Source: a virus
Length of the DNA stretch: 64,000 nucleotides
Virus record (IMG/VR): IMGVR_UViG_3300007735_000800
Coordinates: 1 to 64,000 of that record
Reading direction: 5' to 3' (one strand)
Part shown: piece by piece, positions 1-64,000 of the stretch
Numbering within the stretch: the first letter of the stretch is position 1
Layout: every line of letters begins with the position of its first letter
Position numbers and translations under genes: made by a program
Notes under the pieces: generated by a model
Told to the model about the DNA's origin: nothing
Databases searched by the model: none
Seen by the model: the letters and a program-made list of their open reading frames with translations, nothing else

Positions 1-13
1 GGGACATGCCCCT

Positions 14-42
14 ATGATAAGGGATAAGTTAGAATCTGTCAA
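14..42 (-). promoter_or_regulatory. sigma70-type promoter TTGACA-N17-TATCAT, 6 nt before an ATG (7..5) of a gene running off the left edge
   Basis: revcomp of 5-42: TTGACA(42-37), 17 nt, TATCAT(19-14), AGGGGC, ATG; same geometry as four other cassettes. Confidence 0.85.
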
Positions 43-137
43 CCGATGCGCGAAGAAATATTTGAGATTATATTATCGGGCGCACCATCCAGGCCGGCGA
101 CTACTATCCGGCGAGCGAAGCGAGCCGGTGGACGGAC

Positions 138-164
138 TCAGGCCGGCGCTGCGCGCCGGCCTGA
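138..164 (-). other. 12-bp GC-rich hairpin with 3-nt loop (GCA on minus strand); terminator or DNA hairpin
   Basis: tcaggccggcgc-tgc-gcgccggcctga perfect inverted repeat; no U-tract. Confidence 0.7.
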
Positions 165-246
165 TAGTAGCCCCCATAAACAGCCTAGCCCCGAACGAAT
201 CGGGGCAGGGAGCGAATCCTTTTCGGCTGTTACGAGCACCACCTCG

Positions 247-492
247 TTAGATCATGTCCCTCCGGGGCGCGATGAGAACGCCGTAGGCGATGTTGTGGAT
301 CATCTCGTACACCTCGCGCTTCGACTTGAACCCGCCGATGCCCACGACTCCGGCTTCGCAGTTGCGTTGCAGTTGCCATCCGCCGTAGGCTCCCTGGAGG
401 CAGAAGGAGCCCTTCTCGCCCGGCTTCACGCCGAGGTGGAGGTTGAGGCAGGCGAGGGCTTCGTTGACTTGCTTGATGGTGGTGCGCTTCAT
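247..492 (-). CDS. small early-type hypothetical protein (81 aa; AYGGWQL motif)
   Basis: ORF begins exactly 6 nt after a -10 box; GC-rich codons. Confidence 0.8.
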   Translation of the reverse strand: MKRTTIKQVNEALACLNLHLGVKPGEKGSFCLQGAYGGWQLQRNCEAGVVGIGGFKSKREVYEMIHNIAYGVLIAPRRDMI

Positions 493-498
493 GGTTGT

Positions 499-527
499 AT
501 TGTACCGTAGGTGGTGCGTGTTGTCAA
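499..527 (-). promoter_or_regulatory. sigma70 promoter TTGACA-N17-TACAAT, leaderless for 247..492
   Basis: tgtcaa 522-527, attgta 499-504, 6 nt to ATG at 492. Confidence 0.9.
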
Positions 528-542
528 GCGACCCGGAAAGAT

Positions 543-890
543 TTAGTGGTTGATTTCCGGGGGCGCGGAGGGGATGAACGCTTCGTGGATGCTGTCCACG
601 CGGAAGGATCGCAGCCCGCCCGCCGAGTGGTCGAAGTACAGGATGGATGCGGGGTAGGCGTTGTCCGTGGCGAGGTTCTCGATATCATCGTCCGTGCCAA
701 AGGCCTTGACGATGGAGGGGTTGCGCGTGGCCATGCGCGTGGCGATCACGCCATCGGTCTTCCGGTACTGGAGGCAGACCCAGCCCGCGTTGAGCGCGGT
801 GTACAGCATGGCCCGGTTGTCGGCGTAGCGCGGGTGCGAGGCGTTGAAGACGAGGGGGAGGACGATGGGGCGGGTGTCGATGGTGCTCAT
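543..890 (-). CDS. early protein, probable WYL_2/DUF2693-like SH3-fold domain
   Basis: LQYRKTDGVIATRMATRN...ILYFDHSAGGLRSFRVDSI resembles the F.K.DG..R...T.N...Y.D.....RSF pattern. Confidence 0.55.
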   Translation of the reverse strand: MSTIDTRPIVLPLVFNASHPRYADNRAMLYTALNAGWVCLQYRKTDGVIATRMATRNPSIVKAFGTDDDIENLATDNAYPASILYFDHSAGGLRSFRVDSIHEAFIPSAPPEINH

Positions 891-896
891 GCACCC

Positions 897-925
897 ATTG
901 TAACCTATGGCCGGTGGTTTGTCAA
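897..925 (-). promoter_or_regulatory. sigma70 promoter TTGACA-N17-TACAAT, leaderless for 543..890
   Basis: tgtcaa 920-925, attgta 897-902, 6 nt to ATG at 890. Confidence 0.9.
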
Positions 926-935
926 GCGACCTGCA

Positions 936-953
936 GAAAGAAATATTTCTTTC
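936..953. promoter_or_regulatory. perfect 18-bp palindrome GAAAGAAATATTTCTTTC between divergent promoters
   Basis: self-complementary by inspection; sits between the -35 boxes at 920-925 and 962-967. Confidence 0.7.
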
Positions 954-961
954 CGAATGGG

Positions 962-990
962 TTGACAGGACAGCAGGTAGGCCGTATCAT
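962..990 (+). promoter_or_regulatory. sigma70 promoter TTGACA-N17-TATCAT, leaderless for 997..1254
   Basis: TTGACA 962-967, TATCAT 985-990, GGGGGC, ATG 997. Confidence 0.9.
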
Positions 991-996
991 GGGGGC

Positions 997-1254
997 ATGA
1001 GCACCCCTACCGACAACCACGAGCACGAACACTTCCCCTGCGACTGCCACCGCCCCGAGTACGCCTACACGGACAGCCTCTGCCCGATGTGCGAGGAGGA
1101 GCGCGAGCGGGAGCGCGAGAAGCGCATGGAGCAGGAGAGGCGCTGCGATGAGGCGGATCAGCAGGCGTTCGCGGATGCCTGCGGGAGCATGACGCAGGAT
1201 GACTGGGATGCAGACAACGACTGGCTAGCGAGCGCGGGATGGGGCGAGATGTAA
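997..1254 (+). CDS. acidic Cys-containing early protein (85 aa), start moved from 907 to 997
   Basis: in-frame ATG 6 nt after -10; CxC, CxxC motifs; ends DWLASAGWGEM. Confidence 0.8.
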   Translation: MSTPTDNHEHEHFPCDCHRPEYAYTDSLCPMCEEEREREREKRMEQERRCDEADQQAFADACGSMTQDDWDADNDWLASAGWGEM

Positions 1255-1276
1255 GCCCACCGCCTACCACCCAGCC

Positions 1277-1305
1277 CCATGCCGGCCCCGTAGGGGCCGG
1301 CATGG
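1277..1305 (+). other. 13-bp GC-rich hairpin with GTA loop after 997..1254
   Basis: ccatgccggcccc-gta-ggggccggcatgg; no U-tract. Confidence 0.7.
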
Positions 1306-1333
1306 TCATTCGAAGAAATATAATGGGAAATGG

Positions 1334-1362
1334 TTGACAAACTTCCCACCTGCCCTTATCAT
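1334..1362 (+). promoter_or_regulatory. sigma70 promoter TTGACA-N17-TATCAT, leaderless for 1369..1626
   Basis: TTGACA 1334-1339, TATCAT 1357-1362, AGGGGC, ATG 1369. Confidence 0.9.
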
Positions 1363-1368
1363 AGGGGC

Positions 1369-1626
1369 ATGAGCACCACCTGCAACAACGATGAAACCCC
1401 CCGCCCCGAGCCCGTGTGCCCCCGCTGCGGCTGCAGCGATGACGCGCCCAACAGCCACGACCTCTGCGAAACTTGCGTGGAGGAAATGGATGCCGGGTAC
1501 GAGGCCGATGACGAATGGGCCCCGGAGGACCCCGGCATCGATGGGGACCACCCCACCGGGTACGAGGCCGATGACGAACGCCCCTACGGGTGGGATGTGC
1601 CCGAGGAGGAATACCCGGACTGGTAA
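1369..1626 (+). CDS. very acidic zinc-finger-like early protein (85 aa), start moved from 1330 to 1369
   Basis: CPRCGC...CETC followed by D/E-rich tail (27 D/E vs 3 R by hand count). Confidence 0.8.
   Translation: MSTTCNNDETPRPEPVCPRCGCSDDAPNSHDLCETCVEEMDAGYEADDEWAPEDPGIDGDHPTGYEADDERPYGWDVPEEEYPDW
1493..1578 (+). repeat. 23-bp direct repeat encoding GYEADDE twice
   Basis: ccgggtacgaggccgatgacgaa at 1493-1515 and 1556-1578. Confidence 0.9.
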
Positions 1627-1646
1627 CCCCAGTCCTCCCAGCCCTC

Positions 1647-1694
1647 CGATGGCCGGCGCGAAGCGCCGGCCATCGTTGTTATTTGAAATAACAA
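1647..1694 (+). terminator. 13-bp GC hairpin (GAA loop) immediately followed by a 19-bp AT-rich palindrome
   Basis: cgatggccggcgc-gaa-gcgccggccatcg then ttgttattt-g-aaataacaa. Confidence 0.6.
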
Positions 1695-1877
1695 ATTTAA
1701 TTGGTAGACGAGTGTCCGAGTAGTGATTTGGGTCCCATATGACGGCGCGTTATCGGACGCGCTAGCCCCACCCCCCTTCAATTTTCTCAAATTTTCTCAA
1801 ATATTCTTGATGGTCTAAAAATTTTTTGGCCACCCCCATACCCCCAAACCTCAAAATACATGATATGCCAAAAAAAA

Positions 1878-1903
1878 TTTTGGGCCCCCGAAGAGGCCCA
1901 AAA
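1878..1903 (-). terminator. intrinsic terminator with UUCG loop for the minus-strand operon
   Basis: minus strand ttttgggcc-tc-TTCG-gg-ggcccaaaa followed by a T-run. Confidence 0.7.
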
Positions 1904-1937
1904 AGTTCATTTAAAAATTTTATATCTTTTTATTGGC

Positions 1938-2441
1938 TTATCTGTCTCTCTTCTTATTTTTTGCCAATGCGATTGCTAGATTTTTCTTTTTTGCCTTCTT
2001 GCCTCTTCCTGGTTCTGAACCACCTTTTCTTCGTCGGTCTGATCGCTCTTGGAATATCTCATCGCTTCCAACCTGCAATGCCGGTCCTTTGCCCACCATT
2101 GAAGCGTAGATTGGATTGTCTTGTACGGTTGGTCTGCCCGAGTTTGATACGATTTCCCGTGTAAGGTATTCTTGGTCACTCCCTACGTTTCGGATGGCTC
2201 CCATGCCGGGATATACGGAAAATCGTGCTGTTTTTCTGGCACCCTTGCCGAGAGGATTTCCTTGTTTGGTGACTTCTGTTCCGATAATGCGGGGGACGGG
2301 TTCGCCTGTGTAAGGATCCACGTCATCCACATCGAGGTGAACTATGCTCTTCTTCCTGTACTCCAAGAGTTGTTCTAGTTGGTTGACTTGTTCTTGAAGT
2401 TGTTCGCAAAGATTTTTGTAGTAATTTGTTAAGTAGTCCAT
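1938..2441 (-). CDS. putative internal head protein, MDYLTNYYKNL family (167 aa; start moved from 2630 to 2441)
   Basis: paralogous N-terminus with 2495..3190 and 5067..5510; TATAAATA 5 nt upstream of ATG; basic C-terminus. Confidence 0.7.
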   Translation of the reverse strand: MDYLTNYYKNLCEQLQEQVNQLEQLLEYRKKSIVHLDVDDVDPYTGEPVPRIIGTEVTKQGNPLGKGARKTARFSVYPGMGAIRNVGSDQEYLTREIVSNSGRPTVQDNPIYASMVGKGPALQVGSDEIFQERSDRRRKGGSEPGRGKKAKKKNLAIALAKNKKRDR

Positions 2442-2446
2442 TGAAA

Positions 2447-2454
2447 TATTTATA
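2447..2454 (-). promoter_or_regulatory. T4-type late promoter TATAAATA
   Basis: tatttata at 2447-2454, 5 nt from ATG 2441. Confidence 0.8.
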
Positions 2455-2456
2455 AA

Positions 2457-2490
2457 AAAAAACCGAGATGTTTTTGGATCTCGGTTTTTT
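2457..2490. terminator. intrinsic terminator hairpin
   Basis: aaaaaaccgagat-gtttttgg-atctcggtttttt. Confidence 0.75.
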
Positions 2491-2494
2491 GTTT

Positions 2495-3190
2495 TTAGCG
2501 AATTGGTGCCGAACCTCTGCCAGGAATTGTTCCTCCACCCTTTCTTGGTGTTGGGGGTACTCCGCTGTCTCTTGGTTGAGGTGGTATTGGATTGTCTTTT
2601 TTCCATTTTGGATCCTGTTTTTGCCACCATTTAAAGTAATTATACCATTCTTTTTGATATTCTGGATCTTGGCTTCCTTTTGGATATCCTCTTGGATCCG
2701 GTTTATCAGGTTGTTGTGGGGCCGGTTGTTGTGGGGCCGGTTGTTGTGGAGGGGGTTGTTGTGGAGGGGGTTGGGGAGCTGGTGGTTGTGGCGCTGGGGG
2801 TTGTGGGGCTGGGGGTTGGGGGGGTATTTGTCCACCTCCTCCAAATCCTCCTCCAAATCCATTATTACCGACAGCATCAAATCTAGTCGGTTCATTTGGC
2901 TCTTGATCAACTCGGCTTCTGGTTGCTCCACTACGTTGCATATCACCACCATATTCAAATCTATCAGAGGGCTCTTGATCAACTCGGGTTCTGGTTCCTC
3001 CACTACGTTGCATATCACCACCATATTCAAATCTTCTATTCTTAGAATATCTGTTAAAGGCAGAGTTTAGGTCGAACGGTATGTCTTCATTTAACATTAA
3101 TGATTTTTTATAAATTGCAGATTCTAAAATATTAATTTTGACCTGTAATTGTTCTGATAAATTTTTGTAATAATTTGTCAAGTAGTCCAT
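2495..3190 (-). CDS. putative internal head protein, MDYLTNYYKNL family, with tandem repeat and Pro/Gln tract
   Basis: shared N-terminus; TCTAAATA 5 nt upstream; RFEYGGDMQRSG x2; (PQPPA)n. Confidence 0.75.
   Translation of the reverse strand: MDYLTNYYKNLSEQLQVKINILESAIYKKSLMLNEDIPFDLNSAFNRYSKNRRFEYGGDMQRSGGTRTRVDQEPSDRFEYGGDMQRSGATRSRVDQEPNEPTRFDAVGNNGFGGGFGGGGQIPPQPPAPQPPAPQPPAPQPPPQQPPPQQPAPQQPAPQQPDKPDPRGYPKGSQDPEYQKEWYNYFKWWQKQDPKWKKDNPIPPQPRDSGVPPTPRKGGGTIPGRGSAPIR
2713..2820 (-). repeat. 15-bp degenerate minisatellite encoding PQPPA/PQQPA
   Basis: ttgtggggccggttg / ttgtggagggggttg type units in tandem. Confidence 0.8.
2899..3034 (-). repeat. 72-bp period tandem duplication (24 aa)
   Basis: gctcttgatcaactcgg...ccactacgttgcatatcaccaccatattcaaatct begins at 2899 and 2971. 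Confidence 0.9.
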
Positions 3191-3225
3191 GAATTTATTT
3201 AGATAAATATGTAAAAGGAAATTTT

Positions 3226-3408
3226 ATGCTAACAAAAATTAAAAATTTCGTAAAGAAGGTTACTGTGCTTGAATGGGTAGTCCTCGGAATCGCCATATTG
3301 GCTCTCTGGCTTGCCGTTGCCCCAAAGCACGCTCCAGCACACAAAGGTCCTCACGGTGGCAATAAGGCCGTGGAAAAGGCCGTTGAAGTGGAAGCCGAGA
3401 AGAAGTAA
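3226..3408 (+). CDS. small single-pass membrane protein
   Basis: hydrophobic VLEWVVLGIAILALWLAVA; SD aagga; GATAAATA at 3202-3209. Confidence 0.65.
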   Translation: MLTKIKNFVKKVTVLEWVVLGIAILALWLAVAPKHAPAHKGPHGGNKAVEKAVEVEAEKK

Positions 3409-3426
3409 GTTAAAAAATTTAACAAA

Positions 3427-3461
3427 AAAAAATTTGAGTCCTTTTGGGGCTCAAATTTTTT
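3427..3461. terminator. bidirectional terminator between convergent genes
   Basis: aaaaaatttgagtcc-tttt-ggggctcaaatttttt. Confidence 0.75.
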
Positions 3462-3463
3462 AT

Positions 3464-4093
3464 TTAGTCTCCGGTGTAGTGTCCGAATGGTGCATTAGGA
3501 TTTCTTGGTCTTCCTTTTGAATCTCTTCGACCCATTATGATGTCTGCTCTGAGGTTCTCATCTTCCACGAATTGATTGTGTTCTGGGCGTGCATTCAATT
3601 CTTTTCTAGTGAGGTCTCTGAGAACGACCAATCCCCTGGCTTGATCTTTTAGGTCCTGTGGATCGACATAGGATTGGCTGAATTGCTTCATTGCATTTTG
3701 GCGGGCTGCGCTGCTAAATTTGTATGAGGAAAGTGGACGACCTCTGTAATTGGTTCCGGAGATATGGGCTTTCAGGGCATCGGATTTTCTTGTAGACATT
3801 TCTCTATACAAATCTTCGATTGCTCTGTTCTGTCTACTTAGATTGCGGTCAATCCTAGCATATTCACGGTTCGGGTATCGTCCACCAAAACTGTCAACAC
3901 GCAAATCTCCTTCTTGGTCATCTCTCATGGTTGCTGTGTTTGGTGGCGGATCTCCAGCATCATTGTATGCTGTGGTCAGTGGAATGAAATTTGGACGACC
4001 CATTTCATTCAAGGTAATTTGTTTTTCAAGAATCAACTTTGCGTTGTGCTGTAGATTATTTGTAAAATTTAAATTATCCGTTGAAAATCTCAT
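3464..4093 (-). CDS. hypothetical, putative internal protein (ILE/LNE processing-like motifs near N-terminus)
   Basis: ORF coupled to the upstream paralog operon. Confidence 0.65.
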   Translation of the reverse strand: MRFSTDNLNFTNNLQHNAKLILEKQITLNEMGRPNFIPLTTAYNDAGDPPPNTATMRDDQEGDLRVDSFGGRYPNREYARIDRNLSRQNRAIEDLYREMSTRKSDALKAHISGTNYRGRPLSSYKFSSAARQNAMKQFSQSYVDPQDLKDQARGLVVLRDLTRKELNARPEHNQFVEDENLRADIIMGRRDSKGRPRNPNAPFGHYTGD

Positions 4094-4094
4094 T

Positions 4095-4565
4095 TTAGTT
4101 TTTCTTTCTGTGCTTCCTGGTTTTTAGAAACGAAATTGCCTGACGTAGGTCGGAGACATCTGCAACTCCCTCATTCTCAAATTCTGTTCCAAATACTTTT
4201 GCATATTTTTTCTGTGATCTTCGAATGTCAGCGTCAAGAGCTCTGATCTTGGGACTTCCTGGAACCTTTGGTCCAGAACGCTTTATGTCTCCAACGACGC
4301 GTTTGAATGATTTAACTTGTTGAGGATTGATTCCATGAGACTGTGGAGATTCAATTGCCTTTTCAAGAGCGATCAAGTCATCCATCCGCAGCATCCCTGC
4401 TTTCTGGCCTCTTAATTTTCTTCTTTCATCTGGATCATGTATCTCAGCTTCAACTAATGCGTTAAATAAAATATCATCTAATTGGGCTTCTTGAATTTGC
4501 CTTACTGCATCATGGTAATTGTTTGAAAGATTTAAATGATCTTTAAATGGATTGTAATTTTTCAT
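4095..4565 (-). CDS. putative internal protein, NPFxDHLNLS family
   Basis: N-terminus MKNYNPFKDHLNLSNNYHDAVRQIQEA paralogous to 4567..5064. Confidence 0.7.
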   Translation of the reverse strand: MKNYNPFKDHLNLSNNYHDAVRQIQEAQLDDILFNALVEAEIHDPDERRKLRGQKAGMLRMDDLIALEKAIESPQSHGINPQQVKSFKRVVGDIKRSGPKVPGSPKIRALDADIRRSQKKYAKVFGTEFENEGVADVSDLRQAISFLKTRKHRKKN

Positions 4566-4566
4566 T

Positions 4567-5064
4567 TTATAATGTGTAGGTTGTTGAGTAACGTCCGAGG
4601 GTATTTTTTGAAGTTGGTCCAGAAATTATTCTTGTATTAAAATCAGTAGAATCTGGTTCCCAATAATTTGGAAGATTTATTCCAGCAATTCCCCTTTCAC
4701 GCAATTTTTTAATTTCATCGGGAGTTAGCACACCAGAAGTAGGAGACATGCCAGCAGCAATTCTAACTTTTCCGGAAAAAGTTCTACCCGATCTTTCTGC
4801 GGCTCTCATTTCTTTTCTTTTTTCTGTCTCTGCGGCAATGGCATCCAGTTCTTCTCTAGTTCGCATTCTGGAACTTCTTTCTTTTGGGGAACTGAAACCT
4901 CTAATAAAATCCGAATGAGTAACTCTACTGCCCCCTACATACGGACCACGTGAATCACCTATTCTTGTTCCAGGAATAATTTTGGCTTCCAAAATTTGTT
5001 TAGCCGCATCATATAAATTTGGAGAAAGATTTAAGTGATCGTTGAAAGGGTTGCAGTTATTCAT
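4567..5064 (-). CDS. putative internal protein, NPFxDHLNLS family
   Basis: MNNCNPFNDHLNLSPNLYDAAKQILEA; C-terminal TLGRYSTTYTL similar to that of 5067..5510. Confidence 0.7.
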   Translation of the reverse strand: MNNCNPFNDHLNLSPNLYDAAKQILEAKIIPGTRIGDSRGPYVGGSRVTHSDFIRGFSSPKERSSRMRTREELDAIAAETEKRKEMRAAERSGRTFSGKVRIAAGMSPTSGVLTPDEIKKLRERGIAGINLPNYWEPDSTDFNTRIISGPTSKNTLGRYSTTYTL

Positions 5065-5066
5065 TT

Positions 5067-5510
5067 TTAGAACCTATATGTTTGTGAATATTTTCCAAGA
5101 GTGCCGGATGTACCCATACTACCAAGATTTTTTTCACTTGCAGATAATATTCTTCTTCTAGAAGAATAATTATAATCATCAGCGGGATTCCATGTATCTG
5201 GAAGATCTATCTGTGGTATATTCTTTAATTCATCATTTCTTTTTTTGTCTTCTACATAATCACTAAAATCACGAGGTTTACCATAGTTAAAACCAAATGG
5301 AAAGCCAGGAGTGCCTGGTGGTACTTGTGTATTTCTTTTTTTATTTCTAGTTCTTGGATCTAATCTAGAGTCACCTGGGCGATATGGTCTTTTTCGTTTA
5401 GGAGGATCAGGAGGTCCTCCACCAAATCCACCTCCACCTTCCAATAAAGAATAAATTCTTTTTTCAAGGTCTTCGCATAGCTTTTTATAATAAAGAGCAG
5501 TATAATCCAT
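5067..5510 (-). CDS. putative internal protein, MDY..YYK.L family
   Basis: MDYTALYYKKLCEDLEKRIYSLLE; AATAAATA 5 nt upstream. Confidence 0.7.
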   Translation of the reverse strand: MDYTALYYKKLCEDLEKRIYSLLEGGGGFGGGPPDPPKRKRPYRPGDSRLDPRTRNKKRNTQVPPGTPGFPFGFNYGKPRDFSDYVEDKKRNDELKNIPQIDLPDTWNPADDYNYSSRRRILSASEKNLGSMGTSGTLGKYSQTYRF

Positions 5511-5514
5511 AAAA

Positions 5515-5958
5515 TTATTTATTATTTTTTAATTCCTGGATTTTATCAAACAATTTTTCTTTTTCAGCATCAACAGAAACCGTCAAATTTATTAAATTTA
5601 GTTTTTCAATATCGTACTCCTCAATTTTCTTTTTTCTTATCAAAGAATCTTTTGGAATATTTGGATCATAATTGCTGAATCCAGGCATCTTTAATGGACA
5701 AGTGAGGTAAGGATAATCTAATTTGGCATAGACTCCCTCTTCTCTCATTAACCATGTATGCGAGTGATCACCACAACCACATCTACCACAATAGTAAAAA
5801 CTTGATTTTTCACTAGCCTTTAAATTTTGACATGGTCTGATTTCATCATTTCCATAACAAGAAATATATCGTAATTTTTTTGTTTCTGGATCTGTTTTTT
5901 TATTTGAAGTTCCACGGGAGGCTATTGCCATAGCCAACAACATCATTTTTTTTATCAT
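5515..5958 (-). CDS. Cys-rich metal-binding protein (CGxCGC...CP)
   Basis: RYISC...PC...YCGRCGCGD...LTCPL; related to 20251..20814. Confidence 0.7.
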   Translation of the reverse strand: MIKKMMLLAMAIASRGTSNKKTDPETKKLRYISCYGNDEIRPCQNLKASEKSSFYYCGRCGCGDHSHTWLMREEGVYAKLDYPYLTCPLKMPGFSNYDPNIPKDSLIRKKKIEEYDIEKLNLINLTVSVDAEKEKLFDKIQELKNNK

Positions 5959-6578
5959 GGTGTTTGATATAAAGCTATAGTTCCAGCAGGATAAACGTAT
6001 TGTTCCAAGAATGGTTTATATTTACTTGGAACATTTGCCCTTACTATAAAAAATCCTGCTGAACTTGTATCTATTATAACATCATCTTGAGGTAAGTTGA
6101 GCAATGTGGTTAAAAGATATTTTATTGCTTTTGGTGAACCTTTTAAGTTAAAATAATTTGCATCAGCCTGTATTGCAAATTTTTTTATGTTGTCTAGTAA
6201 ATCACGATTATCCGATGTGGATGAAAAATCGGCACCAGGAAAATATACATCTGCCAGACATTCTAAGAGAGAATTGTTTATTCTCTGTGGATCGTGAATT
6301 GTTTCCCACTCAATGTACGCACCATATCCATGCTCAACGCTAAAAAGCCATCTTAAATAAGATTTTACTATTTGTACTATTGTAACATTATCTGGATCAT
6401 TTTCTGATTCTCTTATTATCCAATTAGGAAACAATGATTGTATTGTTAGATCGTCACCCTTCCAATATTCTCCCTGAATTGCATAAAAATCAGATCCATA
6501 TGTGCTCTTTGCTATATTAACAAATTCATTAATCTTTCTCTCTAAGCTAACCGGAATGTGATTGAATAATAATATCAT
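5955..6578 (-). CDS. short baseplate wedge protein, gp7-like / P2 gpI-like
   Basis: follows gp6; IKKF...YFNLKGSPKAIKYLLTTL motif. Confidence 0.6.
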   Translation of the reverse strand: MILLFNHIPVSLERKINEFVNIAKSTYGSDFYAIQGEYWKGDDLTIQSLFPNWIIRESENDPDNVTIVQIVKSYLRWLFSVEHGYGAYIEWETIHDPQRINNSLLECLADVYFPGADFSSTSDNRDLLDNIKKFAIQADANYFNLKGSPKAIKYLLTTLLNLPQDDVIIDTSSAGFFIVRANVPSKYKPFLEQYVYPAGTIALYQTP

Positions 6579-7651
6579 TGTGTATATACCAAATTTATTC
6601 CCGCAACTGCTCTGTCTGAAAGATATGAAATAAGGGCTGTTGAATTTTCAGATGAAAGGCCATCAACGTAAATATTTACGGTGCAGGGTGCTACAGTTGA
6701 ATTTGCGACAGTTATGTCACTTGACTGTGTTATTCCGCCAATGTTGGAATTTAAAATTGCTTTTTCGTAGTCATCTAATGTGACACATCTGTGTTGTGCA
6801 GTTGCAGCAAATTGAACTTTTGCCTTTGCTGTTTCTGGAACTAGATAATCGTAACCCCCATCCGGAGTATCAGATGTCAAGAAAGTTATTCCAGTTATTG
6901 GAGAGACAGATCCCTGGTTTCCTTTTGCTCCATTTGATATGACTGCTTTGCAATAAACTGTATACGCGGTTGTTATTGAAAATGATTCTGGTAGATTTGT
7001 TGTTACCAAATATCCATTTGAAGTATTCAGAACTGTAAAATAATATTGCCCAGATGAATTTTCAGTGCTTGATTTGTCAACCTTTGTCCATTTTGTTTCT
7101 GTTCCGGAATTATCTACCATATAAAAACTTATGGTATCTGGATCTACTGTTAGAGGTAATATAATTGAATTGGAAGTATAATCCCAATTTGTATACTGTC
7201 CTATGGCTGTCCCGCAGTATAAGGTTATGGTCTGCGCAGAACTGGCTGGAACACTTTCTGTGTTAAAAAATAATATGGAACTTCCATCGGTAGCAGTTCC
7301 ATTAAACGGGGTGTAGTCTGACAATGCGGTTCCAGAAGTTTGAACATTTACTGTTGTGCTAGCTGATTTTTTTACCTCCAGCAATACCGAAGCATTTGAA
7401 GCAGCTCCAACTATTGAAGGCAACAAAGATGCAGTTGATAAAAATGATTCTTTGTATCCAAATTGTGAGTATATTCCATTGTATGCGGTTGCTGTAGCTA
7501 AAATGTCAACTAACATGCTAGCAGCACTGGCATTATTGTCAAAATCGATATCCGAAAGAGTTGGTTCACTTTTCAAAAAGTTTTTTATTGATGTTACTAT
7601 TGATGTGTAATCCAAAGAAGCCACATTTAAATTTTTAAATTGAAGAGTCAT
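6575..7651 (-). CDS. gp6: baseplate wedge subunit gp6 (short, 358 aa)
   Basis: LNVASLDYTSIVTSIKNFLKSEPTLSDIDF..SAASMLVDILA; C-terminal RCVTLDDY; start at MTLQ overlapping gp25 stop. Confidence 0.8.
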   Translation of the reverse strand: MTLQFKNLNVASLDYTSIVTSIKNFLKSEPTLSDIDFDNNASAASMLVDILATATAYNGIYSQFGYKESFLSTASLLPSIVGAASNASVLLEVKKSASTTVNVQTSGTALSDYTPFNGTATDGSSILFFNTESVPASSAQTITLYCGTAIGQYTNWDYTSNSIILPLTVDPDTISFYMVDNSGTETKWTKVDKSSTENSSGQYYFTVLNTSNGYLVTTNLPESFSITTAYTVYCKAVISNGAKGNQGSVSPITGITFLTSDTPDGGYDYLVPETAKAKVQFAATAQHRCVTLDDYEKAILNSNIGGITQSSDITVANSTVAPCTVNIYVDGLSSENSTALISYLSDRAVAGINLVYTQ

Positions 7652-8028
7652 TGAAAGTTTACCTCTATTGTGCAAGCTGCAGCTTGTTGATCTGTATTAT
7701 CTAGCAAAGAAAATAAAACATTTAATATTACTTTAGTTTCATTTGAGTATGCCACTGTAACTTTTACATTTGTTATTTCTTTTATTCCAGATTTTATGTA
7801 ATTTTCCAAATTTGTTTCTAACAGTTTTTTATTGGAAGATGGGTTGAATATAAAAGAATAATAATCGGAACCCAAATTCATTGCTGATGGGATTTCTCCC
7901 TTTTGCAATTTACATATATTTTCTATTTTTTGCACATATGAATTATATTCGGAAACAACAGCAAGATCTTTTGTAGCTGTAGTAGTAGAAACTTTATTTC
8001 CGAGTATATTGAAATCTAGGGTTGGCAT
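7648..8028 (-). CDS. gp25: baseplate wedge gp25
   Basis: IENICKLQKGEIP..LGS...IF pattern; position before gp6. Confidence 0.8.
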   Translation of the reverse strand: MPTLDFNILGNKVSTTTATKDLAVVSEYNSYVQKIENICKLQKGEIPSAMNLGSDYYSFIFNPSSNKKLLETNLENYIKSGIKEITNVKVTVAYSNETKVILNVLFSLLDNTDQQAAACTIEVNFQ

Positions 8029-8046
8029 TACAAATATTTATACACA

Positions 8047-8802
8047 TCAGGTAGCATGCGATGTGGCTGGACCACCCTCATATTCATCTTGCGATGTAGT
8101 TTGTTTTGGAAATATGTCAGTAACAACCAATGATGTTTCATGTGCACCGGTATTCAAATAAGTGTTTTTTGTTGAAACAACATAATATTTTTTAGATATC
8201 ATCGAAGGAATTTGATTGATAGGATAACCGCTTATATTGTCTGCTTTTATTGTAATTATATCACCAGGTCTTATTGACGTATCCCCGGCTATGGTAATAC
8301 TTATTTTCGAACCATATTTTACCGAATCTAAAAATTCTCTTCTCTTTGGTGGTGTTGCTTTTGGTGTGTTCCAAAAGGTAGCTACATTTAATCTAAATTT
8401 TAAATAATTTATAAAATTGTCACCAACATCCGGACAAGTACAACTAAAAGGTGATTCCGGGCTTCCCCAAAGACAGCCTAACCAGCTTTCACCAAGAGTT
8501 GCTTCTATTTTCTCACATTCTACGGAATCTTGTCCAGTCAGTGTGCTTAATATATTTGGAATTGGCGGCGATGGAACACTTGGACCTGAAAACGCTGTTG
8601 CCGGGTCAACGCCCAGTACACTGCCTATGAATGAAATATTTGGGAATCTTTCATAGCATTCACTTAAACTAATTGGAGCACTTGTTATGCCTCTTGTTAT
8701 TTGTGCATTGGCGCAAGAGTATGAATCTCTTGAAGATACTGTATTTGTTGCATTAAAAGTTTTTGTAGCGCCTATTGTTTTATAATGTCCGGGGGTAGCC
8801 AT
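8047..8802 (-). CDS. Cys-containing N-domain fused to the C-terminal part of a gp27-type baseplate hub
   Basis: ISITIAGDTSIRPGDIITI...KKYYVVSTKNTY hub C-terminal signature; own SD GGAG. Confidence 0.6.
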   Translation of the reverse strand: MATPGHYKTIGATKTFNATNTVSSRDSYSCANAQITRGITSAPISLSECYERFPNISFIGSVLGVDPATAFSGPSVPSPPIPNILSTLTGQDSVECEKIEATLGESWLGCLWGSPESPFSCTCPDVGDNFINYLKFRLNVATFWNTPKATPPKRREFLDSVKYGSKISITIAGDTSIRPGDIITIKADNISGYPINQIPSMISKKYYVVSTKNTYLNTGAHETSLVVTDIFPKQTTSQDEYEGGPATSHAT

Positions 8803-8813
8803 AGTTTACTCCA

Positions 8814-10847
8814 TTATGCACAGGGCCCGTCTACGACGTTTTCTGCACTGAACGAATACAAATATTTTCCTTCAAAGTTATTTAATATTGCAGTATCCGT
8901 GACTCCAGCATCTGTCAAAATTTTTATCATTGATGTTTTGTACATTCTCACTACATGTCTGGTTTCATTTGTGTTTGTGTATGGAGAAGGATTCGTAGAA
9001 TTTCCATAAATTCCAATTGGACGGTATTTAAGGCTACTTAATGGACCAGATGCGCCAAGATCTTCGCTGTACCAACCGGGTCCATAGTATGCCGTATTAA
9101 CACCAAATGGTGGGCTCATATTAAATCTTTCATTTAAATTTATAGCCCAAGTTGTTATATCACTACTATCACTTCCCTCTGTTTCACTTACTTCCCATTC
9201 CTCAAGAGCTCTTATCGCTGGGTTTGGGGTTGAAGGTGTTTGCCATGTTGTCGGATTGTATGTTATCTTTTTCCAAGAATAAAGATATTTCATGGCTTCA
9301 TTGGATTTTCCATTTGTTGCGTATGGAGAAACCTCTGGCTTGTATCCAGTGATAACAGCAAAAAATGATTCTTGTTCTTCCTCTTGAACACAACATAATA
9401 CGTATTTTACAAAATTTTGTTTTTCTATATCTCTTATAAAATTTAATTTGTCACTATCTCCATCGTATTGATCATATACCTCCCAGCGTATATTAATAAC
9501 TTTTTGAAGATTTGATTTAGTCTCACTTAAATCTGTGGCTCCGGGTATGGTTGTTATTGGTTCCGGTGTTTCACCACTAGCTTGATTAAATTCATATGGA
9601 TCTACTGGAGTAAAATCAAACATGTTATGCCACATTTCAGTATTATCAACGTATGGATAATGATTGTAGCTTCCCATAAAATTTGTAGCTACATACTGAT
9701 CTGCTTGGCCTGGTTCCTGGCTAATTAAAGCCACTCTGGAAGAATTGTCTACAGAACCCAAATTATCATAATATCCCCAGTGATTTTTATCTATAAGTTC
9801 ATCTGCACCGGGAGGAACTTTGTCTTCCACTCCCTCAGAATTTATTATTTCAATATCATATTTTTGTCCATCGTCTTGAAACTGGTATGCAAGTTCATAA
9901 TATGGATATTGTATATTTATGGTATCATTTAAAACTTTTGGTGTTTTTCTTATGTAAAAATATTTTTTTGATATAAACTGATCTGCAGGGGATGTAGTTA
10001 ATAAGTATATTTTTTTGTATGGTTTTTCATCATTACTTAAAAGCTGAAATGGTGTATCACTGTTATATACGGAATAATAATATCCACGATCATTCATTTT
10101 TTGTATTGCATGCAGATCATCATCTAGATTTTCATAAAAATATTTAAAATTAATTACATTGTCAAATTCTGTCCAAAACATATATCTTGGCTCTTGTGTA
10201 ACATAATTGCATGCTAGAGTAGAGAGATAATACATGTACTGTAAATAATTGTCACTCGGACTTTCATTTCTGTAGTCCATCGGATTCAAAGGTCTATATA
10301 AAATATAATTTGAAGTGTAATCATTAAAATTTAATGTTGGTGCTTTTGCGTATTCGTAATCGTTTGTAACGGAATCTTGTAAATAATTGTAAACAAAATC
10401 ACTGTTAAAATTATGAGTCTTATAAACTTTTGGTTTATTTGTATTCATTATTTGCAACAGTGAGTGCTGTTGAGAATGCTTGTACATCTCATTGCTAAAA
10501 TTAATTGTTACAAAATTTTCTTCAGTTTCTGATGCAGCGTTGTTTAAATATGATGTTCCGGTTATAGTAAAAGTAGATTTGCTGTTATCTAAAAAAGTTA
10601 ATTCAATATAGTCTATATCATAATTTTTGATATAAGTCATTATATCCGAAGTATCTCTTACTGTTAGTGCACCGTTTGGCAATAAATCAAAAATACTTTC
10701 TAAAAATTCTATTCTTTCAAATTGACAAAATCCATTTTTTTTATCTATTATTGATAATTTAAAATTTGGATCTGTTGTTGTTTTAAGAATGATATCTACT
10801 ATATTAGAAGATACTGGATTATCTTGTATTCTATTTGGAGCTGGCAT
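8814..10847 (-). CDS. N-terminal part of a gp27-type hub with long C-terminal passenger domain
   Basis: IEFLESIFDLLPNGALTVRD and YMFWTEFDNVINFK hub motifs; ends YSFSAENVVDGPCA. Confidence 0.65.
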   Translation of the reverse strand: MPAPNRIQDNPVSSNIVDIILKTTTDPNFKLSIIDKKNGFCQFERIEFLESIFDLLPNGALTVRDTSDIMTYIKNYDIDYIELTFLDNSKSTFTITGTSYLNNAASETEENFVTINFSNEMYKHSQQHSLLQIMNTNKPKVYKTHNFNSDFVYNYLQDSVTNDYEYAKAPTLNFNDYTSNYILYRPLNPMDYRNESPSDNYLQYMYYLSTLACNYVTQEPRYMFWTEFDNVINFKYFYENLDDDLHAIQKMNDRGYYYSVYNSDTPFQLLSNDEKPYKKIYLLTTSPADQFISKKYFYIRKTPKVLNDTINIQYPYYELAYQFQDDGQKYDIEIINSEGVEDKVPPGADELIDKNHWGYYDNLGSVDNSSRVALISQEPGQADQYVATNFMGSYNHYPYVDNTEMWHNMFDFTPVDPYEFNQASGETPEPITTIPGATDLSETKSNLQKVINIRWEVYDQYDGDSDKLNFIRDIEKQNFVKYVLCCVQEEEQESFFAVITGYKPEVSPYATNGKSNEAMKYLYSWKKITYNPTTWQTPSTPNPAIRALEEWEVSETEGSDSSDITTWAINLNERFNMSPPFGVNTAYYGPGWYSEDLGASGPLSSLKYRPIGIYGNSTNPSPYTNTNETRHVVRMYKTSMIKILTDAGVTDTAILNNFEGKYLYSFSAENVVDGPCA

Positions 10848-10849
10848 AA

Positions 10850-11680
10850 TTAAGATTCGTAATCTTGTTCAATCAAGTTGAATGATTTGTATCCAACCGA
10901 ATATGGACTAAAAGCTTTTATAGTTATACTACTTAATTCAGCCGAATCCATGTAAGAAACTTCAGCTGAAGTTATTCCTGTTGGTTCATAAGGAGAAGAG
11001 CCCTTTGCCAAAATTGGCAGTTCAGAATCCAATAACAAATATGTCGTATCTATTGTGTTTTGTTTGTACGATGATTCTTTTGTAATTGTGTCTTGTGCTT
11101 TTACTTCTGTTAAATTTATCCCATAAGGAGTAGCAGATATATCAGTTTCATAATAGTTGGTCGCCCCCTTCGCTATTATTTGTATATCTGATCCGGAAAT
11201 TAAAGTCAATCCTTGAAGTTCTTTTAAATAAGTTCTCCTAGAGAAGCTATTGTATTCCTTTGAAAGTGCAAACCCACCAGTTAAGCTAAAATTTCCAACA
11301 TAACTAAATTGCCATGGAGACCCAGCTGTTCCAGTAAATGGTGTAACTAAAGAACCTTTCGGGGCATACATGTCATATGAGCCGTTTGATCCCCATATTG
11401 TTGTTGTTGTTTCAAAATCTAAAATTTCTGCAGAAGTTGATTGTTTTGTTAAAGTAAATGGATTTATTGTTTTATTTGCTAATAAAAATAACCAAATAGA
11501 ATTTGCATCTTTGTATAAGGAATAACCAGCTTCAACTAGAGTTTGAGATTTATCTACATCTAAATTTTGAGTTTGAATATTAGATTCACTTATTTCGTAA
11601 TAACTTGTAAAATCCACAAGAGTAAACGAACCCAATGTGGTTTCATAACTTCTTTTTGGTAGTGAGTTAGAATAATTCAT
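10850..11680 (-). CDS. gp53: baseplate wedge gp53 (LysM-like) with C-terminal extension
   Basis: YSLYKDANSIWLFLLANKTINPF motif; adjacent to gp48. Confidence 0.7.
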   Translation of the reverse strand: MNYSNSLPKRSYETTLGSFTLVDFTSYYEISESNIQTQNLDVDKSQTLVEAGYSLYKDANSIWLFLLANKTINPFTLTKQSTSAEILDFETTTTIWGSNGSYDMYAPKGSLVTPFTGTAGSPWQFSYVGNFSLTGGFALSKEYNSFSRRTYLKELQGLTLISGSDIQIIAKGATNYYETDISATPYGINLTEVKAQDTITKESSYKQNTIDTTYLLLDSELPILAKGSSPYEPTGITSAEVSYMDSAELSSITIKAFSPYSVGYKSFNLIEQDYES

Positions 11681-12498
11681 TATGGTCTAAAAGTTCCAAA
11701 GTATTTAGTTGATATTTCAGATTTTGAAAGAACCGCATTTGTGGGAGGATCATAAGTTCCAGTTTCAAATTCAGCAAAAGACAATGCCATCATTGTTATG
11801 TTAGAATTTCCATTTGGCAAATATCTTACTATTGGATCAGTCTTATCATTTTTCTTTACATATATGCTTGCCAAAACACATGGTAAAGGTTCTCCCAGCC
11901 AATTTGCTGTTAGATTTGAGGATGATAAAGATGATGAATTATTGTAACCACCGGTGACTGTCATTGCCCATATATTTTGAGGATAGGTTCTTTCTGGCAA
12001 TCCTGTAGCTACTGACGGATATGAAGCTTTTCTAAAAGTTCCAACTATGTTCTCAACTTGAATACTTTCTGCTTCATTTTTTGGAACAAATATGTATTCA
12101 AAATAGTATTTTTTGCGAGCTTCGGATATTAAAGTAGCTTCAGTTACGTTGGAAAATCTTCTATAGGTAGATGTGGAATACATATATTCATCCTGAAATG
12201 CACCCCCCTGTAATAATCTATTCCACAGAGTATCAAAATTTTTAATTCCACCGCTATTGGCCAAACCAGCTTCCGATAAAACCGGTCCCACTGGATTGGT
12301 TCCTTCACCATATTCATGTTCAACTGTATAACTTGGCTCTTTTGGCATCGGTAAACTTATAGTGGCAAAATTTCTATTTATAATGCCATACCGTGTCCGA
12401 TCTTCATTTATCAATGAATATTCAGCAGCGTAAAAATTTAACCATAGAGGTTGTTCTATAGCATAATTTCCTAAAGGATATTGATAATATAAAGCCAT
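11680..12498 (-). CDS. gp48: baseplate tail-tube cap gp48
   Basis: ISLPMP; RKKYYFEYIFVPKNEAESIQVENIVGTFRKASYP; LSFAEFE. Confidence 0.75.
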   Translation of the reverse strand: MALYYQYPLGNYAIEQPLWLNFYAAEYSLINEDRTRYGIINRNFATISLPMPKEPSYTVEHEYGEGTNPVGPVLSEAGLANSGGIKNFDTLWNRLLQGGAFQDEYMYSTSTYRRFSNVTEATLISEARKKYYFEYIFVPKNEAESIQVENIVGTFRKASYPSVATGLPERTYPQNIWAMTVTGGYNNSSSLSSSNLTANWLGEPLPCVLASIYVKKNDKTDPIVRYLPNGNSNITMMALSFAEFETGTYDPPTNAVLSKSEISTKYFGTFRP

Positions 12499-12504
12499 TA
12501 CAAA

Positions 12505-12526
12505 TATTTATCTTTTTTCATAAATA
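12505..12526. promoter_or_regulatory. back-to-back late promoters GATAAATA (-) and CATAAATA (+)
   Basis: 6 nt to ATG 12498 and 5 nt to ATG 12532. Confidence 0.8.
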
Positions 12527-12531
12527 TTTTT

Positions 12532-12951
12532 ATGGCATACAAAACTACATTCAAACCAAAAAATGTAAAAAAGTATGTAGGTGATGTGTCAAAAATCAAA
12601 TGTCGTTCTTTATGGGAACGAAATATATGCAAGTTTTGCGATGAACACGATAACGTAATTAAATGGTCTTTTGAGGAAATAGTTGTACCATACATGAGCC
12701 CCATAGACCAAAAAATTCACAATTATTTTCCAGATTTTTTGATTCAATTTAACGATAAAAATCAAATAAAATCTTGGATGGTTGAGGTAAAACCCAAAAA
12801 ACAAACATATTTAAAAGAGGATGCTTCAAAAAAAGAAAAGATAACCTGGCTGATAAACAGCGCAAAATGGAAAGCAGCCGAGGCTTACTGCAAGAAGAAC
12901 AACATGGAATTCAAAATAATAACGGAAAAAGAGATATTCAATAATGGCTAA
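12532..12951 (+). CDS. gp4: head completion protein gp4 (TnsA-like nuclease fold)
   Basis: FKPKNVKKYVGD...RSLWE...W..EE..VPY.SP.D...H.YFPDF; EVKP. Confidence 0.9.
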   Translation: MAYKTTFKPKNVKKYVGDVSKIKCRSLWERNICKFCDEHDNVIKWSFEEIVVPYMSPIDQKIHNYFPDFLIQFNDKNQIKSWMVEVKPKKQTYLKEDASKKEKITWLINSAKWKAAEAYCKKNNMEFKIITEKEIFNNG

Positions 12952-13516
12952 TCAAAATTCAATACAAACAATTAAAAATTATTTTGAAAGACACAATGGT
13001 TTGCAGTTGGCTAATAGATTCCAGGTTAACTTTTCTGGATTGCCTCTTGGAATTTGGAGAGGTCCAATAGAAATACAAGCTCAACAAATTGAGCTCCCAC
13101 CCAGATCTATAAGTACTGTTCAAGATGGTTTAATAGGTTTCGGAAATGGTAGATTTGTTCCAAGAAGTCAGAATATATTGCCTGGACCGGGTGTAATAAT
13201 AGCTTTTCCAATAACGAATGATAATTATCTTTTAGAATTTTTTAATAATTGGTTTAATTACATTTATACAGGTCCAAGATCAAATAACAATTATACAAAT
13301 CCATTCGTAGTTCAGTACTATGATAATTCGGTATTCAATAGTACAATGTATCTTGATTATTTGGATCCAAACGGTGAAGTAAATAGCACCATGACTTTTT
13401 ATGAAGTGTTCCCTGCGGAAATACAACCAATCAGATTGAGTATGACAACTCCAGATAGCTATGTTAGTTTAGTTGTTACTTTTGGTTTTAGAGATTTTGT
13501 ACATAATTTTAATTAA
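12944..13516 (+). CDS. gp54: tail tube initiator gp54-like
   Basis: GLQLANRFQV; VYEVFP-like YEVFPAEIQPI; tube-protein fold motifs. Confidence 0.65.
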   Translation: MANQNSIQTIKNYFERHNGLQLANRFQVNFSGLPLGIWRGPIEIQAQQIELPPRSISTVQDGLIGFGNGRFVPRSQNILPGPGVIIAFPITNDNYLLEFFNNWFNYIYTGPRSNNNYTNPFVVQYYDNSVFNSTMYLDYLDPNGEVNSTMTFYEVFPAEIQPIRLSMTTPDSYVSLVVTFGFRDFVHNFN

Positions 13517-13524
13517 GGTTTAAT

Positions 13525-14190
13525 ATGAATGAAATAAATGATTTAATTTTAAATTTACTTCCAGAGTATGAATGTTTACTTCCATTTTCAAACAAGAATG
13601 TGGTTTTTACCCCATTTAAAGTTAAAGATGCTAAAAATATAGCAATATTATTGGAAGAAAAAAATAAAAATTCTATAAAAAATATTTTTGTCCAAATTTT
13701 AAAAAATAATGTAAAAAATATTGATGTTATGGATTTGTGTTTAGCTGATGCTGAATATCTTTTTCTTCAAATACGAAGCAAAAGCGTTGATGAGCAATTA
13801 AATGTTAAAGTAAACGACATTCCCCAAAAGATAAACATCTCATCGATAAAAGGAAGAAATTCCTTAATAGATGAAGAAATAAAAATTTTTGATAATGTTT
13901 CTTTGCGCTTAAAAACTCCTTTACTTAAAGATTTATTAAATACGGATTTGGATGATGATAATGCCATCATACTTAAATCAATAAAATCAATAACAATTAA
14001 AAATCAAATTTATGATATTTCAAAATATCTATCATCTGAAGCAAAAGAAGTTTTAGATAATATGTCACTGAAAACTTTAAACTTAATAAAATCACATCTT
14101 TCGAAGCAGCCTGAATTGTATGCTCTTATAGAGCATGAAGGAAAAGAAAGAGAGGTATCAGGCTTTCTAACTTTTTTTATCTTTCGGTGA
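13525..14190 (+). CDS. gp26: baseplate hub assembly protein gp26
   Basis: LPEYECLLP...FTPFKVKD; DAEYLFLQIRSKSVDE; ends SGFLTFF. Confidence 0.85.
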   Translation: MNEINDLILNLLPEYECLLPFSNKNVVFTPFKVKDAKNIAILLEEKNKNSIKNIFVQILKNNVKNIDVMDLCLADAEYLFLQIRSKSVDEQLNVKVNDIPQKINISSIKGRNSLIDEEIKIFDNVSLRLKTPLLKDLLNTDLDDDNAIILKSIKSITIKNQIYDISKYLSSEAKEVLDNMSLKTLNLIKSHLSKQPELYALIEHEGKEREVSGFLTFFIFR

Positions 14191-14366
14191 GTTTTTTTGA
14201 TTTAAAGGATTATTATGTCACAAATTTTAATTTGATAAACAATTATAAATGGACTTTATTTGATTTGGAAAATATGTTGTTCTGGGAAAGAGAAATTTAC
14301 ATAAATCTTTTAGCAGACCATAATGAAAAGTTGATGAGATCTAAAAATTTTAAGCAAATAAAATAA
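14187..14366 (+). CDS. gp51: hub assembly catalyst gp51 (59 aa, below ORF-track cutoff)
   Basis: translated by hand from GTG 14187: ..LKDYYVTNFNLINNYKWTLFDLENMLFWEREIYINLL. Confidence 0.8.
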   Translation: MSFFDLKDYYVTNFNLINNYKWTLFDLENMLFWEREIYINLLADHNEKLMRSKNFKQIK

Positions 14367-14367
14367 A

Positions 14368-14823
14368 ATGGAAAATAAAAAAGAAAAAGAATTTCAAGAA
14401 GTTCCCGATTCAATATCTTTGGATATAAATGCGGAAAAAACTACTTTCAATACTTTAATTCAGCCACCCGAAATGGGTTCTGAAGAAGATGAAGTATATG
14501 TTGAAACAGATCAAGAATCCACATCACAGCTTACAGAATTACCTTCGATAGAATCTGAAACTTTTAAAACACCTGAAATGGCCAGTGCAGATATAAATCC
14601 ACCACAAAGTGCAGATTTAGTAAAAGAAGAATTTGATATATTTAAAAATAAATTTGAAAATTCTGTATTACCATTTATTTCTGATTTAACTAATTCCGTA
14701 TCAAACAGCCTCTCCAGAAAAGATGGAGATAGAAATCTAGAAAAAAGAACTTCAAAAAGTGATATTATATTCGTTTTTGATGATAGGCTTATTGAAATAA
14801 CCAATTATCCAAAGTGGGTATAA
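14368..14823 (+). CDS. acidic hypothetical protein at the locus where a tape-measure gene often lies
   Basis: 151 aa, directly after gp51; C-terminal FDDRLIEITNYPKWV. Confidence 0.6.
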   Translation: MENKKEKEFQEVPDSISLDINAEKTTFNTLIQPPEMGSEEDEVYVETDQESTSQLTELPSIESETFKTPEMASADINPPQSADLVKEEFDIFKNKFENSVLPFISDLTNSVSNSLSRKDGDRNLEKRTSKSDIIFVFDDRLIEITNYPKWV

Positions 14824-14848
14824 AAAAAGCCCCTTTCGGGGCTTTTTT
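14823..14848. terminator. bidirectional intrinsic terminator
   Basis: aaaaaagcccc-tttc-ggggctttttt. Confidence 0.85.
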
Positions 14849-15705
14849 CATTCATTCTCCATCTCGGAGAAGTATTGCAGTGGATCCTTTTCCTCTGCAT
14901 CGTCCGACACTGAAGTTTCTTGAACATCATCTTCAATGCTCTTGTTCTCAGTAAATTGAGATCTGACATCATCTCCGATAGACTTCTTAAACCGTGCATT
15001 CAACTCATCAAAACTCTTAAATTGACTCTTGTCAATAAATGGCTTTAGAGGGTATTGCTTTTTCCAAAGTTCCTCTAGCTTCTTATCATCACCACCAAAA
15101 AGTGGAGCTGGTGCCGCAAACTCACTTCTGTCGTAATTCACATAACCACCGACATTACGAATTTTAATCTTGAAGTCAGCCCCAGTCCAAAAATTAAAAG
15201 GATCAACCGCAACTTCATCTTGAAATTCTGGATTTGCAAGACTTTGAATCTTTTGAAAAATTTTGGTTCCGTACTGATAGAGAAATACCTTACCCTTGTT
15301 TTCAGGATTTGCAGGATCTTCTACAACAAGAATATTTGAAATGTAAGTCAATTTACGTTTACGCTGACGAGCAATATTTTTGTCATCTTCAATGCCGCTG
15401 TTCCACAGCTCAGTATTTGAAGCACACACAGGGCATTTATCTCCAATAGAAGTTGGGCAGTTCTCATAAAACCATCCACCCTTTCCTTTGAAAGTATGGC
15501 TATACACTGAAACAAATGGAGTGTCTTCTCCCTCTACTTCTGGTAGAAAGCGAATTACAGCATATCCATTGCCGGCTTTATCGATGCCCGGCTTCCATAG
15601 CCTTTCATCTTTATAACCGTCCTTTGATGTCATCTTTTCGATGCGTTCGCTAAGTGATGCAATTGAGTTCTTACTCTTTTTCTTAAAGTCTGAAAAGTTT
15701 CCCAT
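14848..15705 (-). CDS. gp32: single-stranded DNA-binding protein gp32
   Basis: DERLWKP..DKAGNGYAVIRFLP; ENCPTSIGDKCPVC; DPFNFWTGADFKIKIR; YVNYDRSEF; acidic tail. Confidence 0.97.
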   Translation of the reverse strand: MGNFSDFKKKSKNSIASLSERIEKMTSKDGYKDERLWKPGIDKAGNGYAVIRFLPEVEGEDTPFVSVYSHTFKGKGGWFYENCPTSIGDKCPVCASNTELWNSGIEDDKNIARQRKRKLTYISNILVVEDPANPENKGKVFLYQYGTKIFQKIQSLANPEFQDEVAVDPFNFWTGADFKIKIRNVGGYVNYDRSEFAAPAPLFGGDDKKLEELWKKQYPLKPFIDKSQFKSFDELNARFKKSIGDDVRSQFTENKSIEDDVQETSVSDDAEEKDPLQYFSEMENE

Positions 15706-15713
15706 AGTTAATC

Positions 15714-15773
15714 CCGAGGATCTACCTCGGCCTTTCTGTTTTTAATTATACAGCAAATTCCCATATCAGTCAA
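15714..15773 (-). promoter_or_regulatory. gp32 promoter TTGACT-N17-TATAAT and leader with SD-hairpin-ATG
   Basis: -35 15768-15773, -10 15745-15750, AGAAAGG 15731-15737, ccgagg/cctcgg stem 15714-15730. Confidence 0.75.
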
Positions 15774-16002
15774 TAGGAAGTTTTTTAGTTTTCTTTTTTG
15801 ATTTCAAAAAATTTACGTTTTTTGCTTCTTGCTCTATTTTTTCAATTATTGGTTTTGTTAAAAGTTTTCCCGCAGCAGATGGGTCTAAATCCATTTCTTC
15901 TGAAAGTTCTAGAACACAATCCATAAAGGAAAGACCAGTGCTTTGAACTCGGTGTATTACTTTATTTGAAAATTTTTCTTTTGCAGCATCATCTATATAC
16001 AT
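15766..16002 (-). CDS. gp33: late transcription coactivator gp33
   Basis: FSNKV....LSFMDCVL...EEMDLD...AGKLLTKPIIEKIEQEA..VNFL. Confidence 0.85.
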   Translation of the reverse strand: MYIDDAAKEKFSNKVIHRVQSTGLSFMDCVLELSEEMDLDPSAAGKLLTKPIIEKIEQEAKNVNFLKSKKKTKKLPID

Positions 16003-16082
16003 ATTCTATCCTATCACATATAATATTTAAATCAACTATTTAACCATCTAAATATTGTAGAACTATTTATAGGAAATAACAG

Positions 16083-17030
16083 ATGGCCAACGATATCGAT
16101 GACAACATTATTATTGAAACTGCAGGTCTTACAGCTTCGGTAGCTACTGATGTGGCACAATTTAGCGGAGATACTGCCCACTTTCAAATTGTAAAAATTG
16201 CACATGGAATCGGTGGTACTGCTTCTATGGTATCGAGCACCAGCCCCCTTCCAGTAACAATTGCTGCAGGATTGACTGCCACAATTTCAGGTTTTACCGG
16301 GACAATAAATGTCCAAGGTATTGGTGGAGGTACACCACTCCCAGTAAGTGGGACGATAACTGCAACTGGTTTAACTTCAAGTCCGGTTTATGTAAAAACT
16401 TTTACCGGATCTCAGGTTGAAGTTACGGGAGGAAGACTATACACCACAGCTGATTCAATTTCCGTATACGGACCATCCGGTGCAACTTTTTTATCTGTAA
16501 AGATAGTTGGATCCACTGGTTGGAACATTGGCACCGTAGGTGATGCTCTTAAAGTAAATATATCTGGCGCTACATTTGAGGCAACAATACCCGCAACAGT
16601 TAGTGTTGTTGGAGTTTCTGGTGCAACTGCTGTAAACGTTACTGTTGGTAACACCGTTTGGATAAACAATACGGCAATCACAACTGGAATTACCGATATA
16701 TATTCCCAAGTAGTTGGCCTCAGAACAGATCTTCAAGCTCTTGGCGTTGGTAGACCAACTTCATTTAAGACAGGAAAACTGGCAGCAACTTCTGCAAGTG
16801 CATCGCAAATGGATTCTTCTGGATTTACCTGCCTTGCCGGAATTAATATAAGAGCACTATCAACAAACACAGATTTTATTTATCTTGGAAATACATCTGC
16901 ACTTATAGGAAGTTCTTTTGGATATGCTCTGGATCCTGGAGAAAATGTATTCCTCGATATTCAAAACACAAATAAAATTTACGCAATTTCGAATACTGGA
17001 ACACAAACTATAACATACATGGCTTCATAA
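16083..17030 (+). CDS. Ser/Thr/Gly-rich putative virion structural protein
   Basis: beta-rich composition; C-terminal INIRALSTNTDFIYLG...GYALDPGENVFL domain; CTAAATA plus SD upstream. Confidence 0.6.
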   Translation: MANDIDDNIIIETAGLTASVATDVAQFSGDTAHFQIVKIAHGIGGTASMVSSTSPLPVTIAAGLTATISGFTGTINVQGIGGGTPLPVSGTITATGLTSSPVYVKTFTGSQVEVTGGRLYTTADSISVYGPSGATFLSVKIVGSTGWNIGTVGDALKVNISGATFEATIPATVSVVGVSGATAVNVTVGNTVWINNTAITTGITDIYSQVVGLRTDLQALGVGRPTSFKTGKLAATSASASQMDSSGFTCLAGINIRALSTNTDFIYLGNTSALIGSSFGYALDPGENVFLDIQNTNKIYAISNTGTQTITYMAS

Positions 17031-17031
17031 C

Positions 17032-18348
17032 ATGCCTTCATATGTTTTAAACGCTACTAAAAAATTTCAAAATTATGGTTTAGTTTTGTATGGATCGACA
17101 TATGATCCCGCATTCACACAAGGTTACATACAATCTAAACCAAATGTTTCTGTATTGGGTTCATCTTGTTATATTGATTATTCTGGTACATATTTGACAA
17201 GTGACCTAACCTACTTAACAAAAGTATTTAAAAACACTCCATCGGCAACGGGATTTACGTTTTCTGGTGCAAATTATTACGATCAATCAGCAAATGTTTT
17301 ATTGGATATAAGTGGTTATTTCACTTTAAATCAGATCACCAATAATGATAAATTAATTATTGGAAATATTGTTTCTGGATTTACTTATGCGACTAATTAC
17401 AAATATTTTGATAAATCGAATTTTACATCTATTCCCCAGTTTAGCACAACATATACATCTGGTGCTACCTCTATAAATTATATTTTAAATAATTTAGTAA
17501 ATAATACCAGCAAATCTTTTTTAAATTCCGGCTTTATAGGTTCGGTGTACGGAGAAGAAGAATATGTTGAATTCTCTGGGACAACATCAAACGCTGGAAA
17601 ACTTGTTGTAGATTCTGCAATGGCATTAAAGGATAATAGAGAAGTATTATACGTAGGTGTAACGCTGTCAAATGAAAATTTGGCAACTCAAAATATTACT
17701 GTTACACATTATCTTAGAGGAAATGCTAATCCAGAAATAATAGCAAAAAGCCAAAAACAAATTGGATCTTATGTCATATTTGACAACCAAAATGAATTAT
17801 TTGATTGCTTTGAAAATCAAAATCAATATCAAGCATTTTTAAGATCACAATCATATGATGCTGTTGGTTCCACATTAAATGCTTATTGGGTTCCATGTCT
17901 GTCCTGTGCAAGACTTACCGATAATGGTTTTGATGCCAATGATGCAGATAAATCTTTCTTAATTGATTCTACTGTTCTACTATCAGTAAATCAACAAATA
18001 TCTGCAACATTAAATGGTGATGCCAGTGATTACACCTTATCGTATCTTTATACTCTACAATCAAATTATTCTCAGATAGATTCTTTGGCTGATACATCGG
18101 AAATAACTTTATCTGTGAATAATGGATTTAAACTTGATTTAAGTCATCCAACATTAAAAGGATTTGCTGTAAATGCTTACCTTGATCCAGAACAAAAAGT
18201 TCCTCTCTCATCAAATTATTATTTGATAGGAACTCCGGGATTTGATCAGGCTTCGGTGGTATACAGAAGAAGCACGTTGAGTCCTAAGAAAATTTATTTT
18301 GTTTTTAACGGGCCGGCTGAATTAAGTTTAGAATTATCACTAAATTAA
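17032..18348 (+). CDS. putative virion structural protein
   Basis: coupled to the upstream gene; S/T/N/Y-rich beta-type sequence. Confidence 0.55.
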   Translation: MPSYVLNATKKFQNYGLVLYGSTYDPAFTQGYIQSKPNVSVLGSSCYIDYSGTYLTSDLTYLTKVFKNTPSATGFTFSGANYYDQSANVLLDISGYFTLNQITNNDKLIIGNIVSGFTYATNYKYFDKSNFTSIPQFSTTYTSGATSINYILNNLVNNTSKSFLNSGFIGSVYGEEEYVEFSGTTSNAGKLVVDSAMALKDNREVLYVGVTLSNENLATQNITVTHYLRGNANPEIIAKSQKQIGSYVIFDNQNELFDCFENQNQYQAFLRSQSYDAVGSTLNAYWVPCLSCARLTDNGFDANDADKSFLIDSTVLLSVNQQISATLNGDASDYTLSYLYTLQSNYSQIDSLADTSEITLSVNNGFKLDLSHPTLKGFAVNAYLDPEQKVPLSSNYYLIGTPGFDQASVVYRRSTLSPKKIYFVFNGPAELSLELSLN

Positions 18349-18374
18349 AAACCCCCTTATCACTAAGGGGGTTT
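18349..18374. terminator. terminator between convergent genes
   Basis: aaaccccctta-tcac-taagggggttt. Confidence 0.75.
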
Positions 18375-18397
18375 CAGGTAAATTATATTATCTAGTG

Positions 18398-18634
18398 TCA
18401 GCGACTGCGATTGCGGACAATTCGATAATATGAACGTCCATTTCGGGGCTCACGAACCACTGCGTAGTTCATATCAAAACGATCAAAAGCCTCTCTAAGA
18501 TCGTGCATTGTTGCACGCATGTTTCCTACACGGAAACGCTTTCTGGCTTCACCTGCAGTTAGCGTGTTGCCACTGCGCATGTAATCAAAAACTCTCTGAA
18601 TCTTAGTAGGACGGTCAACTGTAGTAATTTCCAT
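18398..18634 (-). CDS. winged helix-turn-helix DNA-binding protein
   Basis: VFDYMRSGNTLTAGEARKRFRVGNMRATMHDLR pattern; SD aagga. Confidence 0.7.
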   Translation of the reverse strand: MEITTVDRPTKIQRVFDYMRSGNTLTAGEARKRFRVGNMRATMHDLREAFDRFDMNYAVVREPRNGRSYYRIVRNRSR

Positions 18635-18728
18635 ATAAATTTCCTTTCTTATAAGAAGTTGCTATATATTAGCACCTGATACTTGACTGTCAAGCAATTC
18701 CCTAAATAATACTGACTGAGGAGGCCCT

Positions 18729-19328
18729 ATGGCTCATAGCAATCGTCAGTTCGTAAAATTTGTGAGATCCCATCTTGCAGAATACGGTATGAAACTTATT
18801 ATTGGCCGTGGAAAGCATGTAAATACAGATGGTTTCCGTTGTTCTGGTTATTTTGATGAGTACGGGAGAACAATTGCGGTTGCTAAAAAATCTAATGAAT
18901 TTATGCAAGTTTTAGTGCATGAATATTGTCATTTTTTACAATATATAAACAATTCTAGAATTTATAAAAAGTGTTATGATGCGTCTTTTATCGTAGATCA
19001 ATGGCTAAAAGGCAAAAATTATCCTATCAAAAAGGTAAAAAGAGCATTTTTCTTGGTAAGAGCCATGGAAAGAGACTGTGAAAGACGCGCTTTAAAAATT
19101 ATTAAAGATTTTAATCTTAAAATTGACAGTAAAATGTACGCAAAACGCGCACATGTATACATTTATAGCCATTTTTTGATGGAAAAAACCAGAAAATTTG
19201 ATTCTTTTAAGAGAAATCCATACTATAGCAAGTATGTTCTCAAAATTATGCCATCAAACATGGCGGTTTTAAGCCACAAATCTATTCCACCAAAAATTTA
19301 TTCTATGCTAGAGTCTTTTACGATCTGA
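18729..19328 (+). CDS. HExxH zincin-like metallopeptidase-fold protein
   Basis: VLVHEYCHFLQ ... AMERDCE. Confidence 0.65.
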   Translation: MAHSNRQFVKFVRSHLAEYGMKLIIGRGKHVNTDGFRCSGYFDEYGRTIAVAKKSNEFMQVLVHEYCHFLQYINNSRIYKKCYDASFIVDQWLKGKNYPIKKVKRAFFLVRAMERDCERRALKIIKDFNLKIDSKMYAKRAHVYIYSHFLMEKTRKFDSFKRNPYYSKYVLKIMPSNMAVLSHKSIPPKIYSMLESFTI

Positions 19329-19666
19329 GACTTTAGATATTTTGGTGTAAATTTTACAATCTCTTCATTTCCATATGGCCATCTGTCGTGTTTTGACATG
19401 AACCCATAGTGTATCAACGCGTCTACATGTTCATCTAGCATGTCTAGAGTTACCTGATCAATATAGTGCTTGAAGTTTCCATCCAATTCTATTGGATTTA
19501 GATCCTTGCAGTTTTTGTATTCTGCAACGGCAAGATCAGAAACTTTTGCGAGATTTCCAAGGACTTCAAGAGACTTGGCGCATTGAAAAAAAAGATCCTT
19601 TTTGACAGGATCTTCTTCTTTGCGAGCCAAGTTTCTTATTTCGTAAACTAGCTCAGGGATTTTCAT
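19298..19666 (-). CDS. hypothetical protein
   Basis: ORF in minus-strand gene run with SD ggag. Confidence 0.65.
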   Translation of the reverse strand: MKIPELVYEIRNLARKEEDPVKKDLFFQCAKSLEVLGNLAKVSDLAVAEYKNCKDLNPIELDGNFKHYIDQVTLDMLDEHVDALIHYGFMSKHDRWPYGNEEIVKFTPKYLKSQIVKDSSIE

Positions 19667-19676
19667 TCGTAACTCC

Positions 19677-20039
19677 TTACGTTAGCGTGAGGAGGTACTT
19701 GGTCTTTTGTACCAAACCAAGCATCTCATCTCTAATATTTAACAATGCTGTTTGGTCATTCCCTACTTCTTTTGTAACTTCATTCATCAAATATTCTTCA
19801 AGTGAATCTAAAACTTTTTGTGGTGTTGTTTTTCCTGGACCATTAAATTGCAAAGAGTTTATTTGGCTTACTTCTTGTTTTCCAAATACTCCCATATAAG
19901 TCTCAGCAAATGTGTCTAGAAGATCATCTAGGCCCTCATAAGCGCCACCCAATGCTTGATGTGCAGCATATGATTGCGTTCCCCAGTGATGAAGGCGAAG
20001 TTCGTTTTGAAAATTTAATATTTTTTGAATACAGGCCAT
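19677..20039 (-). CDS. Dps/ferritin-like four-helix protein (DUF5856-like)
   Basis: LHHWGTQSYAAHQALGGAYEGLDDLLDTFAETYMG; LLNIRDEML. Confidence 0.75.
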   Translation of the reverse strand: MACIQKILNFQNELRLHHWGTQSYAAHQALGGAYEGLDDLLDTFAETYMGVFGKQEVSQINSLQFNGPGKTTPQKVLDSLEEYLMNEVTKEVGNDQTALLNIRDEMLGLVQKTKYLLTLT

Positions 20040-20041
20040 TT

Positions 20042-20242
20042 TTATTCCTTGTGTAGTTGTGTTATTGCTATAAAATCCATTGGAACATCTTCTTTGTTTT
20101 TTGCTGCTCTTTTCTTTGCTCTTTTAAAGTCAGCTTCTGTCAATAGAAGAGGTGTTGCATTTCCTTTAGAATCTATATGGGCTACAAAATAATAGTAAGC
20201 ACTTTCTGTTGGCTTTCTATTTTTATTTTTTTGTCTTCCCAT
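20042..20242 (-). CDS. small basic hypothetical protein
   Basis: CATAAATA 5 nt upstream of ATG. Confidence 0.65.
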   Translation of the reverse strand: MGRQKNKNRKPTESAYYYFVAHIDSKGNATPLLLTEADFKRAKKRAAKNKEDVPMDFIAITQLHKE

Positions 20243-20250
20243 AAAAATAT

Positions 20251-20814
20251 TTATGTATTGTTTCCATTAATTAAAAAATCTTTTAAAGATGAGGCCATTC
20301 CAGTAATTGAATTTTTTAAATCTTTAATATTAAATCCAGTACCGTTCTCCATTCCAAATTTTCCTTTTGGACATGTTATCTTTGGCATGTAGAGTTTTTC
20401 TGATAAGGCTGCTCTAGGATTTCCAACAGAACAACCACATCCACCAGTACACCATCCAATTGAATCTTTATTATCTTTATTTTTTAAGTATTCACAAGAT
20501 AGACAAATATCTTTTCTTTTTTGGAAAATAGATTCATCTACCTTTCCTTCTGTTATCTGTGATGTTTCGGCTTTTATATATGAAGTTACTTTTTCTTTTA
20601 ATTTTGGTGCCTTCACCTTTTCTTCTTTTATTTCTTCAGGGTATGGAGTTCTGCTTGGACATTTTATACAATAAAATGCAGTCGGGCTCTCAGTTAAATT
20701 TAAATCGCATTTTGTTTTGCATTGATCTTTATCTATTGACCAATGCTTACAATTGAATTCCGCTATTCTTATTGTTTTTCCGGTGCAAGTAAAAGTTTTA
20801 TTTGTACTAAACAT
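20251..20814 (-). CDS. two-domain Cys-rich protein
   Basis: N-domain C..C...C..C..CIKC; C-domain KRKDICLSC...CTGGCGC...KITCPKGKF. Confidence 0.7.
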   Translation of the reverse strand: MFSTNKTFTCTGKTIRIAEFNCKHWSIDKDQCKTKCDLNLTESPTAFYCIKCPSRTPYPEEIKEEKVKAPKLKEKVTSYIKAETSQITEGKVDESIFQKRKDICLSCEYLKNKDNKDSIGWCTGGCGCSVGNPRAALSEKLYMPKITCPKGKFGMENGTGFNIKDLKNSITGMASSLKDFLINGNNT

Positions 20815-20815
20815 G

Positions 20816-23488
20816 TTAAAATATATTGAAGGTAAATGAGGTCACATTGTCTTGACATACTGTTGTTGCATTTGGTAGATCAGTATCTTGACACGGTGTA
20901 CAAAGTCCAGCTGGCCAGACACACCAGTTGTATGATGCACTACCATCTGTTTGGTCACAATCAATTCTAACTTTACATAGATAAGTTGGATCGGCAGTTC
21001 CAACTGTGTCGCTAACATATCCACAACGACTTATCCAAGGTCCCCAATGAGAATTTAAGTTTGAATAACTTTCTTCCCAATCCCATTGAGATATTCTTGA
21101 TTCTGTATATCTTTCAGCATACGATCCAACATTTGGCAATTCCTTCGCGTCTACAAATGCCGATACAGTTTGCTTTAAATGATATCCAAGTGGAGTTACA
21201 TAAAATTTTACAATTGCTGTGGGGTTATCTACTGTTCCACCCAAACTATACTCCGGAGTTGCCCAGTCAATATAATCACCACCACAGTTATAAGAGTTTT
21301 CTTTCCTTCTGCTATACCAAACTTTTGCATTTGCTTCCATTGTGAATGGAGCGCCCATTGAATTGAATGCACTGGCAATTTTTGATAATTTTAATGCTTT
21401 TGATTCATCTATTTTTACAATATATCCAGCTTCTGGAAAATTTCCATTTGTTGCACACATACTAATGTTGGTATACCCATCTGGTGTAGGATAAAAAACT
21501 GGTAAAGGTATACCTGAGGGATTTGTTATGTCAAAATTTGGTGGGAGACATTGATAAGTTATCGTAAGACCTACTTGTCTTTCATTTTCTAATAGCGCTT
21601 CTGCTTGGTAATCAGGTGGATGTGAAGACAGATTATAAGTTATATTTTTAGAACCATCTAATACTGGGTCTACAGGCAATCCCATAGGGGCACTGTACCC
21701 AAGATCGCTGAAATATGTTGTCAAGATACCAGACATAGATATGTCTTGTCTTCGGCCAGTCGGAATACATCTTCCACCAGATATTTCTGTACATGGAAAG
21801 CTATTCCACCATTCCGCAACACACGTTTCACCAGTAAAAATAAAATTTAAACAATCTGGTTCAACTATACAACATTTTTCATATACATCAGGTTCTACAA
21901 TCCTTGTGCATTGGTTGGTCGTATTGCTGCACAAATCTGAAATATATTCATTCCACGTATTTACTCCATTTGGCAATTGTGTATATACCGGTTCTACACA
22001 TATTTTTTTTGCATTTAAAGATTCTAGAGTGGTTCCCCATTCAAACCATCCCGGTTGAATTTTACTTATTAAATAATAATACCCCCTGTATATTCCTATA
22101 TAAATATCAGGATAATCCTCTAGTTTATCCGGATCACAGCAAATAACATTTTGTGGTGCTTCATCGCATCCACATGATGCACAAAAACCAGGAACTTTAC
22201 ACTGTCTTGTTCCAAAAAGATAACGACAGCAGGGGGAATAAAATCCACCGATACCACCACCGTAAAGCGCATTATATGCATCACATAGAGCACCCTCTCC
22301 ACCAGTACACTCTCCAAAAGGAGCCCATTTTATATCTTCTGGCATAGTGTTTGGGTCATCGCTTTTAAAAACAGATTCGCATGTTTCTGGGCATGTTCCA
22401 GGAATTAATAAGTATGATTCTCCACCCAAAGTAAAAGTAATACCATAAACACGAAAACCAGATGGATCTGGACCAGCTTGGTCTATCAAGTAATCGTATT
22501 GTGCTTGATTTAAGCATAAAAATAACGGACCTGTTGGGACATCGTTTATAGCATCTCCACATGGACACCAACGATCTATCCAATAAGCGACTACTTCACC
22601 ACCCAATCCAGATGGATTCGTATTTTCTATTCCTCCTGGTTGACCATTTTGTTTTGCACCAGATTTTCTGTTTCCTCCGAATCCGGCGTATCTGGATATA
22701 AATGGATTACACATAGCCCCGGGACCATCATCGGAACCATCAAATGCATACTTTATTCTGTTTAAATTTTGAGTACTAGATCCGCCACCACCACCAGAAG
22801 AATCTCCACCGCCACCTCCACCAAACTTACCACCACCACCACCACCGCCCAAACCAAGATTAAATGGTGTTTGAGTTTGAAATGCACCTCTACCGCCCCT
22901 TGTTACATTTCCAGCAGTTGCATTTCCACCACCAGGAGCTCCTGGAGAAGTTTGTGAAGCGCCTTTGCCTCCATTTAAACCTGAACCAATTACTCCAGAG
23001 GTAATTCCTCCATGACCACCATATCCCACCACGCCTCTTCCAGAACCACCACCACCAGCCACAATCGCTCCAGAATGGCTCGTTGCGGTAGCATTGATTC
23101 CCAGTACACTTCCACCTCCACCCATCCCAGCGGTCGTATACGCAACACCACCGCCAGCATATCCTGTTGAATTTTGTCCGGTATTTCCTGCAGTACCACC
23201 TGCACCGGCTAAAATTTTATAATTTAATTGGGCATTTATTTTATATTCTGCGTATGCTGCATTACCACCTTTAGATGCAGTATTGCTGTTGGCCCCACCA
23301 CCACCGCCACGAGAAATATATAAAACATCACGAGAGCTATCAAAATTACCATTTACGTTTGGTCTATTTAAAAGATTTGGAAATATGGTAGTTGAGGAAT
23401 TGTTGGATATGACTATAGTTGCAAACGCCTTGCATGGAATAGCTATATAAGTTCCACCAGGCTCACAGCAACATGCTTTTTTAGTCAT
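20816..23488 (-). CDS. large Gly-rich and Cys-rich putative tail fibre / receptor-binding protein
   Basis: MTKKACCC start; GGGGG repeats of glycine-rich domain type; about 39 Cys; TATAAATA at 23504-23511 plus SD. Confidence 0.65.
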   Translation of the reverse strand: MTKKACCCEPGGTYIAIPCKAFATIVISNNSSTTIFPNLLNRPNVNGNFDSSRDVLYISRGGGGGANSNTASKGGNAAYAEYKINAQLNYKILAGAGGTAGNTGQNSTGYAGGGVAYTTAGMGGGGSVLGINATATSHSGAIVAGGGGSGRGVVGYGGHGGITSGVIGSGLNGGKGASQTSPGAPGGGNATAGNVTRGGRGAFQTQTPFNLGLGGGGGGGKFGGGGGGDSSGGGGGSSTQNLNRIKYAFDGSDDGPGAMCNPFISRYAGFGGNRKSGAKQNGQPGGIENTNPSGLGGEVVAYWIDRWCPCGDAINDVPTGPLFLCLNQAQYDYLIDQAGPDPSGFRVYGITFTLGGESYLLIPGTCPETCESVFKSDDPNTMPEDIKWAPFGECTGGEGALCDAYNALYGGGIGGFYSPCCRYLFGTRQCKVPGFCASCGCDEAPQNVICCDPDKLEDYPDIYIGIYRGYYYLISKIQPGWFEWGTTLESLNAKKICVEPVYTQLPNGVNTWNEYISDLCSNTTNQCTRIVEPDVYEKCCIVEPDCLNFIFTGETCVAEWWNSFPCTEISGGRCIPTGRRQDISMSGILTTYFSDLGYSAPMGLPVDPVLDGSKNITYNLSSHPPDYQAEALLENERQVGLTITYQCLPPNFDITNPSGIPLPVFYPTPDGYTNISMCATNGNFPEAGYIVKIDESKALKLSKIASAFNSMGAPFTMEANAKVWYSRRKENSYNCGGDYIDWATPEYSLGGTVDNPTAIVKFYVTPLGYHLKQTVSAFVDAKELPNVGSYAERYTESRISQWDWEESYSNLNSHWGPWISRCGYVSDTVGTADPTYLCKVRIDCDQTDGSASYNWCVWPAGLCTPCQDTDLPNATTVCQDNVTSFTFNIF

Positions 23489-23506
23489 TCAAAATCCTCA
23501 TTTTAT

Positions 23507-23881
23507 TTATAGCACTTGAAGTCCTTCATCATTTGTGTAATAAATTTTATGAAACGCTTCATTACACCATTTTGCACAAATAGGACAGGGCTTTGAATTT
23601 CTAAATTCACCAAATCTATTAAATCTAAAATTCAATAGAATTAATTTTTCACCACGCAAGTTGTCTGGAACTTTTCTATATGCATCCAATTCAGAATGCA
23701 TATCAGGAGTTCTATATCCCAACTTTATTGTGTCGGGATGAGTTTTAAAAATATTTTGACCAATGGATATAATTTTTTTCTTGTATATTACAAGAGAAAT
23801 ATGCTTTTTTTGCCTTTCCATGGCCATAGAAAGTGGCTTGGCAATTGGCAAATAATTTTCAATAACGGATTCTATTTTCAT
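23507..23881 (-). CDS. cytidine/dCMP deaminase-fold protein
   Basis: HSE...PCPIC zinc motif. Confidence 0.75.
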   Translation of the reverse strand: MKIESVIENYLPIAKPLSMAMERQKKHISLVIYKKKIISIGQNIFKTHPDTIKLGYRTPDMHSELDAYRKVPDNLRGEKLILLNFRFNRFGEFRNSKPCPICAKWCNEAFHKIYYTNDEGLQVL

Positions 23882-24189
23882 TAGTCACTAAGCTTCAACT
23901 TAGACGTTGAATCGAGCTTCTTTGTTGGAGTCACAAGACCACTATTCAAACTTGAATCATATTGTTCTTTTAGTTCATCCAAAGCCTCAACTGAGAAAGC
24001 AATGAATGTTTTTGGAATTTGAACTCCCTTGGATACTTTAGTGTATATCATCCAAGGCATAAGTCCAATTTGTCCCTGTCGCATTGGAACTAAAATTGCA
24101 GGATCTTTTAGAATTACATGAGTGTCCGTTTCTTCAAATCTTGATAAGATCTCTTCACCAGAATTTAATCTAAATATTTTTACATTCAT
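23881..24189 (-). CDS. conserved Sm-like-fold phage protein
   Basis: KIFRLNSGEEILS...LKDPAIL...LMPW pattern. Confidence 0.6.
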   Translation of the reverse strand: MNVKIFRLNSGEEILSRFEETDTHVILKDPAILVPMRQGQIGLMPWMIYTKVSKGVQIPKTFIAFSVEALDELKEQYDSSLNSGLVTPTKKLDSTSKLKLSD

Positions 24190-24249
24190 AATAGTTCCTT
24201 TGTTTCAAAGAATATAATACACTTTTTAATAATAGCAAGAATTAATACC

Positions 24250-24924
24250 ATGAAATCATTTAAACAATTTTTAATAGAACAATCTCAAAATCAGCAGATT
24301 AAATGTGATATAAATGGTATATGTAAGATTATTAGACAATATGAATCGGGTGGTAATGAAACAAAAATACTTTCAAGATATCTTGACAGTAAAGATCTTC
24401 CAACAATAGGACATGGACATTTAATTACTCCAGAATCTGAACAAATTTTTTCTGACGTTTTTCCGGCAGAACACCAATCAGATCCTGATTTTGGCAAAAA
24501 AGTTCTTTCAGGACAAGCATCACTAACTCCAGCTCAAGTTGAGACATTATTTGCCAGAGATGTTCAAGTTCGTCTTCCCAGTGTTGTAAAAATAATTCCA
24601 AATTTTAATTCAATGACTTCTGAACTACAAGGAGAACTTGTATCAGAATACTTTAGAGGTATGTTAGGCAAATCACCAAAAGCAGTAGAATTAATAAATC
24701 AAAATAAATTTGATGAAGCTGCTACAGAATACATAAATGCATCGGAATACCGTGAAGCCAAAAAAGAAAAATCAAAAAATCGCGGAATAGGAATTCGCAT
24801 GGATAATTTGGCAAATGCCCTTAAAACGGAATTGCAACGTCGCAAGGAACGTCAGCAGTCTTCGCAACCCACCAATCAGGCTCCTCCGAATAACTCCACT
24901 TCGCAAAACGCACCTTCTCGTTAA
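24250..24924 (+). CDS. T4-type (GH24) lysozyme with capsid-targeting-like N-terminus
   Basis: IRQYESG...RYLDSKDLPTIGHGHLI catalytic E/D/T region; N-terminal MKSFKQFLIE. Confidence 0.75.
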   Translation: MKSFKQFLIEQSQNQQIKCDINGICKIIRQYESGGNETKILSRYLDSKDLPTIGHGHLITPESEQIFSDVFPAEHQSDPDFGKKVLSGQASLTPAQVETLFARDVQVRLPSVVKIIPNFNSMTSELQGELVSEYFRGMLGKSPKAVELINQNKFDEAATEYINASEYREAKKEKSKNRGIGIRMDNLANALKTELQRRKERQQSSQPTNQAPPNNSTSQNAPSR

Positions 24925-25384
24925 GGTAATACTTTCTATACGCAACAACAGCGTTGCTATCTTTATATTGATCTGGCATTGCTTGAGCAAAGGGAGTCAA
25001 GGACCCCTTTGGGATATTAACAGGAATATCATAAAGTTCATCCAAAAGCATTTGCTCCATAACATGAACTTTATTGTATCTACGGGTATACTCTTTGCAA
25101 AGAGCATATGCATGTCTCCAAAGCCACATGTAATTGGCCTTTGTCTCTCTGGCCCAAATAGTGCATGGGTGATTAACCATCGTAGCCTTGCAGATATTTT
25201 TCTTCGTACAAATAAATGTCTTGTATTTTCTCTTACCAGTATTGACCTCAAGAGGATCGCCATCCAAAACATGGTGTGCGGTAGAAAGCAACTGGCAAGA
25301 TTCAAGAATCATCTTGACGACATGTTTATCGCACATCATTCGGGCAGAAGTTGCAGCGTCACTGTCAAGTACAAAAATATTCAT
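24821..25384 (-). CDS. denV: pyrimidine-dimer DNA glycosylase (DenV-like family)
   Basis: MNIFVLD....ARMMCDKHVVKMILESCQLLSTAH; NHPCTIWAR; YRKYY..EK..FAKW. Confidence 0.8.
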   Translation of the reverse strand: MNIFVLDSDAATSARMMCDKHVVKMILESCQLLSTAHHVLDGDPLEVNTGKRKYKTFICTKKNICKATMVNHPCTIWARETKANYMWLWRHAYALCKEYTRRYNKVHVMEQMLLDELYDIPVNIPKGSLTPFAQAMPDQYKDSNAVVAYRKYYLNEKVRFAKWSYSEEPDWWVAKTADVPCDVAIPF

Positions 25385-26412
25385 ATTTCATTGCTCTCAA
25401 ATACGTTGTTAATGGTTCTGTTGACTCTTATCAGTCTACCACGATTATAGAGATCTGGCAAGTCAAAAGCACCAACATATGAACAAGCAGATCTAATCCC
25501 ACCAAAAATTTCTTGAATGGTCTTTTTTACAGATCCCTTATAAGGAACCTCAACTGTTCTTCCTTCAGAGGCTCTGTAATCAGAAAGACCACCATTGTAT
25601 TTTTCATTTGCTGTTTTACTACTCATTCCGTAATGGAGCATTTTTAGCTCTCCATGTTCTCCATGTCTTATTTCACCGCCACACTCATCGTGACCGGCAA
25701 AGATACCACCAGCCATCACAAATGCAGCACCAGCAACAAATGATTTTGCAAAATCACCTGGATGAATTATACCACCATCAGCAACGATCCCAATACCTAA
25801 CGCATTTGCGGTTTCCACACACTCTAGCACCGCTGAGAGCTGTGGGTACCCCACTCCGGCTATTCTCCTGGTCAAACACATTGATCCCGATCCTATTCCC
25901 ACTTTTACCAGATCTGCACCAGCCTCTGACAATGCCACGACCCCCTCTGGGGTTACTATATTTCCTGCAATCAATATCGATTTCGGCCATTTTTGTCTAA
26001 CCTTTCTTGTAAAATTATGAAATTCTTTCATGTAGCCATTAGCTACATCTACGCAAACAAATGTAGGGTCACTTATACTTGATGTGTCTACAAACAATTT
26101 ACTATCAGAATCCAATCCAAGAGTTAAAGTTACATATTTTTCTCTATCAGGATAGCTTGTAGCAAAGTTAGAATAATAGTCTCCACCTTTTCTCAGACAC
26201 GTAACAACTTTATATTCTGAAAGAGCCAAGGCCATATTGTGTGTTCCTATTGTTGACATATTTGCCGCCATAATAGGAACTCCAGACCAAGTTGATCCTG
26301 AATTTAAAACAGTATCCACTTCAAGGGATACATCTTTTCTAGATTTTACATCACTTATTCCCGGTACAATCAGAACATCATTATAATCTAATTTAGTGTC
26401 GTTTATTGTCAT
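25381..26412 (-). CDS. guaC: GMP reductase
   Basis: LDYNDVLIVP..SRKDVSL; KVGIGSGSMCLTR; GYPQLSAV; YGMSS; YRASEGRTVEVPYKG. Confidence 0.93.
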   Translation of the reverse strand: MTINDTKLDYNDVLIVPGISDVKSRKDVSLEVDTVLNSGSTWSGVPIMAANMSTIGTHNMALALSEYKVVTCLRKGGDYYSNFATSYPDREKYVTLTLGLDSDSKLFVDTSSISDPTFVCVDVANGYMKEFHNFTRKVRQKWPKSILIAGNIVTPEGVVALSEAGADLVKVGIGSGSMCLTRRIAGVGYPQLSAVLECVETANALGIGIVADGGIIHPGDFAKSFVAGAAFVMAGGIFAGHDECGGEIRHGEHGELKMLHYGMSSKTANEKYNGGLSDYRASEGRTVEVPYKGSVKKTIQEIFGGIRSACSYVGAFDLPDLYNRGRLIRVNRTINNVFESNEI

Positions 26413-26443
26413 TGACTATATAATGGCACAATATCTTTGAGTG

Positions 26444-26623
26444 TCAATTAATATTTTCTTCTTCAATTTTTTTTATTATATCCCTGAGAGATATCATCTT
26501 TTGGGCAAGTTCTTTTGAAGACAATTTTTCTTTTAAATAGTTCTCGTAATTGGATATTACTAATTTTGCTTCTCTGAAGAGCAAAGCATAAAGATGATCT
26601 TTTTTTGTGTTTGGTGTATCCAC
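26444..26623 (-). CDS. small hypothetical protein (59 aa, GTG start; not in ORF track)
   Basis: hand translation MDTPNTKKDHLYALLFREAKLVISNYENYLKEKLSSKELAQKMISLRDIIKKIEEENIN; AATAAATA 5 nt upstream. Confidence 0.65.
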   Translation of the reverse strand: MDTPNTKKDHLYALLFREAKLVISNYENYLKEKLSSKELAQKMISLRDIIKKIEEENIN

Positions 26624-26631
26624 AAAAATAT

Positions 26632-27330
26632 TTATTCAATTTCACTTGAATCGTCGCGGACGAAACGAATTAAAGTTTCCAAATAAAAAGAAGACCAGTC
26701 TCCTTTTATTAAATTCCACACCAAAATTCTTCTTCCGGCCAAACCCGAAAATGCATCATATCTAACATCTGATTGAGATTGTGGAACAAGTTCTTCTGAA
26801 AGAGTACATATTAATCTATCCGCTCTTCCATCTATTCTTACAAATTCTACGGTACATATACCGCTCAAAAGTTCGAATAGGAGCTCTGTTTGAGATATAT
26901 AGCTTGCTTTGAAGTATTTTTCTTTTGTTGTTATTACAATTTCTGCCAATTGATCTACTGAGGGATCGTATGTTTTATTTTCTGCCAAAGCTGTAGTAAA
27001 TTTTATAAAATTTTCAGAAGAACCAAAATATCCTTTTAAAAAGTCATTAAAAAGTTTGTCTTTTGTTGATATAGTTTTGTATAAAGATGATCTGTAATCT
27101 GATTCAAAATAATCTTCTACTTGTTTATCTTCGATATAGGAAGGATCGGCCACTTCAGAATCTAAAAAAGAATCTTCTATGTCTTTTTGCTGTTTATTAT
27201 ATGTTTCGGGATCATATACCAAATGTGAAAAAAGAACATCATTTTTTACAGGATTTTTATAAATGTTTTCTCCTATGGGAGGTACATTTGGTAACAACAA
27301 ATCTGGTGTTTTATCTTCTTCTTCTGCCAT
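26632..27330 (-). CDS. hypothetical with C-terminal WYL_2/DUF2693-like domain
   Basis: LLSGICTVEFVRIDGRADRLICTL...VWNLIKGDWSSFYLETL. Confidence 0.6.
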   Translation of the reverse strand: MAEEEDKTPDLLLPNVPPIGENIYKNPVKNDVLFSHLVYDPETYNKQQKDIEDSFLDSEVADPSYIEDKQVEDYFESDYRSSLYKTISTKDKLFNDFLKGYFGSSENFIKFTTALAENKTYDPSVDQLAEIVITTKEKYFKASYISQTELLFELLSGICTVEFVRIDGRADRLICTLSEELVPQSQSDVRYDAFSGLAGRRILVWNLIKGDWSSFYLETLIRFVRDDSSEIE

Positions 27331-27578
27331 TAAAATTCAAATATTGTTTTATTTTTATCTGAATTGTAAGATTTTAATTTTTCTTTTTTTGTTTCTAGAT
27401 ATTGCAAAAATACATTTTCAAGTTGTTTTGGAAGTTCTACAAAGTATTTTGTAAAGGGTTTTCTTTTTTCCTTTTCAATATCCAATAATATGTTTTCAAA
27501 ATCCCTTATTAAAGATGTTTTATTTTCCGGGGATATTTTTGATAAAACAAACTTTAAATTTTCTTCTTTTTTTATCAT
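27330..27578 (-). CDS. hypothetical protein
   Basis: coupled ORF. Confidence 0.6.
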   Translation of the reverse strand: MIKKEENLKFVLSKISPENKTSLIRDFENILLDIEKEKRKPFTKYFVELPKQLENVFLQYLETKKEKLKSYNSDKNKTIFEF

Positions 27579-27799
27579 TGATCAAAAGGCATTCCAAAGC
27601 TTTTTCGCTGTGGTTTAAAATCTTGTAAAAGTTTCTGTCTATAGTCTTCATGGTTTATTTTTGGCTGTGGAATGTAGTTAACGGAAGAATTGGATCTTTT
27701 GTACTCTTCAGATAAAGGTGAAACCTTATTTTTATGTTTTTTGTGCAATTCTGCTATTGTTTCTTCCAAAGATTTTTTATTATTTTGTGAGTTCAACAT
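27575..27799 (-). CDS. hypothetical protein
   Basis: SD gagga and GATAAATA upstream. Confidence 0.6.
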   Translation of the reverse strand: MLNSQNNKKSLEETIAELHKKHKNKVSPLSEEYKRSNSSVNYIPQPKINHEDYRQKLLQDFKPQRKSFGMPFDQ

Positions 27800-27837
27800 A
27801 AAAATTATTCCTCTAGTTATTTATCATAAATATTCAT

Positions 27838-28638
27838 ATGGTACCAGTAACACGCCAAGAATTCATAGATTATTGCTATAGATCTTTAGGAGCTCCAGTA
27901 GTTCAAATAAATGTAGATCCTTTGCAGGCAGAAGATAGATTGGATGAGGCTTTGGAGTATATGTATGAGCGTCATTTTGATTTCAATCAAAGGGCGCTAT
28001 ATCTTTATCAAATCACTCAAAACGATATTAACAACAAATATTTTGACACAACCCAATTCGGTCCAGCTTTGGGCGCGACAGGATCATGGCCTCTGGCCAC
28101 AGACATTAGAACAATAACAAAAGTGTATAGACCATCAGACGTTTCTGGTGACTACATGTTTGATCTAAGATATCAATTGACATTATTCGATTTCTTTGGT
28201 TTGTATTTTAACCAGGGTGGAATGCAGACTGGACCCATGGCAAGTTACATGGAATCGATGAGTTACTTGAAATTAATAAATGATGTTTTTAATTATCCAG
28301 TATCATATACATTTACAAAAACAACCAATAGATTGTTTTTGGATACGCAATATTCAGCTCTAGTTCCTGGAAGTTATCTTTTGGTTGAAGCTTATGTTCA
28401 AATTAACCCATCTGAATATCCAAAAGTTTGGGCAGATCGTGTATTTAAAAAATATTACACAGCATTATTGAAAAAACAATGGGCACAAAATTTAATGAAA
28501 TTTGCAGGAGTGCCTTTACCGGGTGGGGCACAGCTTAATGCCGGTGCCCTAATGGCTGAAGCAACCAATGAATTGGCTGCAATAGAAGAAAAACTGATAA
28601 AAACGCAAGAATTGCCTCCAGACCCATTAATAGGATAA
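27838..28638 (+). CDS. gp13: neck protein gp13
   Basis: TRQEFIDYCYRSLGAPVVQINV; KKQWAQNLMKFAGVPLPGGAQLN; PPDPLIG. Confidence 0.95.
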   Translation: MVPVTRQEFIDYCYRSLGAPVVQINVDPLQAEDRLDEALEYMYERHFDFNQRALYLYQITQNDINNKYFDTTQFGPALGATGSWPLATDIRTITKVYRPSDVSGDYMFDLRYQLTLFDFFGLYFNQGGMQTGPMASYMESMSYLKLINDVFNYPVSYTFTKTTNRLFLDTQYSALVPGSYLLVEAYVQINPSEYPKVWADRVFKKYYTALLKKQWAQNLMKFAGVPLPGGAQLNAGALMAEATNELAAIEEKLIKTQELPPDPLIG

Positions 28639-28639
28639 T

Positions 28640-29290
28640 ATGCCAACAAACCCATACTTTTCCAATTATCAAGGAGAACAGGATTTAGTAGAAGGTATCA
28701 CGATAGAAGTGATACAAGCTACTGGCGTGGATTGTATTTACATACCTAGAGAATATTTGTCAATTGATAAAATTTTTGGAGAAGACCCTGGTTCATATTT
28801 TAATAATGCATATAAATTGGAGATGTACTTACAAAGTTATAAAGGTTTTGAAGGTACCGACATTGTTACGCAATTTGGCCTTGAAATACGAGATAAAGTT
28901 TACTTGGTATTTGCAAGAAAAAGATTTAAACAAGAAGTTACAGATAAAAATTCTAATATTAAAAGACCCAGAGAAGGTGATTTAATTTATTTTCCACCTT
29001 CAAAATCTTTATTTGAGATAAACTTTGTAGAACATGAAAATCCATTTTATCCTCTTGGAAGACTGTATTCTTATTTCATAACCGCAGAGTTGTTCACTTA
29101 TAGCTATGAAAAAGTACAAACACCGATTGATCAAATCAATAAGGTCATGTCAGAAACAAGACAAACAAATTATGAAAACATGTTTGTATTAAATAATGGA
29201 ACGGGATCGTTTAATCCCGGAGATACGGTTCAATTATATACATCAACTATACCATTTCCAAATACATTTAACTTTAATGAGATCACATAA
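28640..29290 (+). CDS. gp14: neck protein gp14, N-terminal part
   Basis: TNPYF; EQDLVEGITIEVIQ; RPREGDLIYFP..LFEINFVEHENPFYPLG; lacks the NPFG tail. Confidence 0.9.
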   Translation: MPTNPYFSNYQGEQDLVEGITIEVIQATGVDCIYIPREYLSIDKIFGEDPGSYFNNAYKLEMYLQSYKGFEGTDIVTQFGLEIRDKVYLVFARKRFKQEVTDKNSNIKRPREGDLIYFPPSKSLFEINFVEHENPFYPLGRLYSYFITAELFTYSYEKVQTPIDQINKVMSETRQTNYENMFVLNNGTGSFNPGDTVQLYTSTIPFPNTFNFNEIT

Positions 29291-29292
29291 CT

Positions 29293-31986
29293 ATGGGATA
29301 CTTATGGAATAGATCATCTAGGCAACCAATACCCTACACCCATATAATGGGTTGGGGTAAGGTTGGAAATATTTTAAGTTACGGCACCAAGACATCTTTA
29401 AATGACTTTGCCGGAACAATTTCCTTTATAGAAGCAAGACCAACAGCATTTGGATTTAGTTATGAAGATGCGAATGTTTCCATGGAAAATGCTGTATTTT
29501 CTGGAAATATTGGTTGGGGAATATTTACAAAAAATGATGGTACAAAAATAACTAAAGGTGAAATGCAAGTAAATAATAATTCCATTCCATTAGATGTTCT
29601 CAGACCATGGTCATATTTAATAAGTGGTGCATCTGCTTACAATATAAATTTGGTAAATTCAAATATCATTTGCGCTGGTAGCAATTATTTTTTGGCTGCT
29701 TATGGAAACACTTTAATTGGTTTTGGTGGAAATTCGTATGGACAATGCAACCCACCAATTACTTCTACTGCAAATTTAATTCAAGTTTCAGCTGGATTTG
29801 GTCATTCGGTTGCTCTCTATAATGATGGGACAATATCTTCATGGGGGTTAAATAATAAAAACCAAACATCTGTTCCAGTTGGTTTAACGGCGAGTCAAAT
29901 AGCATCTGGTTATTATCATAATATTGCACTTAAGGGAGATAAAACTGTAGTATGCTGGGGTTCAAACGATGAAGGGCAGTGCAATGTCCCAGCGGGATTA
30001 AGTGGAATATCTTTTATTGCTGCTGGATTCAGACACAGTTTGGCAATAAGAGAAAATGGAACTGTTGTTTGTTGGGGTGACAATTCCAGCGGCCAATGTA
30101 ACGTTCCAGCTGGTGCAACTGGAGCTGCACAGATTGCCGGGGGTTCGGCACACACAGCTTTGTTGAAAGCCGATGGAAGTGTACTGTGTTGGGGTGGGAC
30201 TGGATTCAGACAATCCATTTTACCTGTTTTTCCGGATACAGCGTCAGATCCAGCAACACAATATGCAATATTTAAAAATCGACTTTATTCTCCTCTTGGT
30301 ATAACTGGTGCGGCAACAAAAGTATTTTGTACCGAAAACGCAACTTTTGCTTTATGTACTGGAAAAAGAGATAGAGGAAATTATATGTGGGCGGCTGTAC
30401 CAGGTACACTCGGATTAACTGGATTGGTTGCGGTTTATGCAACGCAATTCTTAATGGGCCCAACAGGTGCAAGCGCTATGAGTGGAATGTCTTTCTATAC
30501 AAAGTTAGAAGGATATGATCCTACAAGACATGATTACTATACTTACCCCAGTCAACCATCATACGGTCAATCTGTGTGGCCAAATGGAATTAATACTGCT
30601 TGGTGGAGTAATCAAAAATTAGACAAATGTTGGGTATCTGGATATCAACCAAATGGTATTTACAAGATATATGATTCATATTTTTCACCACCTGATCTTA
30701 GTGGATGTTCTATTAGACCAAGGCAATGGGGTGCTCCTTGGATAGAAAGTTCTTTAGATGCTATGCACAATATTTTGGGTTATATTAGAAAAAATACAAC
30801 CGAATATGGTTGGAACAATTTTAATTCAGGATATTGGCCAAACATAATAATCACCAAAAAACACACAGTGTGCATCGGCCACTATGCAGGAAATAATACA
30901 AATCTTTATGGCGTAAGATGGTTGAGGCGAGATGGCACCGTTATAACAAGAGATTTGACAAGAATTTCTAATCTGTATTTTCAAAGTGTTGGTGTGAATC
31001 CAGATTTATACTTATACGAAATGAATACTGAATTAACTCAGGATGATTTAAATAATATTTCAGTATATAATGTATGGCCTAAATTTTCTGGATTTACTGG
31101 TTCTAAAACGATTGATACTTATGCATGGGTATGGAAAGGTTTAACTTACATAGATTACAACAGTATTGAAATGATGTCACAGGTAGGTCGTCGTCTATGG
31201 TATTTGGATGGGCAAGATAGAGTTTATTCTAAGAGAGTGTTGGGTACATATGCAAATCCACAAACAAATTATAGACCTACTATGTTAAAAACAATATCGG
31301 GCAAACCCCACAAATATGAACCGGATGATATTGAGTGCACCACTTTTCCTGGGGACAGTGGCACTCCTGTTTTTATAACAGCAGCAAGACAAACAGGATA
31401 CACTGAACCGTTGGAAGCCGCATATTTTGCGGGGCAGGGGATAACGGTAGGAAGAACTTTATTCTGTGGTACATTTGACTATGGAACCGGAGAATATGGA
31501 TCTACATTTGTTAATGAAATTAATTCTATTTTGATAAGCAGGGGTTTAACTGGAAATGAATTGATCAAACAAATAGATGTGGACTCTGTCGGTAAATCTC
31601 TACCATGGACTGCTCCTGTGACCGGATTTGACGAATACGCTTTGAATTCTAGTTCACCAAATTATTCAGGTGTTGTATCTGCAGCATTAGGAGGCCCAGA
31701 AACAAATACAGTCACCTTAATAGGTGAAGGTGTCGTAGATTCTTGGGATTCAACAAATAATATTTTGACGTTATCTGGTATAAGTGGTTCATTCCATACG
31801 CCAGGTTTAACATACTATTCTATAATACAAAATTTAAATGATTCTACTGTAAATTATTCGAAAATAAATCCATATATTATTCCAATAAATAATGGTTTGG
31901 GGACAACGGCTGGATCTAACAACATATTAGAATCTGAAGCAGCAGGATATACTTTTGATCCTAACAATCCATTTGGAGATGAATAA
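29293..31986 (+). CDS. RCC1/BLIP-II repeat + trypsin-like protease domain + gp14-type C-terminus
   Basis: WG.N..GQCNVP...IAAG..HS repeats; CIGHY, PDLYL, PGDSGTP triad motifs; ends LESEAAGYTFDPNNPFGDE. Confidence 0.75.
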   Translation: MGYLWNRSSRQPIPYTHIMGWGKVGNILSYGTKTSLNDFAGTISFIEARPTAFGFSYEDANVSMENAVFSGNIGWGIFTKNDGTKITKGEMQVNNNSIPLDVLRPWSYLISGASAYNINLVNSNIICAGSNYFLAAYGNTLIGFGGNSYGQCNPPITSTANLIQVSAGFGHSVALYNDGTISSWGLNNKNQTSVPVGLTASQIASGYYHNIALKGDKTVVCWGSNDEGQCNVPAGLSGISFIAAGFRHSLAIRENGTVVCWGDNSSGQCNVPAGATGAAQIAGGSAHTALLKADGSVLCWGGTGFRQSILPVFPDTASDPATQYAIFKNRLYSPLGITGAATKVFCTENATFALCTGKRDRGNYMWAAVPGTLGLTGLVAVYATQFLMGPTGASAMSGMSFYTKLEGYDPTRHDYYTYPSQPSYGQSVWPNGINTAWWSNQKLDKCWVSGYQPNGIYKIYDSYFSPPDLSGCSIRPRQWGAPWIESSLDAMHNILGYIRKNTTEYGWNNFNSGYWPNIIITKKHTVCIGHYAGNNTNLYGVRWLRRDGTVITRDLTRISNLYFQSVGVNPDLYLYEMNTELTQDDLNNISVYNVWPKFSGFTGSKTIDTYAWVWKGLTYIDYNSIEMMSQVGRRLWYLDGQDRVYSKRVLGTYANPQTNYRPTMLKTISGKPHKYEPDDIECTTFPGDSGTPVFITAARQTGYTEPLEAAYFAGQGITVGRTLFCGTFDYGTGEYGSTFVNEINSILISRGLTGNELIKQIDVDSVGKSLPWTAPVTGFDEYALNSSSPNYSGVVSAALGGPETNTVTLIGEGVVDSWDSTNNILTLSGISGSFHTPGLTYYSIIQNLNDSTVNYSKINPYIIPINNGLGTTAGSNNILESEAAGYTFDPNNPFGDE

Positions 31987-32657
31987 TGTTTCCCAATGAA
32001 TACTATAATAATAGAAGTTTAAGAAAATTGGTAGTAGGTTTTGGATCTCTATTCAGTGATATAAACATTCATCATACTATGAAATCTGGTAATGCGAGTG
32101 AAGATATACAGATCAAAGTACCAATAACCTACGCACCACAAGAAAAATTTATTAGAAGATTGTTGGAACCATCATCAATTTCAGATGGAACAAGAATAGA
32201 AACTCAACTTCCAAAAATGAGTTATATAATGAGCTCCGTCAATCCCGATCCTTCTAGAAGAATAAACAAATTAACTTCTCTTCAAGCTACTACCGGGTCT
32301 GCTGGAGATTGTAGTAACACTGGATATGAAGTAACAGAAAGAATTCCGGTAAACGTAGCTTTTGTCTTGTATCTATATACAAGACATATAGATGATACTC
32401 TTCAAATAGTAGAACAAATTTTGCCTTATTTTAATCCAGATCACATAATTTCCATGGACATGAATAATGCACAAACCGATGTACGAATTCCAATTACATT
32501 AGTTTCAAATAACATAAATGAAAAATTTGATGGTGATTTTGGTGGTAGACGTGTAAACATATCATCATTATCTTTTGTTGCAAAATCATTTATATACGGA
32601 AAAGTAAAAGAACTTACAAAAATAGACACGTTTGACATAAATATTGATAGTCTTTAA
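31986..32657 (+). CDS. gp15: tail sheath stabiliser / terminator gp15
   Basis: YYNNRSLRKLVVGFGSLFSDI; VPITYAPQEKF; QIVEQILPYFNP. Confidence 0.93.
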   Translation: MFPNEYYNNRSLRKLVVGFGSLFSDINIHHTMKSGNASEDIQIKVPITYAPQEKFIRRLLEPSSISDGTRIETQLPKMSYIMSSVNPDPSRRINKLTSLQATTGSAGDCSNTGYEVTERIPVNVAFVLYLYTRHIDDTLQIVEQILPYFNPDHIISMDMNNAQTDVRIPITLVSNNINEKFDGDFGGRRVNISSLSFVAKSFIYGKVKELTKIDTFDINIDSL

Positions 32658-32659
32658 TT

Positions 32660-33103
32660 ATGAATATTAATAAAAATTTAGCTTCTTTTTTTAATGTGCC
32701 TCAAAATAATGTAGACAAAAAACCATCATCCGGTGGAACTTTTGACAGTGCAAATTTTCAAAAAGATTATGAGATGGTTCAATCCAATCTCAAAGATCTT
32801 ATTGGAAATGGAAACATAGCACTTGAAAGTGCTCTTAAAGTTGCAACAGAATCAGATTCTCCAAGAGCATTTGAAGTTGTTGCTATATTATTAAAAACAA
32901 TGGCAGATTTAAATAACAACGTTTTGGATGTACATAAAAAGGCAAAAGACACAACAGCTCCTCTAAAAACTGAGGTAAAGCAAACAAACAATTCTGTATT
33001 TATTGGGTCTACCAAAGATCTTCAAAATCTGTTAAATAAAGAAAGAAGTACTGAAAAAGATATTGTGGAAGCAGAAATTGTAAATGAGCAACAGCCAAAA
33101 TAA
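32660..33103 (+). CDS. gp16: terminase small subunit gp16
   Basis: KDYEMVQSNL; SDSPRAFEVVA; TNNSVFIGSTKDLQNLL. Confidence 0.93.
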   Translation: MNINKNLASFFNVPQNNVDKKPSSGGTFDSANFQKDYEMVQSNLKDLIGNGNIALESALKVATESDSPRAFEVVAILLKTMADLNNNVLDVHKKAKDTTAPLKTEVKQTNNSVFIGSTKDLQNLLNKERSTEKDIVEAEIVNEQQPK

Positions 33104-34736
33104 AGAAGGTTATAGAAACAATTCTAAACTAAAACTTCCAGGAGTTGAACTTAATTACACAGAAGATCAGCTCAAGGAGTATGTTAAATGCGCAAAAGAT
33201 CCTGTTTATTTTTGTGAAAAATACATAAAAGTAAAAACTCTTGATAAAGGAATTGTTCCATTCAATCTTTATCAGTACCAAAAAAACTTTGTAAATGCAA
33301 TTAATGATAATCGATTTGTAATTTCAAAATGGCCCCGCCAATGTGGTAAATCAACGTGTGTTACAAGTTATATTTGTCATTATATTAATTTTAATCAAAG
33401 CGTAAATGTAGCAATTCTTGCAAACAGATTGAAAACTGCTAAAGAAGAATTATTTTCAAAACTTCAATTGGCTTATGAAAACCTTCCACATTTTCTTCAA
33501 CAAGGCGTGGTTGAATGGAATAAAACTTCTTTTAAACTAGAAAATGGTTCTAGAGTTATGTGCGATGCCACCTCGTCTTCAGCAATTCGTGGTGGTTCAT
33601 ATAACTTGCTTCTTCTTGATGAGTATGCGTTCTTGCCCCCCCATGTTGCTGAAGAATTTTATACATCAACATATCCGACAATTTCTGCCGGTACAACAAC
33701 AAAGCTTATAATAGTATCTACACCCAATGGTATGAATCATTTTCATAAACTTTGGGTTGATGCAAATAGACCTTCTGGACACAAATTAAAAAATAAATTT
33801 GTTCCTCTTGAGGTTTCATGGAGAGAAACACCAATAAGTCCTGGAAAACCAGATCTGAGAAATGATAAATGGGCAGAAGAACAAATAGCCAATACAAGTC
33901 CAGAGCAATTTGAACAGGAATATGGGTGTAGTTTTCTTGGATCCTCAAATACATTAATTTCAACAACCAAATTGAGCGTACTTGCTCCCGAGGATTGTTT
34001 ATCAGAAGATTCAGAAGGATTAAAAATTTTTGAAAAAGCAGATAAAGACAAAGTCTATTTTTTGATGGCTGATGTCTCTAGAGGTCAGGGTTCAGATTAC
34101 TCCGCTTTTGTAGTTGTAGAGGGATCAAAGAGTCCATATAAAGTTGTGGCAACTTTTAGAAATAATACAATAAGTCCATTTGCATTTCCTAATGTGATTA
34201 AAAAGGTTGCAGAACAATATAACAATGCATATGTTTTGGTCGAGACAAATGACATAGGTGGTCAGGTTTCTGCTATCCTATACAATGACTTGAGTTATGA
34301 AAATGTACTGATGACACGGATGATGGGAAGAAAGGGACAAGTTCTTTCCCAGGGATTTGCAAGTGGCAAGAGCGAATTTGGTCTCAGAACAACAGCTCAA
34401 ACAAAAAAATTGGGCTGTGCAATATTAAAAAGATTGGTGGAAGAGGATAAAATTTTACTAAATGATGAAAGAATAATACAGGAATTGATGTCTTTCGTCT
34501 CAAAATCCAACACCTTCAAAGCAGAAGAAGGTCAGCACGATGATTTGGTAATGTCCTTGGTATTTTTTGCCTGGTTATGTCGCCAAGAATATTTTGCAGA
34601 TTTAATTGAATCTGCATATTTAAATTATGAAGAGGCAAAAAAACCAGAAGAAGAAAACACGTTGTTTATGTTAAGTAACACAAATGACGATGATGAAAAA
34701 TTCAGTGACGGTACCGCTGTTTGGTATCCCGCTTAA
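33084..34736 (+). CDS. gp17: terminase large subunit gp17
   Basis: PRQCGKST Walker A; LLLDEYAF Walker B; DVSRGQGSDYSAF; HDDLVM. Confidence 0.97.
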   Translation: MSNSQNKEGYRNNSKLKLPGVELNYTEDQLKEYVKCAKDPVYFCEKYIKVKTLDKGIVPFNLYQYQKNFVNAINDNRFVISKWPRQCGKSTCVTSYICHYINFNQSVNVAILANRLKTAKEELFSKLQLAYENLPHFLQQGVVEWNKTSFKLENGSRVMCDATSSSAIRGGSYNLLLLDEYAFLPPHVAEEFYTSTYPTISAGTTTKLIIVSTPNGMNHFHKLWVDANRPSGHKLKNKFVPLEVSWRETPISPGKPDLRNDKWAEEQIANTSPEQFEQEYGCSFLGSSNTLISTTKLSVLAPEDCLSEDSEGLKIFEKADKDKVYFLMADVSRGQGSDYSAFVVVEGSKSPYKVVATFRNNTISPFAFPNVIKKVAEQYNNAYVLVETNDIGGQVSAILYNDLSYENVLMTRMMGRKGQVLSQGFASGKSEFGLRTTAQTKKLGCAILKRLVEEDKILLNDERIIQELMSFVSKSNTFKAEEGQHDDLVMSLVFFAWLCRQEYFADLIESAYLNYEEAKKPEEENTLFMLSNTNDDDEKFSDGTAVWYPA

Positions 34737-34769
34737 AATTATAAATATTTTTATAATTTAGGGAAAACC

Positions 34770-36068
34770 ATGACAACAATACCCCCAACCTTTAATTCTT
34801 TTGTGACCCCATCAGTATATTCGACACAAAATACAACAAATGATTTGTATGTAGGTTTTGTAGCTGGAAATACTTATGTTGTACCTACCTTTGGAAATGC
34901 GGGTGCTTGCGCTACCACGGTTGATCCCGGTGGTCTATTCGGATGGTTAATATATTCAAGAACAAGTATTGCCAACCCTGCAAAAGGTTTAACGAGTGAC
35001 CAATATCTTTTATATTCTACTCCAACAGATTTCTTGAATGACTTAAATGCACTAAAAGGTGTGACACAGTGTGTTTTGTCTTTGGCTAATTCGGGTGGGA
35101 CCTATTCCTTCTTTACAAGAAATGCGGCAACCTCTAGTAATGTAGGTTCAACAATAACACCAACAACTATAGGTGCTGACTTTTTACATGCTTTGCATGC
35201 TCTTGCATATGGTGTAAATTTGGTAATAACCGGAACAACCGGTGGTTTAGAAAATTTTGATTTAATAAATTCAAGTAATATAGAAGTTTTGATGGGACAA
35301 ACTGCAAATGCATCTCTGTCTAGTTATTTGTTAGACAATCCATATGTTGTTGGAATATTCCCTTCTAATGGTTATACTGCAGCAAATTTTGATTTATTTA
35401 TTCCCAGTGGCGTAACAAATGCAGATTTTACTGATAGAATTTTCAATATTTACGGTAATGTAAACTACAACATTTCAACATCAACATTATACGCAAATTC
35501 TACGATGAATTATACTACGACACCAGTAGCCCATGTTGTAGGTGCATTTGCAAATTCTAAAAATCAAAATCAATACTATTTAACAGTTGCCGGTGACAAT
35601 CTTTCAGTACCGTTAAATGGAAAAATCTCCAATCCAATATCATGGTACACAACTACAAAGAAAGACATATTTAAAAAGAACAGAGTAAATTTTTATACTT
35701 ATGTTTCCACTCCTTTCTTGGGTTCAGACTTAGTCGGTGCCACTGCCGGAACAAGCACTTCTTATACATCCGATGAAAGAATTGGTGTTGCAAATCTAAA
35801 GAATACAATAGAAAAATCAGTCAATGATATTTTGTTGACATATTTATTCAATGTAAATAACTCGATTACCAGGGCTTCTATAACCACTCAAGTTGAACTT
35901 TATATTGAATCTATAAATGAATATTTGGTTCCCTCCGCAACAATAATAACTTGTGATGGAACCAATAACACAGATAATTCTTCCACACTCACTGTCGATA
36001 TAACAGTAAAACCAATACAATCTGCATCTGAGCTAGTGATCAGGGTTTCGGTTTCTGACGTAGCATAA
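34770..36068 (+). CDS. gp18: tail sheath gp18 (short, divergent)
   Basis: C-terminal ERIGVANL...LFNVNNSITR...CDGTNNT...VDITVKP; canonical position; TATAAATA 34740-34747. Confidence 0.8.
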   Translation: MTTIPPTFNSFVTPSVYSTQNTTNDLYVGFVAGNTYVVPTFGNAGACATTVDPGGLFGWLIYSRTSIANPAKGLTSDQYLLYSTPTDFLNDLNALKGVTQCVLSLANSGGTYSFFTRNAATSSNVGSTITPTTIGADFLHALHALAYGVNLVITGTTGGLENFDLINSSNIEVLMGQTANASLSSYLLDNPYVVGIFPSNGYTAANFDLFIPSGVTNADFTDRIFNIYGNVNYNISTSTLYANSTMNYTTTPVAHVVGAFANSKNQNQYYLTVAGDNLSVPLNGKISNPISWYTTTKKDIFKKNRVNFYTYVSTPFLGSDLVGATAGTSTSYTSDERIGVANLKNTIEKSVNDILLTYLFNVNNSITRASITTQVELYIESINEYLVPSATIITCDGTNNTDNSSTLTVDITVKPIQSASELVIRVSVSDVA

Positions 36069-36076
36069 AATAAAAC

Positions 36077-36628
36077 ATGCCAACAGTAAGCAATTCCAAT
36101 TCAATACAAGCATTTAAACAAAATTTTAACGGTGGAACCCGTTCAAACAGATTTGAAGTAATATCATCTTCTGGATGGCCTAGTGGCGTTCAATACAATG
36201 CATTGAATAGTAAATTTAAAATTTATTCTACTTCTATGCCAAAAGCAGAAGTCGGAACAATAACTGTTGGATACCGTGGCAGACCTTTTAATCTTGCAGG
36301 AGATAGATCATATCCAACATGGCAGCTAAATGTTTATGATGATAGAGATACAAAAAATTTGTGGAAATCTTTTCAACAATGGAAAGAATTGATGGATGGG
36401 CATGTAAACCATAAAGTATATAATGCTGATTTTCCTTATAAAAATTTACAAAAAACTTGGGTTTTAAATCAATTAGATTTAAACGAAAATATACTTAGAA
36501 CAATAACTTTAAAAAATTGCTGGCCTAGCCAAGTTGGAGGCTTGCTTTTTGATTCAACATCATCAAGCCAGTCCAGTTTTTCTGTAACCATGGTATTTGA
36601 TTGGTACGAAATCACGAAAGGCATTTAA
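36077..36628 (+). CDS. gp19: tail tube protein gp19, copy 1
   Basis: FNGGTRSNRFEV; YRGRPFNLAGDRSYPTW; LKNCWPSQV. Confidence 0.88.
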   Translation: MPTVSNSNSIQAFKQNFNGGTRSNRFEVISSSGWPSGVQYNALNSKFKIYSTSMPKAEVGTITVGYRGRPFNLAGDRSYPTWQLNVYDDRDTKNLWKSFQQWKELMDGHVNHKVYNADFPYKNLQKTWVLNQLDLNENILRTITLKNCWPSQVGGLLFDSTSSSQSSFSVTMVFDWYEITKGI

Positions 36629-37201
36629 ATGGCGAAGATATCAATAGCCGATTTCAAATCAAATTTTCAAGGTGGTACCAGAGAAAATAGATTTAGAGTA
36701 AGTGGTATAATTCCAGGAAACGGAGAATTCAGTACTTTTCATATAAGAACTACTCAAATACCAACATTTTCAACAACTACTATTGAATATGGTTATTTTG
36801 GAAGAAAAGCTTTTTATCCTGGAGAAAAACAATATCAACCTTGGTCAGTAAGAATAATTGATGATACAGGACAGATACAGGATCTTTGGAAAAAATTTAA
36901 TAGATGGCAAAATAAAATTAATGATCATAAAACTAATAATTCTCAACTTTTAACCAATCAAACCAGTTACAAAGGATATGGTTGGAGAGTAGATCATTTA
37001 GATCTCAATGGCGATCTTGGTACCGGAAATATAGAAAAATCATTCTATATGCATGGATGTTGGCCAAAAGTTGTAGATTCTATACTTTTGAGTATGACAA
37101 ATCCAAATGCTTTAAATGAATTTAATGTAATATTCTTATATGATTGGATTGAATTGGGTTCCAAAGGAACAAAAATTACAAGATCAGTAGGGTCCTCTTA
37201 A
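36629..37201 (+). CDS. gp19: tail tube protein gp19, copy 2
   Basis: FQGGTRENRFRV; YFGRKAFYPGEKQYQPW; MHGCWPKVV. Confidence 0.85.
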   Translation: MAKISIADFKSNFQGGTRENRFRVSGIIPGNGEFSTFHIRTTQIPTFSTTTIEYGYFGRKAFYPGEKQYQPWSVRIIDDTGQIQDLWKKFNRWQNKINDHKTNNSQLLTNQTSYKGYGWRVDHLDLNGDLGTGNIEKSFYMHGCWPKVVDSILLSMTNPNALNEFNVIFLYDWIELGSKGTKITRSVGSS

Positions 37202-37226
37202 TTCAGTATAACTATAATAGAACACT

Positions 37227-38804
37227 ATGGAAATTGATATTTTTGGTTTTGAATTCGGAAAAAAGGTACCCACAAAGCAAGAAAAACAAGATATTGCTTT
37301 GCAGAAGTTTACTGCCCCAGAAACATTTGATGGTACTGTAACAGTAGAGGCTGGCGGCTATTATAGTTCATCTATTGATTATACTGGAACACTAAAAGAC
37401 GAAAATAGTTCTGTAATACAATACAGAAACATGTCTGTGTATCCAGAGGTCGATAATGCCATCGAAGAGATAGTAAACGCTAGCATTGTCAAAGGAGTGG
37501 ATGGTAAACCATTAAAACTTGATTTAAAAAATCTACCAGTTTCTGAACCTATTAAAATTAAAATTTACAAAGAATTTGATACTTTAGTAAAACTTTTAGA
37601 TTTTAATCATAAATCCTATGAAATTTTTAGAAGATGGTACATTGATTCTAAATTATTTTATAATTTAATAATTGATAAAGATAGACCTCAAGATGGTATT
37701 AAAGATATTCTTCCAATAGATCCTTTAAAAATAAAAAAGGTAAGAAAAGTAAAAAAAGAACAAGAACGAACAAAACATAGTTCTGTTTCTTTGATTAAAG
37801 AAATTGAAGAATATTATCTTTATACAGATTCCGATAAAGAATCATTTTTATTGACTGGTCCACAGGGCCTTCATTTGTCCCTGGATAGCGTCGTATATGT
37901 ACCATCCGGTGTGGTTGATTTAAACAGCAAACGCGTCCTGGGGTATTTACACAAGGCTGTAAGACCTTTGAACATGTTAAGGCAACTAGAAGATTCTCTT
38001 CTAGTTTACCGGGTAGCAAGAGCACCAGAACGTAGAGTATTTTACGTTGACGTAGGTCAGCTGCCAAAACAAAAAGCCGAGCAATACATGCGGGATATGA
38101 TGAGTAGATTCCGTAACAGGGTTGTTTATAATCAAAATACCGGAGAGGTAAGAGATGAAAGAAATCATCTCTCAATATTGGAAGATTATTGGATTCCAAG
38201 AAGAGAAGGATCTCAGGGAACACAAATCACAACTCTTCCCGGCGGAAACGCCATGTCACAAATAGAGGATGTTGATTACTTTAAAAAGAAGCTTTATAAT
38301 TCTTTGAATGTTCCTCTAAACAGACTTGCAGCAGATCAATCTGGGTTCAATATGGGTCGTTCGGTAGAAATTACCAGAGAAGAAGTTAAATTTTACAAAT
38401 TTGTTGATAGACTTAGACATCATTTTTCTAAACTTTTCTTAGATATGTTGAGAGTGCAGCTTCTTTTACGTGGGATAATAACAGAAGAAGATTGGAAAGT
38501 ATTAAAGCAGGAAATAGTGTTTGTTTACAATACAGACAATTATTTCTGGGATCTAAAGGAAGCAGAAATTTTGGCAGAAAGAATTAAAATGATTTCTTAT
38601 GTCGAACCCTATGTTGGTAAATATTTTTCTACAGATTACATAAAGAGAAAAATATTGCATCAAACTGAAAATGATATTGCTGAGATTGATAAACAAATGA
38701 AAGAAGACAAGATAAAAATGCAGCAAGAACAACTTGCTATGATGGCACAGCAACAAGCCATGCAGATGCAGGGAATGGCACCTCCAGAGGAGCAGCAGCA
38801 ATGA
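37227..38804 (+). CDS. gp20: portal protein gp20
   Basis: YRNMSVYPEVDNAIEEIVN; YRVARAPERRVFYVDVGQLPKQKAEQY; EDYWIPRREG. Confidence 0.97.
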   Translation: MEIDIFGFEFGKKVPTKQEKQDIALQKFTAPETFDGTVTVEAGGYYSSSIDYTGTLKDENSSVIQYRNMSVYPEVDNAIEEIVNASIVKGVDGKPLKLDLKNLPVSEPIKIKIYKEFDTLVKLLDFNHKSYEIFRRWYIDSKLFYNLIIDKDRPQDGIKDILPIDPLKIKKVRKVKKEQERTKHSSVSLIKEIEEYYLYTDSDKESFLLTGPQGLHLSLDSVVYVPSGVVDLNSKRVLGYLHKAVRPLNMLRQLEDSLLVYRVARAPERRVFYVDVGQLPKQKAEQYMRDMMSRFRNRVVYNQNTGEVRDERNHLSILEDYWIPRREGSQGTQITTLPGGNAMSQIEDVDYFKKKLYNSLNVPLNRLAADQSGFNMGRSVEITREEVKFYKFVDRLRHHFSKLFLDMLRVQLLLRGIITEEDWKVLKQEIVFVYNTDNYFWDLKEAEILAERIKMISYVEPYVGKYFSTDYIKRKILHQTENDIAEIDKQMKEDKIKMQQEQLAMMAQQQAMQMQGMAPPEEQQQ

Positions 38805-39226
38805 AAAACTTAACAAGCAATATAATCGCCAATGGCATTAGATCTTTATTGCAGGAAAATGATGATGCATTTAAGAAAAGTCTTATAAATTGTTTGTCTT
38901 TAAAACTTAATGAATCTATAAAAGAGTCAGAAAAAGAATTTGCAATTAATTTATTAAAGTCAAAAAATCAATTGCCAGAATCAACAGACTTAAAGTATTT
39001 TATAGAATTTGTTGAAAATTATGACGATGTTTTAAATAATAAATTAAAATTAAAAAATCAAACTGTCATAAATATTAATGAATCAGATTTAAATGATCTA
39101 AAAGATTTGTTTGATTGTTTAAATTCAAAAAATCGTAAAATAATGATTTCAGAAATATTAGAATCACCACAAAAATTAAAACAAAATTTAAATTTTTATA
39201 GGAAGGCCCGAGGAATACTAAAATGA
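38801..39226 (+). CDS. prohead core protein (gp67/gp68-like)
   Basis: position between gp20 and gp21; helical coiled-coil. Confidence 0.6.
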   Translation: MKNLTSNIIANGIRSLLQENDDAFKKSLINCLSLKLNESIKESEKEFAINLLKSKNQLPESTDLKYFIEFVENYDDVLNNKLKLKNQTVININESDLNDLKDLFDCLNSKNRKIMISEILESPQKLKQNLNFYRKARGILK

Positions 39227-39384
39227 AACAAAATGTAAGACAGATTCTTAAAAGTGTAATTGAAGAAAATGCTGTAAATTTTAAAAACCAAACAAATAAA
39301 ATTTTATATTCCAAGGTTGGAGATAAATTAAAACAAGAATATGTGAATGTTTCTAGAAAATTATTTAATAATAAAGGCCAATAA
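39223..39384 (+). CDS. small prohead core protein (53 aa; not in ORF track)
   Basis: MKQNVRQILKSVIEENAVNFKNQTNKILYSKVGDKLKQEYVNVSRKLFNNKGQ; SD agga; abuts gp21 ATG. Confidence 0.7.
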   Translation: MKQNVRQILKSVIEENAVNFKNQTNKILYSKVGDKLKQEYVNVSRKLFNNKGQ

Positions 39385-40029
39385 ATGAAACTTATCACAG
39401 AACTAACAGAAGACATAAAATATGTAAAGGAAAACGTGGGTAATGGCGATAAAAATTATTACATTGAGGGCATATTCATGCAATCAGATGTTAAAAATCG
39501 CAATGGCCGCATATATCCTAAAAATACTTTGGCCAAAGAAACAAGCAGATACATCAACGAATATGTCAATAAGGGTCGTGCCCTCGGTGAATTAAACCAT
39601 CCAACTGGACCAACTGTAAATCTTGATAGAGTATCACACATTGTCAAAGAACTTCAAGAAGATGGAAAAAACATCTATGGTAAGGCTAAAGTTCTTGATA
39701 CCCCAATGGGTAAGATTGTAAAAAATTTAATTGATGAAGGAGCTCAACTTGGAGTTTCAACTCGTGGTATGGGTTCTTTAAAATCAAGAAATGGATACCA
39801 AGAAGTTCAAGAAGATTTCATGTTAGCTGCAATTGATATTGTTGCAGATCCATCTGCTCCAAATGCTTTTGTAAATGGAATCATGGAAGGTAGAGAATGG
39901 ATGTTTGAGAATGGAATTTGGTCGGAAAGACAGTACCAAGGTGCTCGCAAATTAATTTCCAACTCTTCTTCAAGAAATTTAGAAAAAAATATAGTAAAAG
40001 TATTCAAAAACTACTTTAGGAATATTTAA
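39385..40029 (+). CDS. gp21: prohead protease gp21
   Basis: MKLITE; NRNGRIYP; GELNHP; LGVSTRGMGSL; DIVADPSAPNAFV. Confidence 0.97.
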   Translation: MKLITELTEDIKYVKENVGNGDKNYYIEGIFMQSDVKNRNGRIYPKNTLAKETSRYINEYVNKGRALGELNHPTGPTVNLDRVSHIVKELQEDGKNIYGKAKVLDTPMGKIVKNLIDEGAQLGVSTRGMGSLKSRNGYQEVQEDFMLAAIDIVADPSAPNAFVNGIMEGREWMFENGIWSERQYQGARKLISNSSSRNLEKNIVKVFKNYFRNI

Positions 40030-40832
40030 TGGCGATTATAGATGACCATACCACAAGATTACTTTTGGAGGCTGTTAATAAACCAACAACCAGACAAAAG
40101 AAATTGAAGAAAAAGGCTACAGGAAAAAGCACAATTTCTGGTGGTTATGGCACGGGTGCCCCAAAGAGAGATGATGTTTCTCCTTTAAAGGCAAGTCCTG
40201 AACAAATATGGTTTGGAGCACAAACTAAAACACCACCCGGAACAGATCTTCCCACGCAAGCAATGTGGGGATATCATAAAAATTGGGTAAACAGAGCTTT
40301 GGAAGGTGTTACAGCTGGTAGTCTATACAGTATGGTAGATTCTTTAGCGCAAGGAGTCGGTGCTGGTGTTGGTTCTCTATTTGGTTTAGACCCAAATAAA
40401 AGTGCATATTGGACTGGAAAATTAATAAACAACCCTTTAGTTAAAAATCCAGCATCAGCTGCTGTCATTGAATTTGGTGTAAAACAAGCAGTTAGAACAA
40501 AAATAGCTCAAGAATATTTGGGTGGAACTCCAACAGGATTTTTTCAGCCAGGGACAGCTGAAGCTGAAATGGCTGATTTTTTCGTAGATGTAATAAGTGC
40601 AAAAGATAAACCAATTGCTGGAAAAAATAGATTTGGTAGACTTGGTCAAGCAGTAGCAGCAAAATTGCCCGAAATAGCTGCCATGGGCATTGATCCATTA
40701 GATTTTGCTACCGAATTGTTTGGTGCAAATGCTGCACTAAAGGCATACTCAAATATTGCAGGTAAAAGTGCTGCAGATGCAGCTGGTGCTGGTGGGTATT
40801 TACAAAAGGGTCGTTCTAAAGGAATTTATTAA
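40029..40832 (+). CDS. hypothetical protein inserted between gp21 and gp22, putative internal protein
   Basis: coupled to gp21; LLLE motif at residue 14, basic N-region, Ala/Gly-rich remainder. Confidence 0.65.
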   Translation: MAIIDDHTTRLLLEAVNKPTTRQKKLKKKATGKSTISGGYGTGAPKRDDVSPLKASPEQIWFGAQTKTPPGTDLPTQAMWGYHKNWVNRALEGVTAGSLYSMVDSLAQGVGAGVGSLFGLDPNKSAYWTGKLINNPLVKNPASAAVIEFGVKQAVRTKIAQEYLGGTPTGFFQPGTAEAEMADFFVDVISAKDKPIAGKNRFGRLGQAVAAKLPEIAAMGIDPLDFATELFGANAALKAYSNIAGKSAADAAGAGGYLQKGRSKGIY

Positions 40833-40868
40833 AAATTATAAATAATTAAAGTTCAAGGATCTATTGAC

Positions 40869-41906
40869 ATGAATAAAAGAAACAACAAAAAAGATTTACA
40901 AGAAGTAATGAATGCTATGCAAGCTAACGGTGTAGCATTTACTCCAGATGGTCGTGGAGAAATAATCCCACAACCAATCGTAACCGCTAATAATTTAGCA
41001 AAAGCCCAGGTTCCTACTCCAGCTGCTGCTATGGCCGGAGCTTTTCCTGCTATGGGTGCTCCAGCTCCAATGCAACAATCTGCTCCGGAGCCTGAAGAAG
41101 AGGAAGAAGAAGAGGAAGAGGATGAAGACGAAGTAACAGAAGTAGAGGAAGCTGCCCGCATTCAATTCCGTTCAGCTCTAATTGAACTTCTTGGTGAAAA
41201 TGTTTCAGAATCTCTAGTTTCTCAACTTGAGGGAATTTTCGAAGCTGCTGTTCAAGAAAGAGTCAATGCTCATTTGAATGAAACTTTAGAAAATGTAGAT
41301 GGTAATGTAAAAAATTACCTAAATCAAGTAACAGAGAGCTTGGTTGAAAAAGTTGACGACTATCTAGATTATGTCGTAGAAGAATGGATGCAAGAAAATA
41401 CAGTTGCAGTTGAACAAGGCATCAAGACTCAAATTGCTGAAAATTTTATCGGCGGTCTAAAGAACTTGTTTGAAAATCATTACATCGACGTTCCAAATGA
41501 TAAGTATAATGCTTTAGATGAGCTTTATGCCCAAAATATTTCATTGCAACATACATTAAACAATGCCATCAATGAGAATCTAAATCTTCGCAAAGAAATC
41601 AATCTAACTGAGTGTGCTGGTGTCTTTGTTTCCGAAACAAGAGATCTTGCCGATACTCAAATTGCCAGATTGCAATCTTTGATGGAAAACGTTACCTTTA
41701 ATACAACTGATGAATACCGTGAAAAATTGGTAGCAATAAAGGACAACTATTTGCAATCGCAAAATTTTGTTCGTCCAGTTGTTCAACCAATTCCACAACC
41801 AACAATTATTACAGAAGAAATGACATTTTCGCCAGTCAGAAATACTGAATCATCCACAGTCGATCAGTATGCTGATGTAATTGGAAAACTCAACAGAAAA
41901 GTTTAA
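40869..41906 (+). CDS. gp22: prohead scaffold gp22
   Basis: IFEAAV; VDDYLDYVVEEWM; GIKTQIAENFIGGLKNLF. Confidence 0.95.
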   Translation: MNKRNNKKDLQEVMNAMQANGVAFTPDGRGEIIPQPIVTANNLAKAQVPTPAAAMAGAFPAMGAPAPMQQSAPEPEEEEEEEEEDEDEVTEVEEAARIQFRSALIELLGENVSESLVSQLEGIFEAAVQERVNAHLNETLENVDGNVKNYLNQVTESLVEKVDDYLDYVVEEWMQENTVAVEQGIKTQIAENFIGGLKNLFENHYIDVPNDKYNALDELYAQNISLQHTLNNAINENLNLRKEINLTECAGVFVSETRDLADTQIARLQSLMENVTFNTTDEYREKLVAIKDNYLQSQNFVRPVVQPIPQPTIITEEMTFSPVRNTESSTVDQYADVIGKLNRKV

Positions 41907-41953
41907 TTTTACAAAATTATAAATAATTTTAACTCACAGGAGATATTACTAAA

Positions 41954-43360
41954 ATGAATTTTCAAGACAATACGCCATATGATATTTTAACAGAGAAGTG
42001 GAATCCCGTGCTCGATCACGGCGCTCTTCCAACTATCGCTGATGATTACCGTAAGAAGGTCACTGCTGTCCTTCTTGAAAACCAAGAGCAATCAATTCGT
42101 GCTCAACACCTAACAGAAGACATGAGCTCCAATAACTTGGGAATGCCATCAAGCTTCACCAACAATGGTAGCGTTGCTGGATATGATCCAGTACTCATTT
42201 CGTTGGTTCGTCGCGCTATGCCAAATTTGATGGCATACGACATCTGTGGTGTTCAGCCAATGACCGCCCCAACTGGCCTCATTTTCGCAATGCGTGCCAA
42301 CTATGGTGGTTTCAGCTATGGTGCTACAGCTGGTTATGCTGAAGCAATGTTCCAAGAAGCCCAACCAAACTACGGTGGTTCTGGTTATACTATAGGATTG
42401 GATTACCGTGGATTTACAGCAGGCTACGGTCTCTGTGGTTCTTGCGGTCCAACCTCCGGTAACCCAACTACTAATGGAATTAGATCCTATACCGCAGCAC
42501 AATTCAGTGCTTTCCGTGGCATGTTGACCTCAACAGGTGAAGCTCTTGGTTCACCAACAGTTTTCAATCAAATGGCTTTCTCAATTGACCGTGTTGCCGT
42601 ACAAGCTCGTACACGCGCTCTAAGCAGCAACTACACAATTGAATTAGCACAAGATTTGAAAGCCGTTCACGGTCTTGATGCTGAAGCCGAACTCGCCAAC
42701 CTACTCAGCACTGAAATTCTTGCTGAAATCAACCGCGAGATCGTCCGCACCATCTACTACGTTGCTCGTAAGGGTTCTGTCCAATCAGATTTGACTGTTA
42801 CAGGTGAATATGATTTGAATTCAGATTCTGATGGTCGTTGGTCAGCTGAAAGATTCCGTGGTCTCACTTTCCAAATTGAGCGTGAGTGCAACGCAATCTC
42901 CAAGGAAACCCGTCGTGGTAAGGGCAACTTCATCATCTGCGATAGCGATACCGCAGCTGCCCTCGCCATGTCTGGCTTCATGAGCCTAAGCCCAGGAATC
43001 GCTCCACAACTCAATGTTGATGATACCCAAGGAACTTTTGCTGGTATCCTAAGTGGAAAGATTCGTGTTTATATCGATCCTTACACCCCACTCGGTGTAA
43101 ACTTCTTCTGCGCCGGCTATAAGGGCGAGTCACCATATGATGCAGGTTTGTTCTACTGCCCATACGTTCCTCTCCAAATGGTTCGTGCAGTTGATCCAAA
43201 TACCTTCCAGCCAAGAATTGCCTTCAAGACCCGTTATGGTGTCGTAGCCAACCCTTACGTCCTAAACGGAACTGCTCCAGATGGCGAAGCTTTAACTCAA
43301 GGTATCAATCAATACTACCGCTTGACTCAAGTCAAGAACCTACACGGTATGACACTCTGA
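41954..43360 (+). CDS. gp23: major capsid protein gp23
   Basis: KWNPVL; DPVLISLVRRAMPNLMAYDICGVQPMTAPTGLIFAMR; ELAQDLKAVHGLDAEAEL; FQPRIAFKTRYG. Confidence 0.99.
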   Translation: MNFQDNTPYDILTEKWNPVLDHGALPTIADDYRKKVTAVLLENQEQSIRAQHLTEDMSSNNLGMPSSFTNNGSVAGYDPVLISLVRRAMPNLMAYDICGVQPMTAPTGLIFAMRANYGGFSYGATAGYAEAMFQEAQPNYGGSGYTIGLDYRGFTAGYGLCGSCGPTSGNPTTNGIRSYTAAQFSAFRGMLTSTGEALGSPTVFNQMAFSIDRVAVQARTRALSSNYTIELAQDLKAVHGLDAEAELANLLSTEILAEINREIVRTIYYVARKGSVQSDLTVTGEYDLNSDSDGRWSAERFRGLTFQIERECNAISKETRRGKGNFIICDSDTAAALAMSGFMSLSPGIAPQLNVDDTQGTFAGILSGKIRVYIDPYTPLGVNFFCAGYKGESPYDAGLFYCPYVPLQMVRAVDPNTFQPRIAFKTRYGVVANPYVLNGTAPDGEALTQGINQYYRLTQVKNLHGMTL

Positions 43361-43383
43361 TAGTGTAAAATAAGTTAATAGAG

Positions 43384-43415
43384 AACCTCCCGAGAAATCG
43401 GGAGGTTTTTCTTTT
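43384..43415 (+). terminator. intrinsic terminator after gp23
   Basis: aacctcccga-gaaa-tcgggaggtt-tttctttt. Confidence 0.9.
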
Positions 43416-43430
43416 AGGATAAATATTTTT

Positions 43431-44021
43431 ATGGCAGAAAACATTTGTCAAGATAACGTAAATCCACTTTACAATAATTACTTTCAATTTGTAATTAATC
43501 GTGGAACACGGCGTCTTGAGTTTATGGTGCAGAAAGTAAACTTACCAGGAATAACCGTTCCAGATCAAAGGCAACCTACAATTTTTGGTACAACTGTTCC
43601 CGTACCAACATTAGTTGCAGATTTTGATCCTCTAAACATAGAGTTCATGGTAGATGCAGATATGGTAAATTGGTTATCCTTATATTCTTGGATAAAGAAT
43701 ATTACAAATATTCAAGATGCAACCACGGATAATTTAAATGAATATCAAAAATGGCATTGGACAGCTTCTTTAATAATACCAAGTCCAATTGTAAATAACA
43801 GTACAAACGATAGAGCAATAACAAAAACAAATCCACTTGTTGTAAATTTTACAAATATTATTCCAATCAAATTGTCTGGACTTATATTCAGATCAGACGC
43901 TCAAGATGCTCAACAATTGCAATCTTCATGTACCTTTAAGTATTCTTACTATACAATAGATAATAAACACAACCCACCGTCAAATTTGACAAACACAACA
44001 AGAACCCAACCTTACATATAA
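43431..44021 (+). CDS. gp3: tail tube terminator gp3
   Basis: NPLYNNYFQF; FMVQKVNLPGIT; FDPLNIEFMVD..M.NW; TFKYSYYTI. Confidence 0.85.
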   Translation: MAENICQDNVNPLYNNYFQFVINRGTRRLEFMVQKVNLPGITVPDQRQPTIFGTTVPVPTLVADFDPLNIEFMVDADMVNWLSLYSWIKNITNIQDATTDNLNEYQKWHWTASLIIPSPIVNNSTNDRAITKTNPLVVNFTNIIPIKLSGLIFRSDAQDAQQLQSSCTFKYSYYTIDNKHNPPSNLTNTTRTQPYI

Positions 44022-44659
44022 TCTTCTGGATTGTCTGACCAAGCTTCTGCACTATTTGGGTTGGCCTGTGGATCGTATGGTAGTTTAGAGGACTCTCTTT
44101 TGCCTTTAGAGCGCTTCTTCTTCTTCTTTTGCTCTTCGGGCTTCGGTTTTATTTCTTCGTCTCTAAAGCCATCCTGGAGCTCTTCTTCTGTTATTATTTC
44201 TATGCCCTCGTAGGTTTCAATCAAGTCATTTACAAAATTTACAAATTCATCATTATTGAAAAGATTATTTAAAAGTTCCAATCCTGGTTGTACGTCTGTC
44301 AATTCTTCGCTGCCGGCAGATACCACAGATTTTGGATCACTTTGCATGGCAACAAAGAATATTTCGTACATTTTTTCCAGTTCTATATTTGGTTGACCTA
44401 TGTATATCACAGAAGATCGAAATATTGATATTTCGGATCCTTTAATATTTGCAAGGTAATTTGTTAATTTAACATAATCAAGAAGATTCCCATTTTGATC
44501 TTTTGATGTATATGTTTCCAACTTAGCTGGTAATTTTATTGTAATTTTATCAGGGCTTGATTCATTTACTAAACCAACTAGTTCTTCACCTGAAACTAAT
44601 TTTAAAACTCTCAGTATTCCTGAGATTGGATCTTCGGGAAGTGACTCGGACATCTGCAT
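44012..44659 (-). CDS. hypothetical with N-terminal Sm-like domain
   Basis: VLKLVSGEELVG motif; acidic/basic tail. Confidence 0.6.
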   Translation of the reverse strand: MQMSESLPEDPISGILRVLKLVSGEELVGLVNESSPDKITIKLPAKLETYTSKDQNGNLLDYVKLTNYLANIKGSEISIFRSSVIYIGQPNIELEKMYEIFFVAMQSDPKSVVSAGSEELTDVQPGLELLNNLFNNDEFVNFVNDLIETYEGIEIITEEELQDGFRDEEIKPKPEEQKKKKKRSKGKRESSKLPYDPQANPNSAEAWSDNPEDYM

Positions 44660-44674
44660 GTCCTCCCTTCCTTA

Positions 44675-46174
44675 TTATTTATCTTTTGGTAGCTCCATTG
44701 AGACTATCTTGTAGTCAAACTTTTCTTTTTTGTATATCTTTACACGCTCTTCAAAATGTTTGAGCACATGGTTTTTCTGTGACTTCCACGAAAGATCATC
44801 AACAATATCAAAAACCTTTAGAGTTTTTTTCTTTTCTGATACTCTAAGTCCTCTTCCTATGCTTTGCAGCAAACGAATTACCGATTTAGTAGGAGAGGCA
44901 AAAATAATATTATCAAGGTTGACAATGTTGATGCCAGCAGAAGTAGTACCAAAAGACGCAACCAAAATGGCATCTTTTTCACGATCCACGACTCTGCGGA
45001 TGTATTCTCTTGTCTCAGCTTCTGTCTTTCCAGATATAAAATATACTTTTCTATCGCATCCATCTGCCTGTATGAGATCCGCGAGTGGCTTTCCATGGAT
45101 CTCAACGTAGTTGAAGAGTATGAGTGTGTTTCCTTTTGTTTTGAGGGCAAGGTCTCTGATGAATTGATTTCTTTTTTCATTGGTTACAATCCACTTAATT
45201 TCATCTGGATACTTCTGCTTTTTTAGCAGTTGCTTCTCTTCCTCTGTATATTTAAGAATTATGCAATCTATACCAAGAGTTGCAAGCAACCCTTTTGTCA
45301 TAAGACCTTTGGTTTGTATGAACTGAACAGCTGGCCCTAAAATACCTTCTATGCTCAACCTATGTGCTTGTGTTTGTTGGAGGGTTCCGGTTGTGCCGAT
45401 CCTAAACCAAGCTTTTGATAATTTTTGTCCAATAAAATTTATTGATTCGGCCTTTGCTTGATGGCATTCATCAAAGAAAACTGCATCAAACTGTTGAAAC
45501 CATTCTTTAGGTAGCTTGTATATTGATTGCCAAGTTGAAACAACAATTTGTTTGTTGGTATCTTTATCTTCTCCAGCAAATATTTTATGTATGTATTTTT
45601 TACAAGACCAAGATTTGTCTTGAGAGCAATAATCAAAAAAATCAGATTCCATCTGATTTACCAATCCTACCGTGGGAACTAATATTAAAATTTTACGATC
45701 TGTACCGATAACCTTTTGCAGATATCGAACCAAGACGTATATTATCAAACTTTTTCCAGATCCTGTCGGAGATATTATAACCGATCTGTGATTGTTCAGG
45801 CCATGAAGTATTGCCTGTTCCTGGTGAACATGCATCTGCACATCTTTTTTTCGGACAGATACTTTCAGAGATTTGTAGAATTCCGAAAGTTCTTCCTTTG
45901 TTATGCATAAAGGGTTTTTTGTCTCTTTAATATTTATGGTGTATTTTCTATCTTCACAAAATTTTTGAAGATATGTTTTTAACCCTCTTGGGAGTGTGGA
46001 TGACAGAATATCATATAAACGAATCTTTCCATCCCACAGCCTACGTTTAAACATAGGCATATATTGCGCTCCGGGAACCATAAATGAAAAATAGTCCCTA
46101 AGTTCTTTCTTTAATGCTTGTTCTGTTTTGATGTAGTAGCGAACTTCATCAATAGATTCAACTTCAATATCCAC
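44675..46174 (-). CDS. uvsW: UvsW DNA helicase
   Basis: WDGKIRLY; SPTGSGKS; FFDECHQAKA; LQSIGRGLR. Confidence 0.97.
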   Translation of the reverse strand: MDIEVESIDEVRYYIKTEQALKKELRDYFSFMVPGAQYMPMFKRRLWDGKIRLYDILSSTLPRGLKTYLQKFCEDRKYTINIKETKNPLCITKEELSEFYKSLKVSVRKKDVQMHVHQEQAILHGLNNHRSVIISPTGSGKSLIIYVLVRYLQKVIGTDRKILILVPTVGLVNQMESDFFDYCSQDKSWSCKKYIHKIFAGEDKDTNKQIVVSTWQSIYKLPKEWFQQFDAVFFDECHQAKAESINFIGQKLSKAWFRIGTTGTLQQTQAHRLSIEGILGPAVQFIQTKGLMTKGLLATLGIDCIILKYTEEEKQLLKKQKYPDEIKWIVTNEKRNQFIRDLALKTKGNTLILFNYVEIHGKPLADLIQADGCDRKVYFISGKTEAETREYIRRVVDREKDAILVASFGTTSAGINIVNLDNIIFASPTKSVIRLLQSIGRGLRVSEKKKTLKVFDIVDDLSWKSQKNHVLKHFEERVKIYKKEKFDYKIVSMELPKDK

Positions 46175-46181
46175 ATAATAT

Positions 46182-46619
46182 TTATGATATTCCGTTCATC
46201 ATTTTATTCCATTCGATGGCAGATTTAATCATAAAATTTCTGTTATTTAATGATTTAATAAACTCTTCAACCATCTTGAGTTTTACTTCAGTCACAGCCA
46301 ATTTTGATTTTAGTTCTATTACTTTTACATCTGCTTCAACAAATTGCTCAACATCGCTTTTTAGCAAAGTAAGATCCGAAGGCTCTTCCCCCCAGGCTTC
46401 CAATTCTTCTTTGGAGGCTTTACCGGTATAAATTTTCCATTTCCTCAATTTTAAAACAGCCAAGTCGTTTTGGTGTTTTGTCAAAAGTAATTTGACATCT
46501 GCAAGTATTGTTAAATACTTGGAGTGTATTTGAGGTATCTTAAGAGACTCTATACCTAACTCTGTAGAGTCTATTTGAGAGTCTTTAGTAATAAGTTCTT
46601 TAAGGTTATCTAGATTCAT
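46182..46619 (-). CDS. uvsY: recombination mediator UvsY
   Basis: DSQID.TEL..ESLKIPQIHSKY; W.IYTGK; RNFMIKSAIEW. Confidence 0.93.
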   Translation of the reverse strand: MNLDNLKELITKDSQIDSTELGIESLKIPQIHSKYLTILADVKLLLTKHQNDLAVLKLRKWKIYTGKASKEELEAWGEEPSDLTLLKSDVEQFVEADVKVIELKSKLAVTEVKLKMVEEFIKSLNNRNFMIKSAIEWNKMMNGIS

Positions 46620-46642
46620 CTTTAATACTCTTTTTTAGAGTT

Positions 46643-46708
46643 ATTCTAAAGTACCTTTAGATAAAGTCAAATAAATATTCTTGACAATTATATAAAGTAA
46701 TCTATAAT
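46643..46708. promoter_or_regulatory. divergent sigma70-like promoters with 16-nt spacers
   Basis: minus TTGACT(46670-46665)-N16-TAGAAT; plus TTGACA(46681)-N16-TATAAT(46703). Confidence 0.75.
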
Positions 46709-46725
46709 TTATTTGAGGACTATAC

Positions 46726-47361
46726 ATGCAGATCGACTTACGTGAAATTCCAGTTGTTTGGATAAATCTGGATTCGGCAAAAAAGAATGCTGAAACCATG
46801 GAAGAAAGATTTAAAAAGTTTGGATTTAAAAATACACATAGAAAATCCGGACTAATAATTCCACCTCCACCCAATACAGATAAAAGCATTGCTCATTTTA
46901 GGGGATGTGGACAATCACATATAGACATTTTAGATGATGAAAATTATTCAACACCACTTCTTGTTTTGGAGGATGATGTTGAGTTTATTGAAAATTTTAA
47001 TCCTGTAATAGATATACCAGAAGAATCTGATGGAATTTATCTTGGTGTATCAAGTGGAAATCTTTTTTACAAATCATGTAGGAAAGATCAAAATTACCTT
47101 CGAATAGCAGGAATATTGGCTGCACATGCCATATTGTATGTAACCCCTAGATTCAGAGCAGCGATGTCTGAAGCTGGTAAATATTGTTTATATGAAATAA
47201 ATCAACCATGGGATGTTGGAACTGCAGCTATACAAGTAAATTATAACGTGTATACACCCAATATACCACAAATATTTCAATGTGATGATAGAGAAAATGC
47301 CAATAAATGGCAAAGACTCACGGATAAACCTCTGGAAGATAGAAAGTTTATTTTTCCATGA
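46726..47361 (+). CDS. glycosyltransferase, GT25-like
   Basis: VWINLD...GCGQSHIDIL...LVLEDD...AHAILY. Confidence 0.75.
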   Translation: MQIDLREIPVVWINLDSAKKNAETMEERFKKFGFKNTHRKSGLIIPPPPNTDKSIAHFRGCGQSHIDILDDENYSTPLLVLEDDVEFIENFNPVIDIPEESDGIYLGVSSGNLFYKSCRKDQNYLRIAGILAAHAILYVTPRFRAAMSEAGKYCLYEINQPWDVGTAAIQVNYNVYTPNIPQIFQCDDRENANKWQRLTDKPLEDRKFIFP

Positions 47362-48185
47362 TAACATTTAATTCACTGGGCAGATTCGGAAAACTTGGAA
47401 ACCAGATGTTTCAGTACGCAGCATTAATTGGTCTAGCAGAAAAAAATGGATATGAGTACGGAATTCCATATTCCAACAGGGAATGGGGAATTAGTGCATG
47501 GTATGATTGTAAATTATTTTTACCGGATTTATTTAACATTACTGCCAAAGACTCAAGCTCAATTGACAACAAACACAAATTTAGATATGATCAATTAATT
47601 TATAATGAGAAGTTTTTTTCATTGCCGGATAATATAGATATTTTAGGGTATTATCAAAGTGAAAAATATTTTACACACTGCAAAGATAAAATTTTAAAAG
47701 AGTTTTCTTTTAAAAATGATGATTTGGTAAACAAAACAAAAGAAGAATTTGATAACAAAAAATTTATAGGTCTTCACATTAGACGTGGTGATTATTTAAA
47801 AATACCGCACATACATAAAACATGTAATCAAGAATATTACATTAAATCAATAAATAAAATTTTAGATAATGTAAAAGATGAACATTTTTTATATGTTTTT
47901 AGTGATGACATAGAATGGTGTAAACACAATTTAAATTTTAATATTAAAACTTTTTTTGATGATTCTCCAGAATCTGAAGAAAAATACTATACAAACCAGG
48001 AAAAAACTTTAATAAAAATGAGTTTATGCAATCATTTTATTTGCGGTAATAGTTCTTTTAGTTGGTGGGGATCTTATCTTATCAAAAATTCAAATAAAAT
48101 TGTCTGCATGCCAAATCAATGGTTTGGAGAAGGTATAAAAGAATCTTGGTCTGACATTTATTATGATGGGGTTTCAATAATATGA
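47358..48185 (+). CDS. alpha-1,2-fucosyltransferase family GT11
   Basis: GKLGNQMFQYA; GYYQSEKYF; GLHIRRGDY; FSDDIEWC; NSSFSWW. Confidence 0.9.
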   Translation: MITFNSLGRFGKLGNQMFQYAALIGLAEKNGYEYGIPYSNREWGISAWYDCKLFLPDLFNITAKDSSSIDNKHKFRYDQLIYNEKFFSLPDNIDILGYYQSEKYFTHCKDKILKEFSFKNDDLVNKTKEEFDNKKFIGLHIRRGDYLKIPHIHKTCNQEYYIKSINKILDNVKDEHFLYVFSDDIEWCKHNLNFNIKTFFDDSPESEEKYYTNQEKTLIKMSLCNHFICGNSSFSWWGSYLIKNSNKIVCMPNQWFGEGIKESWSDIYYDGVSII

Positions 48186-49003
48186 ATAAGCTTCACATCA
48201 TAACAGATGCATTTAACAACAGTTCTTGCTTAAATTATCTTCCAAAAACTTTTAAATGGGTATTCAATACATATCCTTCTGACAATGGTCCAGTTGTATA
48301 TTTTGATTCTTCAATATTTACTAAAATAAATGATGAATATTCTGGAACAAGATATGGTTGGTTAGGAGAATCTTCAGAAATTATTGCACCATTGATAATG
48401 GGAGTTACATCAAATAAAGATGTATTAAAATTAAGATATAAAAAAATTTTTACAAATGACAGAAGAATTGTCAGTATAGATCCAACTTTTTTTGTTTATA
48501 ATCCCCCAGCATCAAACATGCCGTGGGTAAAAGAAAGAGAAGTATTTACAAAAACAAAATTGTGTTCATACATCACAAGCTTCAAGCAATTCACGTCAGG
48601 TCACATTAAAAGAATGGAATTGTTTGAAAAATTAAAAGATAATCCAAAATTCAAAGATCATATATTTGGAAGAGATTATAGATTTATTGAAAACAAAATT
48701 GATGGGCTTAAGGATTATATGTTTTCTATAGTTGTAGAAAATAGTATCTATCCAAAGTATTATACAGAAAAAATTACTGATTGTTTTGCCACAGGAACAA
48801 TACCAATATATTATGGGGATGAGTCTATATGTGAAGATTTTGATAGATCTGGAATTATATTTTTAAATGAACTTGAATCATTTGATGATTTAAATGAAGA
48901 GTTATATAAAAATAAATTAAGTAGTGCAAAAAATAATTTAATAAAATTAAACTCCATGAAATCAGCTGATGATTACATTTACGAAAACATATTAAATGAT
49001 TAA
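48182..49003 (+). CDS. GT10-like fucosyltransferase
   Basis: YMFSIVVENS...YYTEKITDCFATGTIPIYYG. Confidence 0.75.
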   Translation: MNKLHIITDAFNNSSCLNYLPKTFKWVFNTYPSDNGPVVYFDSSIFTKINDEYSGTRYGWLGESSEIIAPLIMGVTSNKDVLKLRYKKIFTNDRRIVSIDPTFFVYNPPASNMPWVKEREVFTKTKLCSYITSFKQFTSGHIKRMELFEKLKDNPKFKDHIFGRDYRFIENKIDGLKDYMFSIVVENSIYPKYYTEKITDCFATGTIPIYYGDESICEDFDRSGIIFLNELESFDDLNEELYKNKLSSAKNNLIKLNSMKSADDYIYENILND

Positions 49004-49865
49004 ATTACATATATCAAATTTTTGGCCATCGTTTGATTACACTAATAATTTTTTTGTAGAATTATTTAAAGATATTTACACACAAGATATAATTTTTACA
49101 AATATCAACGATTGCAATTTATGTTTGATTGCGGATTGCAATATTCCACCAGAATTAGATAAAACAAAAACAAAAACCATTTGTTTTACCGGAGAACCAA
49201 AAAAAATAGATTTTTCTTTATGTGATTATTATCTTACTTTTGATCCCGATTCCGACAATAATATAAGACTGCCTTTATGGTATATTTACATTAATTTTTA
49301 TAATTTAAATAATCAAAAAAATCCTATTCCAGCAGTAAAACCAAGTGAGATTGACGATAATATCTGGCTAAATAAATTAAAAAATAATTTTTGTATAGCT
49401 CCTTTTTCTGTTGCTACTAAAGCTAGAATTGAATTTTATAATTTATTAAATTACTATAAACCAACATATGGATTTGGCCTACCTTTTGGTAACGGAGATC
49501 AAGATAGAAATGAATTAAAAAAATATGACGTAATTTCTAATTTTAAATTTTGCATGACTTTTGAAAATACTTGCAAACAGGGATATGTTACTGAAAAAAT
49601 TTTACAAGCTAAAACAGCCGGATGTATCCCAATATATTGGGGAGATGAATATGTTACAAAAGATTTTAATCCAAATAGTTTTATATATGTAAATAAATTT
49701 AAATCTTTTAATGAATGCTTAGAGTATGTAAAATACGTAGATAACAATTTTGAAGAATACAATAAATATTGTAAAGAACCATTATTTTTAAATGATATTG
49801 AAACAAATTTAAATATAATAAAAACAAAAATTAAAAATAAATTAGCCGATAAGATAGGAAAATAA
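48996..49865 (+). CDS. alpha-1,3-fucosyltransferase family GT10
   Basis: FTGEP; RLPLW; FKFCMTFEN...GYVTEKILQAKTAGCIPIYWG. Confidence 0.88.
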   Translation: MIKLHISNFWPSFDYTNNFFVELFKDIYTQDIIFTNINDCNLCLIADCNIPPELDKTKTKTICFTGEPKKIDFSLCDYYLTFDPDSDNNIRLPLWYIYINFYNLNNQKNPIPAVKPSEIDDNIWLNKLKNNFCIAPFSVATKARIEFYNLLNYYKPTYGFGLPFGNGDQDRNELKKYDVISNFKFCMTFENTCKQGYVTEKILQAKTAGCIPIYWGDEYVTKDFNPNSFIYVNKFKSFNECLEYVKYVDNNFEEYNKYCKEPLFLNDIETNLNIIKTKIKNKLADKIGK

Positions 49866-49870
49866 TTATT

Positions 49871-50401
49871 ATGGAACATTTTTATAAAAATTTGGGAGAA
49901 GATTGGTTTTCATATTCTGAATTATACAATAATATTGTAAAAACACACGGAAGTGGAAGTCATTTTGTTGAAGTTGGATCTTGGAAGGGGAGAAGTTCTG
50001 CTTATATGGCAGTAGAAATTAATAATTCTGGTAAAAATATTAAATTTGATTGTGTTGATATTTGGGAAAAATCAGAAGAATACAGTGAAGAAAATTTATA
50101 TGAACAGTTTTTAACAAATATTAAACCAGTAAAACATATTATAAATCCAATTAAAATGAAATCAGTGGATGCTTCTAAATTATATGAAGATAACAGTTTA
50201 GATTTTGTTTTTATTGATGCTTGTCATTTTTATGAATGTGTAAAAGAGGATTTAGAAGCTTGGTATCCAAAAGTAAAATTAAATGGAATTATTGCTGGTC
50301 ACGATTTTCATTCAGAAAATATTAGAAAAGCAGTAGAAGAACAATTTCCAGAATTTTATTTTAGTCAACAACAAAATATTTGGTTGAAAACAAAAAAATA
50401 A
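49871..50401 (+). CDS. class I SAM methyltransferase (Methyltransf_24-like)
   Basis: VEVGSWKGRS; LDFVFIDACH; GIIAGHDF. Confidence 0.88.
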   Translation: MEHFYKNLGEDWFSYSELYNNIVKTHGSGSHFVEVGSWKGRSSAYMAVEINNSGKNIKFDCVDIWEKSEEYSEENLYEQFLTNIKPVKHIINPIKMKSVDASKLYEDNSLDFVFIDACHFYECVKEDLEAWYPKVKLNGIIAGHDFHSENIRKAVEEQFPEFYFSQQQNIWLKTKK

Positions 50402-50421
50402 AAAATTATGTCTTAAATAAT

Positions 50422-51153
50422 ATGATTAAAACAAAAATTTTAAGTATACCAAATTCAAATAGAAAAGACGATATAAAAAAACAAATGGAAAAAAACCATA
50501 TTTGTTTTGATTTTTTTGATGCAATTACTCCAAAAGATTTTTATTTAACACAAGAAAAAAATATTACAAAAATAATATTAAAAGACTCAATATATTTTAT
50601 AAATTCTGAAGTTGTAAATCCAATTATAAAAAGAAATTACATGAGAGTTGGAGAGGTTGCATGTGCAATATCACATATTAAAATATGTGAAAACCTTTTA
50701 AATAATGAAGAAGATGATTATTATCTAGTATTAGAAGACGATACAGTATGTTTAAAAGATATTGAAAAACTTTATTTACTTAAAAATTACATTAAAAATA
50801 ATATTAATAAACAAGATTTAATCTATCTTTTAAATTATTCTCCATCTTTTCAACAAAGAAAACCCTGGTATTATGATTTATGTGAAAAAATAGAAGATCA
50901 TTTTTATGTTTTAAAAAACAATCCAAGTATCTTTTTAGAAGCAACTAATGCATTTATTATTAATAAAAATTTTTGTAAAAAATATTTAGAAATAGTGAAA
51001 AATATCGGACTGATTGGTCCAGCAGATAGCGCGTTAATACATATGTTTGCCAATAAACATATATCTGTTTCAATAACAGATTTAGATTATTTTTCTCCCA
51101 TATTTGAAAATAATCCAAGTTTTGTACATCAAACAGAAAAAATATCAATATAA
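50422..51153 (+). CDS. glycosyltransferase GT25
   Basis: FDFFDAI; GEVACAISH; LVLEDD; start moved to ATG 50422. Confidence 0.8.
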   Translation: MIKTKILSIPNSNRKDDIKKQMEKNHICFDFFDAITPKDFYLTQEKNITKIILKDSIYFINSEVVNPIIKRNYMRVGEVACAISHIKICENLLNNEEDDYYLVLEDDTVCLKDIEKLYLLKNYIKNNINKQDLIYLLNYSPSFQQRKPWYYDLCEKIEDHFYVLKNNPSIFLEATNAFIINKNFCKKYLEIVKNIGLIGPADSALIHMFANKHISVSITDLDYFSPIFENNPSFVHQTEKISI

Positions 51154-51193
51154 TATTTGATTTATTTAAAATATTATTAATAATTCATCTTCA

Positions 51194-52108
51194 ATGAAGA
51201 ACATACATTTTTATAATTTATTTCATAATGGTGATTTACATTATTCTAGAGAATTTGTAAAAGATATTATTAATAAAGTAAAAAATAAATATAAAATTGG
51301 TTATTATATTAAAAAATTAGAATCATCATCATTAAATGATATTGATATTGAATTTAAAAATGTAGATAAAAATAATATTTTGTCTACATTTTTAATTTCA
51401 AATTGCCAAAAAATTATAAAAGAAGAACAAAATGATATTTTTGTAAATACATGGATAGGTACAAATAATGCCAAATATGTAAGCAAACATAAATGTTCTT
51501 TAAAAAGTAATTATTTGCTTTATAAAGATATTTTTGCTTTTTTAGATATACCAATAGATTCAATTTCAAATTATATACCATCTATAGATTATTCAAAATT
51601 TAAAATAGAATCTATAGATAAATTTTTTAATAACAATAAACAAAATTTTTATTGCCTAATATCAAATGGACCGGTACACTCTGGTCAAGCTAATTGTTTT
51701 GATTTATCAAATATTATAAACATTCTTAGTAAAAAATATTTAAATATTGGTTTTATTTTAACCCATAAAACAAATTTGGAACATTCATCAAATATTTTTT
51801 ATACAAATGATATAATAGGTTTACAAAAAGATTTAAATGAAATTTCATATTTATCACTAAAATGTAAAATTATTTTTGGTAGGGCTAGTGGGCCTTATTG
51901 CTTCTCACATGTTAAAGAGAACATGTTTGATATAGATAAAACAATAATAGCCAATTCAAATTTTATAGAAGAGGGTCTATGGGCAATGGAAGATGATTTT
52001 GAAAACAAAAAACATTGTAAACAAATTTGGTTGAATACAGCTTCTGATGAAGAATTAATGAATATAATTCAAAATGAAATAGATGTTAAATTGGAAAGTA
52101 AAATATGA
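51194..52108 (+). CDS. probable glycosyltransferase (GT-B-like)
   Basis: HNGDLHYSREF; LNEISYLS...GRASGP; island context. Confidence 0.5.
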   Translation: MKNIHFYNLFHNGDLHYSREFVKDIINKVKNKYKIGYYIKKLESSSLNDIDIEFKNVDKNNILSTFLISNCQKIIKEEQNDIFVNTWIGTNNAKYVSKHKCSLKSNYLLYKDIFAFLDIPIDSISNYIPSIDYSKFKIESIDKFFNNNKQNFYCLISNGPVHSGQANCFDLSNIINILSKKYLNIGFILTHKTNLEHSSNIFYTNDIIGLQKDLNEISYLSLKCKIIFGRASGPYCFSHVKENMFDIDKTIIANSNFIEEGLWAMEDDFENKKHCKQIWLNTASDEELMNIIQNEIDVKLESKI

Positions 52109-52470
52109 GCATATCAAATAATATTGAACAAATAATAAAAGAAACAGTCTCTAAAACCTTAGAGAAAAAAAACATACCCGAAAATCCATCTGATTATTAT
52201 TTTACAGACAATATAGCTGAGACTATCGAAAAACTCTGCATACTTCATATAAGAACATGGTTTTTAGAGGACATGGCTGGAGTTTGTAAAACAGATTCTG
52301 AGTTAGCAGATATAAAAAGAAAAGTAGACATTTGCTTCAAACAAAAAAGGCCAGCTTTAATTCAAGCAATAAATAGAATGGTAGATGCTGCTATATTAGA
52401 TGGAAAAAGTTTAAAAGAAGATTCTGTAAAAATTTATAAGGGATTTGTTAATGATTCAGCTACCAATTAA
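52105..52470 (+). CDS. DUF4254-like helical protein
   Basis: ETIEKLCILHIRTWFLED...KRPALIQAIN. Confidence 0.55.
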   Translation: MSISNNIEQIIKETVSKTLEKKNIPENPSDYYFTDNIAETIEKLCILHIRTWFLEDMAGVCKTDSELADIKRKVDICFKQKRPALIQAINRMVDAAILDGKSLKEDSVKIYKGFVNDSATN

Positions 52471-53620
52471 ACTAGTTAAAGATACGATTTCATCGTCAGA
52501 AATAGATTTATTGTGTGACTGGTTAAAAACCTATCCACAATTAACTAAAGGCAAATTAACTGAACAATTTGAAGCAGAGTTTGCAAATTGGACTGGTACA
52601 AAATATTCTGTTTTTGTTAATTCAGGATCATCAGCAAACTTAGCTATGATCTATGCATTAAAAGTATCAAATAAACTAAAAAATGAAAAAATTGTTGTCC
52701 CATGTGTTTCTTGGGTTACCACGGTAAGTCCAATTATTCAATTTGGAATGAAACCAATTTTATGTGAAACAGATAAAGATAGTTTGGGCATTGACATAAA
52801 TCATTTTGAAAAAATTTGTAAAGAAGAATCTCCCGCCTGTTTGTGCCTAGTACATGTTTTAGGATTTCCAAACAAGATGAAAGAGATTAAAGAAATTTGT
52901 AAAAAATACGATGTAATACTATTAGAAGATTCTTGTGAAAGTGTTGGTACAGAATATGAAGGAAAAAAAACGGGTACCTTTGGGCTGATGTCTTCTTTTT
53001 CAACATATTTTGGTCATCATTTTTCTACAATAGAAGGTGGTTTTATTTGCACTGATGACTTTGAATTATATGAAGTATTAAAATCAATCAGATCGCATGG
53101 TTGGAGTAGAGATCTATCTGAACAAACTAAAAACCGCCTGCAGTCAGAGCATCAAATTGATGATTTCAGAAACCTATACACTTTTTATTTTCCCGGTTTT
53201 AATTTAAGAGCAACAGATGTTCAAGCTTTTTTGGGATTGAATCAATTAAAGTCTTTGAATGAAAAAAATAATAAAAGATATAAAAATTTATTGACATATC
53301 ACTCAAATATAAAAAATAGTTATTGGAAAATTAAGTTTAATAATTATGTAAGTAATTTTGCTTATCCAATAATACACCCATTAAAGAATAAAATTGTAGA
53401 AAAATTAAAAGAAAATCAAATAGAGTGCAGACCATTAATTTGTGGTAGTATGTCCAGACAACCATTTTTTTATCAAAGGTATGGTATTGTTGAACACAAT
53501 TTTTCAGATATAATTCATGATTATGGATTATATTTACCCAATAATCCAGATATGACCGAAGAAGAAGTATTGTATATTTCAAATACAGTTAACTCAATAA
53601 CAAAAAATATAAATGAATAA
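52451..53620 (+). CDS. colD: PLP-dependent GDP-4-keto-6-deoxymannose 3-dehydratase, ColD-type (DegT family)
   Basis: VNSGSSANL; EDSCES; FSTYFGHHFSTIEGG with His at the usual Schiff-base Lys position; RSHGWSR; IECRPL; about 390 aa. Confidence 0.75.
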   Translation: MIQLPIKLVKDTISSSEIDLLCDWLKTYPQLTKGKLTEQFEAEFANWTGTKYSVFVNSGSSANLAMIYALKVSNKLKNEKIVVPCVSWVTTVSPIIQFGMKPILCETDKDSLGIDINHFEKICKEESPACLCLVHVLGFPNKMKEIKEICKKYDVILLEDSCESVGTEYEGKKTGTFGLMSSFSTYFGHHFSTIEGGFICTDDFELYEVLKSIRSHGWSRDLSEQTKNRLQSEHQIDDFRNLYTFYFPGFNLRATDVQAFLGLNQLKSLNEKNNKRYKNLLTYHSNIKNSYWKIKFNNYVSNFAYPIIHPLKNKIVEKLKENQIECRPLICGSMSRQPFFYQRYGIVEHNFSDIIHDYGLYLPNNPDMTEEEVLYISNTVNSITKNINE

Positions 53621-54557
53621 AAACTCTAAAATATTTGTTGCGGGACATAAAGGACTTGTTGGTTCTGCTTTGATGAGAAAACTCCATGAAAATGGATTTA
53701 CAAACTTAATAACAAAAACTAAAGATGAATTGGATTTGAGAAATCAAATTGACGTTAAGTATTTCTTCGATAAAGAGAGGCCAGATTACGTATTTCTAAG
53801 TGCCGCAAAGGTCGGAGGAATTGGCTGGAATAAGAATTGTCCAGCAGAATTTATATACGATAATTTGCAAATACAAAACAATATAATTCACAGCGCGTAT
53901 TTAAATGGAGTCAAAAAACTTTTGTTTCTTGGATCGGCGTGCATTTATCCCAAGATTACACCTCAACCAATTAAAGAAGAATATTTGATGACGGATCAGC
54001 TTGAACCAACAAATGAAGGATATGCTTTATCAAAAATTGTTGGTTTAAAAATGTGTCAATACTACACAAAACAATATGGATTCAATGCCATATCATTGAT
54101 GCCAGCTAATTTGTATGGAATCAATGATAATTTTAATGTAGAAAAATGCCACGTTATACCAGCATTGATACGTAAATTTATTGATGCAAAAGAAAATAAT
54201 GAATCATCTGTGGTGTGTTTTGGTGATGGTACTCCGACACGAGAATTTTTGTTTTCTGACGATCTTGCTGATGCATGTTTATTCTTAATGAAAAATTATA
54301 ATTCTCCAGAAATAATTAACGTTGGTTCAGGTATGGATGTAACCATAAAAGAACTAGCGGAAACAATAAAAAGTAAAATAGGATTTAATGGAGAAATTAT
54401 TTGGGATACATCAAAACCAAATGGAACTTCACTGAGAAAAATATGTAATAAAAAAATAAATTCTATGGGCTGGAACGCCACAACCAAACTAGAAGATGGA
54501 ATATCGAAAACAATAGATTGGTATTTGTCAAATAGAAAAAATTATTATAGAAATTAA
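53613..54557 (+). CDS. fcl: GDP-L-fucose synthase / ColC-type epimerase-reductase
   Basis: AGHKGLVGSA; AAKVGGI; LGSACIYPK; YALSK; PANLYG; HVIPAL. Confidence 0.93.
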   Translation: MNKNSKIFVAGHKGLVGSALMRKLHENGFTNLITKTKDELDLRNQIDVKYFFDKERPDYVFLSAAKVGGIGWNKNCPAEFIYDNLQIQNNIIHSAYLNGVKKLLFLGSACIYPKITPQPIKEEYLMTDQLEPTNEGYALSKIVGLKMCQYYTKQYGFNAISLMPANLYGINDNFNVEKCHVIPALIRKFIDAKENNESSVVCFGDGTPTREFLFSDDLADACLFLMKNYNSPEIINVGSGMDVTIKELAETIKSKIGFNGEIIWDTSKPNGTSLRKICNKKINSMGWNATTKLEDGISKTIDWYLSNRKNYYRN

Positions 54558-54591
54558 TTGAATACTTTAAAATATAAAATATACTACTAAT

Positions 54592-55572
54592 ATGAATAAA
54601 AAAGCTTTAATTATTGGTGCAAACGGCCAAGATGCGTCATATTTGGCTGAATTATTAATTGAAAAACAATATGTAGTTCACGGTACAATCAGAAGAAATT
54701 CTGTACCAGAATCTCAGACAACCAGAATTCAACATTTGCACGATAATAATTTAATTACCCTGCATTATGCAGATCTTACGGACCCAATTAGCATTGAAAG
54801 CGTAATTCAAAAAATACAACCAGATGAAATATATCATTTAGCTGCACAGTCTCATGTTCAAATTTCTTTTGATTTACCTCACTATACTTTAGAAGTAAAT
54901 GGTTGTGGAACGCTGTCTGTATTAGAAGCAGTCAGGCGGTTTTCACCACATTCTAAAGTTTACCATGCAGCAACATCTGAGATGTTTGGAAATTCAAAAG
55001 ACCCAGATGGTTACCAGAGAGAAACTACACCAATGGTTCCGGTGAGCCCATATGGATGCGCTAAACTATATGCACATACTTTATGCAGAAATTATAGCCA
55101 GGCTTATAATATTTTTGCTTGCTCTGGAATTCTTTTTAATCACGAATCTCCAAGAAGAGGGATAAACTTTGTTACAAATAAAGTAGCAAATCAAGCAGTT
55201 AAAATTAAATTAGGTTTGGCGGACAAATTAGTTCTTGGGAATCTTGAAGCCAAACGTGATTGGGGGCATGCAAAGGATTATGTAGAAGCAATGTGGCTTA
55301 TGTTACAAAAACCAACTCCAGAAAGTTATGTTATTGCTACTGGAGAAACTAGAACTGTAAGAGAAATGACACTGTACATTTTTAATAAATTAAATTTAAA
55401 TTTTGACAAATATGTGTCTACAGATGAAAAATATTGTAGACCAGAGGAATTACACTATTTAAAAGGTGATGCAACAAAAGCTTATACAGAATTAGGATGG
55501 AAACCAAAAATAAAATTTGAAACTATGATGGATGAAATGGTAGATTTTTGGATAAAAAATTATAAAAAATAA
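54592..55572 (+). CDS. gmd: GDP-mannose 4,6-dehydratase
   Basis: GQDASYLAE; LAAQSHV; SEMFG; SPYGCAK; FNHESPRRG; RDWGHAKDYV. Confidence 0.96.
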   Translation: MNKKALIIGANGQDASYLAELLIEKQYVVHGTIRRNSVPESQTTRIQHLHDNNLITLHYADLTDPISIESVIQKIQPDEIYHLAAQSHVQISFDLPHYTLEVNGCGTLSVLEAVRRFSPHSKVYHAATSEMFGNSKDPDGYQRETTPMVPVSPYGCAKLYAHTLCRNYSQAYNIFACSGILFNHESPRRGINFVTNKVANQAVKIKLGLADKLVLGNLEAKRDWGHAKDYVEAMWLMLQKPTPESYVIATGETRTVREMTLYIFNKLNLNFDKYVSTDEKYCRPEELHYLKGDATKAYTELGWKPKIKFETMMDEMVDFWIKNYKK

Positions 55573-55581
55573 TTAATAACT

Positions 55582-56250
55582 ATGAATATTAAACAATTTA
55601 TATTTGACAATTCACCAATAAATAAATGTGGGCAAAGATGTCCAATTATTTTAGAAGCTGGAACAGCTCATGGGTTTGATACGGTTGAATTTGCTAAAAC
55701 ATATCCAGATGGTGTAATTTATGGAATTGAACCTATTACAGCGATGTATGATCATACATACATGTTAACAAAATCTTTTAATAATGTAAAACTATTTAAA
55801 AAAGCATTATCCGATAAAAATGGCAGCGCGGAAATGTATGTTTCATATTATTATGGTAGCCCAACAGGTTCTAGTTCGATACTGGAACCAAAAGACCATG
55901 TACATTTACATCCGGAAATAACATTTAACAATAAAGAAATTGTTGAAACAATTACGCTCGATGATTTTGTGGAAGAACAAAACATATCACATATTGATTT
56001 TATGTGGTTAGATTTGCAGGGATATGAACCAATTGTATTAAATAAATCAATAAAAACTCTTAAAAAGAGTAGGTATTTACACTGCGAAGTTACTATGATT
56101 GAATATTATAAAGATAATATAAAATATCCAGAGTTTAAAAAATTTTTAAATGATAATAATTTTGAAGTTTTAGATGAAAGTGAAATTTTTACTCCAAATG
56201 GAATTAAAAAAGCTGGAAATGTTTTGTTTAAAAATAAATCATATAATTAA
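55582..56250 (+). CDS. FkbM-family methyltransferase
   Basis: LEAGTAHG; GIEP; IDFMWLDLQGYE. Confidence 0.85.
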   Translation: MNIKQFIFDNSPINKCGQRCPIILEAGTAHGFDTVEFAKTYPDGVIYGIEPITAMYDHTYMLTKSFNNVKLFKKALSDKNGSAEMYVSYYYGSPTGSSSILEPKDHVHLHPEITFNNKEIVETITLDDFVEEQNISHIDFMWLDLQGYEPIVLNKSIKTLKKSRYLHCEVTMIEYYKDNIKYPEFKKFLNDNNFEVLDESEIFTPNGIKKAGNVLFKNKSYN

Positions 56251-56261
56251 GGTAAAATAAA

Positions 56262-56897
56262 ATGTATTATTCTCAGTATAATCAAGATAAAATTTTAAAT
56301 ACTAGAATTTTTAAAAATAAAAAAAATGGATTTTTTATAGATATAGGTGCACATGATGGAATAACATATTCCAATTCATATTTTTTTGAAAAAGAATTGG
56401 AATGGACAGGTATATGTGTGGAACCAAATCCATCCGTATTTAAACAATTACAAAAAAATAGAAAATGTACTTTAATAAACAAACCTGCTTGGATAGAAAA
56501 TAAAAAAGAAGTATTTTTTACAATTACAGGACATTCTGAAATGTTGAGTGGATTATACGACACATATCATCCAAAACATCTAAAAAGAATAAAGTCGGAA
56601 ATAGATGATTTAAATCAAAAATTTGAAATCACTGAAGTTGAATGTTTTGATTTAAATGAATATTTAATAAAAAATTCTATAAATAATATTGATTTTATTA
56701 GTTTAGACACCGAAGGAAGTGAATTTAAAATTTTAAAAAATATTGATTTTTCTCAAATTTCTATAAAAGTTATTGTAATAGAAATACCATATGATCAAAA
56801 TGAAGTAATAAATTTTTTAGAAAATAAAAATTTTTATCTATATGCATATGCTCAAAATTCAGATTTAATTTTTGTTAATAACAGCTATAAATTTTAA
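56262..56897 (+). CDS. FkbM-family methyltransferase
   Basis: FFIDIGAHDGITYSNSYFFE..W.GICVEPNP; IDFISLDTEGSE. Confidence 0.9.
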   Translation: MYYSQYNQDKILNTRIFKNKKNGFFIDIGAHDGITYSNSYFFEKELEWTGICVEPNPSVFKQLQKNRKCTLINKPAWIENKKEVFFTITGHSEMLSGLYDTYHPKHLKRIKSEIDDLNQKFEITEVECFDLNEYLIKNSINNIDFISLDTEGSEFKILKNIDFSQISIKVIVIEIPYDQNEVINFLENKNFYLYAYAQNSDLIFVNNSYKF

Positions 56898-56924
56898 TTA
56901 AAAAATTAAAAATATTCTTTATTA

Positions 56925-56952
56925 TTGACAATTAATTTTTTTGTGTTAAAAT
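56925..56952 (+). promoter_or_regulatory. promoter TTGACA-N16-TAAAAT, 6 nt before the gp55 GTG
   Basis: positions 56925-56930 and 56947-56952. Confidence 0.75.
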
Positions 56953-56958
56953 ATAAAT

Positions 56959-57528
56959 GTGAAAAAACCAAAGAAAAAAAAATCTAAACCGTCTGATGCT
57001 GATTATGTAGACAATCAGGCGTTATATGATGCTTTGGTAGAATTTAAAAAGAAGATAAGAGAATCTGAAAACAGCGGAAAGAAAAAACCAAAACTTCCCG
57101 ATTTTATAGGCGAGTGCATACTAAAAATTGCATCTCGCCTTTCTTATCGACCAAATTTTGCCAACTATCCTTATAGAGAAGAAATGGTATCTGACGCAGT
57201 TTTAAATTGTATTACTTATATTGAAAATTTTGATCCAAAACTCTCAACCAGTCCATTTGGTTATCTAACGCAAATATGTTGGTTTTCATTCGTTAGGATT
57301 ATAAACAAAGAGAAAAAAGAAAAATATGTTCAATACAAGTTTGCAGAACAAAAAAATAATAAAGATTTTCAAAATTGGTTTAATGAAGTATATGCTGGTA
57401 TTGACATTGGAAGAAAAGATTTCTTTGGTTTGACCGATTCGGATATGGAACGGTTTGATAAAATGACTGAACCTAAGGTAAAGAAGAAAAGAAAAAGAAA
57501 AGTAAAAGAAGACATGTTTGAACTATGA
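56959..57528 (+). CDS. gp55: late sigma factor gp55
   Basis: YVDNQALY; IGECILKIASRLSYRPNFANYPYREEMVSDAVLNC; SPFGYLTQI. Confidence 0.96.
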   Translation: MKKPKKKKSKPSDADYVDNQALYDALVEFKKKIRESENSGKKKPKLPDFIGECILKIASRLSYRPNFANYPYREEMVSDAVLNCITYIENFDPKLSTSPFGYLTQICWFSFVRIINKEKKEKYVQYKFAEQKNNKDFQNWFNEVYAGIDIGRKDFFGLTDSDMERFDKMTEPKVKKKRKRKVKEDMFEL

Positions 57529-58571
57529 AAGCCGTAATATTGAATGACACCCATTTTGGATACAAAGCAGATTCTCCGATAGTTTTAGAATACTTTCTAT
57601 CCTTCTTTGAAAGGCAGTTGTTTCCTTACCTAAAAGAAAACAAAATTACAACAATATTTCACCTAGGTGATGTATTTGACCGAAGAAAATACATCAACTT
57701 CAAAACCCTAAATGAAGTAAGAACCAGGTTCTTTGAACCTTTGCGTGATATGGGAATAAAGGTTATTGCAATTTGTGGTAACCATGATACGTATTACAGA
57801 AACAACAATAGAGTAAATTCACTGGATGAACTTATTTCTTATTATGGTAACTGGGAAATTTATTCTGAGCCAACAGAAATAAAAACTAGTTCGGGGTGTG
57901 TTGCCCTGGTTCCTTGGATAAATCCTGAAAATCAAGAAAAATCTGCTGACTTTATAATAAACACAACCTGTCCGGTTTTATTTGGTCATTTGGAATTATT
58001 GGGATTTCAAACTATTCGTGGTACATTTGTGGATCAAGGTTATGACCCAAGATATTTTAACAAATTTGAATGTGTTCTTTCTGGGCATTATCACATCAAG
58101 TCTAGTCGTGACAATATCCATTATTTGGGCACGCAATATCAGATGGCTTTCTCGGACGTTTGGGAGTCAAAGGGGTTCCACGTATTTGACTTCAAGGATC
58201 GTACTTTATCGTTTATTGAAAATCCAAGGAAGCTTTTCCACACGTTTGATTATAATGAAGACAACCCGGAAAAGATCGATTATCAGAACTTCAAAGATTG
58301 TTATGTCAAAATTTTTATCAAGAAGCGCACTAAGGCTGCAGCTTTTGAAAAGTACATTGATAAATTCTATGAAGCAGGTGTGGCAGAATTGGCAATAACG
58401 GACGAGGTATCGACAAATCCAGAATTGGTGGCAGTAGATGTGCACAAGGATACATTGCAGCTTCTTCATGAAGAAATTGAAACAATAAACGACAAATCTG
58501 TTGATAAAAAAATACTTGCAAAGATCATAGATGAGGCTTATAATTCTGCATTGTCAAAGGATGAAGAGTGA
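57525..58571 (+). CDS. gp47: recombination nuclease gp47 (Mre11-like)
   Basis: DTHFG; HLGDVFDRRK; GNHD; GHLE; SGHYH. Confidence 0.96.
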   Translation: MKAVILNDTHFGYKADSPIVLEYFLSFFERQLFPYLKENKITTIFHLGDVFDRRKYINFKTLNEVRTRFFEPLRDMGIKVIAICGNHDTYYRNNNRVNSLDELISYYGNWEIYSEPTEIKTSSGCVALVPWINPENQEKSADFIINTTCPVLFGHLELLGFQTIRGTFVDQGYDPRYFNKFECVLSGHYHIKSSRDNIHYLGTQYQMAFSDVWESKGFHVFDFKDRTLSFIENPRKLFHTFDYNEDNPEKIDYQNFKDCYVKIFIKKRTKAAAFEKYIDKFYEAGVAELAITDEVSTNPELVAVDVHKDTLQLLHEEIETINDKSVDKKILAKIIDEAYNSALSKDEE

Positions 58572-60289
58572 TTGAATTTTTAAAAGTCAGATTTAAAAAC
58601 TTTGGTTCGTTTGGAAACAACTTTTCAGAAATTGATTTAAATAGCAGAAAGACAACGTTGGTCACGGGAACCAATGGTCATGGTAAATCTTTTGCTTTGT
58701 TGGATTCTCTTTGTTTTGGTTTGTTTGGCAAGCCATTCCGACCAATAAATATACCACAGTTGATAAATACAGTTAATGGAAAAAACTGTTTAGTTGAAAT
58801 TGAATTTAACAGATCTAACTCTCATTATTTGGTTCGTCGTGGATTGGCTCCCAAAATTTTTGAAATTCATAAGGATGGTAAGCTTTTAGATCAAAATGCC
58901 AAGTCCAAAGATTATCAAGAAATGTTTGAGGAACAGATCCTGGGATTTGATTATTCTGCCTTTAAACAGGTCGTAATCCTCGGCAAATCCAACTTCATAC
59001 CATTCATGCAGCTGACTCCCATGGAGCGCAGGAAGATCATAGAAGGACTCCTAGAGCTCGATATACTGGCTGACATGAATGTATATGTAAAGGGGCAGTT
59101 GGGTTCTTTGAAAGTCGATATTGCTGAACAGAACAGCCTTTTAAAGATATCCCATGAAAAGATAAAATCCCAAAAAGAATTTATAGAACAAGTGAAAACT
59201 AGTAATGCTGGAGATATAAAAATTCTTGAGGGAAGAATTAAAGAATACAAAGATCAAATTGGTGAAGACAATAGAACACTAAAAACTTTACTTGAGGATC
59301 ATTCCGATAAATCCACGCAGATCTCAGATTTAAAAAAGAAAATTGCATCTCTTAAAGATGTTCCTGGTATGCTAATCAAATTGGAAACATTAAAAATTTC
59401 ATTGCTTGATGACATAAAGGCACTGGAAGAGAATGCAACTTGTAAGTGTTGCTTACAGGTTCTTCCAGTTGAACAAAAGCAAAAGCACATTCAAGAAAAA
59501 AGAACAAAGTCAAAAGAATGTTTTGATGCTTTAAAGGTTGCGACAAAGAAGAATCAAGATTTAGAGCAGTACAATAAAAATTTGGAAAAAATGTCGCAAG
59601 AAGCGGAAATATTAGTAAATGACATTAATGGCATCAAATATAGAATTGGAAATGGTGAATCCAATATCAAAGTTTTGGAGAAAGACATAAAGGAAAAACA
59701 AGCAGCCAACAACCTGACTACTTTACTAGCCAGTTTGGCTGATTCGGAAAGTAAAAAAGATGAAATTGCAAAACAAGTTGAAAAACTCATTCAAGAACAA
59801 ATTCATCACGATGTTGTATATGATATCCTCAAAGATGGCGGGCTCAAGAGCCGCATTATCAAACATTATGTTCCCATCATCAATGGACTCGTCAACAAGT
59901 TCCTCGGAAAACTTAATCTCTATGTTGATTTCACCATCGATGAGGAATTCAAGGAAACAATCAAGTCTCGATATAGAGATGCATTCTCATATTCCTCTTT
60001 CTCTGAGGGAGAGAAACAGCGTATCGATTTGGCCATACTGCTGACTTGGCGTGAAGTGGCCAAGATGAAGAATAGCCTAAACTGCAATCTATTGATTTTT
60101 GATGAGATATTGGATTCGTCTTTGGATTCTTCGGGAACCGAGTCTTTTTTGAAGATATTGAATAAAATGAAAAATAAGTGTTCTATATTCATTATAAGCC
60201 ATAAGGCAGATTCTTTAGTCGATAAATTTGATCAATCATTACAATTTGAAAAGAAAAACAACTTTTCAAAGATAAAAGTAAACATATAA
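58568..60289 (+). CDS. gp46: recombination ATPase gp46 (Rad50-like)
   Basis: GTNGHGKS; CKCC hook; FSEGEKQRIDL; IFDEILD. Confidence 0.96.
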   Translation: MIEFLKVRFKNFGSFGNNFSEIDLNSRKTTLVTGTNGHGKSFALLDSLCFGLFGKPFRPINIPQLINTVNGKNCLVEIEFNRSNSHYLVRRGLAPKIFEIHKDGKLLDQNAKSKDYQEMFEEQILGFDYSAFKQVVILGKSNFIPFMQLTPMERRKIIEGLLELDILADMNVYVKGQLGSLKVDIAEQNSLLKISHEKIKSQKEFIEQVKTSNAGDIKILEGRIKEYKDQIGEDNRTLKTLLEDHSDKSTQISDLKKKIASLKDVPGMLIKLETLKISLLDDIKALEENATCKCCLQVLPVEQKQKHIQEKRTKSKECFDALKVATKKNQDLEQYNKNLEKMSQEAEILVNDINGIKYRIGNGESNIKVLEKDIKEKQAANNLTTLLASLADSESKKDEIAKQVEKLIQEQIHHDVVYDILKDGGLKSRIIKHYVPIINGLVNKFLGKLNLYVDFTIDEEFKETIKSRYRDAFSYSSFSEGEKQRIDLAILLTWREVAKMKNSLNCNLLIFDEILDSSLDSSGTESFLKILNKMKNKCSIFIISHKADSLVDKFDQSLQFEKKNNFSKIKVNI

Positions 60290-60298
60290 ATATTTTAA

Positions 60299-60583
60299 AT
60301 GTTCAAGGGAACTTACAAGGCAAAAGATTCATATGGTAACCCCATTTACTACACAAATGGTGATGTTGTCCTCGATCAAGGAAGGGCATATAGATGCCTA
60401 TCAAATACCATATACGGACCTTTACAGAGCCCTGACAATTGGTATGTTACTGGATTAACGGAGCCTTATAGAGGAACCACTGCACCGATAAACCCAATAG
60501 AAAATCAAATATGGGTAACTGATTCGGGAACCAAATACATTTGGTTCAAAGATACAAATGGATTTCAGTGGATTGAAATTTGA
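60299..60583 (+). CDS. small protein with carbohydrate-binding (CBM5/12-like) pattern
   Basis: YTNGDVVLDQGRAYRC...P....W; TATAAATA 6 nt upstream. Confidence 0.55.
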   Translation: MFKGTYKAKDSYGNPIYYTNGDVVLDQGRAYRCLSNTIYGPLQSPDNWYVTGLTEPYRGTTAPINPIENQIWVTDSGTKYIWFKDTNGFQWIEI

Positions 60584-60613
60584 TTTGCAGAATAAAGAGG
60601 ATATAATAAAGAT

Positions 60614-60766
60614 ATGAACGAAGACAGTTTTGAGAAATTTACTAATCGCCGCAAGAATAAGCCATCTGTTTTTGGCAAAAAGCAACAGAACAGAAACAAG
60701 AGAGGCAATAGGCACGAACAGAAGCAAAAGCTCAATGACACTCTATACAAGAAAGAAGTAGAGTAA
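60614..60766 (+). CDS. small basic protein (50 aa; not in ORF track)
   Basis: MNEDSFEKFTNRRKNKPSVFGKKQQNRNKRGNRHEQKQKLNDTLYKKEVE; TTGATT-N16-TATAAT-N6-ATG. Confidence 0.65.
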   Translation: MNEDSFEKFTNRRKNKPSVFGKKQQNRNKRGNRHEQKQKLNDTLYKKEVE

Positions 60767-60777
60767 AGGAATTATAT

Positions 60778-61449
60778 ATGACAACTGTGACTAAAATGCG
60801 TCTCTCAAAAGAGACTTTGACTATACTTAAAAACTTTTCCTCCATCAATTCTAATATCTTGATTAATCCGGGAAGCATTATCAAGACAAAATCTGCAAGC
60901 AGCAACATATATGCAGAAGCAAAAATTGAGGAAGAATTTGATGTATCGGTTCCCATCTGGGATCTAAATAAGTTTTTGGCAGTGGTTAGCATGTTTGCAA
61001 ACCCAGATCTTGAATTTACTGACAAGTATGTTGACATCTCAAATGGTAGATCATATGTCAGATACCATTATTCAAATCCAAAATTGCTATCGGTTCCAAC
61101 CAGAGAAATAAAGATACCAGATGCAATAATAAAATTTGACCTAAATGAAGAAAATCTCAACGAAATGCTGAGAGCTGCAAGCATTCTTCAGGTTGGCGAT
61201 ATTCAGATAACAGCAAAAGATGGTGTTTTGAGCATTGTTGTCGATGATTCTGGAAACAGCAGTTCAAATAGCTTTTCAATGATATTGGATGATAACTACA
61301 GCGGTCCAGATTACAGCGGTTCTTTCAACATCAATCACATCAAGTTTGTCCCTGGATCATATAAAGTACACCTTACGAATACCGTTGTCGCAAAGTTTGA
61401 ACATGAATCTGGCAATTTGTTTTACTACATTGCAATAAACAAGGGATAA
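60778..61449 (+). CDS. gp45: sliding clamp gp45
   Basis: LSKETLTILKNFSSINSNI; IWDLNKFL; FVPGSYKV. Confidence 0.95.
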   Translation: MTTVTKMRLSKETLTILKNFSSINSNILINPGSIIKTKSASSNIYAEAKIEEEFDVSVPIWDLNKFLAVVSMFANPDLEFTDKYVDISNGRSYVRYHYSNPKLLSVPTREIKIPDAIIKFDLNEENLNEMLRAASILQVGDIQITAKDGVLSIVVDDSGNSSSNSFSMILDDNYSGPDYSGSFNINHIKFVPGSYKVHLTNTVVAKFEHESGNLFYYIAINKG

Positions 61450-61450
61450 A

Positions 61451-62392
61451 ATGACAGAAATAAACAATTTGATTTGGGTCGAAAAATATCGACCCAAGAC
61501 TCTGTCTGATTGCATTCTTTCTACGGATTTGACCATCATATTCAACGGTATGGTCAAAGATGGCAAAATTCCCAACATGTTATTCTATGGCAAACCTGGA
61601 ACAGGCAAAACCACTGTGGCAAAGGCGCTTGCCAATGATCTGGGTTTAGATTGCATGATGATTAACTGCTCCGAGGAGAATGGTATTGATACCCTCAGAG
61701 TCAAGATAAGAGAATATGCATCCACGGTTTCTCTCACGGGAAATGGCAAAGTCATTATTTTGGATGAATTTGATTATGCTACAAAAGGCATTCAAACAGG
61801 TTTGCGTGGAGCTATAGAGGAGTTTGCAGATAATTGCAGATTTATAATCACATGCAATTATAAAAACAGGGTGATAGACCCATTGCACTCAAGATGCACT
61901 GGAGTAGATTTTAGCATACCCAATTCAGAAAAGGCTGCGATTGCCACCAGGATTCTGCAAAGGATAGAATCTATACTTAATTTTGAAAATGTTCCATATG
62001 AAAAACAAGTTTTGGCAAATGTGGTTAAAAAATATTTTCCAGATATTCGCAGAATCATCAATGAACTTCAAAAGTATTCTTCTTCTGGAAAGATTGATGT
62101 TGGCGTATTGGGACAAAACAGTTCAGATTCATTCAAAGAACTATTGGGGTACATGAAAACAAAGGATTTTGCATCCTGCAGAAAATGGGTTATTCAAAAT
62201 ATAGATCTCAATACAAGCGAGTTTTTTAAACGTCTATACAATGAGCTTTATACAGCTCTTAAACCAAGTTCAATTCCTGCAGCAATTTTGATTATAGCCG
62301 AGTATCAGTACAAATCTGCATTTGCAGCGGATCATGAAATCAATACTATGGCCATGTTGGTACAGATAATGATGGATTGTGAGTTTGCCTAA
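61451..62392 (+). CDS. gp44: clamp loader large subunit gp44
   Basis: WVEKYRP; GKPGTGKTT; ILDEFD; LHSRC. Confidence 0.96.
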   Translation: MTEINNLIWVEKYRPKTLSDCILSTDLTIIFNGMVKDGKIPNMLFYGKPGTGKTTVAKALANDLGLDCMMINCSEENGIDTLRVKIREYASTVSLTGNGKVIILDEFDYATKGIQTGLRGAIEEFADNCRFIITCNYKNRVIDPLHSRCTGVDFSIPNSEKAAIATRILQRIESILNFENVPYEKQVLANVVKKYFPDIRRIINELQKYSSSGKIDVGVLGQNSSDSFKELLGYMKTKDFASCRKWVIQNIDLNTSEFFKRLYNELYTALKPSSIPAAILIIAEYQYKSAFAADHEINTMAMLVQIMMDCEFA

Positions 62393-62781
62393 TGGAACTA
62401 TTTGATTTTATCAACAACATCAATTACCATAAAAAGCCAGTCCTAGATGAGGACGAAAAGGCAGATAAATTTTATCTGCCTTTTATGGTAAATAAATATT
62501 ATTCTTTTTTTGCAGATACCATATTTTATGCAAATGAGATGAATTGCAACTGGGAGTTAGATAAAAAACTTCAACATGATTTTTATTTGAATGGAATAAG
62601 GAAAAAGAAAAGATTTAATGCTTGGGTTAAGAAAGATACCGAAGACGATATTGAAACTATAAAAAAAGCATATAATTACACAGAGTCTAAAGCTCAAGAA
62701 GTGCTAAATATACTTGGACCCGATGGTGTGAAAAAGTTAAAACTTTTTATGCTTAAAGGTGGAACTAATAGTAAAGAGTGA
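62392..62781 (+). CDS. gp62: clamp loader small subunit gp62
   Basis: LFDFINNIN; YLPFMVNKYYS; ANEMN; RKKKRF. Confidence 0.92.
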   Translation: MELFDFINNINYHKKPVLDEDEKADKFYLPFMVNKYYSFFADTIFYANEMNCNWELDKKLQHDFYLNGIRKKKRFNAWVKKDTEDDIETIKKAYNYTESKAQEVLNILGPDGVKKLKLFMLKGGTNSKE

Positions 62782-62786
62782 GTGAT

Positions 62787-63212
62787 ATGTCGGAAACATC
62801 AGATAAAATTTTTAATAATGTTGGCGTTCATATAAAACTTTTGGATCCAGAAGATTTTATGGTTGTCAGGGAAACCCTATCGAGAATAGGGGTATCACCC
62901 AAAGGAAAAAAAGTTTTATATCAATCCTGCCATTTAATACATAAAAATGAAGTTTATATCATAGCCCATTTTAAGGAATTGTTTTCCTTGGATGGGCTTC
63001 CTTCCAATGTATCCGAAGAAGATTTAAAAAGAAGAAATGCAATCATATCTCTATTAGAGGAGTGGGAACTCTTAGATGTTGTTGACAAAGAAAAAATTAA
63101 AGATAAGATGCAAATCAGCGGTCTTAAAATTATAAAACATGAAGAAAAGAATGACTGGCAATTAATACCAAAATTTAATCCAGGCACTCTACGTAAATTT
63201 TTTAATAGTTGA
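62787..63212 (+). CDS. regA: translational repressor RegA
   Basis: DFMVVRETLSRIG; LYQSCHLIHK..YIIAHFKELFSLDG; RRNAI..LLEEWEL. Confidence 0.95.
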   Translation: MSETSDKIFNNVGVHIKLLDPEDFMVVRETLSRIGVSPKGKKVLYQSCHLIHKNEVYIIAHFKELFSLDGLPSNVSEEDLKRRNAIISLLEEWELLDVVDKEKIKDKMQISGLKIIKHEEKNDWQLIPKFNPGTLRKFFNS

Positions 63213-63219
63213 GGAAATA

Positions 63220-64000
63220 ATGTACAATCTAACTCTTAGCATGATCGTAAAAAACGAGGCACCAAATATTCTACGGTGCTTGGAATCTGTAGCCCCATTT
63301 ATTGATTATTATGTAATATGTGATACTGGGTCAACAGACAATACCAAAGAGATAATTAAAAATTTCTTTGACAGTAAAAACATACCAGGTGAAATATTGG
63401 ACCATGAATGGAAACACTTTGGTCATAATAGAACAGAGGCACTTAAAGCTTGTTATGGAAAAACTAAATGGGCCATGATGATTGATGCGGATGATTACCT
63501 ATCCGGAAAGTTACCAGTAGAAAAATTTGATGATAATTTGGATGGATATGTTGTAAAAATTACAAGAGGGCCATTTGAGTGGTATAGGGCACAATTGTTT
63601 AATTTAGGAAAGAAAAATTGGTGGTATGAAGAACCACTTCATGAATATGCTATATGTGAACAACCTATAAATGTCGTTAGACTTGAAGGTGATTACAGCT
63701 GGGAAGTAAGAACAGAAGGATGCAGATCTAGAGAATCCGGTGGGGACGATAGAGAAAAATACAGAAAAGATTATTATTTCCTTAAAAAATATCTTGAGGA
63801 CCATCCAGATAATGTAAGAACCCAGTTTTATCTTGCACAATCTGCATTTGATGCTCATATGTTTGATGTAGCTGAAATAGAATATGAAAAAAGAGCAAAA
63901 ATGGGAGGATGGGTTGAAGAGGTATTCTATTCTTGGATGAGAGTTGGAATATCCCGGGAATTGCAGAACAAACCTCTCCCAGAAGTTATAGACGCATTCT
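63220..64000 (+). CDS. GT2 glycosyltransferase with TPR-like C-region (truncated by window end)
   Basis: LSMIVKNEA; VICDTGSTD; FGHNRTEAL; IDADD; HEY; FYLAQS. Confidence 0.85.
   Translation, partial: MYNLTLSMIVKNEAPNILRCLESVAPFIDYYVICDTGSTDNTKEIIKNFFDSKNIPGEILDHEWKHFGHNRTEALKACYGKTKWAMMIDADDYLSGKLPVEKFDDNLDGYVVKITRGPFEWYRAQLFNLGKKNWWYEEPLHEYAICEQPINVVRLEGDYSWEVRTEGCRSRESGGDDREKYRKDYYFLKKYLEDHPDNVRTQFYLAQSAFDAHMFDVAEIEYEKRAKMGGWVEEVFYSWMRVGISRELQNKPLPEVIDAF

Follow-up and report, generated by a model that had tools for sequence, protein, structure and literature searches.

A clade of uncultured T4-like phages divides the neck protein gp14 between two chains, the second bearing a propeller and a predicted serine protease

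An atomic-level structure of the T4-like phage neck became available only in 2026, and the neck is usually regarded as a conserved passive joint. Accessory proteins can be displayed around phage necks, and the gp12 neck appendages of phi29, a podovirus, are enzymatic; to our knowledge, no protease is found among neck-mounted accessories. In T4, the fibritin collar and whiskers sit on domain III of gp13 (PMC12929629). T4 gp14, located between gp13 and gp15, is one chain of 256 aa without an insertion domain (PDB 9lu4, 9mkb; PMC12929587, PMC12929629). Its residues 212–245 lack order before tail docking; they make up an acidic helix plus a hook that wrap around the gp15 hexamer through five salt bridges for each subunit, and its core loops 65–76 and 100–111 also touch gp15 (PMC12929629). 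A hexameric gp14 ring beneath gp13 that binds the gp15 ring is known from T4 only. The intact gp14 proteins of cyanophage-type T4-like phages (among them P-RSM6 with 291 aa and Melnitz with 287 aa; in metagenomes, 284–377 and 559 aa) are single chains as well, with inserts that contain no recognised enzyme placed between core and tail.

The window analysed here is a stretch of 64,000 nucleotides (positions 1 to 64,000 of the IMG/VR virus record IMGVR_UViG_3300007735_000800) from an uncultured aquatic T4-like phage. It shows the gene order gp13, gp14, an 897-aa ORF, gp15, gp16 and gp17, which related loci share, and its gp13 is 63–79% identical to theirs. The locus has in common with T4 the position of gp14, the gp14 core and an acidic region that closes the family at its C-terminus. 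Unlike in T4, core and C-terminal region lie on different chains, and about 800 residues of propeller and protease precede the C-terminal part. Compared with the cyanophage-type proteins, the insertion point is the same (after the core, at about residue 175–190), whereas the beta-barrel domain that those proteins carry whole is cut in two, a propeller and a protease are added and the gene is split. Full-text literature searches gave no description of a split gp14 with a propeller–protease module, in agreement with the original prediction, made from the DNA alone, that the arrangement is undescribed. The features are collected in Table 1. The next exact TATAAATA on the same strand was found by pattern search only at 34740, ahead of the following structural gene, which gives a weak indication that gp13 through gp17 may form a single late transcription unit; TATAAATA is not enriched within the window (11 found vs 9.25 expected). 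gp15 is presumed to be the receptor of the gp14-type hook.

Table 1. Features of the gp13–gp15 region, in positions of the window.
Feature	Position	Strand	Context or basis
Late-promoter-like CATAAATA	27826..27833	+	5 nt upstream of gp13 ATG
gp13 neck protein (head-tail adaptor Ad2), 266 aa	27838..28638	+	PHROG 211, E 1.2e-32
gp14 ORF (chain 1), 216 aa	28640-29290	+	Between gp13 and 897-aa ORF
gp14 core, residues 1-175: N-terminal loop, helix, stopper loop, core beta-barrel of neck hexamer	28640..29164	+	Pfam PF11649, PHROG
End of chain 1: first strands of beta-barrel insertion domain, then variable tail and TAA	29165..29290	+	Profile alignment
Junction: TGA 29278-29280, gp14 stop TAA 29288-29290, 2-nt spacer, ATG 29293	29278..29295	+	Sequence
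897-aa ORF (chain 2)	29293-31986	+	Between gp14 and gp15
N-terminal region and RCC1/BLIP-II-type beta-propeller, residues 1 to ~356	29293..30360	+	Pfam RCC1_2, PDB profile
Predicted chymotrypsin-fold (PA clan) serine protease domain, residues 412-749	30526..31539	+	Foldseek, profile, structural alignment
Candidate catalytic His530 (in CIGHY)	30880-30882	+	Aligns with trypsin His57
Candidate catalytic Asp571 (in PDLYL)	31003-31005	+	Aligns with trypsin Asp102
G687-D-S-G690	31351-31362	+	Sequence
Candidate catalytic Ser689 in GDSG	31357-31359	+	Aligns with trypsin Ser195
Variable linker, residues 750-807, protease to gp14-derived part	31540..31713	+	Poorly conserved, length varies in alignments
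Remainder of gp14 beta-barrel insertion domain, residues 808-862	31714..31878	+	hhalign; model strands E219-273
gp14 C-terminal tail, residues 863-897 and stop	31879..31986	+	NNGLGTTAG, acidic segment, D-x-N-x-P-F end
gp15 tail terminator / sheath stabiliser	31986..32657	+	Pfam PF16724, E 1.8e-50; PHROG 227, E 1.7e-53

Chain 1 matches Pfam PF11649 with E 1.7e-41 (142.9 bits, cut-off 25) and PHROG 679/460 'head closure Hc2' with E 1.6e-57. The Pfam match covers only profile positions 31–201 of 278, and the chain ends in a non-conserved tail after GTGSFNPGDTVQLY; this short gp14 has the neck-protein core and is truncated before the family C-terminus, as had been predicted. Core and C-terminal tail-binding region do not stand together on this polypeptide, and, judged by sequence, the counterpart of one gp14 is the pair of chains, neither chain by itself. 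In the AF2 model of an intact relative (pLDDT 73), the core aligns with T4 gp14 (9lu4_M) at Z 12.1 and is accompanied by a beta domain of about eight strands (residues 175–273), which resembles a domain of a phage KP1 baseplate protein (Z 8.5) and EF-Tu domain-II-type barrels (about Z 5). The end of chain 1 corresponds to about positions 172–215 of the intact gp14 profile, that is, to model strands E175–184 and E200–203. It forms a hairpin with the conserved motif G-S/T-G-x-F-x-x-G-D-x-V, in which ten split-clade sequences keep G187, G189 and F191 without exception and G194 almost always, while the residues after the hairpin are unconserved.

The missing part of gp14 is found at the end of chain 2. 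The last ~140 residues of the chain 2 family align end-to-end with a profile of 49 intact gp14 proteins (hhalign probability 95%, E 3.6e-8), landing on its positions 216–305, and positions 206–293 of the intact gp14 HMM cover residues 808–896 of chain 2. Moreover, the last 35 residues are 60–83% identical by BLASTP to the C-terminus of the intact 216–225-aa gp14 proteins of the closest relatives (L057–L065). Residues N867, G870, T871, G874, E882 and N891 are invariant in 17 homologs, and the tail is equally conserved in split and intact forms, 25 of 29 residues being shared between locus L007 (split) and locus L061 (intact). These profile and sequence comparisons agree with the original reading that the 897-aa ORF closes with the rest of the gp14 beta-domain and its C-terminus. 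According to the model, the small beta-barrel is divided behind its first strands, which stay with chain 1, chain 2 keeping the rest. Direct sequence similarity between the chain 2 tail and the T4 gp14 hook was looked for and not detected; the tail is the counterpart of the T4 helix and hook by position and via the family. Since the T4 gp14 C-terminus is the helix and hook that clamp the gp15 ring, chain 2 probably carries the tail-binding piece of gp14.

We put at about 0.65 the probability that the locus as a whole is best explained by a two-chain gp14, with chain 2 as a neck-mounted propeller–protease virion protein. Two neighbouring late genes, probably transcribed together, would here encode as separate polypeptides the hexameric neck protein by which the head is closed and the tail received. 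Chain 1 would supply the ring-forming core and the first strands of the barrel, and chain 2 the propeller, the protease, a flexible linker, the remaining barrel strands and the gp14 tail. Chain 2 would be held at the neck–tail junction by two contacts. In the first, its barrel fragment would pair with the hairpin left on chain 1; in the second, probably the main anchor, its tail would clamp the gp15 ring in the manner of the T4 helix and hook. When complex prediction was run on chain 1 and the final 123 residues of chain 2, the score was 0.54 (runs 0.54, 0.54 and 0.62), and the best of three controls gave 0.00; 58 of 80 solved complexes reach the mark for this score, as do 2 of 110 mismatched pairs, and values that reach it while staying at or under 0.60 come from only 7 of the 80 solved complexes and from both passing mismatches. 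At least 55% of contacts recur between the runs, with a partner pLDDT of at least 49, at which the partner fold is uncertain. Together with the conserved hairpin, this score lends weak support to the docking by fragment complementation put forward in the original prediction.

Alternatively, chain 2 could be attached only via its tail to the gp15 ring, the barrel fragments being unpaired and chain 1 meeting gp15 by its core loops alone. The appendage would in that case decorate the tail terminator and not form half of a two-chain gp14. Such an arrangement draws on T4, where the contact of the hook with gp15 is extensive by itself and core loops 65–76 and 100–111 touch gp15 as well; the weak support for barrel pairing and an independent gp14 split at the boundary of core and insert, not within a domain (L108/L102, below), point the same way. 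However, the Gly/Gly/Phe of the chain 1 hairpin stays invariant in all split-clade members while later residues drift, a barrel deprived of its first strands would hardly be stable by itself, and all three controls score 0.00 against 0.54. We regard attachment by the tail alone as unlikely.

The propeller of the proposed virion protein is recognised from five clear WG...Q repeats at about residues 140–315 of chain 2, from a Pfam RCC1_2 match in four stretches (E 8.5e-37) and from PDB profile searches that retrieve BLIP-II (E 2.2e-53, profile positions 148–322), UVR8 (E 6e-30) and phiKZ gp131 (E 9e-10). About five RCC1/BLIP-II repeats had been noticed at the outset, and the further repeats of a closed seven-bladed propeller may come from the N-terminal 120 residues and from residues 315–356. 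BLIP-II is a tight protein binder, and phiKZ gp131 is a peripheral virion protein. RCC1_2 repeats are common to both of them and to chain 2 (virion propeller of gp131, PDB 4gbf), but in chain 2 the propeller is fused to a protease and a neck-protein fragment.

The protease domain was identified by fold and by profile comparison. With its model (pLDDT 56, pTM 0.67; pLDDT 41–69 around Ser689), the top 50 Foldseek matches are all trypsin-like proteases (E 6e-4, probability 1.0), and structural alignment by VIA-align superposes model residues 53–390 on residues 19–244 of the kallikrein-4 chain (Z 11.9, rmsd 3.9, 185 residues aligned). A profile built with remote homologs included matches the kallikrein-4 PDB profile at E 4.2e-5 and pairs H530 with His57, D571 with Asp102 and GDS689G with GDS195G. 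The trypsin-like domain with His/Asp/Ser motifs of the original prediction thus holds in fold and in an intact triad, and GDSG lies exactly where it had been placed; CIGHY and PDLYL are likewise present. The three residues are invariant in the family alignments and are also kept in remote homologs, H530 in 45 of 45 aligned sequences and D571 in 33 of 33, with a single GDSG motif in 41 of 47. H524 is conserved too, but the family member in locus L018 has Phe at this position, so that H530 is the invariant candidate for the catalytic His. The protease is predicted to be catalytically active.

No Pfam protease family (Trypsin, Trypsin_2, Peptidase_S6) matches the whole 897-aa protein or its residues 401–736, even at E 10. 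Among the remote homologs, P0029 alone passes Peptidase_S6 (24.4 bits vs the cut-off of 23.3), and the ESM Atlas neighbours of the domain are Peptidase_S6/S1 clusters. The domain shares with the PA-clan families S1 (trypsin, kallikrein-4) and S6 (IgA1 protease; the SPATE autotransporters SepA and Hbp) the double beta-barrel fold, the His-Asp-Ser order, the GDSG around the serine and the alignment of the three catalytic residues in the profile match. In contrast to them, it has about 10% identity, large insertions (118 residues from Asp to Ser), the family-specific N-terminal motifs RHDxYxY and DFSGxSxRPR and a location within a phage structural protein. The domain is most suitably classed as a new PA-clan family.

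Such a protease could also serve self-processing or assembly, cutting chain 2 itself (for example in the linker at residues 750–807) or trimming other neck or tail proteins in morphogenesis. In the first case the propeller–protease would be released, and the virion would retain no more of chain 2 than its gp14-derived C-terminal piece. This possibility was already raised in the original prediction, and the intact triad does adjoin a long, variable linker; yet no conserved cleavage motif is visible in that linker, and close relatives assemble without such a protease. In addition, stand-alone relatives of the protease occur in baseplate and fibre gene clusters, one of them, in another phage, directly after baseplate wedge genes, and often have C-terminal binding-type extensions, and divergence as fast as that described below would be unusual for a morphogenetic enzyme. 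A processing role therefore appears improbable.

Comparison of related loci shows that the propeller–protease module is optional. The DNA of locus L061, without the module, and of locus L007, with it, has 90% identity on one flank and 86% on the other and differs by about 70 bp vs 3.16 kb in between; close relatives have a linker of about ten residues in its place. In the tree, split and short forms interleave inside one clade (SH-aLRT support 99). The identity among viral-contig loci is 33–48% for the big ORF and 55–83% for gp13, gp14, gp15 and gp16. The module is accessory, present or absent among near relatives, and evolves faster than the neighbouring genes. Since near relatives do without it, it is not needed for assembly. 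Its dispensability would also suit, indirectly, a soluble late enzyme freed at lysis, with chain 2 no part of the virion and its gp14-like end a relic of the insertion. Such a relic, however, would have to equal the functional tail of intact gp14 in conservation, and chain 1 would be left with no tail-binding piece, a part retained by each intact gp14 surveyed, which makes this reading very improbable.

For chain 2 as a neck-mounted virion protein, the accessory and fast-evolving character of the module agrees with a function in contacts with the surface or surroundings of the host, where the propeller would act as binder and the protease as cutter. Up to six propeller–protease units would ring the neck as an enzymatic collar. 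After contraction, the neck of a myovirus stays tens of nanometres from the cell surface, so a neck enzyme would reach only extended structures (capsule, matrix, appendages) or act before adsorption. A more specific picture, which we offer tentatively and hold doubtful as a whole, has six active serine proteases and protein-binding propellers forming a neck–tail collar, held by the two-polypeptide barrel and the hook on the gp15 ring, as a swappable cassette, gained or lost by close relatives, that tunes the choice of protein-made host layers or appendages (S-layer, pili, sheath, matrix protein) to be bound or cut. T4 fibritin and phi29 gp12 resemble it as accessory proteins displayed around the neck, but have no sequence relation to chain 2 and differ in anchoring, fibritin binding gp13. 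If the collar reading is true, this would be the first myovirus neck appendage with enzymatic activity, and nature would be using split-protein docking to assemble a virion. Docking of the kind we infer would provide a natural design to hang cargo on the myovirus neck with assembly undisturbed, and would point to proteolysis, in place of glycan cleavage, as a means used by phages at the host surface. The presence and absence of the module between near-identical flanks offers a ready comparison for its contribution.

The division into two chains is itself well preserved. The 897-aa ORF lies in the −1 frame relative to gp14, and the TGA at the junction ends its frame upstream of its ATG, so that two separate chains result, as originally read. 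The survey of related IMG/VR loci showed the same in all nine distinct loci that contain both genes (L004, L006, L007, L011–L015 and L018, with duplicates in L005, L016/L056 and L017): gp13, a short gp14 of 204–225 aa, a big ORF of 886–1076 aa and gp15, with gp14/big-ORF gaps of 2–21 nt and relative frames of 0, 1 or 2, so that neither a frameshift nor an error is involved. Met1 of the big ORF is invariant and Met19 unconserved in 17 homologs, and a fused form of about 1100 aa was not found among proteins of 493–1570 aa. That a single long gp14 was broken by a frameshift, through an assembly or sequencing artefact or gene decay, might be suspected from two ORFs 2 nt apart in different frames, but is already contradicted by nine independent contigs, each with its own stop and start, by the variable spacers and frames, by the chain 2 N-terminus conserved from Met1 and by the absence of the fused form.

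Across the survey, gp14 lengths range from 205 to 559 aa, and the segment between the gp14 core and the tail-binding hook is an insertion hot spot. One clade mounts there a propeller together with a protease whose PA-clan family had no name before. The gp14 gene has been cut into two chains at this hot spot at least twice, and the independent second split makes the split less singular than first thought. In the second case (L108, L102), a gp14 of 197–198 aa is followed by a 402-aa ORF ending in DFTEDNPFG; core and tail-bearing part are separate ORFs as in the window, and here they overlap as TAATG. Unlike the window, these loci belong to a different lineage, their insert consists of repeat domains without propeller or protease, and their cut lies at the domain boundary of core and insert, not inside the barrel. 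The fused gp14 of locus L125 (559 aa) matches both pieces, with 63% and 30% identity (E 3e-27).

The window is part of a 126-kb IMG/VR virus record from a T4-like phage, whose nearest isolates are Synechococcus myophages when judged by the large terminase (~50% identity), and cyanophages together with Methylophilales phage Melnitz when judged by gp14 (~40%). A late-promoter-like CATAAATA is located 5 nt upstream of the gp13 start. Because the next exact TATAAATA on the same strand does not occur until 34740, the late structural block looks like one transcription unit.

Genes of the late structural block and further ORFs of the window
Feature	Position	Strand	Remarks
890-aa ORF	20816-23488	-	without Pfam match
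IMP dehydrogenase / GMP reductase family gene, 343 aa	25381-26412	-	PF00478, E 1.6e-66; directly upstream of the neck module, opposite strand
gp13	27838-28638	+	late structural block
gp14 (chain 1, 216 aa)	28640-29290	+	PF11649
big ORF (chain 2, 897 aa)	29293-31986	+	RCC1_2 repeats
gp15	31986-32657	+	late structural block
gp16, gp17	downstream of gp15		late structural block
432-aa ORF after gp17	34770-36068	+	at the position expected for the tail sheath; without Pfam match

Chain 1 matches the neck protein family PF11649 with an E value of 1.7e-41, covering only profile positions 31-201 of 278, and intact gp14 measures 291 aa in P-RSM6 and 287 aa in Melnitz. At the junction, the second frame is closed by a TGA at 29278, and gp14 terminates at a TAA (29288) that leaves two bases to the big-ORF ATG. 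Searching viral contigs with the big ORF as a single sequence gave no match; its relatives came from an alignment-based search, which yielded 15 IMG/VR loci bearing one of full length. Every locus that shows the upstream gene (nine distinct loci) has a gp14 of 204-225 aa, next a big ORF (886-1076 aa) and then gp15, with spacers of 2-21 nt between gp14 and the big ORF and relative frames of 0, 1 or 2. In addition, 16 more homologs of the same architecture in the protein database all begin from the conserved Met1, and none is joined to a gp14 core. Against programmed frameshifting or read-through, the -1 window spans 10 nt and contains no slippery heptamer, and the relative frame varies among relatives. 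No fused form of ~1100 aa occurs among candidates of 493-1570 aa. The two-ORF layout, the differing frames, the conserved Met1 and the lack of fusion to the gp14 core thus exclude frameshifting, read-through and sequencing error. These observations are in line with the original prediction that gp14 is split into two chains. The ESM Atlas gene call for the big ORF begins at Met19 (window 29347). Met19 is unconserved in the homologs and residues 1-18 are conserved; the start at 29293 is therefore preferred.

The end of gp14 that chain 1 lacks is found at the C-terminus of chain 2. An HMM built from 49 intact long gp14 sequences of related viral contigs aligns through its positions 206-293 of 296 with big-ORF residues 808-896, and the same alignment is found in six relatives of the big ORF. 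Profile-profile comparison of the big-ORF C-terminus with intact gp14 gives a probability of 95% (E 3.6e-8), with an alignment reaching the very end. Moreover, in the nearest relatives whose gp14 is undivided (L057-L065, 216-225 aa), gp14 shares 62-82% identity with residues 1-190 of the window gp14 and has a tail 60-83% identical to the final 35 residues of the big ORF. Chain 1 in turn aligns to the intact profile as far as, and including, the insertion domain's first hairpin. Because the three comparisons agree, we assign the big-ORF C-terminus by homology as the missing gp14 end. In pairwise BLASTP, the big ORF gives marginal though correctly placed matches to intact gp14 (E 0.08 for P-RSM6 and 8e-4 for Melnitz), and profile methods are therefore required. 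No Pfam family was matched, at E values up to 10, by the C-terminal 127 or 197 residues of the big ORF, by residues 401-736 or by residues 1-136.

The propeller is readily recognized, with RCC1_2 repeats in the big ORF at E 8.5e-37 and a BLIP-II match of the family profile at E 2e-53. Searched against the PDB, the whole-family profile retrieved RCC1 proteins only, and the protease surfaced once remote homologs were added. These are 47 sequences with the domain at the N-terminus, drawn by profile search from 1.84 billion representatives. All 45 of the 45 aligned remote homologs have H524 and H530, D571 occurs in 33 of 33, and a single GDSG follows the Asp by 80-145 residues in 41 of the 47. One relative of the big ORF (L018:3326-6556) has Phe in place of His524 (N-R-K-F, against T-K-K-H elsewhere) and retains His530; H530 is therefore the invariant His and the catalytic candidate. 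With the remote homologs included, the profile matches kallikrein-4 (E 4.2e-5), bacterial trypsins, thrombin and the S6 autotransporter SepA among PDB entries, and the kallikrein-4 alignment sets H530 against His57, D571 against Asp102 and S689 against Ser195. One remote homolog lies above the Pfam Peptidase_S6 cut-off, and the ESM Atlas neighbours of the protease fall into clusters of families S6 and S1, of which several are viral.

A model of residues 360-780 built from 13 sequences (pLDDT 56, pTM 0.67) has a core that is confident near His530 and Asp571, and a low local confidence around Ser689. All of its top 50 Foldseek matches are trypsin-like proteases (E 6e-4). VIA-align superposes it on kallikrein-4 with a Z of 11.9 and an rmsd of 3.9 over 185 residues, nearly the whole kallikrein-4 chain, and places the domain at residues 412-749. 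By alignments and model together, the domain represents a new PA-clan family whose triad is intact, a predicted enzyme. The anatomy given in the original prediction, namely a split gp14, an RCC1 propeller, a trypsin-like protease with His/Asp/Ser and a gp14 C-terminus, is right, and the protease motifs it had named (CIGHY at about 30870, PDLYL, and GDSG at 31351-31362) sit at those positions when the sequence is read. The biological role of the module is one that we infer. The open-access full-text literature yielded no account of gp14 being split, of RCC1 repeats at the neck of a phage or of a trypsin-like protease in a virion; as far as that literature goes, a split gp14 or a propeller-protease at a myovirus neck is undescribed, and the arrangement is of solid interest for phage structural biology.

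Stand-alone relatives of the protease also occur. One of them (L138:6001-7188, 94% identical to the remote homolog P0029) lies directly after baseplate wedge genes on another phage contig, and several further members end in dockerin-like D-x-N-x-D-G C-terminal repeats. Because of this neighbourhood and these repeats, the family looks like virion-associated or surface-acting enzymes. The stand-alone members, L138 and its relatives P0019-P0065, have two N-terminal motifs in common, H-D-x-Y-x-Y and D-F-S-G-x-S-x-R-P-R.

The position of the cut was placed on an AF2 model of the intact long gp14 of a related locus, L068 (49-sequence alignment, pLDDT 73). Residues 1-156 of this model form the neck-protein core (Z 12.1 to T4 gp14, 9lu4_M). 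Residues 175-273 form a beta domain of ~8 strands, resembling a domain of the Klebsiella phage KP1 baseplate protein (Z 8.5) and EF-Tu domain-II-type barrels (~Z 5), and residues 285-294 form a helix, followed by the terminal tail. On this model, the cut in the window falls past the first strands of the insertion barrel. Chain 1 retains these strands, with G187, G189 and F191 invariant and the final residues drifting, while chain 2 carries the remaining strands, the helix region and the tail. In T4, gp14 residues 212-245 comprise an acidic helix and a hook, which are disordered before tail docking and afterwards wrap around the gp15 hexamer, each subunit making five salt bridges (2026 in-situ structure, PMC12929629). 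The T4 tail runs along the basic lateral surface of gp15 (PDB 9mkb/9mof). The tail on chain 2 is the counterpart of this helix and hook by its position in the family; the equivalence is positional only, because T4 gp14 showed no similarity to the profile of the big-ORF C-terminus (probability 0.2%).

The tail lies on the core chain in every intact gp14 of the survey, and its conservation is equal in split and intact forms (L007 versus L061). If it still joins neck to tail, chain 2 would therefore have to be tied to chain 1. Complex prediction for chain 1 and the C-terminal 123 residues of chain 2, using family alignments, scored 0.54 (runs 0.54, 0.54 and 0.62), against 0.00 for the best of three controls; the runs share at least 55% of contacts, with a partner pLDDT of at least 49. 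Of 80 solved complexes, 58 reach the mark for such predictions, as do 2 of 110 mismatched pairs, but scores of 0.60 or below include only 7 of the 80 solved complexes and both mismatches that passed. The prediction thus hints that chain 1 binds the C-terminal part of chain 2. Docking by fragment complementation, as originally proposed, is a plausible inference, and the T4 structure sharpens the idea by adding a hook that binds gp15.

The module is variably present among close relatives. In a quick tree of the gp14 core with SH-aLRT support, split and short intact forms interleave within one clade (SH-aLRT 99), and branches with good support require three or more changes of state. L061, which lacks the module, and L007, which carries it, have a DNA identity of 90% across gp13 plus gp14 core (1343 bp) and of 86% across tail plus gp15 (833 bp). 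The stretch separating these flanks measures ~70 bp in L061 (4742-4813) versus 3.16 kb in L007 (3805-6968). The short-form linker has the consensus T-R-G-L-S-G-S-x-I-I-P (T-K-G-L-S-G-G-V-I-I-P in L061) and resembles a collapsed barrel remnant, which makes repeated loss of the module plausible; exchange by recombination may also have changed its state. No gene of the block has diverged more than the big ORF, with 33-48% identity among viral-contig loci versus 55-83% for gp13, gp14, gp15 and gp16. By these comparisons, the module is an accessory one.

Length variation points to the core-tail interval of gp14 as a hot spot. Across 80 loci with gp14 relatives, gp14 measures 205, 213-225, 242-249, 284-320, 368-377 or 559 aa, and the differences sit between core and tail. 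A second split is seen in L108 (2328-4129) and L102 (4501-5468), where gp14 ends at 197-198 aa and an overlapping TAATG opens an ORF (402 aa in L108) whose C-terminus is the gp14 tail, terminating in DFTEDNPFG. The fused 559-aa gp14 of L125 (3891-5570) matches both pieces (63% identity; 30%, E 3e-27). Both loci lie in another part of the gp14-core tree than the window clade, and the split of gp14 is not unique, the second one being independent and of another lineage.

Several gp15 homologs carry large C-terminal extensions (L101:3038-5983, 981 aa; L105:1661-3142, 493 aa; L111:4932-6086, 384 aa; L083:5439-6503, 354 aa; usual gp15 220-290); the gene neighbouring gp14 also serves for mounting extra domains. 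In addition, unrelated ORFs lie between intact gp14 and gp15 at L119:5250-6809 (519 aa) and L106:5439-5996 (185 aa). Both end without a gp14 tail, and the gp14-gp15 junction therefore also takes free-standing genes.
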